Source of the DNA: Anaerotignum sp.
GTDB lineage: Bacteria; Bacillota; Clostridia; Oscillospirales; Butyricicoccaceae
Assembly: GCA_963620595.1 (NCBI GenBank)
Contig: CAVFAY010000005.1
Span: 52,187 to 116,186, forward strand
DNA: 64,000 nt
Direction of reading: 5' to 3'
Shown here: positions 1-64,000 of the stretch, one piece after another
Position numbering within the stretch: position 1 is the first letter of the stretch
Layout of the letters: every line of letters begins with the position of its first letter
Notes under the pieces: generated by a model
The model's database searches: none
What the model saw: only the letters and a program-made list of their open reading frames with translations
Told to the model about the DNA's origin: nothing
Translations under genes and position numbers: made by a program

Positions 1-262
1 GTTCCTGAAAAAATGAGGTGTCAATGCCTGCCTGTGCACAGGTTTGTTTGATGTATGCTCCGGCGTCATCGGTTCCGATGCGGGTAATGAGCCGCACCTG
101 CTTGCCGAGACGAGATAATACCATCGCTTCATTCATGGCATCTCCACCGGTTGTCAACATGATGTTTTCCGCAGGGGTAGAAACGCGGGAAAAGACATCA
201 GGATGTGCCGGAACGACCGGTACATCGACAATCGCAGCACCAGCGAGAACAAGATCAGACAT
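1..262 (-). CDS. PfkB-family carbohydrate kinase (runs off left edge)
   Basis: Not in ORF track; manual translation from ATG at 262 gives MSDLVLAGAAIVD...TGGDAMNEAMVLSRLGKQVRLITRIGTDDAG (PfkB signature 1); AAGGAG RBS upstream. Confidence 0.85.
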   Translation of the reverse strand, partial: MSDLVLAGAAIVDVPVVPAHPDVFSRVSTPAENIMLTTGGDAMNEAMVLSRLGKQVRLITRIGTDDAGAYIKQTCAQAGIDTSFFQE

Positions 263-280
263 AAAAAGACTCCTTTCCGG

Positions 281-1153
281 TCAAATGGGATTGCGCCGAA
301 ACGCAGCAGGGGTGATGCCGGATTTACCGGAAAATGATGTAATAAAATTTGCTTCGCTGTGATAACCGACCTGATAAGCAATCTGTTTGATAGAAAGTTC
401 GGTTGTCAATAGCAGCTCTTTGGCGGCATCAATGCGGCGCAGAGTAATAAATTCGTGCGGAGAAAAGCCCGTTTGCATTTTGAACAAACGCGATAGGTGA
501 GAAGGGCTTAAATTGACAGAAGCCGCAATATCTGCCACAGAAATCGGCTCAAATAAATGCTGCATCATAAAATCCACAACTTGTGATACCGTGTCTTTTC
601 CAGATGGCAGAGAAGCTGTGCAGGGAAGAATAATTAATTCACACAGCAGTCGATGAATTCGCTGTGATTGTTCCGTTTCGCTTATACGACCAGGCAAACG
701 GAAGCTATGAATCAGCTGCATCATCATATTTTTTGTGCCTGTGGATGACGGTGGTGTAAAGACAATACGGCTGGTGTCTAAACTGCGGATATAGGAGAAA
801 AACTCCTTCGTATTGCAGCCTTCAATGTGCATCCAAAGCGTCTCGCTCGACTCCAATGCGTGGAAACGATGAGGCAAGGTACAGTCAATCAAAGCGATTT
901 GTCCAGGGCAGACGATATTGCGAATGCCAGCGTTTTCGACTTGAACTCGGCCGGAACAGACGTAATATAAAGTAGAATTGCGATGACTGGGCAGCTGAGC
1001 CACATCGCAGTCGTCTCGGAAATCATATTCCGGCGTGCAGTAATAGTGTCCGCATCGCGTGATATAATAGAATAATTTTCCAGCGGCAGCGCTCGGCGTG
1101 TTGAAATAGCGATCCGATTGAAGCAAAACACCGGGTTCTGTACATTTTCCCAT
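281..1153 (-). CDS. AraC-family transcriptional regulator (cupin + double HTH)
   Basis: C-terminal LSPSHLSRLFK...SIKQIAYQVGYHSEANFITSF..TPAAFR; start set at ATG 1153 after AGGAGAG. Confidence 0.9.
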   Translation of the reverse strand: MGKCTEPGVLLQSDRYFNTPSAAAGKLFYYITRCGHYYCTPEYDFRDDCDVAQLPSHRNSTLYYVCSGRVQVENAGIRNIVCPGQIALIDCTLPHRFHALESSETLWMHIEGCNTKEFFSYIRSLDTSRIVFTPPSSTGTKNMMMQLIHSFRLPGRISETEQSQRIHRLLCELIILPCTASLPSGKDTVSQVVDFMMQHLFEPISVADIAASVNLSPSHLSRLFKMQTGFSPHEFITLRRIDAAKELLLTTELSIKQIAYQVGYHSEANFITSFSGKSGITPAAFRRNPI

Positions 1154-1330
1154 AAAAGACCTCTCCTTTTCCTTTAGTATATCATCTTTACAGCATAAAA
1201 TCAAAACGATTGGGTGGAAAAATGGATTGTAATTTATTCAGATACGCGTATAATAGAAGAAACAAGAGAAAATGTACAGTATTTGGTACGATTTTGCGAA
1301 AAAATACGTAGAAAGAGAGGAAAATCATGT

Positions 1331-2704
1331 ATGATTCGAGATAAGAAATTTTATAAATCTTTTGCCGGATTGACGGCAAGTATTGCTCTGCAAAATTTGC
1401 TGACATATTCGGTCAATCTAGCGGATAATATCATGATTGGACGGTATTCTCAGGATGCACTGTCCGGCGTGTCCTTGTGTAACCAGTACCAATTCTTTTT
1501 ACAGATGCTGGTTGTCGGCGTCAGTGAAGGTATTGTGGTGCTGGGTTCGCGCTATTGGGGAAAAAAGGATTTGAAGCCAATTCCGAGTATTATCGGCTGC
1601 GGTCTGCGGTTTGGCTGTGGCTTGGCACTGCTGATGTTTTTGGCAGCCCTGCTGGTGCCGAACCAACTGATTGGCCTGATGACCAACGATGCCGCTGTCG
1701 CTGCGCAGGCGTTGGACTATTTGCAGATTATCTGCTTTACTTATGTAATTTTTGCGGGAACCAATATGCTGGCAAGTTCTCTGCGTTCGATCGGCATCGT
1801 GAAGATCGGTTACATCATAGCGGGCTCCACACTTTGTATTAACATTGTGCTCAACAGTCTGCTGATATATGGCCGGTTTGGTTTTCCGGAATTGGGTGCC
1901 CGCGGTGCAGCTATTGCGACACTGATTTCGCGAACAGCGGAGCTGTTCATTGTGATTTGGTTCCTCAAATACAGAGAGCATGCACTGAATCTCAATCTCA
2001 AAAAGTTGGTGTGCATTGACACGCGGTATGTGCATGATTATGTGCAAGTGTCGCTCCCGCTGCTCATCACGCAGGCGTTATGGGGCTTTAATTCCATTGC
2101 ACAGACGGCAATTATCGGCAATATGGATGATTCTGCATCTGTGCTGCCTGCCAATTCTATTTCTGTTATTGTATTCCAGATTATTTCGGTTGTTGGTTAC
2201 GGAGCGGCGAGTGCCGCAGCCATTATCACTGGCAAAACACTGGGAGAAAACGAGAAGCGGCCGGTTCAAGCGATGAAACCGCTGCTGCATACCTTGCAGA
2301 TTGTTTTTATTGGAATTGGCATCGTGACCGGCGTAGTGCTGTTTTTGGCGCAATTCCCGATTCTGCATATTTATGATACGCTCACGCCGAGAGCGGCACA
2401 GTTGACCAAACAATTTATCACCGTTTTGGCGATTACTACCGTCGGCACGTGCTATCAGATGGCAACCGACAGTGGCTTTTTGCGGGCGGGAGGCGATACG
2501 CGGTTTTCTATGATAAATAACAATATTTGGACTTGGCTTATTTGCTTGCCGTGTGCATATTTGTCTGCTTTTGTGTTCCATTTTCCGCCGGCTGTTGTAT
2601 TTTTCTGCTTGAAAATGGATCAGATTGGAAAATGCCCAATTATTTACCTGCGAGCGAAATCGTACCGCTGGATTCATATTCTGACAAGAGAATCGGCATC
2701 TTGA
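1331..2704 (+). CDS. MATE-family efflux transporter
   Basis: NLADNIMIG, FPELGARGAAIATLISR, LRAGGDTRF; ~12 TM segments; ATG 1331 after AGAGG. Confidence 0.9.
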   Translation: MIRDKKFYKSFAGLTASIALQNLLTYSVNLADNIMIGRYSQDALSGVSLCNQYQFFLQMLVVGVSEGIVVLGSRYWGKKDLKPIPSIIGCGLRFGCGLALLMFLAALLVPNQLIGLMTNDAAVAAQALDYLQIICFTYVIFAGTNMLASSLRSIGIVKIGYIIAGSTLCINIVLNSLLIYGRFGFPELGARGAAIATLISRTAELFIVIWFLKYREHALNLNLKKLVCIDTRYVHDYVQVSLPLLITQALWGFNSIAQTAIIGNMDDSASVLPANSISVIVFQIISVVGYGAASAAAIITGKTLGENEKRPVQAMKPLLHTLQIVFIGIGIVTGVVLFLAQFPILHIYDTLTPRAAQLTKQFITVLAITTVGTCYQMATDSGFLRAGGDTRFSMINNNIWTWLICLPCAYLSAFVFHFPPAVVFFCLKMDQIGKCPIIYLRAKSYRWIHILTRESAS

Positions 2705-2792
2705 CAAATGGCAGCCAAATCACCCGGCTGCTTTACAATATTTGCTTTTTTCCGTATAATACAGAAGAAATGATAAAAAGGAGAATCAGCAC

Positions 2793-3593
2793 ATGAAATT
2801 GACGATACTGGGAACCGGCAATGCTCTGGTGACGGAATGTTATAACACCTGTTTTGTGCTCAGTGAAGGAGAAAAGCATTTTATGGTAGATGCAGGCGGT
2901 GGAAACACAGTTTTGCGTCAGCTCAAGCAGGCGGGAATTGATGTCAATACCATTCACGATTTGTTTTTGACACACAAGCATGTAGACCATTTTATGGGTG
3001 TGATTTGGATGATTCGCATCATTTGTCAGAATATGCAGAAGGGTGTTTATACAGGAGAAGCGCGAATTTATGGTCATGCAGAGGTGATAGAGCAGGTCAA
3101 TCAGGTTGCGCATATGCTTCTGGGTAAAAAGCAGACCAAGTACATCGGAGATCGTGTTCATCTCATCGCTGTGGCAGATGGTGAAATACGAGAGATTCAG
3201 GGCAATTCGGTTACCTTTTTTGATATTCAGTCTACGAAAGCAAAGCAGTTTGGATTTCAGATCACACTGCCGGATGGAAAGCGTTTGACCTGCTGCGGAG
3301 ACGAACCGTATCGAGAATGTGAAGAAAAATATGCGAAAAACAGTGATTGGCTGCTGCACGAAGCTTTTTGCTTGGATGCACAGGCGGATATTTTTCACCC
3401 GTATGAAAAGAGCCATTCAACAGCAAAGGATGCCTGTCAGACGGCAGAAAAACTGCATGTCAAAAATCTTGTATTATATCATACGGAAGATAAAAACATT
3501 GCTCATCGGCGGGAGTTGTATACGGCGGAAGGTCAGCCGTATTTCAGCGGAAGCTTGTATGTGCCGGACGATTTAGATGTGATAGAGCTGTAA
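2793..3593 (+). CDS. MBL-fold metallo-hydrolase, RNase Z/BN-like
   Basis: LGTG, DAG, THKHVDH (HxHxDH), CGD, HEA, HST, LYH motifs. Confidence 0.85.
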   Translation: MKLTILGTGNALVTECYNTCFVLSEGEKHFMVDAGGGNTVLRQLKQAGIDVNTIHDLFLTHKHVDHFMGVIWMIRIICQNMQKGVYTGEARIYGHAEVIEQVNQVAHMLLGKKQTKYIGDRVHLIAVADGEIREIQGNSVTFFDIQSTKAKQFGFQITLPDGKRLTCCGDEPYRECEEKYAKNSDWLLHEAFCLDAQADIFHPYEKSHSTAKDACQTAEKLHVKNLVLYHTEDKNIAHRRELYTAEGQPYFSGSLYVPDDLDVIEL

Positions 3594-3634
3594 AAAAACA
3601 AGTCTGATTCAGGAAAGAATCAGACTTGTTTTTT
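3593..3634. terminator. Bidirectional intrinsic terminator
   Basis: AAAAAACAAGTCTGATTC-aggaaa-GAATCAGACTTGTTTTTT between convergent genes. Confidence 0.85.
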
Positions 3635-4981
3635 CAATTTGCGGTATACTGTGAGGTACATGGTTGTAAAGCTGGCAGCACCGCCGAGCAAGTTGGAAAT
3701 CGGCTCGGCGAGGAAAACGCCGTTGACACCCAAACCAGCAATATGCGGCAGAAGCAGCGTCAGTGGAATCACAACAATGACCTTGCGGAAGATAGAGAAG
3801 AAAATTGCTTGGTGTGATTTGCCCAGAGCCGTAAAAACCGATTGGGCAGAAAACTGAAATGCCATGAAGCAAAAGCCAAAGAAATACAGATGCATGGATG
3901 GCACGCCTGCGGCGAGCAATTGCGGATCGGTATTGAAAATCGAGATAAAAAAGTGCGGAAAGAGAGAAACAATGCCCCACATGAGTGTCGAATAGACAAA
4001 TAATAGCCCAGTTAAGAACACAATCGCCTTGCGGACACGCTCCAGTAGAGCGGCACCGTAATTGAAACTGATGACCGGCTGCGCGCTGCTAGTGATACCG
4101 TTGACAGGGAGCATGATAATTTCCCGTACAGAGTTGAGCACGGTCATGACGCCGACATATAGATCACCGCCAAAGGTTTGCAGGGTGCTGTTGCAGGCAA
4201 CCTGCACCAAGCTGTTTGTGACGTTCATGGTAAAACCGGCAAGTCCAAGGGTTAAAATTTTCTGCACGCGCTGTGCTTGCAATCGCATGTGCTTGGTGCG
4301 AATGCGCAGCAGCGTTTTGGAACCGGTCAAAAAGCGAAACGTCCAGATAGCAGAAACAAATTGCGAGAGCACCGTTGCACACGCTGCGCCGCGCACGCCC
4401 ATGTGCAGAGCAAAGATAAAGATTGGATCGAGAATTAAATTGAGCACTGCGCCGATGATGACAGTTAGCATACCGGTAGTGCCGAAGCCCTGCGCATTGA
4501 TGAACTGATTTAATCCCAATGACAGCATGACGAAAATGGTGCCGAATAGGTAAATCGTGATATAGGATATGGCATAGGGCAGTGTCGTTTCACTTGCACC
4601 GAGCGCCAGCAGAAGAGGACGGCGGATAAGCAGTCCCAAAACGGTCAAAGAAACACCAATACCCAAAAGCAGGGTAAAGCAATTGCCCAAAATAGCTTCT
4701 GCTTCTTCGGTTTCTCCGGCACCGCGTTTCATCGAGAACAGCGGTGCACCGCCCATGCCGACGAGGTTGGAAAAGGCCAAAATCATCGTGATAATGGGAA
4801 AACATACGCCCAAACCGGTTAAAGCATGTGTGGCATCAGCGCCGATTCTGCCGATATATACGCGGTCAATAATATTGTATAAGACGTTGACCAATTGTGC
4901 CAACGTCATAGGTACAGCAAGCCGAATGATATTCGAGGACACACTGCCCTGAGAAAAATCTGTATTGGTCTGCGCTTGCAA
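3620..4981 (-). CDS. MATE-family efflux transporter (MepA-like)
   Basis: LYNIIDRVYIGRIG, LNLILDPIFIF, GVRGAACAT; probable TTG start 4981 after AAGGAAG. Confidence 0.9.
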   Translation of the reverse strand: MQAQTNTDFSQGSVSSNIIRLAVPMTLAQLVNVLYNIIDRVYIGRIGADATHALTGLGVCFPIITMILAFSNLVGMGGAPLFSMKRGAGETEEAEAILGNCFTLLLGIGVSLTVLGLLIRRPLLLALGASETTLPYAISYITIYLFGTIFVMLSLGLNQFINAQGFGTTGMLTVIIGAVLNLILDPIFIFALHMGVRGAACATVLSQFVSAIWTFRFLTGSKTLLRIRTKHMRLQAQRVQKILTLGLAGFTMNVTNSLVQVACNSTLQTFGGDLYVGVMTVLNSVREIIMLPVNGITSSAQPVISFNYGAALLERVRKAIVFLTGLLFVYSTLMWGIVSLFPHFFISIFNTDPQLLAAGVPSMHLYFFGFCFMAFQFSAQSVFTALGKSHQAIFFSIFRKVIVVIPLTLLLPHIAGLGVNGVFLAEPISNLLGGAASFTTMYLTVYRKLKKQV

Positions 4982-5148
4982 GACAGTCGCTTCCTTTCTG
5001 AAATTTATAGATTCTTGAAAAATATTATAACATCTTGCCATGGAAAAAGCAAAAGATTGGCTATCTTTCAAATTGACATAACACAAGCAATTTTGTATGC
5101 TAGTGTTCGTGAGAAACAATATAAGAGGAAAGGTAGTACATACAACAA

Positions 5149-6378
5149 ATGGAACAAGAAAAATCTTTTTTTCAACGCATTGGAAAAGATAAGCGATATA
5201 TTGTATTAAACTTGTTTTTCGCTTATTTTTCGCTGGGTGTGGCACTGATTATGCTTGGATCGGTGCTTCCAGTACTCAAATCGGACTATGCACTCAATTA
5301 TCAGGTCGGCGGTATGCTGCTGTCGGTACAGTCGATAGGCTATGCGGTAGCCGGTCTCGGTGCGGGATTTCTGCCACTGTATCTTGGACTGAAAAAATCG
5401 TTTATTTTGTTGACTTCCGGCACCTGCATCGGTATGGGAATGCTGCTCGCAAGCGGCAATCCGGTTTGGCTGCTCGTTGCGATGGGCTTAATTGGCATCA
5501 GTAAAGGTGCAGTGACTAATTATAACAATCAAATTATGACGGATCTGGCGGAAGGCGATGCCGGTCCACTCAACTTGATGCACGCGTTCTTCGCAATTGG
5601 TGCATGTCTGGCACCGCTTATCGTGTTAGTGTGCGGAAAAGTTGATGCGAGCGGTTGGAGACTGGCAGTTTTCCTGTCGGCAGCAGCAGTCGGCGTGGGA
5701 TTGATTGCCATGTTCCGCATGAAAATGAGTGATACGCGACCGACGCAGGAACACAGCGAGAGCAAAAACAAGGTGTCATATGGCTTCTTCAAAGAAAAAA
5801 TCTTTTGGATTACAATGCTCATTTGCTTTTTCTATCAGGGCATTGAGGGAACCATGATGGGCTGGCTGACGTCATTCTTCGTCGATTCGCATGTCATGAC
5901 GGATAGCTTTGCACAGGTAGTTACGTCTACTCTATGGATTGCTCTGCTCATCGGCCGCATTAGCTGTTCGCGTTTGGCTGCAAAGTTCAAGCCGAGTCAG
6001 ATGATTCTGGCAATGGCCATCGGTCAGTTTGTCTTTTTGACCATGCTTGTCACAAGCCATAGCTTTGCCGGTATGATGATTGCGACGATTGGATTGGGTC
6101 TCAGCATGTCCGGTATGTATGGCACATCAGTATCCAATGCCGGTGATTTGTTCACCCGTTATCCGGTATGCATGGGCTTTTTTGTCCTGATGACCAGCTC
6201 CGGTGCGGTGGTTGCTCCGGCGGTTGTCGGTGCCGTGGCAAATGCATCGAATATGCGTTTGGGCATTTCGTGCCTGCTGCTGGCAGCGGTTGCGCTGGTT
6301 GTCATGGCTCTTGGCAATGTGCGTATGGGATATCTGCGCCGCCAGAGAGCGAAAAAAGCAGACAAGCAGCACGCATAA
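5149..6378 (+). CDS. MFS transporter (fucose permease/TsgA-like)
   Basis: ~12 hydrophobic segments; LNLMHAFFAIGACLAP and FFYQGIE motifs. Confidence 0.8.
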   Translation: MEQEKSFFQRIGKDKRYIVLNLFFAYFSLGVALIMLGSVLPVLKSDYALNYQVGGMLLSVQSIGYAVAGLGAGFLPLYLGLKKSFILLTSGTCIGMGMLLASGNPVWLLVAMGLIGISKGAVTNYNNQIMTDLAEGDAGPLNLMHAFFAIGACLAPLIVLVCGKVDASGWRLAVFLSAAAVGVGLIAMFRMKMSDTRPTQEHSESKNKVSYGFFKEKIFWITMLICFFYQGIEGTMMGWLTSFFVDSHVMTDSFAQVVTSTLWIALLIGRISCSRLAAKFKPSQMILAMAIGQFVFLTMLVTSHSFAGMMIATIGLGLSMSGMYGTSVSNAGDLFTRYPVCMGFFVLMTSSGAVVAPAVVGAVANASNMRLGISCLLLAAVALVVMALGNVRMGYLRRQRAKKADKQHA

Positions 6379-6403
6379 GCATCGTTTATATGTAAATATA
6401 TGT

Positions 6404-6437
6404 AAAAATCCCGCGGTGTAAAAACCGCGGGATTTTT
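6404..6437. terminator. Bidirectional intrinsic terminator
   Basis: AAAAATCCCGCGGT-gtaaaa-ACCGCGGGATTTTT. Confidence 0.85.
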
Positions 6438-6452
6438 GCGATATAAGAAAAC

Positions 6453-8249
6453 TTATTTATTCACACCGAAATGAATAGTCGTGTCCTCGTCGTTTTGCTG
6501 CTGTAAATGCATATTCAGCGGCATTATCCAGCTATTATGATCGGTATGCAGCAGTTCTTCTGCCAGCTCGGACATTGGCTCACCGAGATAGGTATCGTAC
6601 AGAACATTGATTTCCTTGTTCTCATGCGAGTAGCGCAGCGGGCTGAGACGGTCAAGGCTGTACAGCATATTGCCGCGTGCGTCAGCAAGTTCGTTTTGCT
6701 CGAACGGAATCGGCTGACCGCCGCCGCCGACACAGCCGCCTGGACATGCCATGATTTCTACGAAGTCATAGTGTACCTTATGGGTCAGAACCGCTTGAAT
6801 CAGCTTGCGGGCGTTGCCCAGACCGCTGGCAACAGCACAGCGAATGGTCGTGCCGTTGAGGTCAAATTCTGCTTCGCGCCAACCCTCTTGACCACGAATA
6901 GAACGGAAGGCATCTGCCGGAGCGTTTTCGCCGACAACCGTGTGATATGCTGTGCGCAGAGCAGCTTCCATAACACCACCGGTTGCGCCGAAGATGACAC
7001 CGGCACCGGAGCCGATACCGAGCGGAGAATCAAATTCTGCTTCCGGCAGGCTGAACACATTGATGTTCTGCATCCGCATCAGGCGATCCATTTCACGGGT
7101 CGTGAGCACGATGTCAACATCCTGCATACCGTGCTTTTTGTTTCGGTCAAAGACATGACCGTCTTTTTCTGCCTTTTTGGCGATACACGGCATGATAGCA
7201 ACACTGCAAATCTTTTCCGGATCAATGCCCATCTTTTCGGCAAAATAGGTTTTGGTAATCGCACCAAACATCTGCATCGGGCTCTTAGCAGTAGAAATCT
7301 GCTGCACGAGCTGTGGGTACTGCGACTTGACAAAGCGCATCCAACCCGGGCAGCACGAGGTGAACATCGGCAGATCCTTCAGCTCGCCGTTTTGCAGGCG
7401 CTTCAGAAATTCGGTGGATTCTTCCATGATAGTCAAATCCGCAGAGAATGCGGTGTCAAAGACATAATCAAAGCCCATTGAGCGCAGAATGGCAGTCAAG
7501 CGGCGAACCGTTGCCATCTCACGCGGCAGACCGTGTGTCTCGCCCCAAGCGGCGCGAACCGCAGGCGCAATCTGTACCACGGTAATCTTGTTCGGATCGC
7601 GCAGAGCATCCAGCACTTCGCGGGTGTCATCGCGCTCACGCAATGCACCGACCGGACAGTGCGTAATACACTGTCCGCACAGAGAGCAGTCAGAATCCTT
7701 GATCCGTCGATTGTATGTGACATCGACGGTCGTGCGGGAGCCGGAACCGCTCATGCCCCAGATGCCCAGTGTCTGAATCTTTTCGCAGTACTGGACACAG
7801 CGCATACATTTGATGCACTTTTGCACATTACGGTACAGCGGGAAAGTTTCTGTCCAGATACGCTTAGGCAAATCTTTTTTATATGGATTCTTCAGCAAAC
7901 CAAAGTTGTTTGCGACCTGCTGTAATTTACAGTTTCCGGCGCGGACACAAATTGAGCACTCGCCATCGTGCTGGGAAAGCAGCAGTTCCACATTGATGCG
8001 GCGTGCTTCCAGTGCGCGATGAGAGTTGGTGTGGACGACCATGCCTTCATATACCAGGTTGTTGCAGGAGGATACCAGTCGGCTTTCTCCCTCAACCTCC
8101 ACGCAGCAAATGCGGCACGCGCCGATTTCATTGATTTCCTTGAGATAGCACAGGGAAGGAATGGTGACGCCGGCCTTGGCAGCGGCTTCCATAATCGTTG
8201 TGCCTTCCGGTACGCGGACGGCAATGCCGTTGATAATTACATTTACCAT
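6453..8249 (-). CDS. hydA: [FeFe]-hydrogenase catalytic subunit, group A (2Fe-2S, His-4Fe-4S, 2x4Fe-4S, H-cluster)
   Basis: H-cluster motifs TSCCPGW, MPCIAKKAE, EIMACPGGCVGGGGQP; ferredoxin motifs CIKCMRC and CSLCGQCITHCP. Confidence 0.95.
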   Translation of the reverse strand: MVNVIINGIAVRVPEGTTIMEAAAKAGVTIPSLCYLKEINEIGACRICCVEVEGESRLVSSCNNLVYEGMVVHTNSHRALEARRINVELLLSQHDGECSICVRAGNCKLQQVANNFGLLKNPYKKDLPKRIWTETFPLYRNVQKCIKCMRCVQYCEKIQTLGIWGMSGSGSRTTVDVTYNRRIKDSDCSLCGQCITHCPVGALRERDDTREVLDALRDPNKITVVQIAPAVRAAWGETHGLPREMATVRRLTAILRSMGFDYVFDTAFSADLTIMEESTEFLKRLQNGELKDLPMFTSCCPGWMRFVKSQYPQLVQQISTAKSPMQMFGAITKTYFAEKMGIDPEKICSVAIMPCIAKKAEKDGHVFDRNKKHGMQDVDIVLTTREMDRLMRMQNINVFSLPEAEFDSPLGIGSGAGVIFGATGGVMEAALRTAYHTVVGENAPADAFRSIRGQEGWREAEFDLNGTTIRCAVASGLGNARKLIQAVLTHKVHYDFVEIMACPGGCVGGGGQPIPFEQNELADARGNMLYSLDRLSPLRYSHENKEINVLYDTYLGEPMSELAEELLHTDHNSWIMPLNMHLQQQNDEDTTIHFGVNK

Positions 8250-10081
8250 TGTCTCATTCGACCTCCTCTAAAGTTGCCGTAGCCGTAATGATCGCAGCGC
8301 AGGCAGCGGGAAGATTCCTGCAGAACTTCTTCCTCTGTCATGCACTCCTTGATGTCATCAAAGTTATCGACACATTCACACGCCGGACGGGTGCGTACGT
8401 TGACGCGACCGCAAGCAGTTGTCGGAGACAGCGGAGCCTCCGGAATATCCTCAACGGCGGCATGAATAACATGGTTGTAGCCGAGGAAATTGTCGATATT
8501 CGCAGCCGCAACTTTACCGGCTGCAATTGCGCGGATAACAGTGGACGGACCGGTTACGGCGTCACCGCCTGCGAAGGTCTTGGTGCTGCCTTCTACGATA
8601 CTATCCGGCAGAGCGGAGAAGCGTTCCCGATTAACAGCAATGCCTGCGGCAGCAAATGCCTTGGAGTCGATACCCTGACCGATTGCTACGATGACGATGT
8701 CGCACGGAATGACGTTTTCTTCTTTTGTTGCTTTGATTGGACTCGGTCTGCCGTCTCTGCCGACAGGACCAATGTGCTGTGGCTGGGTGATAAGAGCTGT
8801 GACATTACCGTTTTTGTCGTGCTCAATGCGCAGCGGAGCCTGCAACGGCAGAATGGTAACGCCTTCTGCAGCTGCCTCTGCAATCTCTTCAGCCAGCGCA
8901 GTCATATCGTCGACACGACGGCGATAGACGGTGGTGACATTGGAAGCACCTAAACGAATTGCTGTGCGGCTGGCATCCATGGATACATTGCCGCCGCCGA
9001 TGACGCAGACGCGCTTGCCGGTCAGATCCGGCGGGTTGCCTTCGCCAATGGCACGCAGCATAGCGACAGCGGAAACGACGCCGTTGCTGTCCTCGCCGGG
9101 GATACCGACCTTGCGGTCTACATGGGCGCCGATGCACAGCAGAACCGCATCGTATTCGCGCTCAATATCGACAACCTGAATGTCATTGCCGACAGAAATA
9201 TCGGTATGTACTTCAACGCCAGTGCTGAGAATGACATCAATATCATTTTGAAGCATGTCCTCTGGCAGACGATAGCGCGGAATGCCGTAACGCAGCATAC
9301 CGCCTAGCTTTGGACGTTGTTCGTAAACGACGGTCTGATGCCCCATCAGCTGCAGATAAAAGGCACAGGTCAAGCCGCATGGACCGCCGCCGATGATAGC
9401 AATGCGCTTGCCTGTAGACGGCTGATTAGAAATTGGCGCAACATGCAGGGCGTGAGTGACAGCATAATGCTTGATGCCGCAGATATTGACGGCGTCATCT
9501 ACCATATTTCTGCGGCAGCGTGCTTCACATGGATGCTCACAGATAAAGGCACAAGCGGTCGGGAACGGATTGTCCTTGCGGATGAGCTTTACGGCATCCT
9601 CACAGCGACCGGCGCGCACGAGAGCGATATAGCCTGGAATATCTACGTGAGCCGGACACAGAGCAACACAAGGAACAGGCTGGGTCAGACCGCTGGTACA
9701 GCGATTGTTGAGCACGTGCTCCTCATAGTCATCGCGGAAGCCCTGAACACCACGCAAAACCATACCGGCAGCTTCGTAGCCGATGGCACAGTCTGCTGTT
9801 TCCAGGATCGTACGGGCGGTACGCTCAATGCGGTCAATGGTCTCTAATGTGGCACGTTCGCTCAGAACATCATCCATGAGACTGGCAAGCTGACCCAGCC
9901 CGATACGGCATGGGGCACATTTGCCGCAGGTCTGTGCATGACACAGCTTTAGAAAACCAAGAGAAATATCCACTGGACATAGTCCTGGAGGGCTGGCTGC
10001 AATACGGCGCTCCAGATCTTTGTACAGACCCTCGACAACAGTTTGCGCCTGATTCGGGGTATCAAGACTTAATCTGCTCAA
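8243..10081 (-). CDS. NuoF-type 4Fe-4S domain fused to GltD-like FAD/NAD(P) oxidoreductase (hydrogenase partner subunit)
   Basis: TCGKCAPCRIG...CAIG; PCVALCP; ICEHPCEARC; GGGPCG; GGGNVSMD; overlaps hydA start by 7 nt; TTG start after GAGGAG. Confidence 0.9.
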   Translation of the reverse strand: MSRLSLDTPNQAQTVVEGLYKDLERRIAASPPGLCPVDISLGFLKLCHAQTCGKCAPCRIGLGQLASLMDDVLSERATLETIDRIERTARTILETADCAIGYEAAGMVLRGVQGFRDDYEEHVLNNRCTSGLTQPVPCVALCPAHVDIPGYIALVRAGRCEDAVKLIRKDNPFPTACAFICEHPCEARCRRNMVDDAVNICGIKHYAVTHALHVAPISNQPSTGKRIAIIGGGPCGLTCAFYLQLMGHQTVVYEQRPKLGGMLRYGIPRYRLPEDMLQNDIDVILSTGVEVHTDISVGNDIQVVDIEREYDAVLLCIGAHVDRKVGIPGEDSNGVVSAVAMLRAIGEGNPPDLTGKRVCVIGGGNVSMDASRTAIRLGASNVTTVYRRRVDDMTALAEEIAEAAAEGVTILPLQAPLRIEHDKNGNVTALITQPQHIGPVGRDGRPSPIKATKEENVIPCDIVIVAIGQGIDSKAFAAAGIAVNRERFSALPDSIVEGSTKTFAGGDAVTGPSTVIRAIAAGKVAAANIDNFLGYNHVIHAAVEDIPEAPLSPTTACGRVNVRTRPACECVDNFDDIKECMTEEEVLQESSRCLRCDHYGYGNFRGGRMRQW

Positions 10082-10147
10082 ATCGACTCACTCCTCACTC
10101 ATAAATACAAAAATATACGAAAACAAAAATAGATAATATGTATTCCT

Positions 10148-10176
10148 ATTTTACCGCATCGTACAGATATTTGCAA
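10148..10176 (-). promoter_or_regulatory. sigmaA-type promoter of hydrogenase operon
   Basis: TTGCAA-17-TAAAAT on minus strand. Confidence 0.55.
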
Positions 10177-10300
10177 CAAAATCAACCAGAAAAAGCCCAA
10201 AAAACGAGAAGTTACAAAATAAAATCAAAAATTCTACCTAAAAAACAAGAAGAAAATGAGATGGCGTTTTGATATGGTATGACGGCAGACATGCAAAGGC

Positions 10301-10340
10301 AAAAAAATCCCGCAGGCACATGATGGCGTGCCTGCGGGAA
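10301..10340 (-). terminator. Intrinsic terminator after hydG
   Basis: TCCCGCAGGCAC/GTGCCTGCGGGA stem with T-tract on minus strand. Confidence 0.75.
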
Positions 10341-10346
10341 GGAAAA

Positions 10347-11762
10347 TTAGAAACGAAAATCGCGCTGACCTTCATGAATATTTTCAATGTATACCGTTGC
10401 TTTTTCTCGTACGGCTTCATTCGGGATGGTGAGCAGTTCTTTCTTGATGAGGGCTTCACCAATCGCACGAGTTTCCGGAGACGCATAATCTTCCAGATAT
10501 TCCTTGAGTGTCATCAAGGCGTTTGGATGGCAGCAGTTGACGATCTGTTTGCTCTTGAGCAGAGACATAAAGCGGTCACCGGTTCTTCCGGCGCGATAAC
10601 ATGCGGTACAGAAGCTCGGTACATAGCCGAGATCCATCAGCCAGTGGACGACTTCATCCAGCGTGCGGCGGTCATCGACTTCAAACTGGGTGGTATCATC
10701 CGGGCGATCTTCTTCGGTGTAGCCGCCGACACTGGTGCGGGAACCGCCGCTGATTTGTGAGATACCCAGATTCAGAACGCGCTCGCGGCTTGCCTGGCTC
10801 TCACGAGTGGAGATGATCATGCCGGTATACGGCACGGCGATGCGGATACAGGCGACAATCTTGGCAAAGGTATCATCAGAAATACCGTTGTCAAAGACGT
10901 CTGGATCAATGTCATCTGCACGACGGACGCGCGGTACGCTGATGGTGTGCGGTCCCACACCCTTATATGCCTCCAGATGTTCCGCATGCATGATGATGCC
11001 GGTAAAGTCGTAGCGGTAGTTGTTCAGACCGAACAGTACACCGAGACCGACATCGTCGATGCCGCCGTCCATGGCGCGATCCATAGCTTCCGTGTGATAG
11101 GCATAATCCGACTTTGGACCTGACGGATGCAGTTGTTCATACGACTTTTTGTTGTATGTCTCCTGGAACAGAATATAGGTGCCGATACCTGCATCCTTAA
11201 GCTTGCGGTAGTTTTCCACTGTCGTTGCGGCAATGTTGACATTGACACGACGAATGGCACCGTTTTTGTGCTTGATGCTGTAAATCGTACGAATGGATTC
11301 CAGAATGTATTCAAGTGGGTTGTGAATCGGATCTTCACCGGCTTCCAGCGCCAGACGCTTGTGTCCCATATCCTGCAAAGCGATAACTTCCTGACGGATT
11401 TCTTCCTGTGTCAGCTTTTTGCGCGGAATGTGGTGATTTTTCGCGTGATACGGACAGTATTCGCAGCCATTGATGCAGTAGTTAGACAAATACAGCGGTG
11501 CAAACATGACGATGCGGTTGCCGTAAAATTCCTCTTTGATTTTGCGGGCGAGCGCATAGATTTTTTCGTTTTCGTCTTCCAGCTCACAGTCGAGAAGAAC
11601 AATGGCTTCCTTGTGGGAAATGCCCTTCATCTTTGCTGCTTTTTCCAAGATCTGGTCAATGACTTCGCGGTTATTTTTGTTTTTTTCTGCGTAGGCAAGA
11701 CATTCGCGGATTTCTTCATCGCTGATGAATTCCTCTGCCTTCGGTGACATCACGTTGTACAT
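10347..11762 (-). CDS. hydG: [FeFe]-hydrogenase H-cluster radical SAM maturase HydG
   Basis: FAPLYLSNYCINGCEYC (CxxxCxxC); C-terminal PSFCTACYR...C; ends RDFRF. Confidence 0.95.
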   Translation of the reverse strand: MYNVMSPKAEEFISDEEIRECLAYAEKNKNNREVIDQILEKAAKMKGISHKEAIVLLDCELEDENEKIYALARKIKEEFYGNRIVMFAPLYLSNYCINGCEYCPYHAKNHHIPRKKLTQEEIRQEVIALQDMGHKRLALEAGEDPIHNPLEYILESIRTIYSIKHKNGAIRRVNVNIAATTVENYRKLKDAGIGTYILFQETYNKKSYEQLHPSGPKSDYAYHTEAMDRAMDGGIDDVGLGVLFGLNNYRYDFTGIIMHAEHLEAYKGVGPHTISVPRVRRADDIDPDVFDNGISDDTFAKIVACIRIAVPYTGMIISTRESQASRERVLNLGISQISGGSRTSVGGYTEEDRPDDTTQFEVDDRRTLDEVVHWLMDLGYVPSFCTACYRAGRTGDRFMSLLKSKQIVNCCHPNALMTLKEYLEDYASPETRAIGEALIKKELLTIPNEAVREKATVYIENIHEGQRDFRF

Positions 11763-11787
11763 ACAATTTCCTCCTGATTTCTCTCTC

Positions 11788-12036
11788 TTACAGCTTAGAA
11801 TACACGGATTTTGCCGTCACGCCGTCCAGCATACCAATTTTTCCGGACATAGCACTGATAATAGACACCGGCGCATCGACAGCGATACTGATGAGCGAAA
11901 TATGCCGCTTTTCATACGGCAGACCCATGCGGCCGATGATATACTTTCGATACTCGTGCAGAATTTCGTTGAGCTGGTCGATGTGATCAGCACGTTCAAC
12001 GACGATGGCGAGAATCGCAACGCGGGTTTCCTCCAT
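11788..12036 (-). CDS. TM1266-family iron-only hydrogenase system putative regulator (ACT-like)
   Basis: RVAILAIVVE...LNEILHEY..YIIGRMGLPY...SGKIGMLDGVTAK; AGGAGGAG RBS. Confidence 0.85.
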   Translation of the reverse strand: MEETRVAILAIVVERADHIDQLNEILHEYRKYIIGRMGLPYEKRHISLISIAVDAPVSIISAMSGKIGMLDGVTAKSVYSKL

Positions 12037-12059
12037 AGTAAACTCCTCCTCATACATAT

Positions 12060-12210
12060 AAAAACATCCCTGCGCGGCTGCGCAGAGATGCAACGAGCTT
12101 GTTGTTCACATCCGTCTTTCCCGTGAGAAATTGGATTCTTGCGGGGCAGTCTATGTGCAGTCAGCAGCGGTTTGCAGTGAGAAGAAACCTTCTGTCTGCG
12201 CACCAATATA
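12060..12210 (-). promoter_or_regulatory. Structured 5' leader ending in intrinsic terminator (candidate attenuator/riboswitch)
   Basis: Extended -10 TGGTATAGT at 12216-12224; 11-bp terminator stem plus U5 at 12060-12090 before the RBS. Confidence 0.55.
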
Positions 12211-12259
12211 TACTAACTATACCACAGATTGCTGAAAAAGTACATGGAAATGCTGCCGG

Positions 12260-13036
12260 TTATGCATCGGCTTCGAAAGAACGCTGATTGTCTATGTGTA
12301 ATTCATAACGGACACGGTCAGCAATCGTCAAAATCAGTTCGCGGTTTGGCGGTCGTCTTGTGGAACTGAAGCCTGTCATTCGTCCGCCGGAGCGCTTCCA
12401 CGCAATTTCTACAGCATTGCGAATGTCACGTTCGACACTTGTCCACGTTGTGTGATATTTTCGTGCGACAGCCGGATATAAAATCTTGGTCACTGATTCT
12501 GCAACGGAAGGATCATTCAGCGTCATGAGAATACATTCCCGTGCATACCGATAACCGGCGACATGTGCCGGCAGCTGCAAGCTGCTGATGATTTGCGTGA
12601 CACGGCGTGAGACATCATGTGCAGAGGGCTGTTGTTGATCTGGTAAAAATTTCCGCGGAGTACAGCCATAACGGATAATCAGTTCCACGAGAGAAGTCAG
12701 ATCAATCGGTTTGCGCAGGAAAAAGCTAGCACCGAGCCGATCACATTCCGCTACCGTATGCGAAGAGGCGAAGGAAGAGACAATAAAGATCACAGGACAT
12801 TGTTCCGCGGGCAGATCTTTCAATTCTTTGAGAATAGAAAGCGCGTTGCCGCCGGGCAGCATCAGATCGATCAGCAGAGTGTCTGGCTGCTCCTGCAGGA
12901 TCATATCAGTTAATCCGTCGCCGGAAGAATAAATGCCGGTAATCGACAATTCTGCTGAGACTTCGATCGCGGATGACAGCGAACGGGTGAGGCTGGAATC
13001 ATCCGATGCGATCAAAATACGAGTGAGCGATAACAT
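12260..13036 (-). CDS. Spo0A-family response regulator (receiver + Spo0A C-terminal domain), divergent
   Basis: Receiver SDD, IDLMLP, RKP; C-term LPAHVAGYRY..VTKILYPAVARKYHTT..VERDIRNAVEIAW. Confidence 0.85.
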   Translation of the reverse strand: MLSLTRILIASDDSSLTRSLSSAIEVSAELSITGIYSSGDGLTDMILQEQPDTLLIDLMLPGGNALSILKELKDLPAEQCPVIFIVSSFASSHTVAECDRLGASFFLRKPIDLTSLVELIIRYGCTPRKFLPDQQQPSAHDVSRRVTQIISSLQLPAHVAGYRYARECILMTLNDPSVAESVTKILYPAVARKYHTTWTSVERDIRNAVEIAWKRSGGRMTGFSSTRRPPNRELILTIADRVRYELHIDNQRSFEADA

Positions 13037-13103
13037 AATAGAATCCCCTTTTTTGAAGTATTTATCGTGTATGTATTATAACGGAAATTAGAATGCGGAA
13101 CAA

Positions 13104-13286
13104 TGACGGAGTTGTACAAAAAGTTATCCAAAACGAAATATCGACAATTCTTGTTTGTGCCGAATAATTTCGGATGAATGTCAAATTTTTACGAAAAAAC
13201 TGTCATTTACACGGATAGAAAACGAAAATTTTATCGGTAAAAATGACGATAAATAAGATATTTAGAATTATCGCGCCAATTCGACA
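13104..13286. promoter_or_regulatory. Cluster of 0A-box-like sites (TGNCGAA)
   Basis: Perfect TGCCGAA 13158-13164 and TTCGACA 13280-13286; 1-mismatch copies at 13104, 13140, 13179, 13189, 13244. Confidence 0.5.
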
Positions 13287-13342
13287 AAAACAGAAAAAGA
13301 ACAGATCCTCTGATGAAATCAGAGGATCTGAAAAAGGTGCAA

Positions 13343-14875
13343 TTATTTCTTGTTTTCCAGACGTGCGTTGACCTCATCAAAGGTAGCAAGAATGTCTGCG
13401 GGTGGAGTTGGTGTCACCAGACTGACAACAACATTAACGAGCAGAGCCAGAACAAATGCCGGCAGCAGCTCATAGATACCCAAAATACCGCCTATCGGAG
13501 CGATCAGGAATTTCCAAACGAATACCATGATGCCGCCGACAACCATGCCGGACAGGGCACCTTGCAAGGTGGAACGCTTCCAGAACAGTGCCAACAGGAC
13601 AATCGGACCAAAGGTCGCACCAAAGCCTGCCCAAGCAAACGATACAATCTTGAATACCGAGCTATCTGGGTTACGTGCCAAGAACACCGCAATAACGGCA
13701 ATAACAATAACGGTCAGACGAGCGATGAAAATGCTCTGTTTCTGGGTCAACTTGACACCGAATAGATCCTGCAGCAGGTTCTGCGAGAAGCTGGAGGAAG
13801 CAGCGAGCAGCTGTGAGTCTGAGGTAGACATAGTGGATGCCAGAATACCGGACAGAATCACACCGGCGATGATAGCTGCAAGAACGCCGTGGCTGCTGAT
13901 GAGCTGTGCAACGGTGATAATGATGCGCTCCGGATCTGCCAGTACCGGTAGAGCCCCGGCTTTGGTCATACCCAAACCGGAAATACCGATGAATACGGCA
14001 ACAGCCATAGAAATCACGACCCATACTGTAGCGATACGGCGCGAGGTCTTGAGTTTTTTCTCGTCTTCGGTTGCCATAAAGCGTAGCAGAACGTGCGGCA
14101 TACCGAAATAGCCGAGTCCCCATGCCAGCATGGAGAACGAGGTCAGTGCGCCGTAGGTAGAAGCAGAATTGGTCTCCGGATTGTATACACTAGTCAGGCT
14201 CAAATAACCTGGCAGGGCACGCGCATTGGTCAGTACGGCATCCATACCACCGGCCATGTGTGTGGCATAAACCACAACGATGACAATAGCAATAGTCATA
14301 ACAATAGACTGAATCAGATCTGTCGTGCTGGCTGCCAAAAAGCCGCCCAGTGCGCAGTAACCAACAATAATAGCCGCGCTGACAACCATGGCAACCATAT
14401 AATTTATTCCGAACAACTGGTTAAACAACTTACCGCAAGCAGCAAAGCCGGAAGCGGTGTATGGAATAAAGAAGATGATGATGATAACGGCGGCAACAGA
14501 AGAAAGAATGTGCTTTTTGTCACCATAGCGATCTGCGAAGAAGTCCGGAATCGTGATCGAGTTGGTTGTGTGAGTGTATACGCGGATGCGGCGTGCTACG
14601 AGAAGCCAGTTGAGATATGTACCGATTGCCAGACCAATTGCCGTCCAAACGGCATCGGCAATACCAGTTAGATAGGCAACGCCTGGCAGACCCATAAGCA
14701 GCCAACTGCTCATATCAGAGGCTTCCGCACTCATGGCGGTAACTAGCGGACCGAGCTTTCGACCGCCTAAGTAGAAATCATCGGTGTTTTTGTTCTTGTT
14801 GGACATTTTGAAACCGATGAGCAGCATCCCTACGAGATAAACGATAATCGTAAGGACAATGAGAATGTTAGACAT
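13343..14875 (-). CDS. putP: Sodium/proline symporter
   Basis: DFYLGGRKLGPLVTAMSAEASDMSSWLLMGLPG; WGLGYFGMPH; MSTSDSQLL. Confidence 0.92.
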   Translation of the reverse strand: MSNILIVLTIIVYLVGMLLIGFKMSNKNKNTDDFYLGGRKLGPLVTAMSAEASDMSSWLLMGLPGVAYLTGIADAVWTAIGLAIGTYLNWLLVARRIRVYTHTTNSITIPDFFADRYGDKKHILSSVAAVIIIIFFIPYTASGFAACGKLFNQLFGINYMVAMVVSAAIIVGYCALGGFLAASTTDLIQSIVMTIAIVIVVVYATHMAGGMDAVLTNARALPGYLSLTSVYNPETNSASTYGALTSFSMLAWGLGYFGMPHVLLRFMATEDEKKLKTSRRIATVWVVISMAVAVFIGISGLGMTKAGALPVLADPERIIITVAQLISSHGVLAAIIAGVILSGILASTMSTSDSQLLAASSSFSQNLLQDLFGVKLTQKQSIFIARLTVIVIAVIAVFLARNPDSSVFKIVSFAWAGFGATFGPIVLLALFWKRSTLQGALSGMVVGGIMVFVWKFLIAPIGGILGIYELLPAFVLALLVNVVVSLVTPTPPADILATFDEVNARLENKK

Positions 14876-15025
14876 GTTTCGTACTCCTTTTGTGAAAGTA
14901 TCATACTTATTTATTTTAGCATAAAAAAGACCAAACGAAAATATAGAACGAATACTAGAATAAAGTTTGTACTATACAGACAAAAGAAAACGCATTTTGG
15001 ACGAATATGCGTGTAAAATGCCGGC

Positions 15026-15613
15026 CTATTTTGTTTTATATGCGCTTAAAAATAACGGAAGTTCTGCACCGGAATACTGATACAAAGAGTAATCTCCATT
15101 GCAGATGCACCAGTCGTAAATCATTGCACGCTCCAGCATCGCGTAAGCTTTGATAATTTCATTGACGGAAACATCGGTGCGCAGCTGTCCGCGGCTCTGT
15201 CCTTCGATCACAATTCGACGCAAAACGCGGTAGTAGGTACGGCTCTGATTGAGCAGATGTCGGTCTCCGTAGGTGATGAGCTGAGAGGAATACATCTGCG
15301 CGAGCAGATCCATTGGCACGCTGTTTTCGATCATGAGGAACAGCTCGTGGTTGAGGTACATGAGCTTGTCGAAGCTGTTCATCTCCGGATTCATTTCCTG
15401 CATCAGTTGTTCGTATTTGGCGTCAAATAAATAAGAAAGAGAGGAAAGTAAGGCATCTTTGCTGTCAAAATAATGGTAAAACGAGCCTTTGGATGTCTCT
15501 GAGCGCTCGACAATTTCTTCAATCGTTGTGCCCTCATATCCCTTTTCGTAAAATAGCGACCATGCAGCGTCGACGATGCGGCCTTTGGTGTTGCGGGCAT
15601 CCTTTTTTGCCAT
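15026..15613 (-). CDS. TetR/AcrR-family transcriptional regulator
   Basis: IVDAAWSLFYEKGYEGTTIEEIVERSETSKGSFYHYFDSKDALL. Confidence 0.92.
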   Translation of the reverse strand: MAKKDARNTKGRIVDAAWSLFYEKGYEGTTIEEIVERSETSKGSFYHYFDSKDALLSSLSYLFDAKYEQLMQEMNPEMNSFDKLMYLNHELFLMIENSVPMDLLAQMYSSQLITYGDRHLLNQSRTYYRVLRRIVIEGQSRGQLRTDVSVNEIIKAYAMLERAMIYDWCICNGDYSLYQYSGAELPLFLSAYKTK

Positions 15614-15777
15614 GCAGGTGACCTCCTGTTTCTTTTTTGTTTCTATTATACGGCAAAAAAATCTGGTTAGACAAGAGAAAAGTTTACAAATATAGGCGAT
15701 TTGTTTACAAAAAGTTTCTTGCAGTTACCTAGAAAAACAAGTAAAGTAAACATATAACCCACAAACAGAGAGAGGAG

Positions 15778-16089
15778 ATGGCACAAATGACGATGGAAAA
15801 ATACAACATTTTCTTTGACAGTCCGGTGGGATTGCTGTCCGGCACGTTGGATTTATGTCAGACAGACTGCGGGCTGACGGGGCATATTACCATGATGGGA
15901 CACGGAACCAATATTACCGACGGAAACATCATCGATGATAAGCGGGATTTTTATGGAACTGTTTGGCTCCGAGAGGAAGAAGTGCCGTTTCACGCACAGG
16001 GCGTGCTGGAAGACGGCATGTTAGAACTGGATATGAATATTGGGTCTCAGCTGTTTCCGCTCACAGGATTTCCGGTTCCTACAGCATGA
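15778..16089 (+). CDS. Hypothetical small beta-rich protein
   Basis: 103-aa ORF, AG-rich RBS, fills intergenic gap. Confidence 0.6.
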   Translation: MAQMTMEKYNIFFDSPVGLLSGTLDLCQTDCGLTGHITMMGHGTNITDGNIIDDKRDFYGTVWLREEEVPFHAQGVLEDGMLELDMNIGSQLFPLTGFPVPTA

Positions 16090-16156
16090 GCTGTTGCACG
16101 AAACAGGGAGGACTGGTATAATAAAACCAGTTTTTTATCTCAAGGAGGCTTCCTGT

Positions 16157-16744
16157 ATGGCACGCACGAGTACAATCGAACGCAACACAAACGAGACTAA
16201 AATTAAACTGTCATTGAATCTGGATGGAACCGGTAAGGCAGATATTGCCAGCGGTGTAGGTTTCTTCGATCATATGATGAACGGATTTACCCGACATGGA
16301 TTATTTGATGTCGATCTCAAGGTCAAGGGTGATCTGGAGGTTGATTGTCATCATACCATCGAAGATACCGGCATTGTTCTCGGCAATGCAATCCGCGAGG
16401 CAGTTGGCGATAAAAAGGGTATTAAGCGCTATGGTTCCTGCATTCTTCCGATGGATGAAGCATTGGTTTTGTGTGCGGTGGATTTGTCCGGTCGTCCGTA
16501 TTTGGTCTTTGACGGCGAGTTTACGGCTGACCGCTGCGGAGATATGGATACCGAAATGGCACGCGAGTTTTTCTATGCCGTATCTTATGGCGCGGCGATG
16601 AACCTGCACATCAAGGTGCTGTACGGTTTCAACAATCATCATATTATGGAGGCAATGTTCAAGGCATTTGCCAAAGCACTGGATGCGGCCACCATGTATG
16701 ACGAGCGCATCACAGATGTACTGTCCACCAAGGGCACGCTGTAA
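16157..16744 (+). CDS. hisB: Imidazoleglycerol-phosphate dehydratase
   Basis: RNTNET, FFDHM, DCHHTIED, NNHHIMEAMFKA, STKGTL; own promoter TTGCAC-17-TATAAT at 16094-16122. Confidence 0.96.
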   Translation: MARTSTIERNTNETKIKLSLNLDGTGKADIASGVGFFDHMMNGFTRHGLFDVDLKVKGDLEVDCHHTIEDTGIVLGNAIREAVGDKKGIKRYGSCILPMDEALVLCAVDLSGRPYLVFDGEFTADRCGDMDTEMAREFFYAVSYGAAMNLHIKVLYGFNNHHIMEAMFKAFAKALDAATMYDERITDVLSTKGTL

Positions 16745-16759
16745 AAACAGAAAAAATAG

Positions 16760-16797
16760 AAAAAATGCTTCTCCTTGTACCGGAGAAGCATTTTTTT
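16760..16797. terminator. Bidirectional intrinsic terminator
   Basis: AAAAATGCTTCTCC-ttgtacc-GGAGAAGCATTTTT. Confidence 0.85.
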
Positions 16798-16806
16798 GTG
16801 TCTGTA

Positions 16807-17364
16807 TTACTGCATTTGCAGAAAATATTCATGAATTGCCGTGTTGTCATCTAATTCCGGATGAAATGCCGTGACGAGCTGATTTCCCTGCCGCGCTGCG
16901 ACAATGTTTCCGTCCACAGTCGCTAATATCTGCGTATCGCCCTGCACAGAGGCAATATACGGCGCGCGAATAAAGGTCATAGGCAAAACACCCAGCGCAC
17001 CAAACGATTGTTCCGTGTGAAAGCTGCCGAGCTGTCTGCCGTAAGCATTGCGCTTGACGGAAATATCCATCGTTGCAAAGCATGGCTTTCCGCCGTCTAT
17101 CTGCTTGGCCAGTAGGATAAGACCTGCGCAGGTACCCAATACCGGCATTCCATCTGTGATGCGCTGCTTGAGCGGCTCCAGTAATTCAAGCTCTGTGAGT
17201 AGCTTGCGCATGACGGTGCTCTCTCCGCCCGGCAGAATCAATCGATCCATCGGCCGAGATAAATCGCGCTTTTGCCGAATTTCAAAATGCGGTACCTGAA
17301 GCCGATCCAATACAGCGGCGTGTTCGGCAAAGGCGCCTTGCAATGCCAGAATACCTACAGCCAT
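16807..17364 (-). CDS. pdxT: PLP synthase glutaminase subunit
   Basis: GILALQG, LPGGEST, GTCAG, RNAYGRQ, FIRAP, FHPE. Confidence 0.96.
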   Translation of the reverse strand: MAVGILALQGAFAEHAAVLDRLQVPHFEIRQKRDLSRPMDRLILPGGESTVMRKLLTELELLEPLKQRITDGMPVLGTCAGLILLAKQIDGGKPCFATMDISVKRNAYGRQLGSFHTEQSFGALGVLPMTFIRAPYIASVQGDTQILATVDGNIVAARQGNQLVTAFHPELDDNTAIHEYFLQMQ

Positions 17365-17365
17365 C

Positions 17366-18238
17366 TTACTTGCCTCTTTCTGCCATCAACAGAGCAATTT
17401 CATTTTCGTTGATGCCGACCATTGCTTCGCCCAGATTTTCAGACAGCTTGGCAATCAGCTTGGCATCCGTGTAGTTAGTGACGGCCTGTACAATCGCAGC
17501 GGCACGCTTTGCCGGATTGCCGGACTTGAAGATACCGGAGCCGACGAAAACACCCTCTGCGCCTAACTGCATCATCAGGGCAGCATCAGCTGGTGTGGCA
17601 ACGCCGCCAGCGGCAAAGTTGACAACCGGCAGTCTGCCGTTTTCATGCACATAGCGCAGCAGTTCAACCGGTACTTGCAGCTGCTTGGCTGCTTCAAACA
17701 GCTCATCGTCGCGCAGATTTTGTACTCGGCGGATTTCTGCATTCATCGCACGCATGTGACGAACAGCCTGTACGACATCACCGGTGCCCGGCTCGCCCTT
17801 AGTGCGAATCATGGATGCGCCTTCCTCAATGCGGCGCAGAGCCTCGCCCAGATCTCGTGCACCGCATACAAACGGTACCTTGAACTGGGTTTTGTCGATG
17901 TGATAGACATCATCTGCCGGAGAAAGCACTTCGCTTTCGTCAATATAGTCGATTTCGATGGCTTCGAGCACCTGCGCCTCTACAAAGTGGCCGATGCGGC
18001 ATTTTGCCATGACAGGAATAGAAACCGCTTCCTGAATGCCGCGGATCATTTTCGGGTCACTCATACGGGATACGCCGCCCGCTGCGCGGATGTCAGCCGG
18101 AATACGCTCGAGTGCCATTACGGCACATGCACCGGCTTCTTCTGCGATCTTTGCCTGCTCCGGTGTGGTGACGTCCATGATAACGCCGCCCTTGAGCATC
18201 TGTGCCAACTCTTTATTTAACTGGTATCTGTTCTCCAT
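17366..18238 (-). CDS. pdxS: PLP synthase lyase subunit
   Basis: [41 protein letters not shown]. Confidence 0.97.
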
Positions 18239-18360
18239 GATAAGAAACCTCCTCAAGATCTTTACTTTTTGGATGTAACCCAGTATAATGCTGTTGTGGC
18301 ATGAATAAAATACCCAATGAAAAGATATTCAGTCAGGTCAGATTGGAGGAAAGAACAGTT

Positions 18361-19773
18361 GTGATTACCTATAATCTTATGAATAGCGGGTCAGATTCGC
18401 TGTATGCGTATCTGTGTAAAAGCATCAAACGGGATATTTTGCAGGGGACACTCAAGAAGGGAGAACGGTTGCCGTCCAAGCGTGCATTTGCCTCCAATCT
18501 CGGTGTCAGTGTCGTTACGGTAGAGAACGCATATGCGCAGTTAATTGCGGAAGGATATATTTATTCCATTCCGAAACGGGGATTTTATGTTGCAGATTTC
18601 AGCGATCTGCCAGCAGAGCCGCAGCAAAAGACACCGATATTTTCTCAGGAGATGGTTTCGCTCACTGGTGGAGACAGCTCGTACTTTGCCGACTTTTCCA
18701 GCAATCAGACCTCTTCTGACCTGTTTCCGTTTACGATCTGGTCTAAGGTCATCCGAGAAATTCTCAATGACAGCCGCGTGCAGCTCATGACAAATTCGCC
18801 GTGCGGCGGTATTTTTGCGCTGCGCGAGAGCATTGCGCGGTATTTAAAAGATTTTCGCGGCATGACGGTTCGGCCGGAACAGATTATTATCGGCGCAGGC
18901 ACAGAGTATTTATACGGTCTGCTCATTCAGCTGCTCGGAAATGACAAGATTTACGCGGTAGAAAATCCCGGCTATCGCAAACCGGAGCGCATTTACAATA
19001 GCTATCATGTGCCGCGCGCGTGGATTTCCATGGATGAGGCGGGCATTCGCGTGCCGGAGCTGGAGAGGGCGGAAGCGGATATTGTGCATATCACGCCGTC
19101 TCATCAATACCCGACGGGAATCGTCATGCCGATTAGCCGGCGGTATGAGTTGCTCGCGTGGGCATCGCGCAAAGAAGGCCGATATATTATTGAAGATGAC
19201 TATGACAGCGAATTGCGTTTGAGCGGACAGCCGATTCCGACTTTGCAGAGCATTGATATGTCCGGCAAGGTCATTTATATGAATACGTTTACCAAAACCC
19301 TGTGCTCTACCGTTCGTATCAGCTATATGATTTTGCCGCAGCCATTACTCGAACTATTTTATGAAAAGCTGTCATTTTATTCGTGTACAGTATCCAATTT
19401 TGAACAGTATACTCTGGCTCGATTCATCGAAGAGGGAAAATTTGAATCGCATGTCAATCGGCTGCGCAGTCATTACCGGAAAAAGCGCGATATTTTTCTG
19501 GAAGCTCTGCATCGCAGTAAATTGGAGCATTTGGCAACGGTTTCCGGCTCGGAAGCGGGGTTTCATTTCCTGCTGACGCTTCGCACGGATATTCCGCAGG
19601 AAACGGTGATGGCTCGTGCTCAGTCGAAGAGCATCAAATTGGTGCCGCTGTCCTCGTATTATTACGGAGAAGCACCGGAACACGTACAAAATGTGTATGT
19701 TATGAATTTTTCTTCGTTGGATGTCAGCAATGCAGAAGAGATTTGCAGGAGATTGTATGCGTGCTGTGTGTAG
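18361..19773 (+). CDS. pdxR: MocR/GntR-family PLP-dependent regulator divergent from pdxST
   Basis: wHTH LPSKRAFASNLGVSVVTVENAY; AT domain TPSHQYPTG, EDDYDSE, TFTKTL; GTG start after GGAGG; GGTCAG motif just upstream. Confidence 0.88.
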   Translation: MITYNLMNSGSDSLYAYLCKSIKRDILQGTLKKGERLPSKRAFASNLGVSVVTVENAYAQLIAEGYIYSIPKRGFYVADFSDLPAEPQQKTPIFSQEMVSLTGGDSSYFADFSSNQTSSDLFPFTIWSKVIREILNDSRVQLMTNSPCGGIFALRESIARYLKDFRGMTVRPEQIIIGAGTEYLYGLLIQLLGNDKIYAVENPGYRKPERIYNSYHVPRAWISMDEAGIRVPELERAEADIVHITPSHQYPTGIVMPISRRYELLAWASRKEGRYIIEDDYDSELRLSGQPIPTLQSIDMSGKVIYMNTFTKTLCSTVRISYMILPQPLLELFYEKLSFYSCTVSNFEQYTLARFIEEGKFESHVNRLRSHYRKKRDIFLEALHRSKLEHLATVSGSEAGFHFLLTLRTDIPQETVMARAQSKSIKLVPLSSYYYGEAPEHVQNVYVMNFSSLDVSNAEEICRRLYACCV

Positions 19774-19837
19774 AAAGCGATTTACTTTTTTGCATAACGT
19801 GGTATGATAGATAATACCGGAAAAGGAGTTGAGACAA

Positions 19838-21286
19838 ATGTCAGTGTTAAATAAGATACAGCCAGAGGGCGTATTTACAATTTTTGAACAGCTGTGTGCG
19901 ATTCCGCATGGTTCGCGCAACACCAAAGCGATCAGTGATTTCTGCGTGAACTTTGCGCAGCAGCGCGGCTTGCGGTATATTCAGGATGAGAGCAATAATG
20001 TAATTTTGTTTGCTCCGGCATCGGAAGGCATGGAACATGCACAGCCGGTTATTTTGCAAGGACATCTGGATATGGTCTGTGAAAAGACGCCGGATTGCGA
20101 TTTGGACATGGAAAAACAAGGCCTGCGCCTGAAAACCGATGGAGAGTGGATCTGGGCAGATCAGACCACGCTGGGCGGTGATGACGGTATTGCGGTCGCG
20201 TATGCACTGGCAATTCTGGACGATGCCAGCATCCAGCATCCGCCGCTGGAAGTCATTTTGACTGTGGATGAAGAGATTGGTATGCTCGGTGCAGCATCCA
20301 TTGATTTGGGTCAGATTGGCGGCCGCCGCCTGCTCAATATTGATTCGGAAGAGGAAGGAGTTTTGCTGACAAGCTGTGCGGGGGGCGCAACGGTTTGCTG
20401 CTCGATTCCGATGATGTGGAGTGTAAAGAAGGGCTTGCGCGTCAGCGTCAAGATTCATGGACTGCGCGGTGGTCATTCCGGCACGGAGATCAACAAGGGC
20501 AGAGCCAATGCCAATATACTGCTCGGACGCTTCCTAAATGAGCTGGACAAGGAGTATCCGTATGCACTGTGCACGGTAGATGGCGGACTCAAGGACAATG
20601 CCATTCCGCGCGAGAGCACAGCGGATATGATTATCTCTCCGGATTATTTGGAAGAGCTGCGTGCCTATGCGCAAAAGACGCAGAACGCATGGCGCGAAGA
20701 ATTTGGCGAAAATGATCCGGATATTGCGATTTCCATTGATGAAATTGGCATAGACAGTCACGAAGTCATGTTTGGCGATTGCCGCAGAAATACCCTCGCT
20801 GTGATGAGCCAGCTGCCTAACGGTGTGCAGGCGATGAGCCAGGAGATTGAAGGGCTGGTACAGACTTCCCTGAACTTGGGTATCTTGAAAACGGATTTTC
20901 GCGGCGTGCACATGACGTTCTCTGTGCGAAGCTCCATCAATGCAGAAAAAGATGCCCTGATGGAACAGCTGGCGGATCTGATGGCACGTTACGGCGGTGG
21001 CGCAGAGATAGAAGGAGAATATCCGGCTTGGGAGTATCGCAAGGAATCCAAGCTGCGCCGCATCATGACGCAGGTATACACAGAGCAGTATGGGCAAGCG
21101 CCGAAGATTGAAGCCATTCACGCGGGCGTAGAGTGCGGCTTGCTTGCCGGCAAGCTGCCGGATCTGGATGCGATTTCCTTTGGACCAGACATTGAAGAAA
21201 TTCATACGACGCGCGAGCGTTTGTCTATTCCATCGGTACAGCGTACATGGAAATTTCTTCTCGGTGTACTCAAGGCGTGCAAGTAA
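19838..21286 (+). CDS. pepD: Aminoacyl-histidine dipeptidase (M20C)
   Basis: LQGHLDMVCEK, LGGDDG, DEEIG, GGHSG, IHAGVECG. Confidence 0.93.
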   Translation: MSVLNKIQPEGVFTIFEQLCAIPHGSRNTKAISDFCVNFAQQRGLRYIQDESNNVILFAPASEGMEHAQPVILQGHLDMVCEKTPDCDLDMEKQGLRLKTDGEWIWADQTTLGGDDGIAVAYALAILDDASIQHPPLEVILTVDEEIGMLGAASIDLGQIGGRRLLNIDSEEEGVLLTSCAGGATVCCSIPMMWSVKKGLRVSVKIHGLRGGHSGTEINKGRANANILLGRFLNELDKEYPYALCTVDGGLKDNAIPRESTADMIISPDYLEELRAYAQKTQNAWREEFGENDPDIAISIDEIGIDSHEVMFGDCRRNTLAVMSQLPNGVQAMSQEIEGLVQTSLNLGILKTDFRGVHMTFSVRSSINAEKDALMEQLADLMARYGGGAEIEGEYPAWEYRKESKLRRIMTQVYTEQYGQAPKIEAIHAGVECGLLAGKLPDLDAISFGPDIEEIHTTRERLSIPSVQRTWKFLLGVLKACK

Positions 21287-21304
21287 AGAAAAAAGCAAGA
21301 TAAA

Positions 21305-21337
21305 AGGGAGAGCCAAAGTGGCTCTCCCTGATTTTTT
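21305..21337. terminator. Intrinsic terminator between pepD and tex
   Basis: AGGGAGAGCCA-aag-TGGCTCTCCCT then T-tract. Confidence 0.75.
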
Positions 21338-21343
21338 CTGCGA

Positions 21344-23497
21344 TTAGTTTTGCTTGATGCCGCGCATCGAAAGACTGATGCGCTTTCTGTCCGTATCTAC
21401 AGAGAGCACGACGGTCTTTACAACATCACCGACGCTCACAATATTGGATGGATGCTTGACGAACTGGTCGGACAGCTGAGAAATATGCACTAAGCCGTCC
21501 TCGTGCACGCCAATGTCCACAAATGCGCCGAAATCACACACGTTGCGGACGGTTCCGACAACTTCCATACCCGGCTTGAGCTGGCCAAGCGTCATGACAT
21601 CTGCGGAACGCAGCAGCGGTGCAGGCAGTTCGTCACGCGGGTCGCGTCCCGGCTTCTGCAGCTCTGCCGCAATGTCGTTCAAGGTCGGCACACCGACACC
21701 GCAGCGTTCTGCCAGTTCGGATTTTCCCGCTTTTTTGATGCGGTCGTTCAAATCAGATAATTGGTGCTCGGCAACATCCTGCTCCGTGTAGCCGCACAAA
21801 GACAACAGGGTCTTAGCTGCCGGATACGATTCCGGATGTACCGCAGTACGGTCAAGGACTTCTTTGCTTTCTGCCACACGCAGGAAACCGGCGCACTGTT
21901 CAAATGCTTTTGGACCGAGCTTGGCAACCTTGAGCAGCTGTTTGCGCGAAGTAAAGGCGCCATTTTTTTGGCGATACGCCTCAATATTCTTGGCGATTGC
22001 CGGAGAAATGCCTGCGATATGTTCCAGCAGGGAAGGAGAGGCAGTGTTCAAATCGACGCCGACCGCGTTCACGCAGTCCTCGACGACGCCGTCCAACGCC
22101 TGAGACAGCCGCGCCTGCGGCATATCGTGCTGATACTGACCGATACCGATTGCCTTTGGATCAATTTTGACCAGCTCTGCGAGCGGATCTTCCAACCGGC
22201 GGGCGATAGAGACAGCAGAACGCAGATTGACGTCAAAATCCGGGAATTCCTGTGCGGCGAGCTTGGACGCGGAGTAAACCGAAGCACCCGCTTCACTGAC
22301 AACCATATATTGAATTGGCAGACCGCTTTCACGGATAAATTCTGTCAAGAATTGTTCGGATTCACGGCTTGCAGTACCGTTGCCCAGTGCGATACAGGTA
22401 ACGTTGTTTTTCTCACACAACTGCTGCATGGTTTTCTTTGCTTCTGGAATCGACTTTTTGGACATAGTTGGATAAATAACAGCGGTATCTAAAACAGCGC
22501 CGGTCTCATCGACAACAGCCAGCTTACAGCCCATGCGATAACCCGGGTCAAAGCCGAGTACGACATGGTTTTTAATCGGCGGCTGCATGAGCAGCGGACG
22601 CAGATTGAGCGCAAACGTAGCGATAGACTGCTCGTTTGCCGTATCCGTCAATTCCTTGCGGATTTCACGGCTGAGGGAAGGAAACAGCAGACGTTTCCAT
22701 GCGTCCTGTGCCATTTCTGTCAGCTGTGTTTCATACGGATGCGGTTTGCGAAATACCGAACGACAGATGAGCTGAAGAGCGGCTTCTTCATCACAGACAA
22801 TATCAATTTTCAGCAGTTTTTCGCGCTCGCCGCGGTTGAGTGCGAGCACCTGATGGCTCTGTACGCGGCGAATTGGGCTGGAAAAATCTGCATATTTTTC
22901 ATATACCGTCTTTTCTACGTCTTTGCCGATGGAAGTCAATGTGCCGGTATTGCGAATCAACGCGCGCAGATGACCGCGCAGAGAGGCATTGACGGAACAA
23001 TCCTCTGCGAGAATATCCATGGCACCGGATAAGGCATCCTGCCACGTGTTTACCTCTTGCTCTGCTGACACAAATTCCTGTGCCAAGGCTTCGACAGACT
23101 GCTTGGTGCCGACAATCAGGCGAGTTGCCAGCGGCTCCAATCCTTTGGCGCGTGCGGCAGAGGCGCGCGTTTTGCGCTTGGGGCGGAACGGCAGATATAG
23201 ATCCTCGACAGCAGTTAGTGTGTCCGCGCTTTCAATGGATGCTTTGAGCGTATCGGTCAGCTTGCCCTGCTCAGAAATGGCGTGGATGACATCCTCTTTG
23301 CGCTTTTCCAAGCCGCGCAGATAGGTCACGCGGTCGGACAGCTGACGAATGACCTGATCGTCCATCGAACCGTGCATTTCCTTGCGGTATCGCGCGATAA
23401 ACGGGATGGTATTGCCCTCATCGAGCAGGGAAATAACATTTTGTACGTGTTCCGGGCGCAGATGGAACTCCTGCGCCAATGTTTCTATCATATTCAT
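21344..23497 (-). CDS. tex: Tex-family RNA-binding transcriptional accessory protein
   Basis: GNTIPFIARYRKE, DPGYRMGCK, EAGASVYSAS, IGIGQYQHD, C-terminal S1 (FGAFVDIGVHEDGLVHIS). Confidence 0.95.
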   Translation of the reverse strand: MNMIETLAQEFHLRPEHVQNVISLLDEGNTIPFIARYRKEMHGSMDDQVIRQLSDRVTYLRGLEKRKEDVIHAISEQGKLTDTLKASIESADTLTAVEDLYLPFRPKRKTRASAARAKGLEPLATRLIVGTKQSVEALAQEFVSAEQEVNTWQDALSGAMDILAEDCSVNASLRGHLRALIRNTGTLTSIGKDVEKTVYEKYADFSSPIRRVQSHQVLALNRGEREKLLKIDIVCDEEAALQLICRSVFRKPHPYETQLTEMAQDAWKRLLFPSLSREIRKELTDTANEQSIATFALNLRPLLMQPPIKNHVVLGFDPGYRMGCKLAVVDETGAVLDTAVIYPTMSKKSIPEAKKTMQQLCEKNNVTCIALGNGTASRESEQFLTEFIRESGLPIQYMVVSEAGASVYSASKLAAQEFPDFDVNLRSAVSIARRLEDPLAELVKIDPKAIGIGQYQHDMPQARLSQALDGVVEDCVNAVGVDLNTASPSLLEHIAGISPAIAKNIEAYRQKNGAFTSRKQLLKVAKLGPKAFEQCAGFLRVAESKEVLDRTAVHPESYPAAKTLLSLCGYTEQDVAEHQLSDLNDRIKKAGKSELAERCGVGVPTLNDIAAELQKPGRDPRDELPAPLLRSADVMTLGQLKPGMEVVGTVRNVCDFGAFVDIGVHEDGLVHISQLSDQFVKHPSNIVSVGDVVKTVVLSVDTDRKRISLSMRGIKQN

Positions 23498-23566
23498 AAA
23501 GAATCCTTTCGGGAAATTGTTTGATGATAAGTAAGACAGAGCCCATAAAAGAGCTCTGTCTTGTGG

Positions 23567-23845
23567 TTACATTTTAAAAATATCCGAATGAGAGCCTGTA
23601 TCTACTAATGTTAATGTTAGAATATCGTCTTCCAGAAGATAGACCAGAAGCCAATCTGGTTTAATATGACATTCTCGAAAGCCTTGAAAATTGCCGCCTA
23701 ATGCATGATCGCGGTATTTTGCGTCCAATGTTTTTCCTTTTCGCAGGGTATCGACAACTTGGTCGAGAAGAGAAAGATTAACACCACGCTTTTTCATTCT
23801 TTTATAACTTCTCTTATATGCTGTCGTGAATTTAATCTGATACAT
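23567..23845 (-). CDS. yafQ: Type II TA toxin, YafQ family mRNA interferase
   Basis: YRDHALGG..GFRECHIKPDWLLVY...DTGSHSDIF. Confidence 0.92.
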   Translation of the reverse strand: MYQIKFTTAYKRSYKRMKKRGVNLSLLDQVVDTLRKGKTLDAKYRDHALGGNFQGFRECHIKPDWLLVYLLEDDILTLTLVDTGSHSDIFKM

Positions 23846-23848
23846 AAA

Positions 23849-24121
23849 CTATTCTTCCAGAGCTTTCGTCAGTTCATCCATGCTGGTATAGCCCTGTACA
23901 TTCGGATCACGGGAAATGCGTCTGGCTTCATCCATCGCGGCTAAGGTACTGGCATTATAATGGGGCATTTCGATGCTGAACGGAATGCCGCCACGCAGGA
24001 CGCACTGATGAAGAAACAGATTGACAGCACTTGACATATCTAATCCGAGATTGTTAAACAGTTCATTTGCCTGCTTTTTTACATCCGCATCGATGCGGAT
24101 CTGAGTAGGAGTTGTAGCCAT
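23849..24121 (-). CDS. dinJ: Type II TA antitoxin, RelB/DinJ family
   Basis: QIRIDADVKKQANELFNNLGLDMSSAVNLFL...GGIPF; promoter TTGACA-17-TATTAT at 24144-24172. Confidence 0.92.
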   Translation of the reverse strand: MATTPTQIRIDADVKKQANELFNNLGLDMSSAVNLFLHQCVLRGGIPFSIEMPHYNASTLAAMDEARRISRDPNVQGYTSMDELTKALEE

Positions 24122-24189
24122 ACTGTCACCACCTTTCATTTATATAATAGCAGTTACGGTATACATTGTCAATCAAAAGTGGAATAAAA

Positions 24190-26973
24190 TTACGCTTCCG
24201 TCAGGGCTTGATACCGGCGCATCAGCTCTGCGACACAAGCGCTTTCGCTGGTGTATGCGGCATCGCCTTTCTTGATGCCGTAAGCTGCCAAAACTGCTTG
24301 GTCATTTCTCTGGTGTGCCTTGCGAAGCTCTGGCGGCATAGTCAGTTCATCATATAAGTCCGCTAAACTGCTGTCGGGATACAAGGCTCTCGCGTCTAAA
24401 ATGCCCTGCGCTGTCTGTTCAATCTTTGCCTTCTGCGCATCCGTTGCATCCGGCCAAGGGAAGTTGTTGTAGACGATATTAGCGGAGTAACGATAGTCGC
24501 TTTTTAATCTTCCGCATACGGCACGCATCCATGCCATATGGATATTCGACTCAAGAACACCAAAATGATATAGAGTGGCATCTGGAATGATGAAATTTAA
24601 ATCTGTAGATATTGTATTTTCATCAAGAAATCCAGCTGGAATATATTTTCTTCTTTCAGAGCTTACTTTAGGCATTAAAATGAAATTTTGAGGATTTTTA
24701 GTTTCTCTAAACAATGAAGGAGTGGATGCTAATTTTTGTCTATCTGCTGCGCCAGACAGCCTATCTTGTCTGCACAATTCAATGCGCTCCATAACCTTCG
24801 GCATTTTTCGCAACTCAACAGGAGAAACACCGACCAACCATAAACACCAACGTTTCTTATTATTGATAAATTCTGTTGACCCAACTAAGCGTTTAATATA
24901 TTTTTTAGAATTAGGTTCGGAAGAAACAAATTCCTCATATTCATCTTCTTCAATGATAAGATGCCCGCCGTCAGCAGGGCGATTTCCTGTAGTCATTTCA
25001 GGTATAGAGGAAAGAGGTCTGTTGAGATTATTGATAAATACATCTGGAGCATCAATTAAATATGCATTGATATTATCTACCGTTTGCATTCGATTTCCGG
25101 TAAACAGCATACGCGGTTTGGTATTGACTGCACAGCTAAAGCCGACAATGACGCAATGCACATGGGCTTTCAGATTGGCTTCGCTATCCCAAATAAAGGT
25201 GCGATGCGCAAAGTCAATATGGATACCGAAACGGTCATACAATGGTTTCCAAACGCCAGCGACCTGTTCGCCTTGCGTAATCGAGTTGGTAGAGACAAAT
25301 GCAGTGCGAATGGCGGTATTTTGCATGAGCTGAGCCGCTTTCCAGTACCAGCCGGAGACATAATCAATTTTTCCGGCAGTCTTGTACGGTTTGCCTTTTT
25401 CATCAATATAAATAGAAAGAATATCAGACTTTTGTTCCTTGCTCTGTAAAGAATATCCCACAAACGGTGGGTTGCCCATGATATAATTCAGTTGATTTTT
25501 CGGGACAACGGTTTCCCAATCAATGCGAAGGGCGTTTGCTTCCACGATATTGACGTAGGACTTGAGCGGAAGGAAATCAATGGTGTGGCTGATAATATCC
25601 TCGGTTTCCTTGAGCATTTGACTTTCTGCAATCCAGAGAGCTGTTTTAGCGACTGTCACAGCAAAGTCATTGATTTCAATGCCGTAAAATTGTTGAATCG
25701 AGACTTTAATCGGATTGTTGATGGTATCGCCCATGACCAACTGATCGGACAGGAGACGCAATGCCTGATTTTCCAAGCGGCGCAGGCACAGATAGGTTTC
25801 TGTCAAGAAGTTTCCGCTTCCTGCGGCGGGGTCGAGAAAGGTCAGCTGAGACAGCTTGTCCCGATACGCTTCCAGCTTTTGCTTTCGCGTTTTATCTACT
25901 TGAATCTGCTGAATTTCGTCCAGTTCTGCGCGCAGATCATCGAGAAACAGCGGATCAATGACCTTGTGAATGTTCTCAATCGAAGTATAATGCATACCGC
26001 CCTTACGGCGGGTCTCCGGATTCAGGGTGCTTTCAAATACCGCACCGAAAATGGTCGGACTGATGTCAGACCAATCAAAATCTGCACTGGCTTTTTCGAG
26101 CAGTAATTCGCGGATTTCCTCTGTGAACTGCGGAATTTCAATGTCCTCTTTGGCAAACAATCCGCCGTTGACATACGGAAAAGCGGCAAGTTCCGGCTCT
26201 AAATATGGGTCACGTTCTTCCGGCTTGGTGTCCAGCACTTGGAATAATTCAATCAGTGCTTTCCGCATGTGCCGCGTGTCAGATTCCTGTAGGTAATTCA
26301 GAAACATGTTGCGGGAACCGAAAATTTCTGCATCTTCTGCGTATAAGCAAAATACCAGACGAACGCACAGCACATTCAGGCTCTTTAGACTCTCTGGATC
26401 TTCCGGATTGTTGTACTGTTGGAGCAATGCATTGTACAGTTTACCGACAATTTCACCGGCGGCAATGGAGACTTCCATTTCCTTTTTGACTGCCTTGCTG
26501 TTTTCGTTCACAATGCATGCCAGCCGATGATATTCTTTTTCTAAGTCAGACAAACGAATAACTTCCGGCTCGCCGTTTGGATAATTGGTGTCGTATAAGT
26601 CAAATTCCTGAAAATTGCAGACGATAATCCAGCGCGGACGTTCTTCATACGGCAGATAGCCTGCGTATCTCTGCGCCTGCTGGTATGGCGTGAGGGAAGA
26701 ACCATCTGACTGCTTGTAGGCATGCTTTAACTTGATGTCCTTGCCCTTTTGCTCAATTAAAACCTTTGTCTGAGGAATATATCCATCAATAAAGCTCTTG
26801 TGACTCAATTGCACGGTTTTCTCAAATTGAATGAACTCTGTTGGACGGTCCACACCGAATACGTGCTGCAATAACGCAATCCAGAATACCTGTGTATCCT
26901 GCTTTTCATCGCCGCGCCCGTTCCAGTCCTCGGCAAATTTGCGTGCGGCGGCACGCTGTTCCTGCGCTGTCAT
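24190..26973 (-). CDS. MmeI-family (type IIL/IIG) fused restriction-modification enzyme
   Basis: N-term ID...LIEQK nuclease motif; YVNGGLF; GMHYTS; DPAAGSGNF (motif I); GNPPF (motif IV); STNSITQGEQ; GRLKSDYRYS; SLADLYD. Confidence 0.92.
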   Translation of the reverse strand: MTAQEQRAAARKFAEDWNGRGDEKQDTQVFWIALLQHVFGVDRPTEFIQFEKTVQLSHKSFIDGYIPQTKVLIEQKGKDIKLKHAYKQSDGSSLTPYQQAQRYAGYLPYEERPRWIIVCNFQEFDLYDTNYPNGEPEVIRLSDLEKEYHRLACIVNENSKAVKKEMEVSIAAGEIVGKLYNALLQQYNNPEDPESLKSLNVLCVRLVFCLYAEDAEIFGSRNMFLNYLQESDTRHMRKALIELFQVLDTKPEERDPYLEPELAAFPYVNGGLFAKEDIEIPQFTEEIRELLLEKASADFDWSDISPTIFGAVFESTLNPETRRKGGMHYTSIENIHKVIDPLFLDDLRAELDEIQQIQVDKTRKQKLEAYRDKLSQLTFLDPAAGSGNFLTETYLCLRRLENQALRLLSDQLVMGDTINNPIKVSIQQFYGIEINDFAVTVAKTALWIAESQMLKETEDIISHTIDFLPLKSYVNIVEANALRIDWETVVPKNQLNYIMGNPPFVGYSLQSKEQKSDILSIYIDEKGKPYKTAGKIDYVSGWYWKAAQLMQNTAIRTAFVSTNSITQGEQVAGVWKPLYDRFGIHIDFAHRTFIWDSEANLKAHVHCVIVGFSCAVNTKPRMLFTGNRMQTVDNINAYLIDAPDVFINNLNRPLSSIPEMTTGNRPADGGHLIIEEDEYEEFVSSEPNSKKYIKRLVGSTEFINNKKRWCLWLVGVSPVELRKMPKVMERIELCRQDRLSGAADRQKLASTPSLFRETKNPQNFILMPKVSSERRKYIPAGFLDENTISTDLNFIIPDATLYHFGVLESNIHMAWMRAVCGRLKSDYRYSANIVYNNFPWPDATDAQKAKIEQTAQGILDARALYPDSSLADLYDELTMPPELRKAHQRNDQAVLAAYGIKKGDAAYTSESACVAELMRRYQALTEA

Positions 26974-27122
26974 ATCATCATCCCTTCTTGAAAGAATACT
27001 TTTATTGTACCGACTATTCTTCCTCTTGGCAAGAGACGGCATAAAAATTCTTTCCTGCGTTCTTTCTCTGATGCAGGAAATATGCTATACTAAACATATC
27101 AAAACCAGAAGGATGTGAGCAC

Positions 27123-27956
27123 ATGAATCCTGCTTATGAAAAACTGACAAAATGTTATGAGAGCCTGCGTGCGCTGACGGATTTTCAGCCGAAATTTGCC
27201 TTGGTATTGGGCACGGGCTTAGGCGCATTTGCCGACCGCATTCGCGTCGTACAGACCGTTAGCTATCACGCGATTGAAGGATTCCCGACCTCAACGGTAG
27301 AGGGACACAAGGGACAGTACGTTTTTGGTTATGTAGATGCCGTTCCGGTAGTGATTATGCAGGGACGTGTGCATTACTATGAGGGCTATGAGATTTCCGA
27401 TGTTGTGCTGCCGATTCGTTTGATGAAACTGATGGGGGCAGAGATTCTCATGGTGACCAATGCGTCCGGCGGTGTCAATGCCTCGTTCCATGCGGGAGAT
27501 TTGATGCTGATTTGCGACCAGATTTCTTCGTTTATTCCGTCCCCGCTGCGCGGTGCAAATATTGATGAGCTGGGCGTTCGTTTTCCGGATATGACGGAGG
27601 CCTATGACAAAACGCTGTGTGAAATCATTCGCAGCACGGCAAAGAGAGAAGATATTACGCTGCAGGAAGGCGTTTATGTTCAGCTGCCGGGACCGCAGTT
27701 TGAGTCTCCGGCGGAAATTCGGATGGTTCGCGCGCTGGGCGGCGATGCTGTCGGCATGAGTACCGCGTGTGAAGTGATTGCGGCGCGGCATATGGGAATG
27801 CGCGTATGCGGCATTTCCTGTGTGTCCAATATGGCAGCCGGTATGACCGGCGGACCGCTGCTGCATGAAGAGGTACAGCAAAACGCAGATCTTGTGGCAC
27901 CTCGATTTGAAAAATTGGTGTATCAGTCCATTGTGGCGATTGCAAAGAGCATATAA
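27123..27956 (+). CDS. punA: Purine-nucleoside phosphorylase (trimeric type)
   Basis: LGTGLG, GRVHYYEG, TNASGG, GPQFESPAE, VGMSTACE, HEEV. Confidence 0.93.
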   Translation: MNPAYEKLTKCYESLRALTDFQPKFALVLGTGLGAFADRIRVVQTVSYHAIEGFPTSTVEGHKGQYVFGYVDAVPVVIMQGRVHYYEGYEISDVVLPIRLMKLMGAEILMVTNASGGVNASFHAGDLMLICDQISSFIPSPLRGANIDELGVRFPDMTEAYDKTLCEIIRSTAKREDITLQEGVYVQLPGPQFESPAEIRMVRALGGDAVGMSTACEVIAARHMGMRVCGISCVSNMAAGMTGGPLLHEEVQQNADLVAPRFEKLVYQSIVAIAKSI

Positions 27957-28058
27957 AAAGAGGCGCATCTGTCAGGGAGGACAGATGCGCCTTTGCGCAG
28001 GAGGGGGTGAACCTGCGCAAGAAAGGAGGGCATAGAACAAAAAATGTTCTGAAACAGG
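27955..28058 (-). ncRNA. Candidate 3'UTR-derived RNA with C-rich anti-SD motifs and terminator
   Basis: Hairpins at 27961-27992 (13 bp, loop CTCCCT) and 27993-28020 (9 bp, loop TTCACCCCCT), preceded by CCCTCCTTTC; U-tract on minus strand. Confidence 0.35.
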
Positions 28059-28059
28059 C

Positions 28060-28407
28060 TTAATTTTGCGGATTTGCACGCTTGAGTTTGGAGAGCGCAA
28101 TAGCGGCAGTGCGTAATTCCGATCCAACAGTTTCTGCCTGTGCGGGTGGAATATTTTCTGTCAATTGCGCGCGGCATTTTCTCGTGAGAGAATCTAAGGC
28201 AAAGACCATATGGGTGATCTCGTCTCGATAAAAGCTGTCATAGGTATGTGATGCAATTTTTTGCTTGGCAGAAGCAAGCGTTGTTTGCTTAGCGAGATCT
28301 TGTTTCGATGAAGTCCGGCGCTCTCTCAACTCGTTTTCCATATCAGAAAGGCATTTGAGGAGCAGATCAGATTCAGCCGGAGAAAGCGGAGTCTTAAGCT
28401 GTAACAT
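28060..28407 (-). CDS. Hypothetical helical protein
   Basis: 115-aa ORF with GAGGTG RBS; appears to be two similar helical halves. Confidence 0.65.
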   Translation of the reverse strand: MLQLKTPLSPAESDLLLKCLSDMENELRERRTSSKQDLAKQTTLASAKQKIASHTYDSFYRDEITHMVFALDSLTRKCRAQLTENIPPAQAETVGSELRTAAIALSKLKRANPQN

Positions 28408-28682
28408 GGAAAACACCTCATTTCAGATAAAGAATAAATGTCTAAATAGTAAAAATCTGCTCATTAAAAGACGCACAACACAACTTCAATCATATGCGCG
28501 GAAGAAACAATGGATGTATAAGATACTTTAAAAGTTTTTTTCTTATCCTGATTATAGCATAAATTTAACAATGGTTCAACAATGTAACAATTGTACAACA
28601 ATACAAAGTTATTTTTGCACATTTGTGCAAAATGACGAAAGTTGTGTCAAATTTTCGGATAGATGAAGAAAAGAGGAATGGT

Positions 28683-29267
28683 ATGAGGGAAATACGGACA
28701 GTTTTTCTCGGAGACAGTATCACAGAAGGATACGGCGTTTCACGTGGCGAAGGCTGGGTGGAACGCCTGCACGGCGGAGAGAACATCAATCACGGTATCA
28801 GTGGCGATACAACAACGGGAATGCTGCGGCGGTTTTCTGCCCATGTCTTGCGGGAACAGCCGGATCGCGTGGTAATTATGGGCGGTATTAACGACTTGAG
28901 TGAAGGAGGAAGCCTTCAAGCTGTGATACACAATTTGGATATGATGTATACGCGGGCAGAGATACATGGTATTGAGGTGGTTCCGGCGGTATGCGTCATG
29001 CCGGATTATCCTATGCTGCTGGAAAATGACTGGGTATCATATTATCCGGGAATTCAGATGCTGTCGCAGAATTTAGAGCGGCTCGCGGATTGGATTCGCC
29101 GCTGTGCACAGGAAAATGGCTGGCTCTGCTTAGATTTTGCCCGTGAATTTCCAAAATATACAGTGGATGGGTATTCTCGATATTTTTCGGATGGCACCCA
29201 TCCCAATGAGCGAGGACATGAGATTCTCGCGAGCATTGCGCAGCAACAGCTATTTCCACAGATATAA
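28683..29267 (+). CDS. SGNH/GDSL hydrolase
   Basis: FLGDSITEG, NHGISG, GGINDL, DGTHPN. Confidence 0.92.
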   Translation: MREIRTVFLGDSITEGYGVSRGEGWVERLHGGENINHGISGDTTTGMLRRFSAHVLREQPDRVVIMGGINDLSEGGSLQAVIHNLDMMYTRAEIHGIEVVPAVCVMPDYPMLLENDWVSYYPGIQMLSQNLERLADWIRRCAQENGWLCLDFAREFPKYTVDGYSRYFSDGTHPNERGHEILASIAQQQLFPQI

Positions 29268-29377
29268 CACGGATTTTACGAAACAAATACAAAAATTTAC
29301 ATTGTTCGGGGAGAAAAATTTACGCAGGCTTGGTATGATACAGACAAAGAAAAAGAGAGACAAAGGAGGAAACAAGT

Positions 29378-29593
29378 ATGCGTAACCCGATTGATAACTA
29401 TGTTTCGTATGATGAAGACGGCAGTATGAAGCTATCCATTCCAACAACCCTGTTCGGTGGCTATGACAGAATACAGACCTGTGAGATGATAGAAAAAGTA
29501 TCTGATTATTATAAACAGCGCATTATGAAGCTGATGGATGATTTGGCAGAGCAGCAGGAAGAAAATGATCGCTTGCGTGCAAAAGTAGGCTAA
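29378..29593 (+). CDS. Small coiled-coil protein with DivIVA-like motif
   Basis: AAGGAGG RBS; LFGGYDRIQT..MIEK followed by heptad coiled coil. Confidence 0.6.
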   Translation: MRNPIDNYVSYDEDGSMKLSIPTTLFGGYDRIQTCEMIEKVSDYYKQRIMKLMDDLAEQQEENDRLRAKVG

Positions 29594-29706
29594 ATTCGTT
29601 AGATTTGTGTTAAAAATTCTATAGAATTGCAAACAAAGTCCCAGTTTTGGGGCTTTTGTTTTTTTTATGAGGTATACTATATAGTATAGAAAGGCAGGTG
29701 TGTTCA

Positions 29707-30807
29707 TTGGACAAAAAATATCGGGGATATATATGGTGGATGACAATACTTATTGCGGGCTTGCTGTTACTTTTATGCAGCGGAATAATTTTGCGCGGAA
29801 TCGTCAGCATTACGCAATTATTCCGCACCTTTTTACTGGGCATTATCATCGCCTTCGTACTTAATCTGCCCAGCGAATGGATCCGAAATTTTTTGATAGA
29901 GAAAGCCAAATGGCGGGACAAACCGGCAAAAGTCGTTGGCATAATAGGAGCGTATCTGTTTGTAGTTACTCTGCTTGCAGCTGTAATTGGGATTGTAATT
30001 CCGCAGCTCATTGACAGCGTCCAAGCCTTTGCGCTGAATATAGATGGATATTTGAGCCATTTACAGTGGGAATTGGATCGCATCACTACACCGCTTGGCT
30101 TGCAGCGCATAGACCTGAGCAATCTTATGCAGCTGGTTCATGCGGGATTAGGAAAAATAGATACCGCTGTTGTGCCGCATATTTTATCCGTCACGGAAAC
30201 TATGCTGCGTGCGTTGGGAACGTTGGCCATTGGCATTGCCTTTTCCGCGTACTTATTGGCGGGGAAAAAGCGTATTTTGGCGCAAATTCGGCGCGTCTTG
30301 CGTGCATATCTGCCGCAGCAGACGTATGAGTGTGTACACGATATTTTACGCGTCATTGTCGATTGCTTTCGCAATTATTTAATTGGACAGACAACGGAAG
30401 CTGTGATTTTGGGCAGTCTGTGTTTTGTCGGGATGCTGATTCTCCGATTGGAATATGCCGGTGTTGTCAGCGTTGTGGTAGGCATCACAGCAATGATCCC
30501 GATTTTGGGAGCATATATCGGCGGTATGGTCGCAGTAGTACTGCTGTTTATGATTTCACCATGGAAAGCCATCGTGTTTTTGATGTTCTTTGTTATTTTG
30601 CAGCAGATTGAAAACAATGTCATTTATCCGCGGGTAGTCGGCGGTCGCCTGGGTCTGCCGGGCATTTGGGTACTATTGGCCATTACAGTCGGCGGACAAA
30701 TCGGCGGCGTAGTAGGGATGCTGTTCGGTGTACCGATTACCACGGTACTGTACACTCTGCTTCGCAACAGTGTGCGCAGCAGAGAAGACAAAAAAAGTTC
30801 CCGCTGA
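29707..30807 (+). CDS. AI-2E family transporter
   Basis: IAFVLNLP, YLIGQ, IPILGAYIG, LQQIENNVIYPRVVG..LGLP; start TTG 29707 or GTG 29698. Confidence 0.9.
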   Translation: MDKKYRGYIWWMTILIAGLLLLLCSGIILRGIVSITQLFRTFLLGIIIAFVLNLPSEWIRNFLIEKAKWRDKPAKVVGIIGAYLFVVTLLAAVIGIVIPQLIDSVQAFALNIDGYLSHLQWELDRITTPLGLQRIDLSNLMQLVHAGLGKIDTAVVPHILSVTETMLRALGTLAIGIAFSAYLLAGKKRILAQIRRVLRAYLPQQTYECVHDILRVIVDCFRNYLIGQTTEAVILGSLCFVGMLILRLEYAGVVSVVVGITAMIPILGAYIGGMVAVVLLFMISPWKAIVFLMFFVILQQIENNVIYPRVVGGRLGLPGIWVLLAITVGGQIGGVVGMLFGVPITTVLYTLLRNSVRSREDKKSSR

Positions 30808-30820
30808 GGGAACTTTTTTT
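30790..30820. terminator. Bidirectional intrinsic terminator
   Basis: AAAAAAAGTTCCC-gctga-GGGAACTTTTTTT. Confidence 0.8.
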
Positions 30821-31655
30821 AGTCTATCCGAAATGGTTCGAGGACTTCGTTCATGCGTTGAATATTCTGAACAACGCGGTCTTTTTGTCGAATGGCAATG
30901 CTGACATACAGACTGTCGATGAGGGAAAACTGTGCTACGCGCGGAGAGACAAACAACTGCTCCGGCGAATATAGCTCCAGACAAATATCCGAGGATTTTT
31001 TGAGCGGTGTGTTGGGATAGCCGGTAATACCGATGGTTTTTGCGCCGTATTCCCTGGCAGTGGCGAGTGCAGAGACAATTTCATGTGTTTTACCGGTGTG
31101 TGAAATGCCGATCATGACGGTAGAAGCATCGCATTGTCCGGCTCGAATTTGCATCAAATGAGAGTCGGTGAGCGATTCTGCGCGAATGCCAATGCGCATC
31201 AGCCGAATATAGAAATCTTCGGCAATCGTGCCGGAGGCGCCGACACCGGCGATGAGAATGCAGGAGGCTTGACTGAGAACCGCGGCGGCGCGATCAATTT
31301 TGTCAAAGTCAAGCAGACTCAATGCGCGCTCCAGCGTGTCGATGTTTCGCGCAAAGACATTCTTGGTGATGGATTCTACCGTATCGTTTTCCGAAAGATC
31401 TTCAAAAATCGTATGTACTGCTTTGGAAGCATATTTGGCAAGCAGCAGTTTCATCTCGCTGAAACCGGAGCATCCCACCAGCTTGCAAAATCGAACAATA
31501 CTCGATTCTGCGATGCCGAGTTCCCGCGCCGCCTGCTGTACACTGATCTCTGTGACATGAGCGGGATCATCCAACACAAAGTCAGCAATTTTTTTGCTGA
31601 CCTTGGAAAAGGACGAATATTGTGATTTTATCGCTGCATAAGGGTTCTTTTTCAT
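30819..31655 (-). CDS. MurR/RpiR-family regulator (HTH + SIS)
   Basis: KIADFVL..ISVQQAARELGIAESSIVRFCK..GFSEMK; GVGAS; ISHTG. Confidence 0.92.
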   Translation of the reverse strand: MKKNPYAAIKSQYSSFSKVSKKIADFVLDDPAHVTEISVQQAARELGIAESSIVRFCKLVGCSGFSEMKLLLAKYASKAVHTIFEDLSENDTVESITKNVFARNIDTLERALSLLDFDKIDRAAAVLSQASCILIAGVGASGTIAEDFYIRLMRIGIRAESLTDSHLMQIRAGQCDASTVMIGISHTGKTHEIVSALATAREYGAKTIGITGYPNTPLKKSSDICLELYSPEQLFVSPRVAQFSLIDSLYVSIAIRQKDRVVQNIQRMNEVLEPFRID

Positions 31656-31732
31656 GCCGAACCTCCTAGATTTTCATCGTTGATAGGAATATTATACCAC
31701 ATGTTTGGCAGCTTGTGTAGAATGCACAAAAA

Positions 31733-31791
31733 TGAACAATATTCTTTTTGCAACTTGGATTATTGAATTTTATTCGATAAGGTGCTATACT
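31733..31791 (+). promoter_or_regulatory. sigmaA promoter with two TGAA-N5-TTC sites (putative RpiR operators)
   Basis: TGAACAATATTC 31733-31744; TGAATTTTATTC 31764-31775 overlapping -35 TTGAAT; -10 TATACT 31786-31791, 17-bp spacer. Confidence 0.45.
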
Positions 31792-31878
31792 AGGGTCAGT
31801 CAAAGAGAGGTGCCATTGCAGAGAACGTCTGCAATTGTCCGGACGGTATCTCCGTGTACAGGAAAGGATTGAGAAAAA

Positions 31879-33282
31879 ATGGGCAACTCGAAAAATCCGA
31901 CGTTTGCCGGCGATAAGGAATTTGAAAAAATTCATTTGAAAGAAAAATTCTCGTATGGCCTCGGTGATGTCGCGTGCAACGTTGTTTATGCATTGACAAC
32001 GTCTCTGCTGATTTACTTCTACACCAACGTAGTCGGTATTTCAGCGGCTATGGTTGGTACCATCATGTTGGTATCCAGATTTTTTGACGGTTTATCCGAT
32101 GTCTTGATTGGACATTTGGTAGACCGAACACATTCGAAACACGGTAAATCCAGAGCTTGGATTTTATGGATGATGATTCCGTATGGCATTGCAGCGGTTT
32201 TGCTGTTTACCGTTCCGCCTGCTACGCCGATCGTCAAAGGCATTTATGTATTTATTACTTATAACTTCTGCACGACCGTTGTATATACCGCATTGAATCT
32301 GCCGTATGCAACGCTGGCAACCCTGATGACCCGTGATACCGATCAGCGTGCGGTTGTCAATCTGTTCCGTACCGGCATGTCCGCGATCGGCAATATGATT
32401 ATCACAGCGATTACTTTTCCGCTGGTCACCATGCTGGGCGATACGCAGCAGGCTTGGATAGAGCTTTCCGTTGTCTATGCTATCGTTTCGATTGTCATGC
32501 TGATGATCTGCTTCAAAAACTGCCATGAGCGTGTTGTCGAAGAGACCAAAACCAAGGACGGCAAGAACGTGCCACTGCTTATGGGCATCAAGCTTTGTGT
32601 GACCAATAAATACTTTATTATGTTCTTCCTGCTGGCAGTATTTCTTTCCTTTTATGAAGCTGTCACAGGTACTTGCAACGCATACTATGCGCAGTATATT
32701 CTGGGCAATCGTGATTTGCTCGGTGCACTGGCTTCATTTGAATCCATTCCGCAGGTTATCACGGTATTGGTTCTTTCCCCGTTCATTGCAAAATTTGGCA
32801 AGCGAAATGTAGCCCTTATCGGCGCGATTGTCGCTGTCATTGGCACCATATCGCTGTTCTTGAATCCAAGCGCATTGAATCTGGCACTATTTGCCTGCGT
32901 CATGCGCGGTATTGGCAAGGGCTGCTTCCGCGGTGTAAAATATTCTATGCTGGCTGATGTCATCGAGTATGGCGCTTGGAAGAGCGGCATTCGCGTACAG
33001 GGCTTGATGGTATCCGCAACGACTGCCGGTCAGAAGTTTGGCTCCGGCATGACCAGTGCGATCTTTGGCGCATTAATGTCTCTCGTAGGGTTTGCCGGCA
33101 CAGCAACCATCAATGCTGCACAGTCTCAAATGCTGATTGGCATTTATATCATCGGCAACATCATTGCTTGGGGTGGTATTGGCATTCTGCTTCTGTTCTA
33201 CAAGCTGGATAAGATTTATCCGCGTATCATCACCGAGATGAAGCAGCGCGAAGCAGCAGAGGCTTCTGCACAGCAGGCATAA
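31879..33282 (+). CDS. Glycoside-pentoside-hexuronide (GPH) cation symporter
   Basis: EKFSYGLGD, SRFFDGLSD..IG..VDRT..KHGKSR, NLPY, MLADVIEYG. Confidence 0.92.
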   Translation: MGNSKNPTFAGDKEFEKIHLKEKFSYGLGDVACNVVYALTTSLLIYFYTNVVGISAAMVGTIMLVSRFFDGLSDVLIGHLVDRTHSKHGKSRAWILWMMIPYGIAAVLLFTVPPATPIVKGIYVFITYNFCTTVVYTALNLPYATLATLMTRDTDQRAVVNLFRTGMSAIGNMIITAITFPLVTMLGDTQQAWIELSVVYAIVSIVMLMICFKNCHERVVEETKTKDGKNVPLLMGIKLCVTNKYFIMFFLLAVFLSFYEAVTGTCNAYYAQYILGNRDLLGALASFESIPQVITVLVLSPFIAKFGKRNVALIGAIVAVIGTISLFLNPSALNLALFACVMRGIGKGCFRGVKYSMLADVIEYGAWKSGIRVQGLMVSATTAGQKFGSGMTSAIFGALMSLVGFAGTATINAAQSQMLIGIYIIGNIIAWGGIGILLLFYKLDKIYPRIITEMKQREAAEASAQQA

Positions 33283-33304
33283 GAAAATTTCCTTCTTTTT
33301 CCCC

Positions 33305-33340
33305 TCAGCCGACAGAATGTGCAAGCATTCTGTCGGCTGA
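33305..33340 (+). other. Perfect 15-bp intercistronic hairpin without U-tract
   Basis: TCAGCCGACAGAATG-tgcaag-CATTCTGTCGGCTGA. Confidence 0.7.
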
Positions 33341-33392
33341 CTCTCTCAAGAGAAAACATTGCGAATTGTAACATCAGAAAGGTGTGTTGAAT

Positions 33393-34433
33393 ATGGAAGC
33401 GATGTCCTATGAAACGCGTATTGCGCTTGGCAATCAGGTGCCGGATCTCGGACAGTTCCGCGTCATGGAGAAAATTCCACAGTATCAAACCTGTGAAGTA
33501 CATAATTTGGTTTCGGCGCCCAAAACGGTACCGGAGACCCTTGAGCATGTGGTATTCAATATTGAACGCGGCGTGACACTGCATGAAACCATTGATTTTC
33601 TCAAGATGTGTCCGGATCTCCGCGATATGGATGTTATTTATGCCAATGAGCTGGATGACGGCGCAGAACGCTCCGGAAACCAGAATGTTGCCATGGAAAT
33701 CGCAAAGGCAATCGGTATGAACTATGCATATGGCTTGGAATTCATTGAATTGGTCAATCCGCATGATAAAAAGGGATTTCATGGCAATGCTTTGTTTTCT
33801 CGCTGGCCGATTCGCTGGGCAAAGGCCGTACACCTGCCGGAACAGTACAATTGGTATTTTGATCGACAGAAGCGCATCGGTGCACGTGTTGGCATTATTT
33901 GCTCGTTAGATGTCGGCGGACGGGAAGTCGGTGCTGTCGTTGTACACTTAGAGAACCGCACGGACAGCGAAGGACGTGCCGCACAGATGGACGCAGTTTA
34001 TCAGGAAATCCAGCGGTCGTTTGCGCCGGATGTACCTGTCATGATTGGCGGCGATCTGAATACAAATACCTTTGACGGCAATGATATTCCTGGCTTTACT
34101 AAGCTGTTCAACGATCCGAAGCGATTGTCTGAGCACATGGCACAGGTAGAAAAATATGAACGTGCCCTGTCGCAGGCAGAAGAGCACGGTTTCTCCTATC
34201 ATGAATTCAGCAGCACAGAAGGCACCAGACGCAAGCCTATGCCGAACGGCGCGTGTATGTTACTCAAGTTGGATTGGCTGATGGCTCGCGGTATGATTTG
34301 CGAAGCTCACGGTACTATTTCGACGGAGAGTAAAGACTGCACATGGGCAGTACCGGGCAGTGCGCTGGCACAATTTACTGGAAAAGAGCTGTCTGACCAC
34401 AATGCTTGCTGGGCAGTCTGCAAATTTCAATAA
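33393..34433 (+). CDS. Endonuclease/exonuclease/phosphatase (EEP) family protein
   Basis: FNIERG, NELD, GNALFSRWP, HLE, GGDLNT, LDW, SDH; no signal peptide. Confidence 0.88.
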   Translation: MEAMSYETRIALGNQVPDLGQFRVMEKIPQYQTCEVHNLVSAPKTVPETLEHVVFNIERGVTLHETIDFLKMCPDLRDMDVIYANELDDGAERSGNQNVAMEIAKAIGMNYAYGLEFIELVNPHDKKGFHGNALFSRWPIRWAKAVHLPEQYNWYFDRQKRIGARVGIICSLDVGGREVGAVVVHLENRTDSEGRAAQMDAVYQEIQRSFAPDVPVMIGGDLNTNTFDGNDIPGFTKLFNDPKRLSEHMAQVEKYERALSQAEEHGFSYHEFSSTEGTRRKPMPNGACMLLKLDWLMARGMICEAHGTISTESKDCTWAVPGSALAQFTGKELSDHNACWAVCKFQ

Positions 34434-34473
34434 ATTTGCGCATAGATTCTAAGAGAAAGGAGACGAATCAGCG

Positions 34474-35199
34474 ATGGGTGATATACTGCAATATCTGCGG
34501 GAGTTTCATTTTGCTTCGGTTGTGCTGCGTCTGCTGCTGGCGATGATTATTGGTGGCTGTATTGGACTGGAACGCGGGCGAAAACGAAGACCGGCAGGAT
34601 TTCGCACGTATATGTTGGTTTGTCTCGGCGCTACGCTTACCGTGCTGCTCAGTCAGTATGAATTTACGATGGTACAGGGGCCTTGGCGAGAGTTGGCGCA
34701 GCAGATTGGCATCAAAACCGATGTGTCGCGTTTCGGCGCACAGGTCATCAACGGCATCGGCTTTCTGGGTGCCGGTACGATTTTGGTCACAGGACATCAG
34801 CAGGTGACAGGACTGACGACAGCTGCCGGTCTGTGGGCATCTGCCTGTACGGGTCTGGCGGTTGGCGCGGGCTTTTATGAATGCGTTTTGATTGCGTTTC
34901 CACTGATTTTTTTGAGCATTCGCGTGTTCCCGATTGTCGATGTGATGATTCAGGAATTTTCCCGCGACATCAATTTATATATTGAATTTTCTTCGATGAA
35001 TCAAGTGGGAAATATCATCAATCATTTGAAAGCACAGGATGTGCAGATTTACGAGGTGGATATAGAGCGCGGCAGAGAAAAGCAATCGCGCAATCCCAGT
35101 GCATTCTTTTCCGTTCGCATGAATCAGAAACAGACACATAGTCAACTGCTGTCGAATCTTGCTGGTTTAGATGGTATTTGCGTGATTGAAGAAATTTAA
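34474..35199 (+). CDS. MgtC/SapB family protein (copy 1)
   Basis: IGLERG..RPAGFRTYMLV; RFGAQVINGIGFLGAG; GLTTAAGLW. Confidence 0.92.
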   Translation: MGDILQYLREFHFASVVLRLLLAMIIGGCIGLERGRKRRPAGFRTYMLVCLGATLTVLLSQYEFTMVQGPWRELAQQIGIKTDVSRFGAQVINGIGFLGAGTILVTGHQQVTGLTTAAGLWASACTGLAVGAGFYECVLIAFPLIFLSIRVFPIVDVMIQEFSRDINLYIEFSSMNQVGNIINHLKAQDVQIYEVDIERGREKQSRNPSAFFSVRMNQKQTHSQLLSNLAGLDGICVIEEI

Positions 35200-35212
35200 G
35201 GAGGCGTTTCCC

Positions 35213-35905
35213 ATGCTATCTATGTTTGACGGTTTGCGGGAAGTTACGCTGACCTCTGTGTTTGTTCGGCTCACATTAGCTGTGCTGTGTGGCGGCATCA
35301 TTGGCATGGAACGTTCCTATAAACGTCGGCCGGCGGGATTTCGCACGCATATTTTGATTTGCATCGGCGCGTCAATTACCACGTTGACGAGCCAATATTT
35401 GTACTTAAATATGCATTATTTTACCGACATGGCGCGTTTGGGTGCGCAGGTAGTTGCCGGCATTGGTTTTATCGGTGCGGGTACAATTATCGTCACGCGC
35501 AGACAGCGTGTCAAAGGCCTCACGACAGCCGCCGGACTTTGGACGTGTGCCATTATCGGTCTTGCCTTTGGCGGCGGATTTTATGAGGGCGGCATTTTGA
35601 CAACGGTACTCATCATGGCGGCTGAACTGGTATTTTCCAGGCTGGAATACCGCGTATTAGAAAATGTACCGGAAATCAATCTGTATATGGAATATACCGG
35701 AAAGAGCTGTCTCGATCAAGTGCTGCAATTGTATCGTGATAATAACATCAAACTGCTAAACATTCAAATCACCCGTTCTACCGGCAGCAAAAAGCACAAC
35801 GCCTGCGCGATTTTCTCGCTGCGCCTGCCGCATGGATGCGGTGTCAGCCGCGTGCTCAAGACAGTCGGAGACACCGAGGGTGTAATCTCGGTAGAAGAAT
35901 TATAA
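35213..35905 (+). CDS. MgtC/SapB family protein (copy 2)
   Basis: IGMERS..RPAGFRTHILI; RLGAQVVAGIGFIGAG; GLTTAAGLW. Confidence 0.92.
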   Translation: MLSMFDGLREVTLTSVFVRLTLAVLCGGIIGMERSYKRRPAGFRTHILICIGASITTLTSQYLYLNMHYFTDMARLGAQVVAGIGFIGAGTIIVTRRQRVKGLTTAAGLWTCAIIGLAFGGGFYEGGILTTVLIMAAELVFSRLEYRVLENVPEINLYMEYTGKSCLDQVLQLYRDNNIKLLNIQITRSTGSKKHNACAIFSLRLPHGCGVSRVLKTVGDTEGVISVEEL

Positions 35906-35956
35906 CTATTGCTTGTTTCCTAAATCCTATATTTATTATTATAAAACTCTTCACAA

Positions 35957-35985
35957 CAAAAGGCTCCTGAAAAGGGAGCCTTTTG
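35957..35985. terminator. Intrinsic terminator
   Basis: CAAAAGGCTCC-tgaaaag-GGAGCCTTTTG. Confidence 0.75.
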
Positions 35986-36101
35986 GCATATAGCAGTGTA
36001 CAATTAGTCGCGGGAAAGAGTATAAGTTGTTTTGCCAACGGTAAAACTCAACTATGGAATAAAAATATGGGCGATATTTATATAATCTTAATCTGTCTAA
36101 A

Positions 36102-36599
36102 TCAAAAGATAATTTGGTAAATACTTAAATCTAAATATCTGCCGAACTTTTTTCCGCATTTGCGGATGATGCCGCACGGCATAAAGCCGAAGGTTTCGTG
36201 CAGATGAATGCTGACTGTGTTTTCGCTCGTGATAAGAGAAACAACCGTGTCAATGTCCGGCTGCTGCTCGGCAAAGGCAAGGATTTTCTGCATGAGCTGC
36301 GAGCCGATGTGCTGCCCGCGAAAATCGGGATGCAGATAAATAGAAATTTCCGCCGCGCCATCAAATGCCGGCCGTTCCCGATAACGGGAGAGAGACGCAT
36401 AACCGGCAATGACATCGTCTATTTCATAGACAAGCAACAGATATTTTCCTCCTTGATGCGCCTGAAACCACGCAAGGCAGTCGGCGTCATTGCGGGGAAA
36501 CAGATCAAATGTTGCTGTAGAATGCAGGACGGAATCATTATAAATATTCTTTAGCTGCGGCAGATCGGCAAGCTGGGCTTTGCGGATCAGATTTGACAT
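36102..36599 (-). CDS. GNAT N-acetyltransferase (YncA/PAT-like)
   Basis: IYN..V.HSTATFD; EISIYLHPDFRGQHIG; N..SIHLHETFGF; GKKFGRYLD. Confidence 0.9.
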   Translation of the reverse strand: MSNLIRKAQLADLPQLKNIYNDSVLHSTATFDLFPRNDADCLAWFQAHQGGKYLLLVYEIDDVIAGYASLSRYRERPAFDGAAEISIYLHPDFRGQHIGSQLMQKILAFAEQQPDIDTVVSLITSENTVSIHLHETFGFMPCGIIRKCGKKFGRYLDLSIYQIIF

Positions 36600-36700
36600 G
36601 GAAAACACCTCGTTGCGTGATAAGATACCTGTATAGTACTGCAAAACGAAACAATTGTCCAATTTGGTGTTTGTTTCCTGTCTCAAAAGGGGAAAATAAT

Positions 36701-36751
36701 TTGACGGAGACTGCGTCGTATGCTACACTAAGCTAAAACCGACTGGTCGGT
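36701..36751 (+). promoter_or_regulatory. sigmaA promoter plus TetR-type operator
   Basis: TTGACG-17-TACACT followed by near-palindrome ACCGACTGGTCGGT (36738-36751). Confidence 0.65.
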
Positions 36752-36778
36752 CGGAAATCAATCTACAGGAGGGACACA

Positions 36779-39700
36779 ATGCCAACAGTCAGCGTAAAGA
36801 AACCATTTACTGTTTTGGTCGGCATCATATTGGTGCTTGTGCTCGGCGTGGTAGCGTTTACTAAAATGACAACAGATTTGTTGCCAAATATGGACTTGCC
36901 GTATATGGTCGTATATGCGACAGATCCGGGTGCTTCGCCGGAGTCCGTTGAGGGAGAAGTGACCAAGCCTTTGGAATCGGCACTCGGCAGTACGACGGGA
37001 CTAAAAAATATTACATCAACATCCAATGAAAATGTCGGCGTTGTCATTCTCGAATTTGAACAGGGAACCGATATGAATGCGGTTAGCATCGAGATGAGCA
37101 ATACCATTGACCAGATTAAGGGAAATCTGCCGGAAAATTCCGGTACACCGGTGATGATGCAGATTACACCGGATATGATGCCGGTTCTTGTAGCCAGCGT
37201 TGATGTAGACGGCAAAGATGCGAAGGAAGTCTCCCAGTATGTTAGCGATGAACTGATGCCGGGCTTTGAGCGTCTGGACGGTGTGGCTTCGGTCAGCACG
37301 ACGGGTCTTATCACACCGGAAGTACAGGTTGTGCTGGATCAGGATAAAATTGATGCGGTCAATGACAAGGTGCTGGCATCTGTGGATCAAAGTCTTGCAG
37401 ACGCGAAAAAGCAGTTGGATGACAGCCAGACACAGATAGATGATGCCAAGGCACAGCTCAATTCCGGCAAGTCCAAGCTGGACAGCTCGGCAGATGAAGC
37501 CTCGAAACAGCTGGCGCAGGCGAGTGCGCAGGTGGATTCTGCAACAGCACAGCTCAATGCGCTGTTATCGCAAGAGACCACGCTCAAAGCCAATCAGGCG
37601 GCATATCAGGCCGAGCAGAAAGCCTTGCAGCAGTATGCAGATATGCATGACTCGGTCAATATGCTTGGCATTATGATCGTTGCCTATGATTTTACCGGCA
37701 CCGTACCGGAAATCAGCGGCGTGCCGTCATCGGAGGATTTGGCGGCACTGGCGCAGAATTCCGCCCAGATGTTAGAAGCACTCAAAGATCCGGCGACATA
37801 TATCGGCGGCATGAGCGATGAAAACTACGCGAAAGCCATGCAGGCTGTACAGGGCATGATGCAGAACGTTGCGCCGAATCAGGATATGTCTCAGCTGCTG
37901 AGCTTGTCGCGAGCAGATTTTGCCAAGCTCGTGCAGACCACGGCATATGCTTCCCAGCGCGTACAGGAAATCACGGCGGCACTCAATGACGTAAATACCC
38001 AGTTGGCAGCAGCAGAGGCGATGAAGCCGCAGCTGCAGCAGGCATTGGATCAGGCAAACACCGCATATGAAAAAGTGGAAGCGGGCAAGATGAATGCTAC
38101 GCTGAGTATGGCAGAGGGTGCATCAGAAATTTCTATCGGCAAGGCATCCTTGGAGAGCGCACAGAAACAGCTGGATTCTGCGGTAGAAGAATTTGAAAAA
38201 TCTCGCGATCAGGCGTATGAATCAGCGGACATCAGCGGCATTATTACTGCGGATATGATTAGCAAGATTCTCATTGCGGAAAACTTTGAGATGCCGGCGG
38301 GCTATATCTCGGACAGCAGTGACAACTCATATGTCTTGAAAGTCGGAGAAAAGTATGATTCTGTTGAGGATTTGTCCGATATGGTTCTGTTCCATATGGA
38401 TACTGGAGACATTGGAGATATTCACCTGTCAGATGTAGCGGAAGTCAAATACGCGGATCAGAATGCAGATACATCGTATGCCAAGGTAAACGGCAACGAT
38501 GCTGTCGTGCTCAGTTTTTCTAAGCAGTCCACGGCATCAACGTCTGCGGTTTCCGAGGCGATCAATGATAAAATCAATGAACTGCAAGACAGCAACAGCA
38601 AGCTGCACATCACACCGCTGATGGATCAGGGCGATTATATTCAGCTGATTGTCAGCAGTGTGCTGTCAAATCTGGTTTACGGCGGTTTGCTCGCCGTGCT
38701 TGTCTTGCTGCTGTTCCTGCGCGATATTCGTCCAACCATTATTATCGCGTTCAGCATCCCGCTCAGTGTGCTGTTTGCGATTGTGCTCATGTATTTTAGC
38801 AACATGACGCTGAATATTATTTCGCTGTCTGGCTTGGCGCTTGGTGTTGGCATGTTGGTCGATAATTCCATTGTCGTTATTGAGAATATTTACCGTCTGC
38901 GCAATCTTGGCGTTCCGGCGGCAAAGGCAGCAGTGCAGGGCGCAAAACAGATGAGCGGAGCGATTTTTGCTTCGACGCTGACAACGGTGTGTGTGTTCCT
39001 TCCGATTGTGTTCACACAGGGCATCACCAAACAGCTGTTTGCTGATATGGGCTTGACGATAGCGTATTCGTTGTCTGCATCGTTTATCGTTGCATTAACG
39101 GTCGTTCCGGCAATGAGTGCAAATCTGATGAAAAAAGAAAAAGTCGTCACACACAAGCGGTTTGACGGCTTCCTGCGCGGTTATGAGAAGGTGCTGCGCT
39201 GGTGCCTGTCGCATCGTGCCGTGACACTGCTCGCTGTGACAGTGTTGTTGGTCGTATCTGTCGCAGCAACAGCGGCAAAGGGCATGATTTTCATGCCGTC
39301 TATGTCCTCAGAGCAGATGAGTGCGACGATGACCATGCCTGCTGGCTCAGATGATACAGAGATGCAGGCGATGGCAGATAAGGCAATGAAAATCATGCGC
39401 AAGGTAGACGGCGTCAAAACCGTCGGTGCGATGGCTGGCGGCTCAGACATGACGTCTATGATGAGTTCCAACAGCAATAGTGTTTCGTTCTATCTGATTC
39501 TCGATGAGGGAGCAGACAACGAGGCGATTGCGAATGAAATCACAAAAAAGACGAAAAATCTAGACTGTGATATGAGTGTTTCCGCGTCCAATATGGACTT
39601 GGGGTCGTACATGGGCACCGGTGTACAGGTCGATATTTACGGCGATGACCTGGACGAGCTGCAAAAGGTTTCTGCGGATCTTGCGAAAAAGATGAAAAAG

Positions 39701-40729
39701 GTAGATGGTCTCAAAGACATTTCCGACGGCAATGATGATCCGGATCAGGAAAAAATTATCACGGTAAATAAAGATGCGGCGATGGAGCAGGGCTTGACTG
39801 TGGCACAGGTTTATCAGGCTCTGGCGGATAAGCTCAATACAGAAGTAGATTCCACAACGCTGACAGTTGGTACAGAGGATTTGCCGGTTGTCGTCAAAAA
39901 GCCATCCAGCATCACAACCGATGATTTGATGAAACAGACCATCACCTCAACTGATCAACAGACCGGCGAAACCAAGGAGGTCAAGCTGGATACGATTGCC
40001 TCTGAGACAGATGGACAGGCGCCGTCGGCCATTCAGCGAGACAATAACGAGCGCACGATGTCAATCACGGCAGCGATTGATGATAACCACAACGTCACAC
40101 TGGTAAGTCAAGACGTACAGAAAATTCTGGATTCTTACAACATGCCGGATGGTATGCACGCAGAAATTTCCGGAGAAATGGAAAATATTACAGATTCTAT
40201 GAAAGATCTGGGACTCATGCTGCTGCTTGCAGTTGTCTTTATTTACTTGATTATGGTGGCACAGTTCCAGAGCTTGTTGGGGCCGTTTATTGTTATGTTT
40301 ACGCTGCCATTGGCGTTCACGGGCGGTTTGCTTGGCTTGCTCATTGCGCGGCAGGAGCTGTCGATTATCGCTATGCTGGGCTTTGTTCTGCTGGCGGGTG
40401 TCGTTGTAAATAACGGTATCGTATTTGTCAGCTGTGTCAATGAGCTGCGGCTGGATGGTATGTCTAAGCGGGAAGCGTTGATTGCAGCGGGCAAAATGCG
40501 TATGCGCCCGATTTTGATGACAGCGCTGACAACGATACTGTCTATGTCCACGATGGCGATGGGTATTGGCAGTGGTGCAGAGATGGGGCAGGCGATGGCG
40601 ATTGTCGTTATTGGCGGCTTGAGCTACGCTACCATCCTGACACTGGTGATTGTACCAATCATGTATGATTTGCTTAATCGGAAAAAAACATTAAAACGAG
40701 TAGATGTGGGGGGAAATGATGCAGAATAA
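36779..40729 (+). CDS. RND (AcrB/SwrC-like) efflux permease with long coiled-coil insertion
   Basis: GMLVDNSIVVIENI, STLTTVCVFLP, GVVVNNGIV, RMRPILMT. Confidence 0.92.
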   Translation: MPTVSVKKPFTVLVGIILVLVLGVVAFTKMTTDLLPNMDLPYMVVYATDPGASPESVEGEVTKPLESALGSTTGLKNITSTSNENVGVVILEFEQGTDMNAVSIEMSNTIDQIKGNLPENSGTPVMMQITPDMMPVLVASVDVDGKDAKEVSQYVSDELMPGFERLDGVASVSTTGLITPEVQVVLDQDKIDAVNDKVLASVDQSLADAKKQLDDSQTQIDDAKAQLNSGKSKLDSSADEASKQLAQASAQVDSATAQLNALLSQETTLKANQAAYQAEQKALQQYADMHDSVNMLGIMIVAYDFTGTVPEISGVPSSEDLAALAQNSAQMLEALKDPATYIGGMSDENYAKAMQAVQGMMQNVAPNQDMSQLLSLSRADFAKLVQTTAYASQRVQEITAALNDVNTQLAAAEAMKPQLQQALDQANTAYEKVEAGKMNATLSMAEGASEISIGKASLESAQKQLDSAVEEFEKSRDQAYESADISGIITADMISKILIAENFEMPAGYISDSSDNSYVLKVGEKYDSVEDLSDMVLFHMDTGDIGDIHLSDVAEVKYADQNADTSYAKVNGNDAVVLSFSKQSTASTSAVSEAINDKINELQDSNSKLHITPLMDQGDYIQLIVSSVLSNLVYGGLLAVLVLLLFLRDIRPTIIIAFSIPLSVLFAIVLMYFSNMTLNIISLSGLALGVGMLVDNSIVVIENIYRLRNLGVPAAKAAVQGAKQMSGAIFASTLTTVCVFLPIVFTQGITKQLFADMGLTIAYSLSASFIVALTVVPAMSANLMKKEKVVTHKRFDGFLRGYEKVLRWCLSHRAVTLLAVTVLLVVSVAATAAKGMIFMPSMSSEQMSATMTMPAGSDDTEMQAMADKAMKIMRKVDGVKTVGAMAGGSDMTSMMSSNSNSVSFYLILDEGADNEAIANEITKKTKNLDCDMSVSASNMDLGSYMGTGVQVDIYGDDLDELQKVSADLAKKMKKVDGLKDISDGNDDPDQEKIITVNKDAAMEQGLTVAQVYQALADKLNTEVDSTTLTVGTEDLPVVVKKPSSITTDDLMKQTITSTDQQTGETKEVKLDTIASETDGQAPSAIQRDNNERTMSITAAIDDNHNVTLVSQDVQKILDSYNMPDGMHAEISGEMENITDSMKDLGLMLLLAVVFIYLIMVAQFQSLLGPFIVMFTLPLAFTGGLLGLLIARQELSIIAMLGFVLLAGVVVNNGIVFVSCVNELRLDGMSKREALIAAGKMRMRPILMTALTTILSMSTMAMGIGSGAEMGQAMAIVVIGGLSYATILTLVIVPIMYDLLNRKKTLKRVDVGGNDAE

Positions 40730-41333
40730 GACCTATTCGCCAAAGGAGATCGCGGCCTTTCGCGGTCTCCTGCAATTGGCGGCGGGAGGAAGAAACTTTT
40801 CTAACATCAAGGTGCAGGATATTGCGACTGCTGCCGGCATCGGAAAAGGGACGCTATACGAATATTTTTCTTCTAAAGAAGACATTTTGAGTTGTACTAT
40901 GCTGTACACCTTGCAGCAGTTTGCCGATTGGATGGAACAGCAGATGACCCAGGAGCAGTCTGTGTACGATATGCTGAACAATCTGATAGATACTTTGGAA
41001 CAGGAAATCTTTTTGCCGGTTTCAGCTCTGCCAATGTTTGGTTCATTTTTGTCGCATGAGCAGCATGTGGAGCTGGGAATGCGCAATCGGGAAAAGGCAC
41101 AGAAAACCTTCGAGCGGCTGCATGACTATGAACGGCAAATTTTTGCAAGAGGACGACAAAATGGGGAGATTGATCCGTCTTTGAACGATTGTTTTTGTGA
41201 GTATACCATTTTGTCTGCGTTTGGCGGATTTGCGAGCCGATTTGGAAAAAAGACGGGCTGTTGTTCTGATAATCCATCAAATATTTGTAAAGATATGGTA
41301 CATCAGTTGATTTTTCGGGCGTTGTGTCCATAA
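40716..41333 (+). CDS. TetR-family regulator
   Basis: IKVQDIATAAGIGKGTLYEYFSSKEDI; overlaps RND stop. Confidence 0.9.
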   Translation: MMQNKTYSPKEIAAFRGLLQLAAGGRNFSNIKVQDIATAAGIGKGTLYEYFSSKEDILSCTMLYTLQQFADWMEQQMTQEQSVYDMLNNLIDTLEQEIFLPVSALPMFGSFLSHEQHVELGMRNREKAQKTFERLHDYERQIFARGRQNGEIDPSLNDCFCEYTILSAFGGFASRFGKKTGCCSDNPSNICKDMVHQLIFRALCP

Positions 41334-41425
41334 ATAAACAATAGAATTTATATCAGAACTGTGGTATAATAATTAAAATATTGCTAAAATTGCCGCATTG
41401 TGTCGGTATAGAGAGGGAGATATAC

Positions 41426-42295
41426 ATGAGAACGGAAAAAATTGCAGTGCTGACGGATTCCTGTGCAGATATTCCGGTAGAGGTTGCAAGAAAAAATCAT
41501 ATTTATGTCGTTCCGTTTACGATTACATTCGAAGAAGGCTCGTATCAGGACGGCGTGGATATTTTTCCGGACGATGTGTATCGTCGACAGCCGAATGAGA
41601 CCATTAAAACATCACTGCCATCAGGCGCCGCGATTGAGGACACGCTGCACAAGATCAAAGAAGACGGATATACTAAAGTCATTGCGATTATGCTGTCCAG
41701 TGGTCTGAGCGGCGGCTACCAAATTGTGCGGATGCTCGGCGAAGAGGACGAAGATTTGGAAGTTGCAGCATTCGATTCGATGAGTGCCAGCTTGGGTGAA
41801 GGCGTTATGGTCCTGACGGTTGCCCGCTGGATTGAAGAGGGCAGATCGTGGGAGAAAATACTTGCACTGATGCCGCGTATGATGAAGAATGTATATCCAT
41901 ATTTTTCTGTCGATACCTTGGAGTATCTCAAGCGAGGCGGCCGCATTGGAAAGATCACGGCAATGGCAGGAACAGCACTTGGCATCAAGCCGATTCTTGC
42001 TTTTGAGCCAAAATCGGGTGAACTGACAAGCATTCACAAGGTGCGCGGCAGACATGCGGCAATGAAAAGACTGGTACAGGTTGCCGTGTCTAACTTACAG
42101 CCGAATAAACGGTATAATATCATGTGGGCACACGGCGGTACGCCGGAGGAAGGGGCACAGATTGCTGAAATGCTGCGTGAGGCAGCACCGGATTTCCAGC
42201 AGGAATTTTCCGGTGAAGTAGACTGTACTCTTGCTGCATATGTCGGACCAAGACTCATTGGTGCCGCTGTGCAGGTGCTTGATGACGATATGTAA
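41426..42295 (+). CDS. DegV/FakB fatty-acid binding protein
   Basis: LTDSCAD, KTSLPS, LSSGLSG, LEYLKRGGRIG, LGIKPIL, VGP. Confidence 0.92.
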   Translation: MRTEKIAVLTDSCADIPVEVARKNHIYVVPFTITFEEGSYQDGVDIFPDDVYRRQPNETIKTSLPSGAAIEDTLHKIKEDGYTKVIAIMLSSGLSGGYQIVRMLGEEDEDLEVAAFDSMSASLGEGVMVLTVARWIEEGRSWEKILALMPRMMKNVYPYFSVDTLEYLKRGGRIGKITAMAGTALGIKPILAFEPKSGELTSIHKVRGRHAAMKRLVQVAVSNLQPNKRYNIMWAHGGTPEEGAQIAEMLREAAPDFQQEFSGEVDCTLAAYVGPRLIGAAVQVLDDDM

Positions 42296-42303
42296 GACAA
42301 ATG

Positions 42304-42338
42304 AAACCGGCGAAGGGGAAACCTTTGCCGGTTTTTTT
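42304..42338 (+). terminator. Intrinsic terminator
   Basis: AAACCGGCGAAGG-ggaaa-CCTTTGCCGGTTTTTTT. Confidence 0.8.
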
Positions 42339-42416
42339 GTATCCGGAGGGGAATTGCAAATAGGGACAATTCAAGGTATGATAGAGGCAGTGATTCCAAC
42401 AGAAAGGGAGAACACG

Positions 42417-43589
42417 ATGAAGTTTTTACATCTTGGAGATCTGCATCTCGGCAAGCGGGTATACGGCTATTCTATGCTGGATGACCAGCGGTTTGCTTTG
42501 GAACAGGTCATTCGCATGGCAACAGAAAATCAAGTGGATGCTGTTGTCTTGGCGGGAGATATTTATGATAAGACGGTTCCGTCCGGCGAGGCGGTCTCGC
42601 TGTTTGATTGGTTTTTTACGCAGTTATGTGAGCGAGCTGTCACAGTCTTGGCGGTGAGCGGCAATCATGATTCCGGCGAACGATTGGATTTTGGCAAGAC
42701 TCTGTTGTCTCAGCAGGGAATGCATCTGGTGGGAACTTTGGATGAAACCGTAGCATCTGTCACTTTGGCAGATCAGCAGGGATGCCGCGTACAGTTTCAC
42801 CTGTTGCCGTGGCTGCGACCGATGGAATGGCGCGAGAAATGGAACCTAACAGAGAGCACACAGCAATGTGTCATGCAAGAAGCGCTTAAACGGGCAGTAT
42901 GGGAACAGAATGTACGGCATGTGCTGATTGCGCATACCTTTGTGACGGTTGGCGGCGTTATGCCGGAACAGTCGGACTCGGAAATTCTTCCTGTCGGCGG
43001 CATAGACGCTGTGGATGCTGCTTTGTTTGATGCATATGATTATGTGGCACTGGGACACATTCACCGTCCGCAGCGGTTGGGACGAGACAGTGTGCGGTAT
43101 TGTGGTTCCTTGCTTAAATATTCGTTTTCTGAGGCACGATACCCGAAATCGGTACCGCTGGTGACGATAAATCAAATCGGTGAAGCGGAGATTACCTTGC
43201 TGCCGCTGGCGCCGAAACGAGATTTGCGTGAGCTGCGCGGCAAACTACAGGATGTCGTTTCGGATTTGGTACAGCAGGCGGGCAATCCCAACGATTATTT
43301 GCGTGTCATTTTGACTGATGATGAGGAATTGTACGATCCACAGGCGGCGCTGCGTGCCGCATATCCTAACTTGATGCGGCTGGATTTTGACAATATCCGC
43401 ACGCAGACGGCGAATGCAGAGGGCTTACAGCGCGAAGAGGCTGCACGACAGCTGACGCCTGTTCAACTGTTTGAACAGTTCTTTTTGGAACAAAACGGAA
43501 AACCGATGACTGCGTGGCAAAAGCAGCAAATTCTTCGGATTGGCAGAGAGATGGAGGCAAGCGATGAAGCCGATTCATTTGACAATTAG
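42417..43589 (+). CDS. sbcD: Nuclease SbcCD subunit D
   Basis: GDLHLG, AGDIYD, SGNHD, ALGHIH, YCGSLLKYSFSE. Confidence 0.95.
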   Translation: MKFLHLGDLHLGKRVYGYSMLDDQRFALEQVIRMATENQVDAVVLAGDIYDKTVPSGEAVSLFDWFFTQLCERAVTVLAVSGNHDSGERLDFGKTLLSQQGMHLVGTLDETVASVTLADQQGCRVQFHLLPWLRPMEWREKWNLTESTQQCVMQEALKRAVWEQNVRHVLIAHTFVTVGGVMPEQSDSEILPVGGIDAVDAALFDAYDYVALGHIHRPQRLGRDSVRYCGSLLKYSFSEARYPKSVPLVTINQIGEAEITLLPLAPKRDLRELRGKLQDVVSDLVQQAGNPNDYLRVILTDDEELYDPQAALRAAYPNLMRLDFDNIRTQTANAEGLQREEAARQLTPVQLFEQFFLEQNGKPMTAWQKQQILRIGREMEASDEADSFDN

Positions 43590-46500
43590 TGCGTTTGGAC
43601 CGTATTCTGATACCGTGACACTGGACATGCAGGCATTTGGCGGACAGGGCTTGTTTTTGATTACAGGAGATACCGGTGCTGGAAAGACGAGTATTTTTGA
43701 TGCGATCTGTTTTGCTTTGTTCGGCGAGGTCAGTGGTTCGCAGCGCGGCGCCGATCAATTGCGCTCGGATTTTGCCGCGCCAACAGCGGATACCTATGTC
43801 AAATTTACGTTCTCCCATGGCGGGAAGACGTATCAGATCCACCGAACACCAAAATATGAACGACTTAAAAAACGAGGAACGGGTACAGTTACCCAACAGC
43901 CCAACGCGGTGATGACAAATCATGACGGCTCGACAATTGCGGGAGCAACTGCAGTGACTGACGCAGTGCAGCAGTTGCTTGGCGTAGATTGCCGTTCGTT
44001 TAAGCAGATTTCTATGATTGCACAGGGAGAATTTATGAAGCTGCTCACGGCAGATAGTCAGTCCAGAGCAAAGATTATTCGCAATGTTTTTCACACCGAG
44101 GCACTGGTGACGCTGCAAAAGTGCATCAAGACGGAATATCTGACGAAGAATCGAATCTGCGAGGACACGCGCCGTGCTCTATTACAGTACGCAGAGGGCT
44201 TTCAATTGGAGCAGGAAGGGGAGATACAAGAGCTGTCTGAACTGTTCAAGCAAGTAAAGGCACAAAACAGTCGTGATGCGCAGACCATCAAGCAATTGGA
44301 CGAACAATTGAGCAAACTGCACGCAGCGCGCACGGCGGCAACAGAAGCGGTAGTCAAAGCAGAAACACAACTGCAAGCGCGCAACAAATGGAGCGCTGCC
44401 AAGCAGCAGATGACACAGCTGGAGGCACAATTACCTGCGATGCAGGCGCAAAACGAACGGCTGGAACGAGCACGCCGGGCAAGAGACTTGGTACAGCCAC
44501 AGTGGCAGGCGTATCAGTCGGAGCAGACGAGATGGGAGCAATTATCTGAGCGTGTACAGGCGCAAAAACGCAATGTAGAGCAATTGGAACAGCAAAGTGC
44601 ATCGTTGGAACAGAAAAAGCAACAGGCAGAAGCACAGCTTCCTCAGTTGGATCTGTTGCAGCAGGAAATGACTCGCTTGCGTGATGCAAAACAGCAGGCA
44701 GAGCTCTGGCAGGAGAAACAGGCACAGGCAAAAAAAGCGAGAAATTCTGCCAATTCCCTGCAAATGCGCCATCAACAGACGGCAAATACGTTGCAGACGG
44801 AACGACAGCGCATAGAAACACTGCGACAACAGACCGTGCGTCTGCATGACTTGCAGATGAAACGTGAATCCCTGCGCAATCAGTGGAGAGAAGCGTCTCA
44901 GTTAGAGAAGCAGCTTAAGAGTAAGGTGGGCTTGTTTGCGGAGCTGACAGACAGTCAAAATCAACTGAAGAGTCAGCAGGAGGCGTATGCGAAACAGGAA
45001 AACATCTATCAAGCCAAGGAACAACAGTATCAGGTGGCGGAATTGTATTGGATGCGTGGACAGGCAGGCATCTTAGCGCAAGATCTGCGGGATCATACTC
45101 CGTGTCCTGTGTGCGGCGCACTGGAGCATCCGCATCCGGCTCAGTTGCAGGCACAAGTGCCGACAGAGCAAGAATTACAGACTCTGCGGGAACAGGCAGA
45201 GCACAGCCGCGCAGCACTGCAACAGGTCGGTGAGCAGACAGCAGCAGCGCGTTCACGCGTAAAATCTGCCCAGAATGCTGTCCGACAGGCTATGCAGGAA
45301 TTGTTTGATGAGCCAGAGACCACACAGGAACAGCTGCTGCAGACGATTGCACAGAAAACAGTTGAGACAGAACAGCTGCTGGAGCAGGGAAAGCAAATTG
45401 CCGAGCAGGTTGGAAAAATGGAACAGATTGCCGAGCAGCTGAAAGCGACACAACAGCAATTGTCGGAAATGGAACAAGCGGCACAGGAAGCAGAACAGGC
45501 ATATCATGCGGCAGACTGCACTGCTGCCACAATCGAAGCAGAGGCACAAATCATACAGGATGCCTTGCCCATGCGAGATCTTGCTGAAATTGATGCGAAA
45601 TTGTGCGAGAAGCAGGCGGTCTATGATGCGCTGCATCAACGTATTGAACAAGCTAAGCAGCATTGGGAGAGCCATCAGCGCAAGCTGAGCAGTGCAACTG
45701 AAGTCTATCGCTCTGTCTGTGTACAGGAGAAGCAGCAACGTCAGATGACACAAACAGCTCAAAATACGTGGCGTGATGCTGTGCATACGGCTGGATTTGC
45801 AAGTGGAGAAGCCTATCAGGCGGCATTGCTGTCACCAGAAGCCTTTCGAGATGCAGAACAGCAATGCCAGCAATTCTCTCAGCAGTTGGCAACGGCGCGT
45901 TCGATGGAAAAGGAATATGCTGCTGCCATTCCAGCCGGAAAACCGGAAGATATAGAGCAGCTGAGGCAGCAGCGGGAACAAGCAGAGCGCATGTGCCAAG
46001 AGAAAGAACGACTTCGCACACAATGTGTCGCACGAAAAGAAAACAATCAAGCGTTGCTGGCGCGAATTGGGCAGATGCAGGACGAATTGGAACAAGTGGA
46101 ACAGCAGACTGCTGCTCTACGCGAGCTGTCTCAGACGGCAAACGGCGAGCTGGCGGGAAAGCAAAAGCTCATGTTGGAGCAGTATGTACAGGCGGCCTAT
46201 TTTGAGCGCGTGCTGCAGCGCGCCAATCTGCGCCTGCGTGATATGACGCAGGGACGCTATGAGATGCATCGGCGTAAAAACGCAGAGAATCATCGCAGTC
46301 AGTCGGGATTGGACATTGACGTCATGGATTATTATACCGGCAAGCGGCGTTCGGTCAAAACACTGTCCGGCGGAGAATCGTTTCTCGGTGCATTGGCGTT
46401 GGCACTTGGTATGTCGGATGTCATTCAGAGCTATGCAGGCGGTGTGCTGGTAGAGACTGTTTTTTTGGACGAGGGCTTTGGCACGCTGGATAGTGCAGCA

Positions 46501-46656
46501 CTGGAGCAGGCAATTGGCGTGCTGGTTCGCCTGTCCGGTGGAAATCGGCTCATCGGCATTATTTCACATGTCACAGAGCTAAAGGATCGTATCGGGCGGC
46601 AGATTGTCGTTCGTCGCGGTGCTTCTGGCAGCACAGCAGAAATTTCTATGGGGTGA
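43564..46656 (+). CDS. sbcC: Nuclease SbcCD subunit C (SMC-like ATPase)
   Basis: Walker A GDTGAGKT, Q-loop IAQGEF, zinc hook CPVCG, LSGGE, LDEGFG, IISH. Confidence 0.95.
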   Translation: MKPIHLTISAFGPYSDTVTLDMQAFGGQGLFLITGDTGAGKTSIFDAICFALFGEVSGSQRGADQLRSDFAAPTADTYVKFTFSHGGKTYQIHRTPKYERLKKRGTGTVTQQPNAVMTNHDGSTIAGATAVTDAVQQLLGVDCRSFKQISMIAQGEFMKLLTADSQSRAKIIRNVFHTEALVTLQKCIKTEYLTKNRICEDTRRALLQYAEGFQLEQEGEIQELSELFKQVKAQNSRDAQTIKQLDEQLSKLHAARTAATEAVVKAETQLQARNKWSAAKQQMTQLEAQLPAMQAQNERLERARRARDLVQPQWQAYQSEQTRWEQLSERVQAQKRNVEQLEQQSASLEQKKQQAEAQLPQLDLLQQEMTRLRDAKQQAELWQEKQAQAKKARNSANSLQMRHQQTANTLQTERQRIETLRQQTVRLHDLQMKRESLRNQWREASQLEKQLKSKVGLFAELTDSQNQLKSQQEAYAKQENIYQAKEQQYQVAELYWMRGQAGILAQDLRDHTPCPVCGALEHPHPAQLQAQVPTEQELQTLREQAEHSRAALQQVGEQTAAARSRVKSAQNAVRQAMQELFDEPETTQEQLLQTIAQKTVETEQLLEQGKQIAEQVGKMEQIAEQLKATQQQLSEMEQAAQEAEQAYHAADCTAATIEAEAQIIQDALPMRDLAEIDAKLCEKQAVYDALHQRIEQAKQHWESHQRKLSSATEVYRSVCVQEKQQRQMTQTAQNTWRDAVHTAGFASGEAYQAALLSPEAFRDAEQQCQQFSQQLATARSMEKEYAAAIPAGKPEDIEQLRQQREQAERMCQEKERLRTQCVARKENNQALLARIGQMQDELEQVEQQTAALRELSQTANGELAGKQKLMLEQYVQAAYFERVLQRANLRLRDMTQGRYEMHRRKNAENHRSQSGLDIDVMDYYTGKRRSVKTLSGGESFLGALALALGMSDVIQSYAGGVLVETVFLDEGFGTLDSAALEQAIGVLVRLSGGNRLIGIISHVTELKDRIGRQIVVRRGASGSTAEISMG

Positions 46657-46660
46657 TAGA

Positions 46661-47353
46661 ATGAACAACAATGAAATGCAAGTAATTGCTACGATTCGCA
46701 CGGATTTTCCGACAAAGTTCGGCATTCCGCGGCAAAGTGGAATTGTAGATACGCTGCGGGCGAAGATTGTATTTGAACCGGAATACCGTAATCCCAATGC
46801 ACTGCGGGGATTGGAGGATTTTTCCCATTTGTGGTTGATCTGGCAATTTTCCGGAAATGCGCGCAGAAAAACATGGTCTCCGACCGTGCGCCCGCCGCGG
46901 CTGGGCGGAAATACGCGTATGGGCGTATTTGCGACGCGTTCGCCGTTTCGACCCAATCCGATTGGCCTTTCCAGTGTGCGAATAGAAGAAATTCAGCTGC
47001 ATACACAAGAAGGCCCGGTGATTTGGGTGTCTGGTGCAGATCTTATGGACAGTACGCCGATCTATGACATCAAGCCATTTATTCCGTATGCAGATAATCA
47101 TCCGGATGCCAAAGGTGGATTTACCAATGATACAAGCGGATACACGTTGACAGTAGATTTTCCAGAGCAATGGCTAAAACAGGTGCCGGAATCGCATCGA
47201 GAAGCCCTGTGCGGCGTGCTTGCACATGATCCGAGACCGTCTTATCAGCACGATCCGGAGCGCGTGTACGGCATGGAATTTGCAGGACTGGAAGTTCGAT
47301 TTCGCGTTGACGGCGACCAATTGATAGTATGCAGTGTTGAACCGATGGCATGA
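46661..47353 (+). CDS. trmO: tRNA m6t6A37 methyltransferase TrmO/TsaA
   Basis: KFGIPRQ, VRPPRLGG, GVFATRSPFRPNPIG, TPIYDIKP, DPRPSY. Confidence 0.92.
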   Translation: MNNNEMQVIATIRTDFPTKFGIPRQSGIVDTLRAKIVFEPEYRNPNALRGLEDFSHLWLIWQFSGNARRKTWSPTVRPPRLGGNTRMGVFATRSPFRPNPIGLSSVRIEEIQLHTQEGPVIWVSGADLMDSTPIYDIKPFIPYADNHPDAKGGFTNDTSGYTLTVDFPEQWLKQVPESHREALCGVLAHDPRPSYQHDPERVYGMEFAGLEVRFRVDGDQLIVCSVEPMA

Positions 47354-47356
47354 AGA

Positions 47357-47388
47357 AAACAGGCATTTCCCGCAGGAAATGCCTGTTT
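47357..47388. terminator. Bidirectional terminator
   Basis: AAACAGGCATTTCC-cgca-GGAAATGCCTGTTT. Confidence 0.75.
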
Positions 47389-47404
47389 GGCTGTTTGGCC
47401 TGAT

Positions 47405-48781
47405 TTAAGAAAGCAGGGAGGAAGCAACGCCGGTCAAGTAATTCTTGAGCATCTGCGCACACTCAGCGCGAGTCGTAGAGTCTTTCGGAGCCAGATGTGT
47501 GCTGCTCTTGCCAGATATGATTTTGCACGCGACAGCCCACTGCATGGCATCTTGCGCGTAAGAAGAGACAGAGGATGCATCTTGATATTGGTTTAAATTG
47601 GTGCGGGCGCTGGTGTTAAGCTGGCACTTGTTGGAATAACGGTATAACACGGCGGCAAAATCCTGTCGTGTTATCGGAACGTTTGCACCGAAGGTATTGT
47701 TTGGATAGCCGCTCATAATACCGTTTTGCTGTGCCCATGCAACGGCGTTGGCAAACCATTGGTCAGAGGTCACATCGGAAAAAGACGATGGCTGTGTGAC
47801 AGAGGGTTTACCGGAAAAGTTGTATAAAACCTGTGCTACCATAGCACGGGTCAATGATGCATGCGGCGCGAATTGCGTTGAAGAATAGCCATTCATCAAA
47901 TTGTTCTGAAAGACAAAAGAAACAGCTGGCGCAAACCAATCGGAGGAAGTGACGTCTTGGAATTCGCAGACTATATGCTTGGGGATAAGCTCTCCATTGG
48001 TCAAATAAAAATTACAGGCTATATCATCAGAAACGCCGGCAACAGAACCAGAGCCGGTGTACTGCCAGCAATCATATCCGGTATAATTGGTTTGTGTGGT
48101 GTAATGGGTCAGCCAGATTTTCACACCGGCAGCCTGAATTTGATCGGTGTAGACTTCACTAGACAAAAAATCTCTGCTGGCGCATAGCATAGGAACATAA
48201 CCGGCACTGCGAATCGTATCGCAGAACGCAAGAACATTGGCGGTCTTTTGAGATTGACTCAGATTGGCTTGATCCAGTCTGCCAGAGCCATCATAATACG
48301 CGTAGTTCATGGCAATAGGAAGTTGTATGTTGTCGTGCTTCACATGGCTTAACACAAATTGTGCTTCTTCTTCGGCTTCTGATGTATTGATTGCCTGAGA
48401 CAAAAAGACAACACCGATGGGAAGGCCAACAGCATCAGCACCGTTGACATAGGTTGTGTAGTGTTCATCTTCGAATAACTCTCCGGATTTGACACCGCGC
48501 TGACCGACTTGAATCAGAGCAAAGTCGATGCCGTCCTTGGCTGCAGCATTCCAGTTGATGGTTCCATTTTGGTTGGAGACATCTATACCATCGTACACGG
48601 TATAACCGGAAGGAAGTACATAATTTTTCCCCGTAAAACTGCTGAATCGGGTGATTGTTGCGGCATCAAATACCTGATGAAATCTTTCTGTGTCTGTGGC
48701 AGACTGGGCAGCAAATGCTGTGCTTGTCAGACTGCAGAGGCAGCAGGAAAGGCAGAGGGCGAGCAATCGTTTGGCCTTCAT
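47405..48781 (-). CDS. Secreted GH25 lysozyme-like domain plus three SLH domains
   Basis: Signal peptide ending AFA; GIDVS..NG.INW; WQYTGSG; SLH motifs LTRAM, ITRQD, TTRAE. Confidence 0.88.
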   Translation of the reverse strand: MKAKRLLALCLSCCLCSLTSTAFAAQSATDTERFHQVFDAATITRFSSFTGKNYVLPSGYTVYDGIDVSNQNGTINWNAAAKDGIDFALIQVGQRGVKSGELFEDEHYTTYVNGADAVGLPIGVVFLSQAINTSEAEEEAQFVLSHVKHDNIQLPIAMNYAYYDGSGRLDQANLSQSQKTANVLAFCDTIRSAGYVPMLCASRDFLSSEVYTDQIQAAGVKIWLTHYTTQTNYTGYDCWQYTGSGSVAGVSDDIACNFYLTNGELIPKHIVCEFQDVTSSDWFAPAVSFVFQNNLMNGYSSTQFAPHASLTRAMVAQVLYNFSGKPSVTQPSSFSDVTSDQWFANAVAWAQQNGIMSGYPNNTFGANVPITRQDFAAVLYRYSNKCQLNTSARTNLNQYQDASSVSSYAQDAMQWAVACKIISGKSSTHLAPKDSTTRAECAQMLKNYLTGVASSLLS

Positions 48782-48907
48782 AAACAGTTCAATCCTTCCT
48801 AATATGAAAAGTTATGTGTGATAACTGTAGTATGGCATAATTTTCCGAAAGATACAAGTGTTTAATAAAAAAAGAACAGCAGTGAAAAACTGCTGTTCTC
48901 CTAGTTG

Positions 48908-50320
48908 TTATTCGTCCTCAGAACTGGAAGAGGTGTTTTTTGATGCATCGTATTTTGCTGTTGCATCAAAAATATCTTCGATCTGATCTTTGTAATAAAT
49001 ACCATCGTGATGTTGGTCGGCAGCCATGATAACAACGACATACTGCGGTTCATCGTTGCTGTCCATCAAAGCGGTCACGATCCATGCGTTGGTGCTCTTA
49101 CCGGTCTGAGCAGTACCGGTTTTCGCAGCAACATGCCAGCCTTGATTGCCATAGTAGCCAAAACCATAATGATCTGCGGCAACCTCCATGCAGGAAACAA
49201 CTTTATCGGCGGTATCCTTTGAGGTGACTGTGGTCAACTCTTCTGCCGAGTCTGTATAGGTATCATCCTTGGTACCGTTTCCGGCGGTGACAGATTTAAT
49301 CAGATACGGTTTGAGCATCGTGCCGTGATTAACGATGGACTGACAAGCCATTGCCATATACAGCGGCGTTACTTCGGTCTTGCCCTGACCAAAAGCAATA
49401 GAACCGACAACCTCATCACGCTTATCCTCGAAATCAAGGTTGGAGGACAGAGTTGTAAAGTCGAGCGAAATATCCTCGCCGAGCTTAAATTTACGCAAGC
49501 TCGCTTCCAAGTTGTCTCCGCCCATCTCCAGAGCCTTGGTAATGAAATAGACATTGGATGAGTTGCGGATCGCGCCTTCCAAATCAATGGAGCCAAATGA
49601 ACGGCTGTCGTAGTTTGTAATGGTCTGACCATTTTTGAACGTATACGAACCGCGGTCGTTAACGTTGGTATCGTCTACGCCGTTGTCAATCACGGCGCAG
49701 GCGGTAATGATCTTGAAGTCAGAACCCGGTGCAAAGGTAGATTTATAGGCATTCGGCAAAAACAGACCGGTTTTCTGCGAGTATTCTGACCAATTATCCT
49801 CCAAATCGGACTGAATAAAGCTTGGTGTCGATGCCATCGAAACGATTTCGCCGGTTTTTGCATCGAGAACAACAGCAGCACCGTTTGCAATGTCAGAAAT
49901 AGCGGAATAGGTTGCGGTCTGCAAATCGGTATCCAACGTGGTTTGCACGGTGTTGCCGACTTGTTTCTCGTCGGATTTGCATTTGCTGGAAATCAGCTGA
50001 GAATTGAAGGTCTTTTCCAGACCAAAGGTACCATATGCCGGAGAATAATATCCGACGACAGTGGAAAAGGCACGCTGTTTGGTCTCGCCGTCAATATAGC
50101 TACGGTAGCCGTTGGCTTTGTTAGACCAACTCAGCGGCGTACCGTCACGGGCTGTAATGGTACCGCGGATGTAGGTGCGCTGCAGGGTTTCCTGCCGAGC
50201 AGCCTCGCGGCTTTCCGGATTACCGAGTGTTGTCCATACCAGACCGGCTGCGATTGCGATTGCGCAGATGAGAAACGCGCTTTGAATGCACTGTACGCGC
50301 TTTTTGAAGCTTGGAGTCAT
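48908..50320 (-). CDS. Class B penicillin-binding transpeptidase (PbpA-like)
   Basis: RGTITARDG, PGSDFK (SxxK), SSN, KTGTA. Confidence 0.9.
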   Translation of the reverse strand: MTPSFKKRVQCIQSAFLICAIAIAAGLVWTTLGNPESREAARQETLQRTYIRGTITARDGTPLSWSNKANGYRSYIDGETKQRAFSTVVGYYSPAYGTFGLEKTFNSQLISSKCKSDEKQVGNTVQTTLDTDLQTATYSAISDIANGAAVVLDAKTGEIVSMASTPSFIQSDLEDNWSEYSQKTGLFLPNAYKSTFAPGSDFKIITACAVIDNGVDDTNVNDRGSYTFKNGQTITNYDSRSFGSIDLEGAIRNSSNVYFITKALEMGGDNLEASLRKFKLGEDISLDFTTLSSNLDFEDKRDEVVGSIAFGQGKTEVTPLYMAMACQSIVNHGTMLKPYLIKSVTAGNGTKDDTYTDSAEELTTVTSKDTADKVVSCMEVAADHYGFGYYGNQGWHVAAKTGTAQTGKSTNAWIVTALMDSNDEPQYVVVIMAADQHHDGIYYKDQIEDIFDATAKYDASKNTSSSSEDE

Positions 50321-51671
50321 AGCTGGTGTAATCCCTCCTTCCGTTCCACAGGTTTCCGGCGGAGATCACGAGGATCACCGCAATATTAATAAACGTTGCC
50401 ATCAGAGAAGAACCGCCGCGAGAAATCAGTGGGAGCGTGATACCGGTCAGCGGCATCATGCCTGTGGAACCGCCGATGATAATAAATGCTTGAATGACCA
50501 ACTGCAGACTCAGACCTGCGCTGACTGCTTGATGGTATCGGTCGCCGCAATGATAATAGATGCGGCTGCCGCGAATCAGCAGCAGGCCGAAAATCACACA
50601 GATCATGACGGCGATAATCAAACCGCATCGCTCCGTCAGAGCAGGGAATACCATGTCGTTGGATGGATTAGATAACGGCGTTGTTGTGGTGCTGCCAAAC
50701 AGATTGGAATTGAGCAGAGCTTTTCTTCCCTGTAAGATTTGATAACCAGCGCCCTGTGCGTCCTTCGCCGGGTCACGCCAGTAAATAAAGCGGTTGGCGA
50801 TTTTCTGTATCTGATTGAGTACAAACTGCATCGGACCGAAGTCACTCTTGCCGCCGGTTATTTTGAGCAGAGACATACCGCAGGCAGCAGCAGCAGCGCC
50901 TGCTGCGACAATAATTGCTGTGACAGAGGCAAATACCTTGATGTCCGGAACAAACAGGAAAATCATGCACAGGAATGTACACAGAATGAGCAGGAAGGTA
51001 CCAAACTCACCTTGAATACCCAAGAAACCAAGATTTACCAAGGTAAAGACAATCGCATACCAGATGCGTTTACGTCCCGGCTTGTCCTTGGTGCACAGCA
51101 GACCTGCCATGACGAGGACATAAATAATCTTATTGAACTCGGATGGCTGAAGGGAAAAGCCGGCGATATTGATCCAGTTTCGCACGCCGCCGCCGACAGC
51201 TTTGCCGATGAGCAGTGTTGCCATGTACAGAATGACAGCCAGCACCATTAAAATAGTTGTGCCGGGTGCAGAGGCAATAATCGGCGCATGCTTATACACG
51301 ATTGCGGCAATCACACTGGCAACTGCTGCCAGTGCATAGATGACAATTAAAGAAGTTGGCATCTCATCCTGTTTGAGCAGTAAACACTGGATCATTGTGC
51401 CAAATGTCAGCAGCATCGCAGTGTCCAGAAAAAACGGAACGTCTGCGTGCATTCGATTGACGCACAGCCAGCCACCGTATGTGATAATCAGCAGAGGGAT
51501 CATCATATAGAGATACGCTGTGCCGCGTCCAGAGATCTGAACCGTAAGCAGAGAAACCAGCTGGAACAGAATAAACAGTATCAGCACCTGAATGCCGAGG
51601 GACTTTTTACTTGCACGAGCCGGTCTCTGGGTTCTTTGTACTTTTTTCGCTACTTTTTTCTTTTGTGCCAT
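50220..51671 (-). CDS. SEDS glycosyltransferase FtsW/RodA/SpoVE
   Basis: NWI...SLQPSEFNK, GYQ, NDMVF, PLTGITLPLISRGGSS. Confidence 0.92.
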   Translation of the reverse strand: MAQKKKVAKKVQRTQRPARASKKSLGIQVLILFILFQLVSLLTVQISGRGTAYLYMMIPLLIITYGGWLCVNRMHADVPFFLDTAMLLTFGTMIQCLLLKQDEMPTSLIVIYALAAVASVIAAIVYKHAPIIASAPGTTILMVLAVILYMATLLIGKAVGGGVRNWINIAGFSLQPSEFNKIIYVLVMAGLLCTKDKPGRKRIWYAIVFTLVNLGFLGIQGEFGTFLLILCTFLCMIFLFVPDIKVFASVTAIIVAAGAAAAACGMSLLKITGGKSDFGPMQFVLNQIQKIANRFIYWRDPAKDAQGAGYQILQGRKALLNSNLFGSTTTTPLSNPSNDMVFPALTERCGLIIAVMICVIFGLLLIRGSRIYYHCGDRYHQAVSAGLSLQLVIQAFIIIGGSTGMMPLTGITLPLISRGGSSLMATFINIAVILVISAGNLWNGRRDYTSYDSKLQKARTVHSKRVSHLRNRNRSRSGMDNTR

Positions 51672-51682
51672 GATAGCTTACA

Positions 51683-52162
51683 TCACCTCCGAATATACTG
51701 TGTATCATCGGATACATCATCCATCGCGCGTTCAATCTGAAGCACAGTTGTGCCGAGCTGAATGCGTTCGCCGCCGACGATAGCGATTTCGGAGCGCGGT
51801 ACCTTGTTGACGATGGTTCCGTTGAGAGAACCGAGGTCACGCAGGCACACCTGTCCATTCTTGCGGAACAGCTCCGCATGCTGGCGGGAAACGGTGGAGT
51901 CGGTAATAATTAAATCGTTGTCATTGCGGCTGCCGATGGTGAACGGATAATGCGTCACCGGTACGCGTCTGCCCTGATACACGATGAAGAACTCCAGTGG
52001 GGTAGATGTCGGTCTCTCCGGAGAAGTTTTCTTCGGCTCTGGGGGAGTATTGTTTTCTTTTTCCGGCTGGTCAGCGGTCGTGAAACGGTTTGCCTTCCAG
52101 ATAATAAGTATAGCTAAAATAATGATAACGGCTATCAGAACTGGTTTTAAAATATTATCCAT
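51683..52162 (-). CDS. Membrane-anchored FHA-domain protein
   Basis: N-term TM; TIGS..DNDL, VSRQHA, DLGSLNGT. Confidence 0.88.
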   Translation of the reverse strand: MDNILKPVLIAVIIILAILIIWKANRFTTADQPEKENNTPPEPKKTSPERPTSTPLEFFIVYQGRRVPVTHYPFTIGSRNDNDLIITDSTVSRQHAELFRKNGQVCLRDLGSLNGTIVNKVPRSEIAIVGGERIQLGTTVLQIERAMDDVSDDTQYIRR

Positions 52163-52446
52163 AGGTGTTCCTCCTGTGTCTCTCCATATTATAGCATAAA
52201 AAATGAAAATGCAAATAGGTTTTAACAAATATATCGAAAATCTGAGAGAAAATAGAGATTTATTCCCGAAATTATAGAGAGAAATTCGAAAATAATCGGT
52301 CAATATGACAGGAAAATTTTAGTTGACGAAACAAATCCTTAACGCAAGAGTGCTTGTTTCGGCAGGATGTGATTGGTATAATAGAAGCAAAAGAAATAAA
52401 AGCTGTCGAACTCATTGGAACGCAGCTGAAAGAAGGGAAATCCTGA

Positions 52447-53979
52447 ATGGATGAGAAAAAACGAAAGAAACGGCAGTCAGTTTTGATCAACCGAAAAAAT
52501 GTTCTGAATCTGGTATTTACGCTTGGCATTGTTCTAGTGGCGTGTCTGGCGTCCTCGTTGCTGGTGCATTATTCCAAAAGCTCTGCCAATGTCACAGCAG
52601 TATTCACGCTGGCTGTTTTGTTGACAGCGCGGGTGACAGATGGCTATGTTTGGGGAATTGTTGCCTCCATTATCGGCGTATTTGCGGTCAACTATGCGTT
52701 TACCGATCCGTTTTTTGCTTTTAATTTTACATCGGCGGGCTATCCGATTATCTTTGCTTCCATGGCACTCATCGCCGTGGTGACCAGTGCGACGACAGGC
52801 AGCGTAAAATTACAGGCGTACCGAGCAAAGACGAGCGAAGAACACACGCGACGGCTGTATGATTTTTCTCAAAAACTCGCCAATGCACAAAATGCTGATC
52901 AGATGATCGACTTGGCCATGCAGTATCTGCATGAACAGCTGGATTGTCCGGTTTTGTATTTAGAAGATGAAAACGATATTCGAGAAAATCGAGAGCGTGT
53001 GGTCGGAGAAATTGGTGGTTTTGTCTCGGATTCCATTGAGCACAGTGCGATCTCCGATTGTTTCCATGAGGCGCACGATACCGGTGTTGGTACGGTACAT
53101 TCGCCGTATGCACGCTTTCATTACATTCCGGTGCCGGGCAGCAACGGAATGCTGGGCTGTGTTGGCTTGCTATGGAGCGATGATCTGGCAAAGGAAGAGA
53201 CCCAAGAGTATGTCAAAGCCATGCTGGCACAGACGGGTATCTCATTGGAACGGCAGCGTCTGGCAGAGGAGCGTAACCGCGCCGCGATGACTGCTGACAG
53301 AGAGAAGCTTCGGAGCAATTTGCTTCGCTCGATTTCACATGATTTGCGCACGCCGCTGACTGGCATTATCGGCGCATCGGCGGCGATTGAAGAAAACGGC
53401 GAGAGCATCGGCGCGAAAGAAACACGTAAGCTCGCTGCTGATATTCATGAGGATGCCGAATGGCTGCTGCACATGGTGGAAAATCTGCTGTCCGTCACGC
53501 GTGTTTCTCAGACGGCAGAACTGAAAAAGTCTGAAGAGGCAGCGGAAGAAGTGATTGTGGAGGCCGTATCACGATGCAAAAAGCGGTTTCCGAATGCACA
53601 AATTCGGGTAGATTTGCCTGAAGAAGATATGCTGTTTGTCCCGATGGATGCCACGCTTATCGTACAGGTGCTCATCAATCTTATGGAAAATGCGGTGCGC
53701 TACGCCCAGACGCCAATTGATATTGGTCTGTGCCGCAATGGAGATATGGCAGAGTTTTCTGTCAGAGATTTTGGACCGGGCATCTCGGAGGAGAAAAAAC
53801 AACAGTTGTTTGACTCAGTGCAGGCGCAGCCGGACAGCCGCCGCGGCGGTTTGGGAATCGGTCTGACCCTGTGCCGTTCCATTATTTCTGCGCACGGCGG
53901 AACCATTTGGGAGGTCAACCATCCGGATGGCGGTGCACAGTTCTTATTTACCTTGCCGCTGGAGGAGGAAGAAAAATGA
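52447..53979 (+). CDS. KdpD-like sensor histidine kinase (4-TM DUF4118 + GAF + HisKA/HATPase)
   Basis: NYAFTDPFF; LLRSISHDLRTPLT; NLMENA; DFGPG; GLGIGL. Confidence 0.88.
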   Translation: MDEKKRKKRQSVLINRKNVLNLVFTLGIVLVACLASSLLVHYSKSSANVTAVFTLAVLLTARVTDGYVWGIVASIIGVFAVNYAFTDPFFAFNFTSAGYPIIFASMALIAVVTSATTGSVKLQAYRAKTSEEHTRRLYDFSQKLANAQNADQMIDLAMQYLHEQLDCPVLYLEDENDIRENRERVVGEIGGFVSDSIEHSAISDCFHEAHDTGVGTVHSPYARFHYIPVPGSNGMLGCVGLLWSDDLAKEETQEYVKAMLAQTGISLERQRLAEERNRAAMTADREKLRSNLLRSISHDLRTPLTGIIGASAAIEENGESIGAKETRKLAADIHEDAEWLLHMVENLLSVTRVSQTAELKKSEEAAEEVIVEAVSRCKKRFPNAQIRVDLPEEDMLFVPMDATLIVQVLINLMENAVRYAQTPIDIGLCRNGDMAEFSVRDFGPGISEEKKQQLFDSVQAQPDSRRGGLGIGLTLCRSIISAHGGTIWEVNHPDGGAQFLFTLPLEEEEK

Positions 53980-54674
53980 ATGGGGAGACCATTTTAATTG
54001 TAGAAGATGAGCAGCCGATTGCGCATGTGCTCATGACCATTTTATCCGCCAATGGATATCATACCCTACAGGCATCGACGGGTACGCTCGCGCGTTCCAT
54101 CATCAATTCACATTGTCCGCGTCTGATTTTGCTGGATTTGGGTCTGCCGGATATGGATGGATTAGAATTGCTGCGCTGGCTGCGTGAATGGTCAGGGGTT
54201 CCTGTTCTGATTGTTTCTGCAAGAGAAGAAGAAAATCAGAAGGTAGAAGCCTTGGACGTTGGCGCAGACGATTATATTACCAAACCGTTTGGTACATCGG
54301 AGCTGCTTGCCCGCATTCGCACGGCGCTGCGTCATCAGGCAAAGCTGGAATCCGGCGAAGATATGCCGCGCGGCAGTTACAGTGTACGCGATCTGACCGT
54401 AGATTTTGAACGCCGCAGAGTTACACTGCGAGGAGAAGAAGTTCACCTGACACAGATCGAATACAAGATCGTTGAATTAATCGCCCGCCGCCCAGGACGT
54501 GTGCTGACCTATGATTATATCATCAGCCGCATCTGGGGCCCATATGCTGTGGATAATAACCGCATTTTGCGCGTCAATATGGCACATATCCGCAGAAAAT
54601 TAGAGGATAATCCGGCGGAGCCGTATTATATCCGAACTGAAATTGGTGTGGGATATCGCATGGCAGAAGAATAA
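53976..54674 (+). CDS. KdpE-like OmpR-family response regulator
   Basis: VEDE, LDLGLPDMDG, GADDYITKPF, LRVNMAHIRRKLE, TEIGVGYR. Confidence 0.92.
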   Translation: MNGETILIVEDEQPIAHVLMTILSANGYHTLQASTGTLARSIINSHCPRLILLDLGLPDMDGLELLRWLREWSGVPVLIVSAREEENQKVEALDVGADDYITKPFGTSELLARIRTALRHQAKLESGEDMPRGSYSVRDLTVDFERRRVTLRGEEVHLTQIEYKIVELIARRPGRVLTYDYIISRIWGPYAVDNNRILRVNMAHIRRKLEDNPAEPYYIRTEIGVGYRMAEE

Positions 54675-54680
54675 CACAAA

Positions 54681-54713
54681 AGCCTGAGAGATTTTTTCTC
54701 TCAGGCTCTTTTT
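54681..54713. terminator. Bidirectional terminator
   Basis: AGCCTGAGAGA-ttttt-TCTCTCAGGCT flanked by A/T tracts. Confidence 0.75.
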
Positions 54714-55122
54714 ATGGTCGCAGTGGTTCCGGTCTTTCGTGGACAATCACAAGGATTCTGACGCGAGGTTTTTCCAGCTCACGCTTGATGGATTTGATGT
54801 ATATATGGTATTGAAATTTTTCGACATACTGATGGTAGAGCTTGGCATCGGTTTTGTTGAGCTTTCCGATTTCATCGCCGTTTTCTGTGATGACGGTACA
54901 ATTGGAACCGTTTGAGTCGCAGATGATGAAAACAGGCTGCTGTTTGGTGCAGGAATCAATGGTTTTCATGCGCTCGTGCTTGCCTGTGCCTTTGAGCTTC
55001 CAGATGAGATGGACGTCTCCATTTGCTGCGGGCTTGGGCAGATATATCCCGGCAAAGACTCCATCTGTCCGCAGTTCAACCTCTGGATGGACAGATGACT
55101 CAATTGTCATTGTATGCTCCAT
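54712..55122 (-). CDS. Hypothetical protein, possibly HIRAN-like
   Basis: GGAGG RBS; KLKG..R....V.TENGDEIGKL pattern. Confidence 0.6.
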   Translation of the reverse strand: MEHTMTIESSVHPEVELRTDGVFAGIYLPKPAANGDVHLIWKLKGTGKHERMKTIDSCTKQQPVFIICDSNGSNCTVITENGDEIGKLNKTDAKLYHQYVEKFQYHIYIKSIKRELEKPRVRILVIVHERPEPLRP

Positions 55123-55338
55123 AAAACGACCTCCGTTTCTGTATGCTAACAAAAATATCATAGCATAAATTTCACTGTTATTCAATGATTTGGCATGAAA
55201 TTTGCATAAAGAGTATGTATAACTTTGGTAAACGAATCTATGAGATTTGAAAACACAGTTGAAGAAAATAGGTAGTTTTGTGCAAAATATTAAAAAAGAG
55301 AAAAGCCGAAGGATTTTTTCCTTCGACTTTTTGTGCGC

Positions 55339-55764
55339 TCACAAAAAAGATTTCATTTGTGTGATATTGGCGCGTTCGGTTGCCAGTAGCTTATCTGCCA
55401 GACGCGAAACAGCGGTATCCTGGACATCACAGCTGCGAATCGTCTGAATGCTTTTCGTCACACCCATCGTATTCCCCTGAATCATCATATCTGCAATATT
55501 GGATTCGGAAGAGTCCATCATGGTTTTTAGTCCGGATGTCAATTCGCTTGACCATTTGGCAAACGTGCCTACATTTTCCGGTTCACCGCCGAGCTTTTGC
55601 AGCAGAGAATCGGCGGAAGCATGAATCTTTTTGTATTCCGTGCGCTGCTGCTCAAGTGCTTGACGGAATTCTCCATTGGTGTATGGCAACACCGAGTCGA
55701 TGCCATCCGCACCCATTTCTGTTGTCTGGCGAATATGATTGAGCAGTGTGCAGTCATCCTTCAT
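55339..55764 (-). CDS. Hypothetical ferritin-like helical protein, possibly sporulation-associated
   Basis: GAGGTG RBS; MG...Y....IADMMIQGNTMG four-helix pattern. Confidence 0.7.
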   Translation of the reverse strand: MKDDCTLLNHIRQTTEMGADGIDSVLPYTNGEFRQALEQQRTEYKKIHASADSLLQKLGGEPENVGTFAKWSSELTSGLKTMMDSSESNIADMMIQGNTMGVTKSIQTIRSCDVQDTAVSRLADKLLATERANITQMKSFL

Positions 55765-55824
55765 CAATATTCTCACCTCAGAATCAGTATTGACCGACTG
55801 CACAAATATTATGCGTAAAACATA

Positions 55825-56754
55825 TTACTCGTTAAATAGCGGTGTGCTAAAATATCGTTCGGCAGTGTCTGGAAGAATGGTCACAACCGTTTTGCCTTTG
55901 CCGAGTTGTTTCGCGAGTCTGCGTGCTGCTGCAACGTTGCTGCCGCTCGAAATACCACACATCAAACCTTCCAGTCGCGCCAGATCCCTGGCGGTCTGCA
56001 ATGCTTCTTCATCGGTTACAATTTCGATGTGGTCGTAGATCTGCGTGTTTAAAATATCCGGAATGAGCCCGTCCCCAATGCCCATCTGCAAGTGGGTGCC
56101 GACGGAACCTCCGGACAAAATCGCTGCATGTTCCGGTTCAACTGCCCAAATTGTCATGTCTGGATGGACAGTACGCAACGCCTCACCAATACCGGTGATG
56201 GTGCCGCCGGTGCCGACACCGGAACAGAATCCATCGATACGGCTGTCCACCTGTTCCAAAATTTCCTGTGCCGTCTGGCTGCGCTGAATTTCTGCGTTCG
56301 CCGGATTGGCAAACTGCTGTGGTACAAAGACATGCGGATCTTCCTTTGCCATGCGCAGAGCAGTTTGAAGGCATTCATCAATACATGCGCCAATATCTCC
56401 ATCATCGTGAATGAGAATTACTTGTGCGCCGTAATGGCGAACCAGCTTGCGGCGTTCTTCGCTGACGGAATCCGGCATGATAATGATCGTGCGATAGCCG
56501 CGCACGGCACCGATAAGTGCTAAACCGATGCCTTGATTGCCGCTGGTCGGTTCGACGATAATAGAATCCGGATGAATCAGACCTTTCTTTTCTGCATCCG
56601 CAATCATGTTGAACGCAGTGCGCGTCTTAATGGATCCGCCGACATTCAGACCCTCAAATTTCACCAAAATTTGTGCGCTGTCCGGTTCTGTCATGCGGGA
56701 GAGCCGAATCATTGGTGTATGTCCCATTGCTTCTAATACGTTGTTGTAAACCAT
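55825..56754 (-). CDS. cysK: Cysteine synthase (O-acetylserine thiol-lyase)
   Basis: GHTP, NVGGSIKTR (PLP Lys), EPTSGNQG, GVGTGGT, GISSG, PDTAERY. Confidence 0.9.
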   Translation of the reverse strand: MVYNNVLEAMGHTPMIRLSRMTEPDSAQILVKFEGLNVGGSIKTRTAFNMIADAEKKGLIHPDSIIVEPTSGNQGIGLALIGAVRGYRTIIIMPDSVSEERRKLVRHYGAQVILIHDDGDIGACIDECLQTALRMAKEDPHVFVPQQFANPANAEIQRSQTAQEILEQVDSRIDGFCSGVGTGGTITGIGEALRTVHPDMTIWAVEPEHAAILSGGSVGTHLQMGIGDGLIPDILNTQIYDHIEIVTDEEALQTARDLARLEGLMCGISSGSNVAAARRLAKQLGKGKTVVTILPDTAERYFSTPLFNE

Positions 56755-56896
56755 ATGAATCATCCTCGTATACAAAAGCCGAAATCTCTCTCGTTTTCGG
56801 CAAAAAAATGTGGTATTTTTACACTAGAGAATCATTATACCGGTTTTTAACAAGCATTGCAAGATGATATGGATAAAAATAAATCCTATTAAAATG

Positions 56897-58232
56897 CTAG
56901 GAATCCGAACTTCCTTTGGATTTTTCTGTATCTGTTGTATCATATGTTTTGGGAATGGTCTTTGCAATAAGATATTTTCCGTAGGCATTTTCTGCAATGC
57001 TGCGAAGATTAGAGGGAGAGACATCGCAGCGGCTCGCCAGTGTGTGTTTATCTGCCATGGCTTGGGTATAATCGTCAAGCGGGATAACACGGTAGGAGCG
57101 GAATTTGCTGGACGTGCACACCAGCGGCATCACGCCGGGGTCTTCCACCGTTACTGTGCCGGATTCATCGCGGGTCAGTGTAACTTGCAGCATACCCTCT
57201 ACAATGGTTTCCGCTTTGTTTTGACCGGAAATGAAATTTCCGAGGGAATAGATGCAAAATGCGCGGTTGCCGTTTTCCGATTTGACCCAGCCTGCCGGTT
57301 CACATACGTGCGGATGCGCACCGATGATAAGTGTTGCGCCGTTTTCCGTGAGAAATTCAGCGAGATCTTCCTGATCCTCGTTCGGGGTCTCGTGATATTC
57401 CTCTCCCCAATGCATGATGACAACAACAGCGTCACATTTTTTCTTGACGGCGGCCAATTCTGCCTTCATTGTATCCTTGTCGATAAGAGAGACGAGATCC
57501 GGATTGCTTTTCGGCAGTGTTGCGCCGTTTAATCCGTAAGTATACGCGAGAAATCCCACTTTGATGCCGTTTCGCTTCAGGTATCGCACTGTAGCGCGGT
57601 CAGATGCATCGCGGCTGATACCAATACGGATGACGCCCTTGTCTGCCTGTGAATCCCAGTAATCCATGGTGTCATAGACAGCGCTGGACGTAGAATCCAT
57701 GATATGATTATTTGCCTGAGAAATAACATCAAAACCAGCGTCAATGAGAGCATCTCCGCACGCTTGCGGCGTATTAAAACTTGGATAACCTTCTGCTTTG
57801 CCTTTGCCCAACGGAGATTCCTGATTGATGACCGCGATGTCCGCTGCCTGCACATACGGTTTGATTTTTGAATAAAATGGCGTGAAATCATAACCATTAC
57901 TGGTTGAAGCATCCGCGAGCAGGGTGTTGTGCATGAGATTGTCACCAACTGCAATGAGAGATAGACTGCCGGGTTTTACCGTTTTTTTCTTGTTATCATT
58001 ATTTGATAGAAAAGAGTGGGAGGATTTACTCTCCGACTGTTGCGATAGTGTTTGACGGGCACAGCTTATGCCGCGTGTGATGAGCAAAAAAAAACAAAAC
58101 GGCAAGAACAAAAAGGAGGCTGATGCGTCGGATCCGCCTGCGGCGTTTGCGCTTTTGGTGTGCGATTTTTCTGCGATGGGAAGATGAGCTTTGCTGATGA
58201 GTGGATGAGGGTTTGGGTGATTGCTGATTCAT
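56897..58232 (-). pseudogene. CapA-family (PGA_cap) metallophosphoesterase, frameshifted in a T9 tract (phase-variable or sequencing error)
   Basis: VGDNLMH, NQES, ANNH, HWGEEY, GAHPHV, YSLGNF; N-terminal basic/TM part (58232 start) is in another frame and joins if A9 at 58086-58094 is A8. Confidence 0.8.
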
Positions 58233-58434
58233 AAATACACGCTCTTTTCAATTTGTTACTTTTAGTTTAACAAGAAACGACAGATTGTCAAGAAATAGTT
58301 TGTTTCGGCACAGTGCTTGACATAAAAGCATGTAAAAATAACAGGGACAGTGTGTGGTAGCGGTTGACATTTGTTATATGATGTTTTACGATATAACTAT
58401 AGAGGTTGGGAATATACATACGGGAGGAAAACAA

Positions 58435-60096
58435 ATGAAGATGAAGAATGCGATGCAGAGAAATATCTGTGTAATCGGACATAAAAATCCGGACACAGAT
58501 TCCATCTGCTCTGCCATCGCCTATGCGAACCTGAAGAATTTGACTTCAGAGCGATCCTACGAGCCGAGAAGAGCGGGAGAGATCAACCAGGAAACAGCAT
58601 TTGTTTTGCAGAAGTTTCATATGGAGCCGCCGGAGATGTGCTTGGACGTCCATGCTACGGTCAGCGATATTGACATTCGATATATTGACGGCGTAGATGG
58701 AAATATGACCCTGCGCCGCGCATGGGAGACGATGCGAGACCAAGACATCACTACACTGCCGATTACAACGAATGATAACAAGCCGGAAGGCTTGATTACC
58801 TTGAAGCGTCTGGCTATGGCAAACATGGACAGCTTGGATCCGCACGCGGTATCTAATGCCTGCACACCGATTGCCAATATTGTAGAAACACTGCACGGCA
58901 CACTCATTACCGGCGATCATGATATGATTCTCGATCAGGGAAAGATTGTTATCGCAGCGGGCAGTCCGGAAGCAATGGAAAATATGGTAGATCCGGGAGA
59001 TATTGTCTTGGTTGCAAACCGATATGAGGCGCAGCTGTGTGCGATTGAACTGGAAGCTGCGTGCTTGGTCGTATGCATGACGCCGAAAATCGCAAAGACC
59101 ATTATCAAGATTGCCAAGGAACATAATTGCACAGTTATCAGCACACCATATGATACCTATGCGGCATCGTGTCTGATTAATCAGAGTATCCCGATTCGGC
59201 ATCCGATGGCAAAGGCTATGATTTCTTTTCAGCTGGATACACCGATTGAAGAAGCAAAGAAAATTATGGGTCGTGTGCGCCATAATTATTTTCCTGTCAT
59301 GGATAAGCAGGGCTATTATCAGGGTGTTATCTCTCGTCGTAACTTGCTGAATTTGCAGCGTAAACAGTTGATTCTCGTCGATCACAATGAGAAAACCCAG
59401 TGTGTGGACGGCTTTGAGGAAGCGGAAATTTTAGAGATTATTGACCATCATCGCATTGGCAATCTGGAAACCAGCAGTCCGGTGTACTTCCGCAACCATC
59501 CAGTGGGCTGCACGGCAACGATCATCTATCAGATGTACAGGGAGAACGGCGTTGAAATTGAACCGAATATGGCAGGCATTTTGTGCAGTGCGATTTTATC
59601 GGATACGTTGATTTTCCGTTCACCGACTTGTACGGCACAGGACGAATATGCAGCGCGTAAGCTCGCAGAAATTGCAGGCATTGACATCAATCAGTTTGCA
59701 CAGGAGATGTTTGAAGCAGGCGAAAATCTACAGGAGCGCACAGCCGAACAAGTGCTGACGCAGGATTATAAGATCTTTGCCAGCGGCGGCATTCGATTTG
59801 GTGTCGGCCAAGGCAGTTATGTCAGCGCGAAAAATCGCGAAATGGCAAAGGAAATGCTCAATGGAGAAATGGAAAAGATATTGGCAAAAGAAAATGTGGA
59901 TATGATTTTCTATCTTGTCACTAATATCCTCGACCAGTCCAGTGAGGTTCTGTTTGCTGGTAAGGATGCAGATGTCCTGCTCGGCACGGCATTTCATTGC
60001 ACGGTGAAAAAAGGAGAACCACTATTGTTGAAAGATGTGGTTTCCCGGAAAAAGCAGTTCATTCCGGCAATGATTGGCGCCATTCAGAATCAATAA
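58435..60096 (+). CDS. ppaC: Mn-dependent family II inorganic pyrophosphatase with CBS-DRTGG insert
   Basis: GHKNPDTDS, LVDHNE, IIDHH, ILSDT, VVSRKKQ; GGAGG RBS. Confidence 0.95.
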   Translation: MKMKNAMQRNICVIGHKNPDTDSICSAIAYANLKNLTSERSYEPRRAGEINQETAFVLQKFHMEPPEMCLDVHATVSDIDIRYIDGVDGNMTLRRAWETMRDQDITTLPITTNDNKPEGLITLKRLAMANMDSLDPHAVSNACTPIANIVETLHGTLITGDHDMILDQGKIVIAAGSPEAMENMVDPGDIVLVANRYEAQLCAIELEAACLVVCMTPKIAKTIIKIAKEHNCTVISTPYDTYAASCLINQSIPIRHPMAKAMISFQLDTPIEEAKKIMGRVRHNYFPVMDKQGYYQGVISRRNLLNLQRKQLILVDHNEKTQCVDGFEEAEILEIIDHHRIGNLETSSPVYFRNHPVGCTATIIYQMYRENGVEIEPNMAGILCSAILSDTLIFRSPTCTAQDEYAARKLAEIAGIDINQFAQEMFEAGENLQERTAEQVLTQDYKIFASGGIRFGVGQGSYVSAKNREMAKEMLNGEMEKILAKENVDMIFYLVTNILDQSSEVLFAGKDADVLLGTAFHCTVKKGEPLLLKDVVSRKKQFIPAMIGAIQNQ

Positions 60097-60104
60097 AAGC
60101 AAAA

Positions 60105-60147
60105 AAACAGCGCAGCAGGAGAGGCGTTTCTCCTGTCTGCGCTGTTT
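60105..60147 (+). terminator. Terminator after ppaC
   Basis: AAACAGCGCAG-CAGGAGA...TCTCCTG-T-CTGCGCTGTTT. Confidence 0.7.
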
Positions 60148-60174
60148 ACTGTGCGCTTAAGCATGACAAAAAAG

Positions 60175-60204
60175 AAATCCGCAGGCATGAAAACCTGCGG
60201 ATTT
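60175..60204 (-). terminator. Terminator downstream of tRNA 3' end
   Basis: AAATCCGCAGG-catgaaaa-CCTGCGGATTT, T-tract on minus strand. Confidence 0.7.
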
Positions 60205-60209
60205 TGTTA

Positions 60210-60269
60210 TGGCGGAGAGGGCGGGATTCGAACCCGCGTGCGATTGCTCGCAAACTGATTTCGAGTCAG
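60210..60269 (-). tRNA. 3' fragment of tRNA-Ser(CGA): att junction
   Basis: CTGACT-CGA-AATCAG anticodon arm, long variable arm, GCGGGTTCGAATCCCGC T-arm, CCTCTCC-GCCA; no D-arm or 5' acceptor strand. Confidence 0.88.
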
Positions 60270-60421
60270 AGTCGCTATCCGGACTTTGAAGGAAAACAGC
60301 AGAAACTCACGGACAATATGAGAGTTTGCAAACCCTTGAAAAATCAGCATTTTTTCGCCCTTGAAGGTTGAAAATCCCGAAAGTCCAGACAGGGCAAGGA
60401 GTTCGAAAGAAATCCGGTTTT

Positions 60422-60470
60422 GGGGAGAAAAAAGCCCGTTGGGGAGAAGATGGGGAGAACTCGGGGAGAA
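60422..60470 (+). repeat. Four GGGGAGAA direct repeats
   Basis: Copies at 60422, 60441, 60452, 60463. Confidence 0.8.
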
Positions 60471-60533
60471 ATCACAGTCCAATGCAGATGACACCTACCG
60501 ATACCGAACATCAAATTCAAGGTGGTTATCCGC

Positions 60534-61136
60534 ATGACTGAAAGCATGAAATATTACGAATCCATCCGCCGCAAATACCCTGAGACGGTCTCGAAGGATC
60601 AGTTCTACCAGATCGCCCATATCAGCAAAGCGACCGCTCTGCACCTTCTTCAAAACGGTTTAGTCCCGTGCAAAGATACGGGCAAGAAAACTCGCCGGTA
60701 CACAATCCACACCGACGATATAATCTTCTATATGATTGACCGGGAGCTTCACCCGGAAGTCTATCGCGCACCGGATCGCTGGTATCAGGAGCGGTCGGGT
60801 CATTACAATTCGCGTGTCACCTACCGGAATGAGCTGACGAGGCTGTCCGAAGAGGAACGAGCCAGTTTCCGAAAATACATGGAAGACGAGTTTTGCCAGT
60901 ACGGCGATCTGCTGACCGTCGTTGAAGTGGCTGAGGCAATCGGCTATTGCGATACTTCTCTTCATCGCTGGTGCAACGCCAAAAAGCTCAAATCGTTCAA
61001 TATCTCCGGGAAGTTTCTCATACCAAAGATCAGCCTCGTAGATTTTCTCGTTTCTCAGTACAGCTTCGACATTACACGAAAAACTTGGAAGCATACGCTG
61101 CTCATCAAAAACTTCCTTGATCAACTTTCAAATTGA
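60534..61136 (+). CDS. Double excisionase-like (HTH_17/MerR-type) DNA-binding protein
   Basis: YPETVSKDQFYQIAHISKATA..LLQNG and YGDLLTVVEVAEAIGY....HRWC...KLK....GKFLIPK. Confidence 0.75.
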   Translation: MTESMKYYESIRRKYPETVSKDQFYQIAHISKATALHLLQNGLVPCKDTGKKTRRYTIHTDDIIFYMIDRELHPEVYRAPDRWYQERSGHYNSRVTYRNELTRLSEEERASFRKYMEDEFCQYGDLLTVVEVAEAIGYCDTSLHRWCNAKKLKSFNISGKFLIPKISLVDFLVSQYSFDITRKTWKHTLLIKNFLDQLSN

Positions 61137-61199
61137 TGTCATGCAGCGTTCAGAGTTGCTTGATATAATTGATCTATTACCGATGAAGGAGGTGACAAT

Positions 61200-61415
61200 A
61201 TGGAAAACAGGCAGGAACTACTTGATAGCTTAGTGGACATCCGGGATGTCAAAATTGACCGAAGCCTTCCCGTTGAGGAACGGATGCAGTCTTATGTTGA
61301 ACAGATCAAGAACCCGTATATGTTCAAGTATGGCACTACCATTGTCCGCGTAAGCTATGCGAATACCACGCAGACGATCGACGATAACTTTCTTAATCTG
61401 CTGATGAGTCTGTGA
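61200..61415 (+). CDS. Small mobile-element protein (DUF6870-like)
   Basis: LVDIRDVKID..LP.EER..SY..QIKNPY.FK.G...V.VSY; AAGGAGG RBS. Confidence 0.75.
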   Translation: MENRQELLDSLVDIRDVKIDRSLPVEERMQSYVEQIKNPYMFKYGTTIVRVSYANTTQTIDDNFLNLLMSL

Positions 61416-61521
61416 TTGGTGTGATTGGTCAGATACCGGAAAAGAGCTGGTGTTTTCGCTGATTTTGTCCAACAGTGAACCTTCACAGTCCTGCGAGTTT
61501 CCTGCAAAACTATATAAGCAC

Positions 61522-61573
61522 AGCCCCGTTATTGCACTGCGCATAGCAGAACAATGACGGGGCTTATTTTTTT
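61522..61573 (+). terminator. Hairpin plus T-tract preceding the ICE conjugation operon
   Basis: AGCCCCGTTATTG...CAATGACGGGGCT-TATTTTTTT. Confidence 0.55.
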
Positions 61574-61594
61574 GCCAAATTGGAGGTCAAAGCA

Positions 61595-61816
61595 ATGAAC
61601 ACAAAAGATTCCGCCAAGGCATTTGACGCCTTGATGCAGGAAACGCCCTATTCGCATTTCGATAGCGGTTGCGATGGCATTTGTCCGGAGTGCCGCACTT
61701 GCCGTTATCATCGCCCATTCTGGCGGCACCAGACGTGCGTGTTTGAATACTGCCCATACTCCCCAATCTCTCTTCCCACCCGTCGGGATCGTCAGCCTTC
61801 GGAAAAGGAGCGGTGA
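61595..61816 (+). CDS. Small Cys-rich ICE protein
   Basis: GGAGG RBS; CDGICPECRTCRYH...CVFEYCPY. Confidence 0.7.
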   Translation: MNTKDSAKAFDALMQETPYSHFDSGCDGICPECRTCRYHRPFWRHQTCVFEYCPYSPISLPTRRDRQPSEKER

Positions 61817-61817
61817 T

Positions 61818-62645
61818 ATGGGTGTCTTTCGCGTCAACAAAAACAGGAACTACACCGTCATGTCGAATGTCCATCTCCGTGATAAGGCTCTTCCCTTAAA
61901 AGCAAAAGGGTTACTCTCTTTGATGCTGAGTCTTCCGGAAGATTGGGACTACTCCATGCGAGGTTTGGCAAAACTCAGCGCCGACGGGCTGGACTCCACG
62001 AGAGCAGCAGTCAAAGCTCTTGAGCGAAGCGGTTATGTTGTCCGCCGTCAGCTCTATGACTCCCGTGGGCGTTTTTCCAACAACGAGTACACAGTATTTG
62101 AGCTTCCGCAGCCCAGCTCTCCGTCATCGGACTTACCGTTGACGGGAAAGCCGTCAACGGAGAAACCGCCATCGGATGCCCCGTTATCGGGAAAGCCGTC
62201 CCAAATAAATACTGAACAAGTAATCACTCAAGAAAGAAATACTGACCTGAACAACTATCAATCTATCAATCTTGATGGGATGGACAGGATGGATGAGCGA
62301 GAGCGATACAGAGAAATTATCGAAGAGAACATCGAATATGAGATCATGAAAGACCGCCCTGACGGAGACCGGCTCAGTGAAATTGTCGAGATCATGCTGG
62401 ATGCCGTTTGCTCAACTGCGCCGACCATCCGCATCAATGGCGAGGATATGCCGCAGCAAGTGGTCAAGTCCCGCTTTCTCAAGCTGGACAGCAGCCACAT
62501 CGAGTATGTTTTCCACGCAATGAAGGAATGCCCGTCCAATATTCGGAACATCAGGGCATATCTCCTGACAACGCTCTATAACGCTCCGGCAACGATGGAC
62601 AATTTCTACTCCGCAAAAGTCAATCATGATTTCAACGGCTGGTAA
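61818..62645 (+). CDS. Replication initiator-like HTH protein (DUF6017-type C-terminus)
   Basis: FRVNKNRNYTVMSN, LKAKGLLSLMLSLPEDW; C-term IRNIRAYLLTTLYNAPATM. Confidence 0.85.
   Translation: MGVFRVNKNRNYTVMSNVHLRDKALPLKAKGLLSLMLSLPEDWDYSMRGLAKLSADGLDSTRAAVKALERSGYVVRRQLYDSRGRFSNNEYTVFELPQPSSPSSDLPLTGKPSTEKPPSDAPLSGKPSQINTEQVITQERNTDLNNYQSINLDGMDRMDERERYREIIEENIEYEIMKDRPDGDRLSEIVEIMLDAVCSTAPTIRINGEDMPQQVVKSRFLKLDSSHIEYVFHAMKECPSNIRNIRAYLLTTLYNAPATMDNFYSAKVNHDFNGW
62121..62200 (+). repeat. 15-bp periodic iteron-like repeats inside rep (CCG-N4-CGG-N5)
   Basis: Units at 62121, 62136, 62151, 62166, 62181, partial 62196. Confidence 0.75.
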
Positions 62646-62785
62646 ACCGCAAGCGAAATGCTGGCGGTTATTTTTATGCCTGAAAGGAGGGCTTTACATG
62701 GTCATATTCATTCATCTGCCGGGTGTGCCGCCTTAGCTGAGGCAGCATCTCCACAATCATTTCAAGGAAAGGAGGTATCACTGCA

Positions 62786-63277
62786 ATGCAGGATGAAGTC
62801 AACACCAAAGTTGTTGCAATCATGATCAAGGGCGGCAAAATCTCCGCCGAGGTGCTGAAAAAGGCTCTGGACAAGTTTGTTCAGGAGATCGAGAAGGCAC
62901 AGAAGCAGATGCAGCAGCCCAAAACCTATCGCGGCAAGCAGTCCATCAAGCATCTGATGAGCCAGAATGCCGCCATTTCCAACATCGAAGTGACGGACGG
63001 CAACATCAAATCCTTTGAGCGGACTGCCAGCAAATACGGTCTGGACTTTGCACTCAAGAAGGACGTTTCCGTTGAGCCGCCCAGCTATCTTGTCTTCTTC
63101 AAGGGACGAGACGTTGATGTCATGACCGCCGCCTTCAAGGAGTTCTCTGCAAAGACGGTCAAGCAGAAGGAACAGCCGTCCATCCGGCACAAGCTGGATC
63201 AGGAGAAAGCCCAGAGCAAAGTGCAGCACAAAGAGAAAGTCAAGGTCAAGACCAAGGATCGGGGTGTAGAGTTGTGA
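62786..63277 (+). CDS. PcfB-family conjugation protein
   Basis: GKQSIKHL, FERTASKYGLDFALKKD, YLVFFKGRD.D. Confidence 0.88.
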   Translation: MQDEVNTKVVAIMIKGGKISAEVLKKALDKFVQEIEKAQKQMQQPKTYRGKQSIKHLMSQNAAISNIEVTDGNIKSFERTASKYGLDFALKKDVSVEPPSYLVFFKGRDVDVMTAAFKEFSAKTVKQKEQPSIRHKLDQEKAQSKVQHKEKVKVKTKDRGVEL

Positions 63278-64000
63278 ACAAACCCGATGTAAAGAAACTC
63301 ATTCTTCTGAACCTTCCGTATGTCTTTGCCTTCTACTTTGCGGATAAGATCGCCGCCGTATTCCGTCTCGCACCCGGCACGGAGTTCATCGACAAGCTGA
63401 CAAACGGTTTTGCCGTGTTCGGCAGTGCCTTTGCAAATCCGCTCCCCAGCTTTCATCCCGTTGATCTGCTCATCGGTCTGATTGCCGGTGCGCTGCTCAA
63501 GCTGGCGGTCTACGTCAAGGGCAAGAACCGCAAGAAGTTCCGGCAAGGCGAAGAATACGGCTCTGCCCGATGGGGCAAGCCGGAGGACATCAAGCCGTAC
63601 ATGGACCCAGAGTTCTCCAACAACGTCATTCTGACGCAGACGGAGTTTCTGACCATGAACAGCCGTCCCAAGCAGCCGAAATATGCCAGAAACAAAAACA
63701 TCCTTGTCATCGGCGGTTCCGGCTCAGGCAAGACGCGCTTTTTCGTGAAGCCAAACCTGATGCAGATGCATAGCTCTTATGTGGTCACTGATCCGAAAGG
63801 AACTGTGCTGGTAGAATGCGGCAAGATGCTTGAAAAGGGAGGCTACGTTATCAAGTCGCTGAACACCATCAACTTCCGGAAATCCATGCACTACAACCCT
63901 TTTAGCTACATCCGTAGTGAGAAAGACATTCTCAAGCTGGTCAATACGATCATCGCCAACACGAAGGGAGATGGCGATAAGTCCGGCGAAGATTTTTGGG
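63274..64000 (+). CDS. VirD4/TraG type IV coupling protein (runs off right edge)
   Basis: Not in ORF track; GTG start overlapping pcfB stop; EYGSARWG, NKNILVIGGSGSGKTRFFVKPNLMQ, VVTDPKG, HYNPF. Confidence 0.93.
   Translation, partial: MNKPDVKKLILLNLPYVFAFYFADKIAAVFRLAPGTEFIDKLTNGFAVFGSAFANPLPSFHPVDLLIGLIAGALLKLAVYVKGKNRKKFRQGEEYGSARWGKPEDIKPYMDPEFSNNVILTQTEFLTMNSRPKQPKYARNKNILVIGGSGSGKTRFFVKPNLMQMHSSYVVTDPKGTVLVECGKMLEKGGYVIKSLNTINFRKSMHYNPFSYIRSEKDILKLVNTIIANTKGDGDKSGEDFW

Follow-up and report, generated by a model that had tools for sequence, protein, structure and literature searches.

The TM1266-hydG operon of the window (the whole 64,000-nucleotide stretch of DNA analysed here) is preceded by a leader that is almost certainly a real, conserved and uncatalogued regulatory RNA. 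Its conserved unit is a pseudo-symmetric hairpin, repeated twice, which was absent from an earlier sequence-only reading of the same DNA. We consider it likely that the leader is a PyrR-like attenuator, an off-switch bound by oligomeric TM1266 and probably gated by a ligand. Conservation, covariation, position, terminator, complementarity and co-occurrence were computed; the protein binding, the direction of the switch, and the existence and nature of a ligand are what we infer.

The leader and its repeated hairpin

Every sequence feature that the earlier reading had described in this leader was recovered on the minus strand at its coordinates (Table 1), including the extended -10 and the 11-bp terminator with U5 just before the ribosome-binding site, AGGAGGAG. 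The terminator stem runs from 12090 to 12065 and the U5 tract from 12064 to 12060, and the scanner adds a twelfth, G-U pair (12091-12064). The CCCG..AGAA/TTCT..CGGG stem had been drawn correctly. The GGTTT/AAACC stem is neither the predicted nor the conserved register, in both of which GGU at 12204-12202 pairs with ACC, and a fragment likened to cobalamin riboswitches is a coincidence, being merely the 5' strand of hairpin 2, which varies among relatives. The leader folds better than its shuffled versions (z = -3.6), none of 200 surpassing it. Its promoter was not listed by the promoter scanner, and the -35 is poor. A BLAST search with the leader against its own genome returned a single copy only, and hairpins 1 and 2 are the sole significant copies of the motif in the whole genome; both belonged to the seed of covariance model R1, whose best non-leader match in the window scored 11.7 bits.

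Table 1. Features of the TM1266-hydG locus in the window
Feature	Positions	Strand	Evidence and remarks
Extended -10, TG-G-TATAGT	12216..12224	-	Read from sequence; predicted transcription start near 12209
Hairpin 1, G-UGC-GCAG-ACA-G ... C-UCA-CUGC-AAA-C	12166..12207	-	Covariance model R1, 27.4 bits; folds
Hairpin 2, C-UGC-CCCG-CAA-G ... C-UCA-CGGG-AAA-G (same motif again)	12112..12153	-	R1, 32.9 bits
Intrinsic terminator, 11-12 bp stem, 4-nt loop, U5	12060..12091	-	Terminator scan, folding
Shine-Dalgarno of TM1266, AGGAGGAG	12043..12050	-	Sequence; ATG at 12036
TM1266-family protein, 82 aa	11788..12036	-	TIGR03959, PF21699
hydG, [FeFe]-hydrogenase H-cluster radical SAM maturase	10347..11762	-	TIGR03955, 925 bits
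Terminator closing the two-gene TM1266-hydG operon	10308..10339	-	13-bp stem and U tract
Spo0A-like response regulator, upstream	12260..13036	-	TIGR02875, 150 bits (cut-off 200)

The naming of TM1266 and hydG also held. TM1266 scored 104 bits against a cut-off of 61 with TIGR03959 and 102 against 27 bits with PF21699, which places it in the family, and the hydG match is strong (Table 1). The upstream gene had been called Spo0A-like; it does match TIGR02875, at a score under the Spo0A cut-off, and the gene in this position varies among relatives. A 129-codon open reading frame from 12206 was considered as a leader peptide and rejected, since a ribosome-binding site is missing and close relatives do not preserve the TTG start. 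Directly downstream of hydG, a group A [FeFe]-hydrogenase gene (NF040763, 757 bits, cut-off 765) and a GltD/NuoF-like flavoprotein gene occupy 6453-10081 on the minus strand, set off by a separate terminator and a -35/-10 match at 10176-10148. The hydE and hydF genes of the window genome lie apart from hydG, and the motif was not found with them; a second, divergent hydF-like gene, below the cut-off, was present in 8/8 genus members tested (loci in the window genome: G000 C3:139402-140412, C44:7477-8631, C11:48721-49863).

A single type of hairpin, ~35 nt long, recurs in regions upstream of TM1266 drawn from the genus, family, order and phylum. Both of its arms have the sequence C-UGA-N3/4-RAA-G and are paired to one another; the resulting duplex, a 3-4 bp stem flanked by two 3x3 internal loops, is two-fold symmetric. 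The internal-loop positions are strongly kept in the 148 scored copies (for example 138 U, 138 G and 144 A, partly through selection); the apical arm, or spacer, measures 6 to 25 nt, and its loop and stem vary freely. Tandem copies, mostly 47-54 nt apart, occur in 41/148 leaders. A pattern score of at least 21 was reached by 148 of 269 distinct upstream regions (5 loci with short flanks excluded), compared with 1 reverse complement and 1 shuffle. Because the scorer was designed on the first loci, the fair count is that for loci fetched later, where 94/154 were positive: 70/104 before hydE/F/G or aspA, 19/21 before transporters and 5/29 elsewhere. The remaining 60/154 fell below threshold, among them 34/104 in the hyd/aspA context, and the motif was upstream of 0/20 weak TM1266 paralogues.

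The central stem covaries. In copies picked by loop sequence alone (n = 25), 62% of its pairs were Watson-Crick, or 78% with G-U; when halves were swapped between loci, 30% were Watson-Crick, with a maximum of 49% in 5000 swaps. Six ambiguous registers were dropped from this test, and the 3-bp class alone has n = 7; a first test that mixed the 3-bp and 4-bp registers gave 50% vs 29%. Pair counts on alignments A1 and A3 are biased by selection or fitting and were left out of the argument. The conservation and covariation among homologues by which the sequence-only reading had proposed to judge its leader are both present.

A metagenome scan with a loose, sequence-only pattern placed 15/45 stem-pairable matches before TM1266, hydE or hydG, compared with 0/73 unpaired ones; most matches are due to chance, and a single repeated sequence accounts for 6 of the 15. 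Motif-bearing sequences include Clostridia, a Loigolactobacillus, and MAGs labelled Prevotella, Victivallales and Alphaproteobacteria. Leader BLAST across the family reached only 12/164 genomes, several by chance; therefore structure-aware searches were needed. A whole-genome search with a short model, in which the best 42 candidates per genome were scored, matched at least 29 of 151 genomes and was excluded from the counts; its coding-region false positives stayed under ~21 bits, with two stronger ones (G008, G140) away from hyd genes.

In a scan of window positions 11000-13500 against Rfam 15, the best E was 5.9 and every family, including cobalamin, T-box, SAM, TPP, PyrR and pan, fell far under its gathering threshold; 20 related loci yielded two tRNAs and nothing else. 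The earlier statement that the leader matches no T-box, SAM-I or TPP element thus stands. We found no description of the hairpin RNA in the literature, though the supplements of PMC11109978 (107 protein-binding candidates) and PMC5737381 might list it. By term search, hydG is absent from the main text of PMC6429828, PMC11109978, PMC8632094, PMC5737381 and PMC2864571, and hydG and TM1266 are absent from the supplements of PMC6429828 and PMC8632094. Nor did we find post-transcriptional control of [FeFe]-hydrogenase maturation described in the literature.

Terminator, alternative helix and ribosome-binding site

An intrinsic terminator between the predicted promoter and the first start codon is the general mark of an attenuator, and the leader has one. 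A terminator of -10 kcal/mol or lower lay in the last 120 nt of 130/148 motif-bearing leaders, compared with 12/64 motif-less TM1266 leaders and 5/146 coding controls, and a -10-like hexamer preceded the first hairpin within 45 nt in 96/148 leaders vs 14/148 control windows. No same-strand gene lay within 400 nt of 56/148 motif-bearing leaders. Because of this enrichment, the -10 placement and the leaders that have no same-strand neighbour, the terminator is part of the leader, more than the mere end of an upstream gene. These data speak against a purely constitutive terminator of the Spo0A-like gene, the outcome that the earlier reading had named as its own refutation.

They also bear on the idea that the repeats are DNA operators for TM1266 or another factor, behind a constitutive terminator that ends the Spo0A-like transcript. 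At the DNA level CTGA-N4-RAAG is a direct repeat, the Spo0A-like gene lies on the same strand and ends 50 nt upstream of the window promoter, and Table 4 of PMC8457756 lists a DNA site for Rex at the hyd operon of C. thermocellum, the sole published regulation of a hyd operon that we found. However, the N4 halves are complementary rather than identical (identity 0.32), the spacer length is far from constant, the motif is strand-specific and sits downstream of the -10, over a third of the leaders have no same-strand neighbour within 400 nt, and the hairpin tail is complementary to the terminator. No Rex-like box was seen near the leader. This account is already strongly disfavoured, and we give it hardly any weight.

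The second mark of an attenuator, a conserved alternative helix that excludes the terminator, was strong outside the genus of the window genome and weaker within it. Outside the genus, the 12-nt tail from the last RAAG pairs with the 5' arm of its own terminator at -9.4 kcal/mol, compared with -7.2 kcal/mol for swapped arms (0/5000 permutations, n = 125), a signal that is missing from two adjacent control segments. In 101/125 of these leaders, 2 or more nucleotides of the arm become unpaired when the hairpin is held. Within the genus, the tail gave no signal and the 5' strands a weaker one: pairing of the hairpin 1 5' strand with the arm was -13.4 native, -12.4 swapped (p = 0.025) and -10.6 shuffled (n = 17 of 22; 5 unparsed), and holding the last hairpin frees the arm in 6/13.

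For the window itself, the earlier reading had proposed an antiterminator in which UGCGCAGA (12202-12195, minus strand) pairs with UCUGCGCA (12086-12079). The complementarity is perfect, and a perfect 8-bp complement to the terminator arm arises in 55/5000 shuffles. The proposal survives in part: folding predicts the helix in the window and its conservation across the genus is modest, but in leaders from other genera this role would fall to the hairpin's 3' tail. In a window transcript cut at the terminator loop, the UGCGCAGA:UCUGCGCA helix forms (probability 0.8-0.94, -42.2 kcal/mol) and hairpin 1 is sacrificed. At full length the terminator fold is more stable by ~11.5 kcal/mol, and antitermination here would therefore have to be kinetic; this predicted kinetic read-through is the weakest step for the window genome. 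Holding both hairpins lowers arm pairing from 9.4 to 5.8 nt (of 12). The predicted logic is the same in every lineage, in that a formed hairpin would favour termination.

A second output mode is suggested within the operon. The hairpin occurs just before hydG in 32/145 operons, and in the 15 internal copies examined its 3' end overlaps or adjoins the Shine-Dalgarno, 5-16 nt from the ATG, an arrangement that would permit translational repression. Two modes are thus predicted, overlap with the antiterminator or overlap with the hydG ribosome-binding site.

In the mechanism that we favour, oligomeric TM1266 would bind the two-fold symmetric hairpins and keep them folded. Hairpins held in this way would leave the terminator free to form, and transcription would stop before TM1266-hydG. 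When TM1266 is not bound, a hairpin strand would pair with the nascent 5' arm of the terminator and allow read-through; this strand would be the 5' strand of hairpin 1 in the window genome and the RAAGG tail in most other lineages. On the Shine-Dalgarno of hydG, a hairpin kept folded in the same way would block translation rather than end transcription. A small molecule connected with the supply of H-cluster probably controls whether TM1266 binds.

TM1266 as the candidate binder

Behind the RNA, the first gene is in most cases TM1266, and the two travel together. Of 78 genomes of the family with hydG, 77 also encode TM1266, and in the remaining one, which is 76% complete, the contig ends beside hydG. 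In a phylum sample of 251 genomes, 17/123 hydG genomes had no TM1266 or a weak paralogue only, and the RNA was found near the hyd genes in 0/17 of these, or 0/15 (13 families) once two contig ends are set aside. Where TM1266 lies elsewhere on the chromosome, the RNA still preceded the hyd genes in 17/20 hand-picked genomes, or 16/18 assessable ones (without a locus that retains a TM1266 remnant and another at a contig end), and the same pattern in trans was seen in 7/9 more genomes of the family. In families f33 and f97 the RNA is present in TM1266-positive members and missing from TM1266-negative ones, so that the two were lost together. The one exception is G112 (98% complete, 220 contigs), in which the RNA and a terminator precede a transporter and no TM1266 was found. 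Fisher p values overstate these associations because the genomes are related, and the searches may have overlooked a divergent RNA in lineages that lack TM1266. The distribution of the RNA is tied to TM1266 also in trans (16/18 vs 0/15), as is characteristic of protein-binding leaders.

The sequence-only reading had proposed a cis-regulatory RNA that either senses a metabolite or metal or is bound by TM1266. The regulatory RNA itself is supported by conservation, covariation and terminator/antiterminator logic, and of the two options co-occurrence favours TM1266. Under the other option, the hairpin would be the aptamer of a riboswitch and contact its metabolite or metal ligand itself (Fe, tyrosine, SAM or an H-cluster fragment), with TM1266 accompanying it for some other reason. 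The two expression platforms and several non-homologous target genes are as riboswitches show, the motif is often in tandem, and G112 retains the RNA. Yet a riboswitch would be expected before the pathway genes whatever the partner protein, and the 15 assessable hydG genomes that have no TM1266 have no RNA despite needing control of the same pathway. The core is also small, unbranched and two-fold symmetric with a variable loop and stem, a pattern that was read as protein-binding for the pan motif (PMC2864571). We judge a riboswitch improbable.

TM1266 itself adopts a beta-alpha-beta-beta-alpha-beta fold, like NikR C-terminal and ACT domains (model pLDDT 94), and Foldseek places 2NZC, NikR and IlvN at the top of the matches to the model. 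2NZC, which has four chains, matches at E 5.5e-10. Residues R5, R36, K66 and K76 are kept at 92-100% in orthologues and G-R-x-G-x-P is invariant; paralogues found without the RNA are acidic and have often lost K66/K76. The annotation says only 'putative regulator', though the protein has no DNA-binding domain. The proteins nearest to TM1266 in fold sense metals or amino acids. Many genomes of the phylum also contain, in varied contexts, a divergent and acidic subfamily of TM1266-like proteins (L219-L238) with no RNA leader.

TM1266 is the likely binder because the RNA site is symmetric, the protein is oligomeric (as 2NZC indicates) and the RNA depends on it in trans. The attenuator might instead bind another protein that co-occurs with TM1266, or TM1266 only inside a complex. 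TM1266 is barely basic (mean net charge +0.5) and has no recognised RNA-binding domain, and co-occurrence cannot separate it from a co-inherited factor. Against this, the RNA persists with TM1266 in 19 tested genomes without hydG and hydF and in 5/5 tested without hydE, so the maturases are not the binder; TM1266 is also the usual first gene, and it was lost jointly with the RNA within f33 and f97. A different or composite binder seems to us distinctly unlikely.

Targets, signal and known systems

Besides the hyd genes, the RNA precedes an aspA-like lyase, an NMT1-like ABC transporter and putative ECF-type membrane proteins. The lyase is linked to H-cluster synthesis in PMC11736057. RNA-TM1266 also heads a FecCD system with hydE and nifH/nifE-like genes, in which the C-terminus of the ATPase is a TM1266-like domain (L318:4259-5386, L204, L298, L191). 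Where a TM1266 gene has become detached from the hyd operon, the operon keeps the leader and the gene itself mostly lacks one; simple self-titration would therefore not suffice, which makes a ligand likely. For the sensed signal, our best guess is an H-cluster precursor or an iron species.

The NMT1-like transporter carries the RNA in 19 genomes that have neither hydG nor hydF, and 18/19 of these have an [FeFe]-hydrogenase domain. That RNA and TM1266 head a transporter where the maturases are missing hints at cofactor salvage. Hydrogenase genes were found in 42/44 genomes tested, with the transporter or without it, and their presence therefore fails to single out salvage. In one genus, the RNA-TM1266-transporter operon occurs without hydG in 19/22 genomes and hydG without the operon in 9/12. 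A family-wide anticorrelation of transporter and hydG (16/78 vs 47/86) mixes subfamilies and was set aside. Stand-alone transporter homologues had the RNA in 2/10 TM1266-positive and 0/10 TM1266-negative genomes.

Several observations stand beside these. Many near-complete genomes of family f1 (G073, G074, G082, G090, G104 and G116 among them) have [FeFe]-hydrogenase domains and no hydG or hydF match. Within one genus, two genomes with hydE-hydG (L054 and L056; G097, G099) no longer have the transporter that stood between TM1266 and the next conserved gene, and a decayed leader is all that is left there; a third genome of this genus (L334; G096) has kept the transporter and contains no maturases. 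The NMT1-like transporter operon is followed by a conserved protein of 400 aa (L335:3414-4613) for which NCBIfam gave no match. More distant binding-protein homologues without the RNA (L499, L500, L501, L513) follow a ~220-aa gene that is Crp/Fnr-like by eye.

A broader and rather doubtful reading, to which we nonetheless assign some chance, is that TM1266 is a ligand-gated RNA-binding regulator sensing an H-cluster precursor, with a regulon that would join synthesis (hydE/F/G, aspA) to uptake, the NMT1-like transporter importing the precursor. If salvage is true, bacteria share the [FeFe]-hydrogenase cofactor as vitamins are shared, which bears on how many maturase-less relatives with hydrogenase genes could obtain the H-cluster. 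The RNA offers TM1266 a concrete target, a 35-nt hairpin for an 82-aa protein with a solved homologue structure. If the attenuator model is right, attenuation is carried out by a NikR-C/ACT-like domain, and the make-up of the regulon (maturases, aspA, three transporter kinds and a nitrogenase-like cluster) points to the sensed molecule.

As in cobalamin, T-box, SAM-I and TPP leaders, the RNA is a terminator-bearing leader before cofactor genes; unlike them, it has no Rfam match at any threshold tested, and the ACUGCCCC-like stretch is not conserved in relatives. TM1266 shares its fold with the NikR C-terminal domain and ACT domains such as IlvN (TM ~0.85 to NikR; Pfam NikR_C weak, E 0.024), but, unlike NikR, it lacks a ribbon-helix-helix part for DNA binding, and its His/Cys residues form no conserved set (one His at 75%).

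The hairpin leader belongs to neither the PyrR nor the pan family, although it resembles both. In the pyr operon of Bacillus, operon-encoded PyrR binds an anti-antiterminator stem-loop and thereby favours an intrinsic terminator; the site recurs inside the operon, and biosynthesis and transport genes share it. Similarly, TM1266 is operon-encoded and the proposed anti-antiterminator binder, the hairpin recurs in the operon, and synthesis and transport genes are among its targets. The leader RNA differs in being a two-fold symmetric double internal loop with no Rfam PyrR match, and TM1266 is an 82-aa NikR-C/ACT-like domain whereas PyrR is a phosphoribosyltransferase. The pan motif (Weinberg et al. 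2010, PMC2864571) is a simple interrupted stem, often in tandem, that lies before cofactor-synthesis genes and was proposed as a site for a dimeric protein; the hyd hairpin is likewise simple, interrupted, tandem and placed before cofactor genes. It has no Rfam pan match; pan is marked by two bulged A residues and lies before pantothenate genes, whereas the hyd hairpin has two 3x3 UGA/RAA loops, precedes hyd genes and, unlike pan, has a candidate protein at hand.
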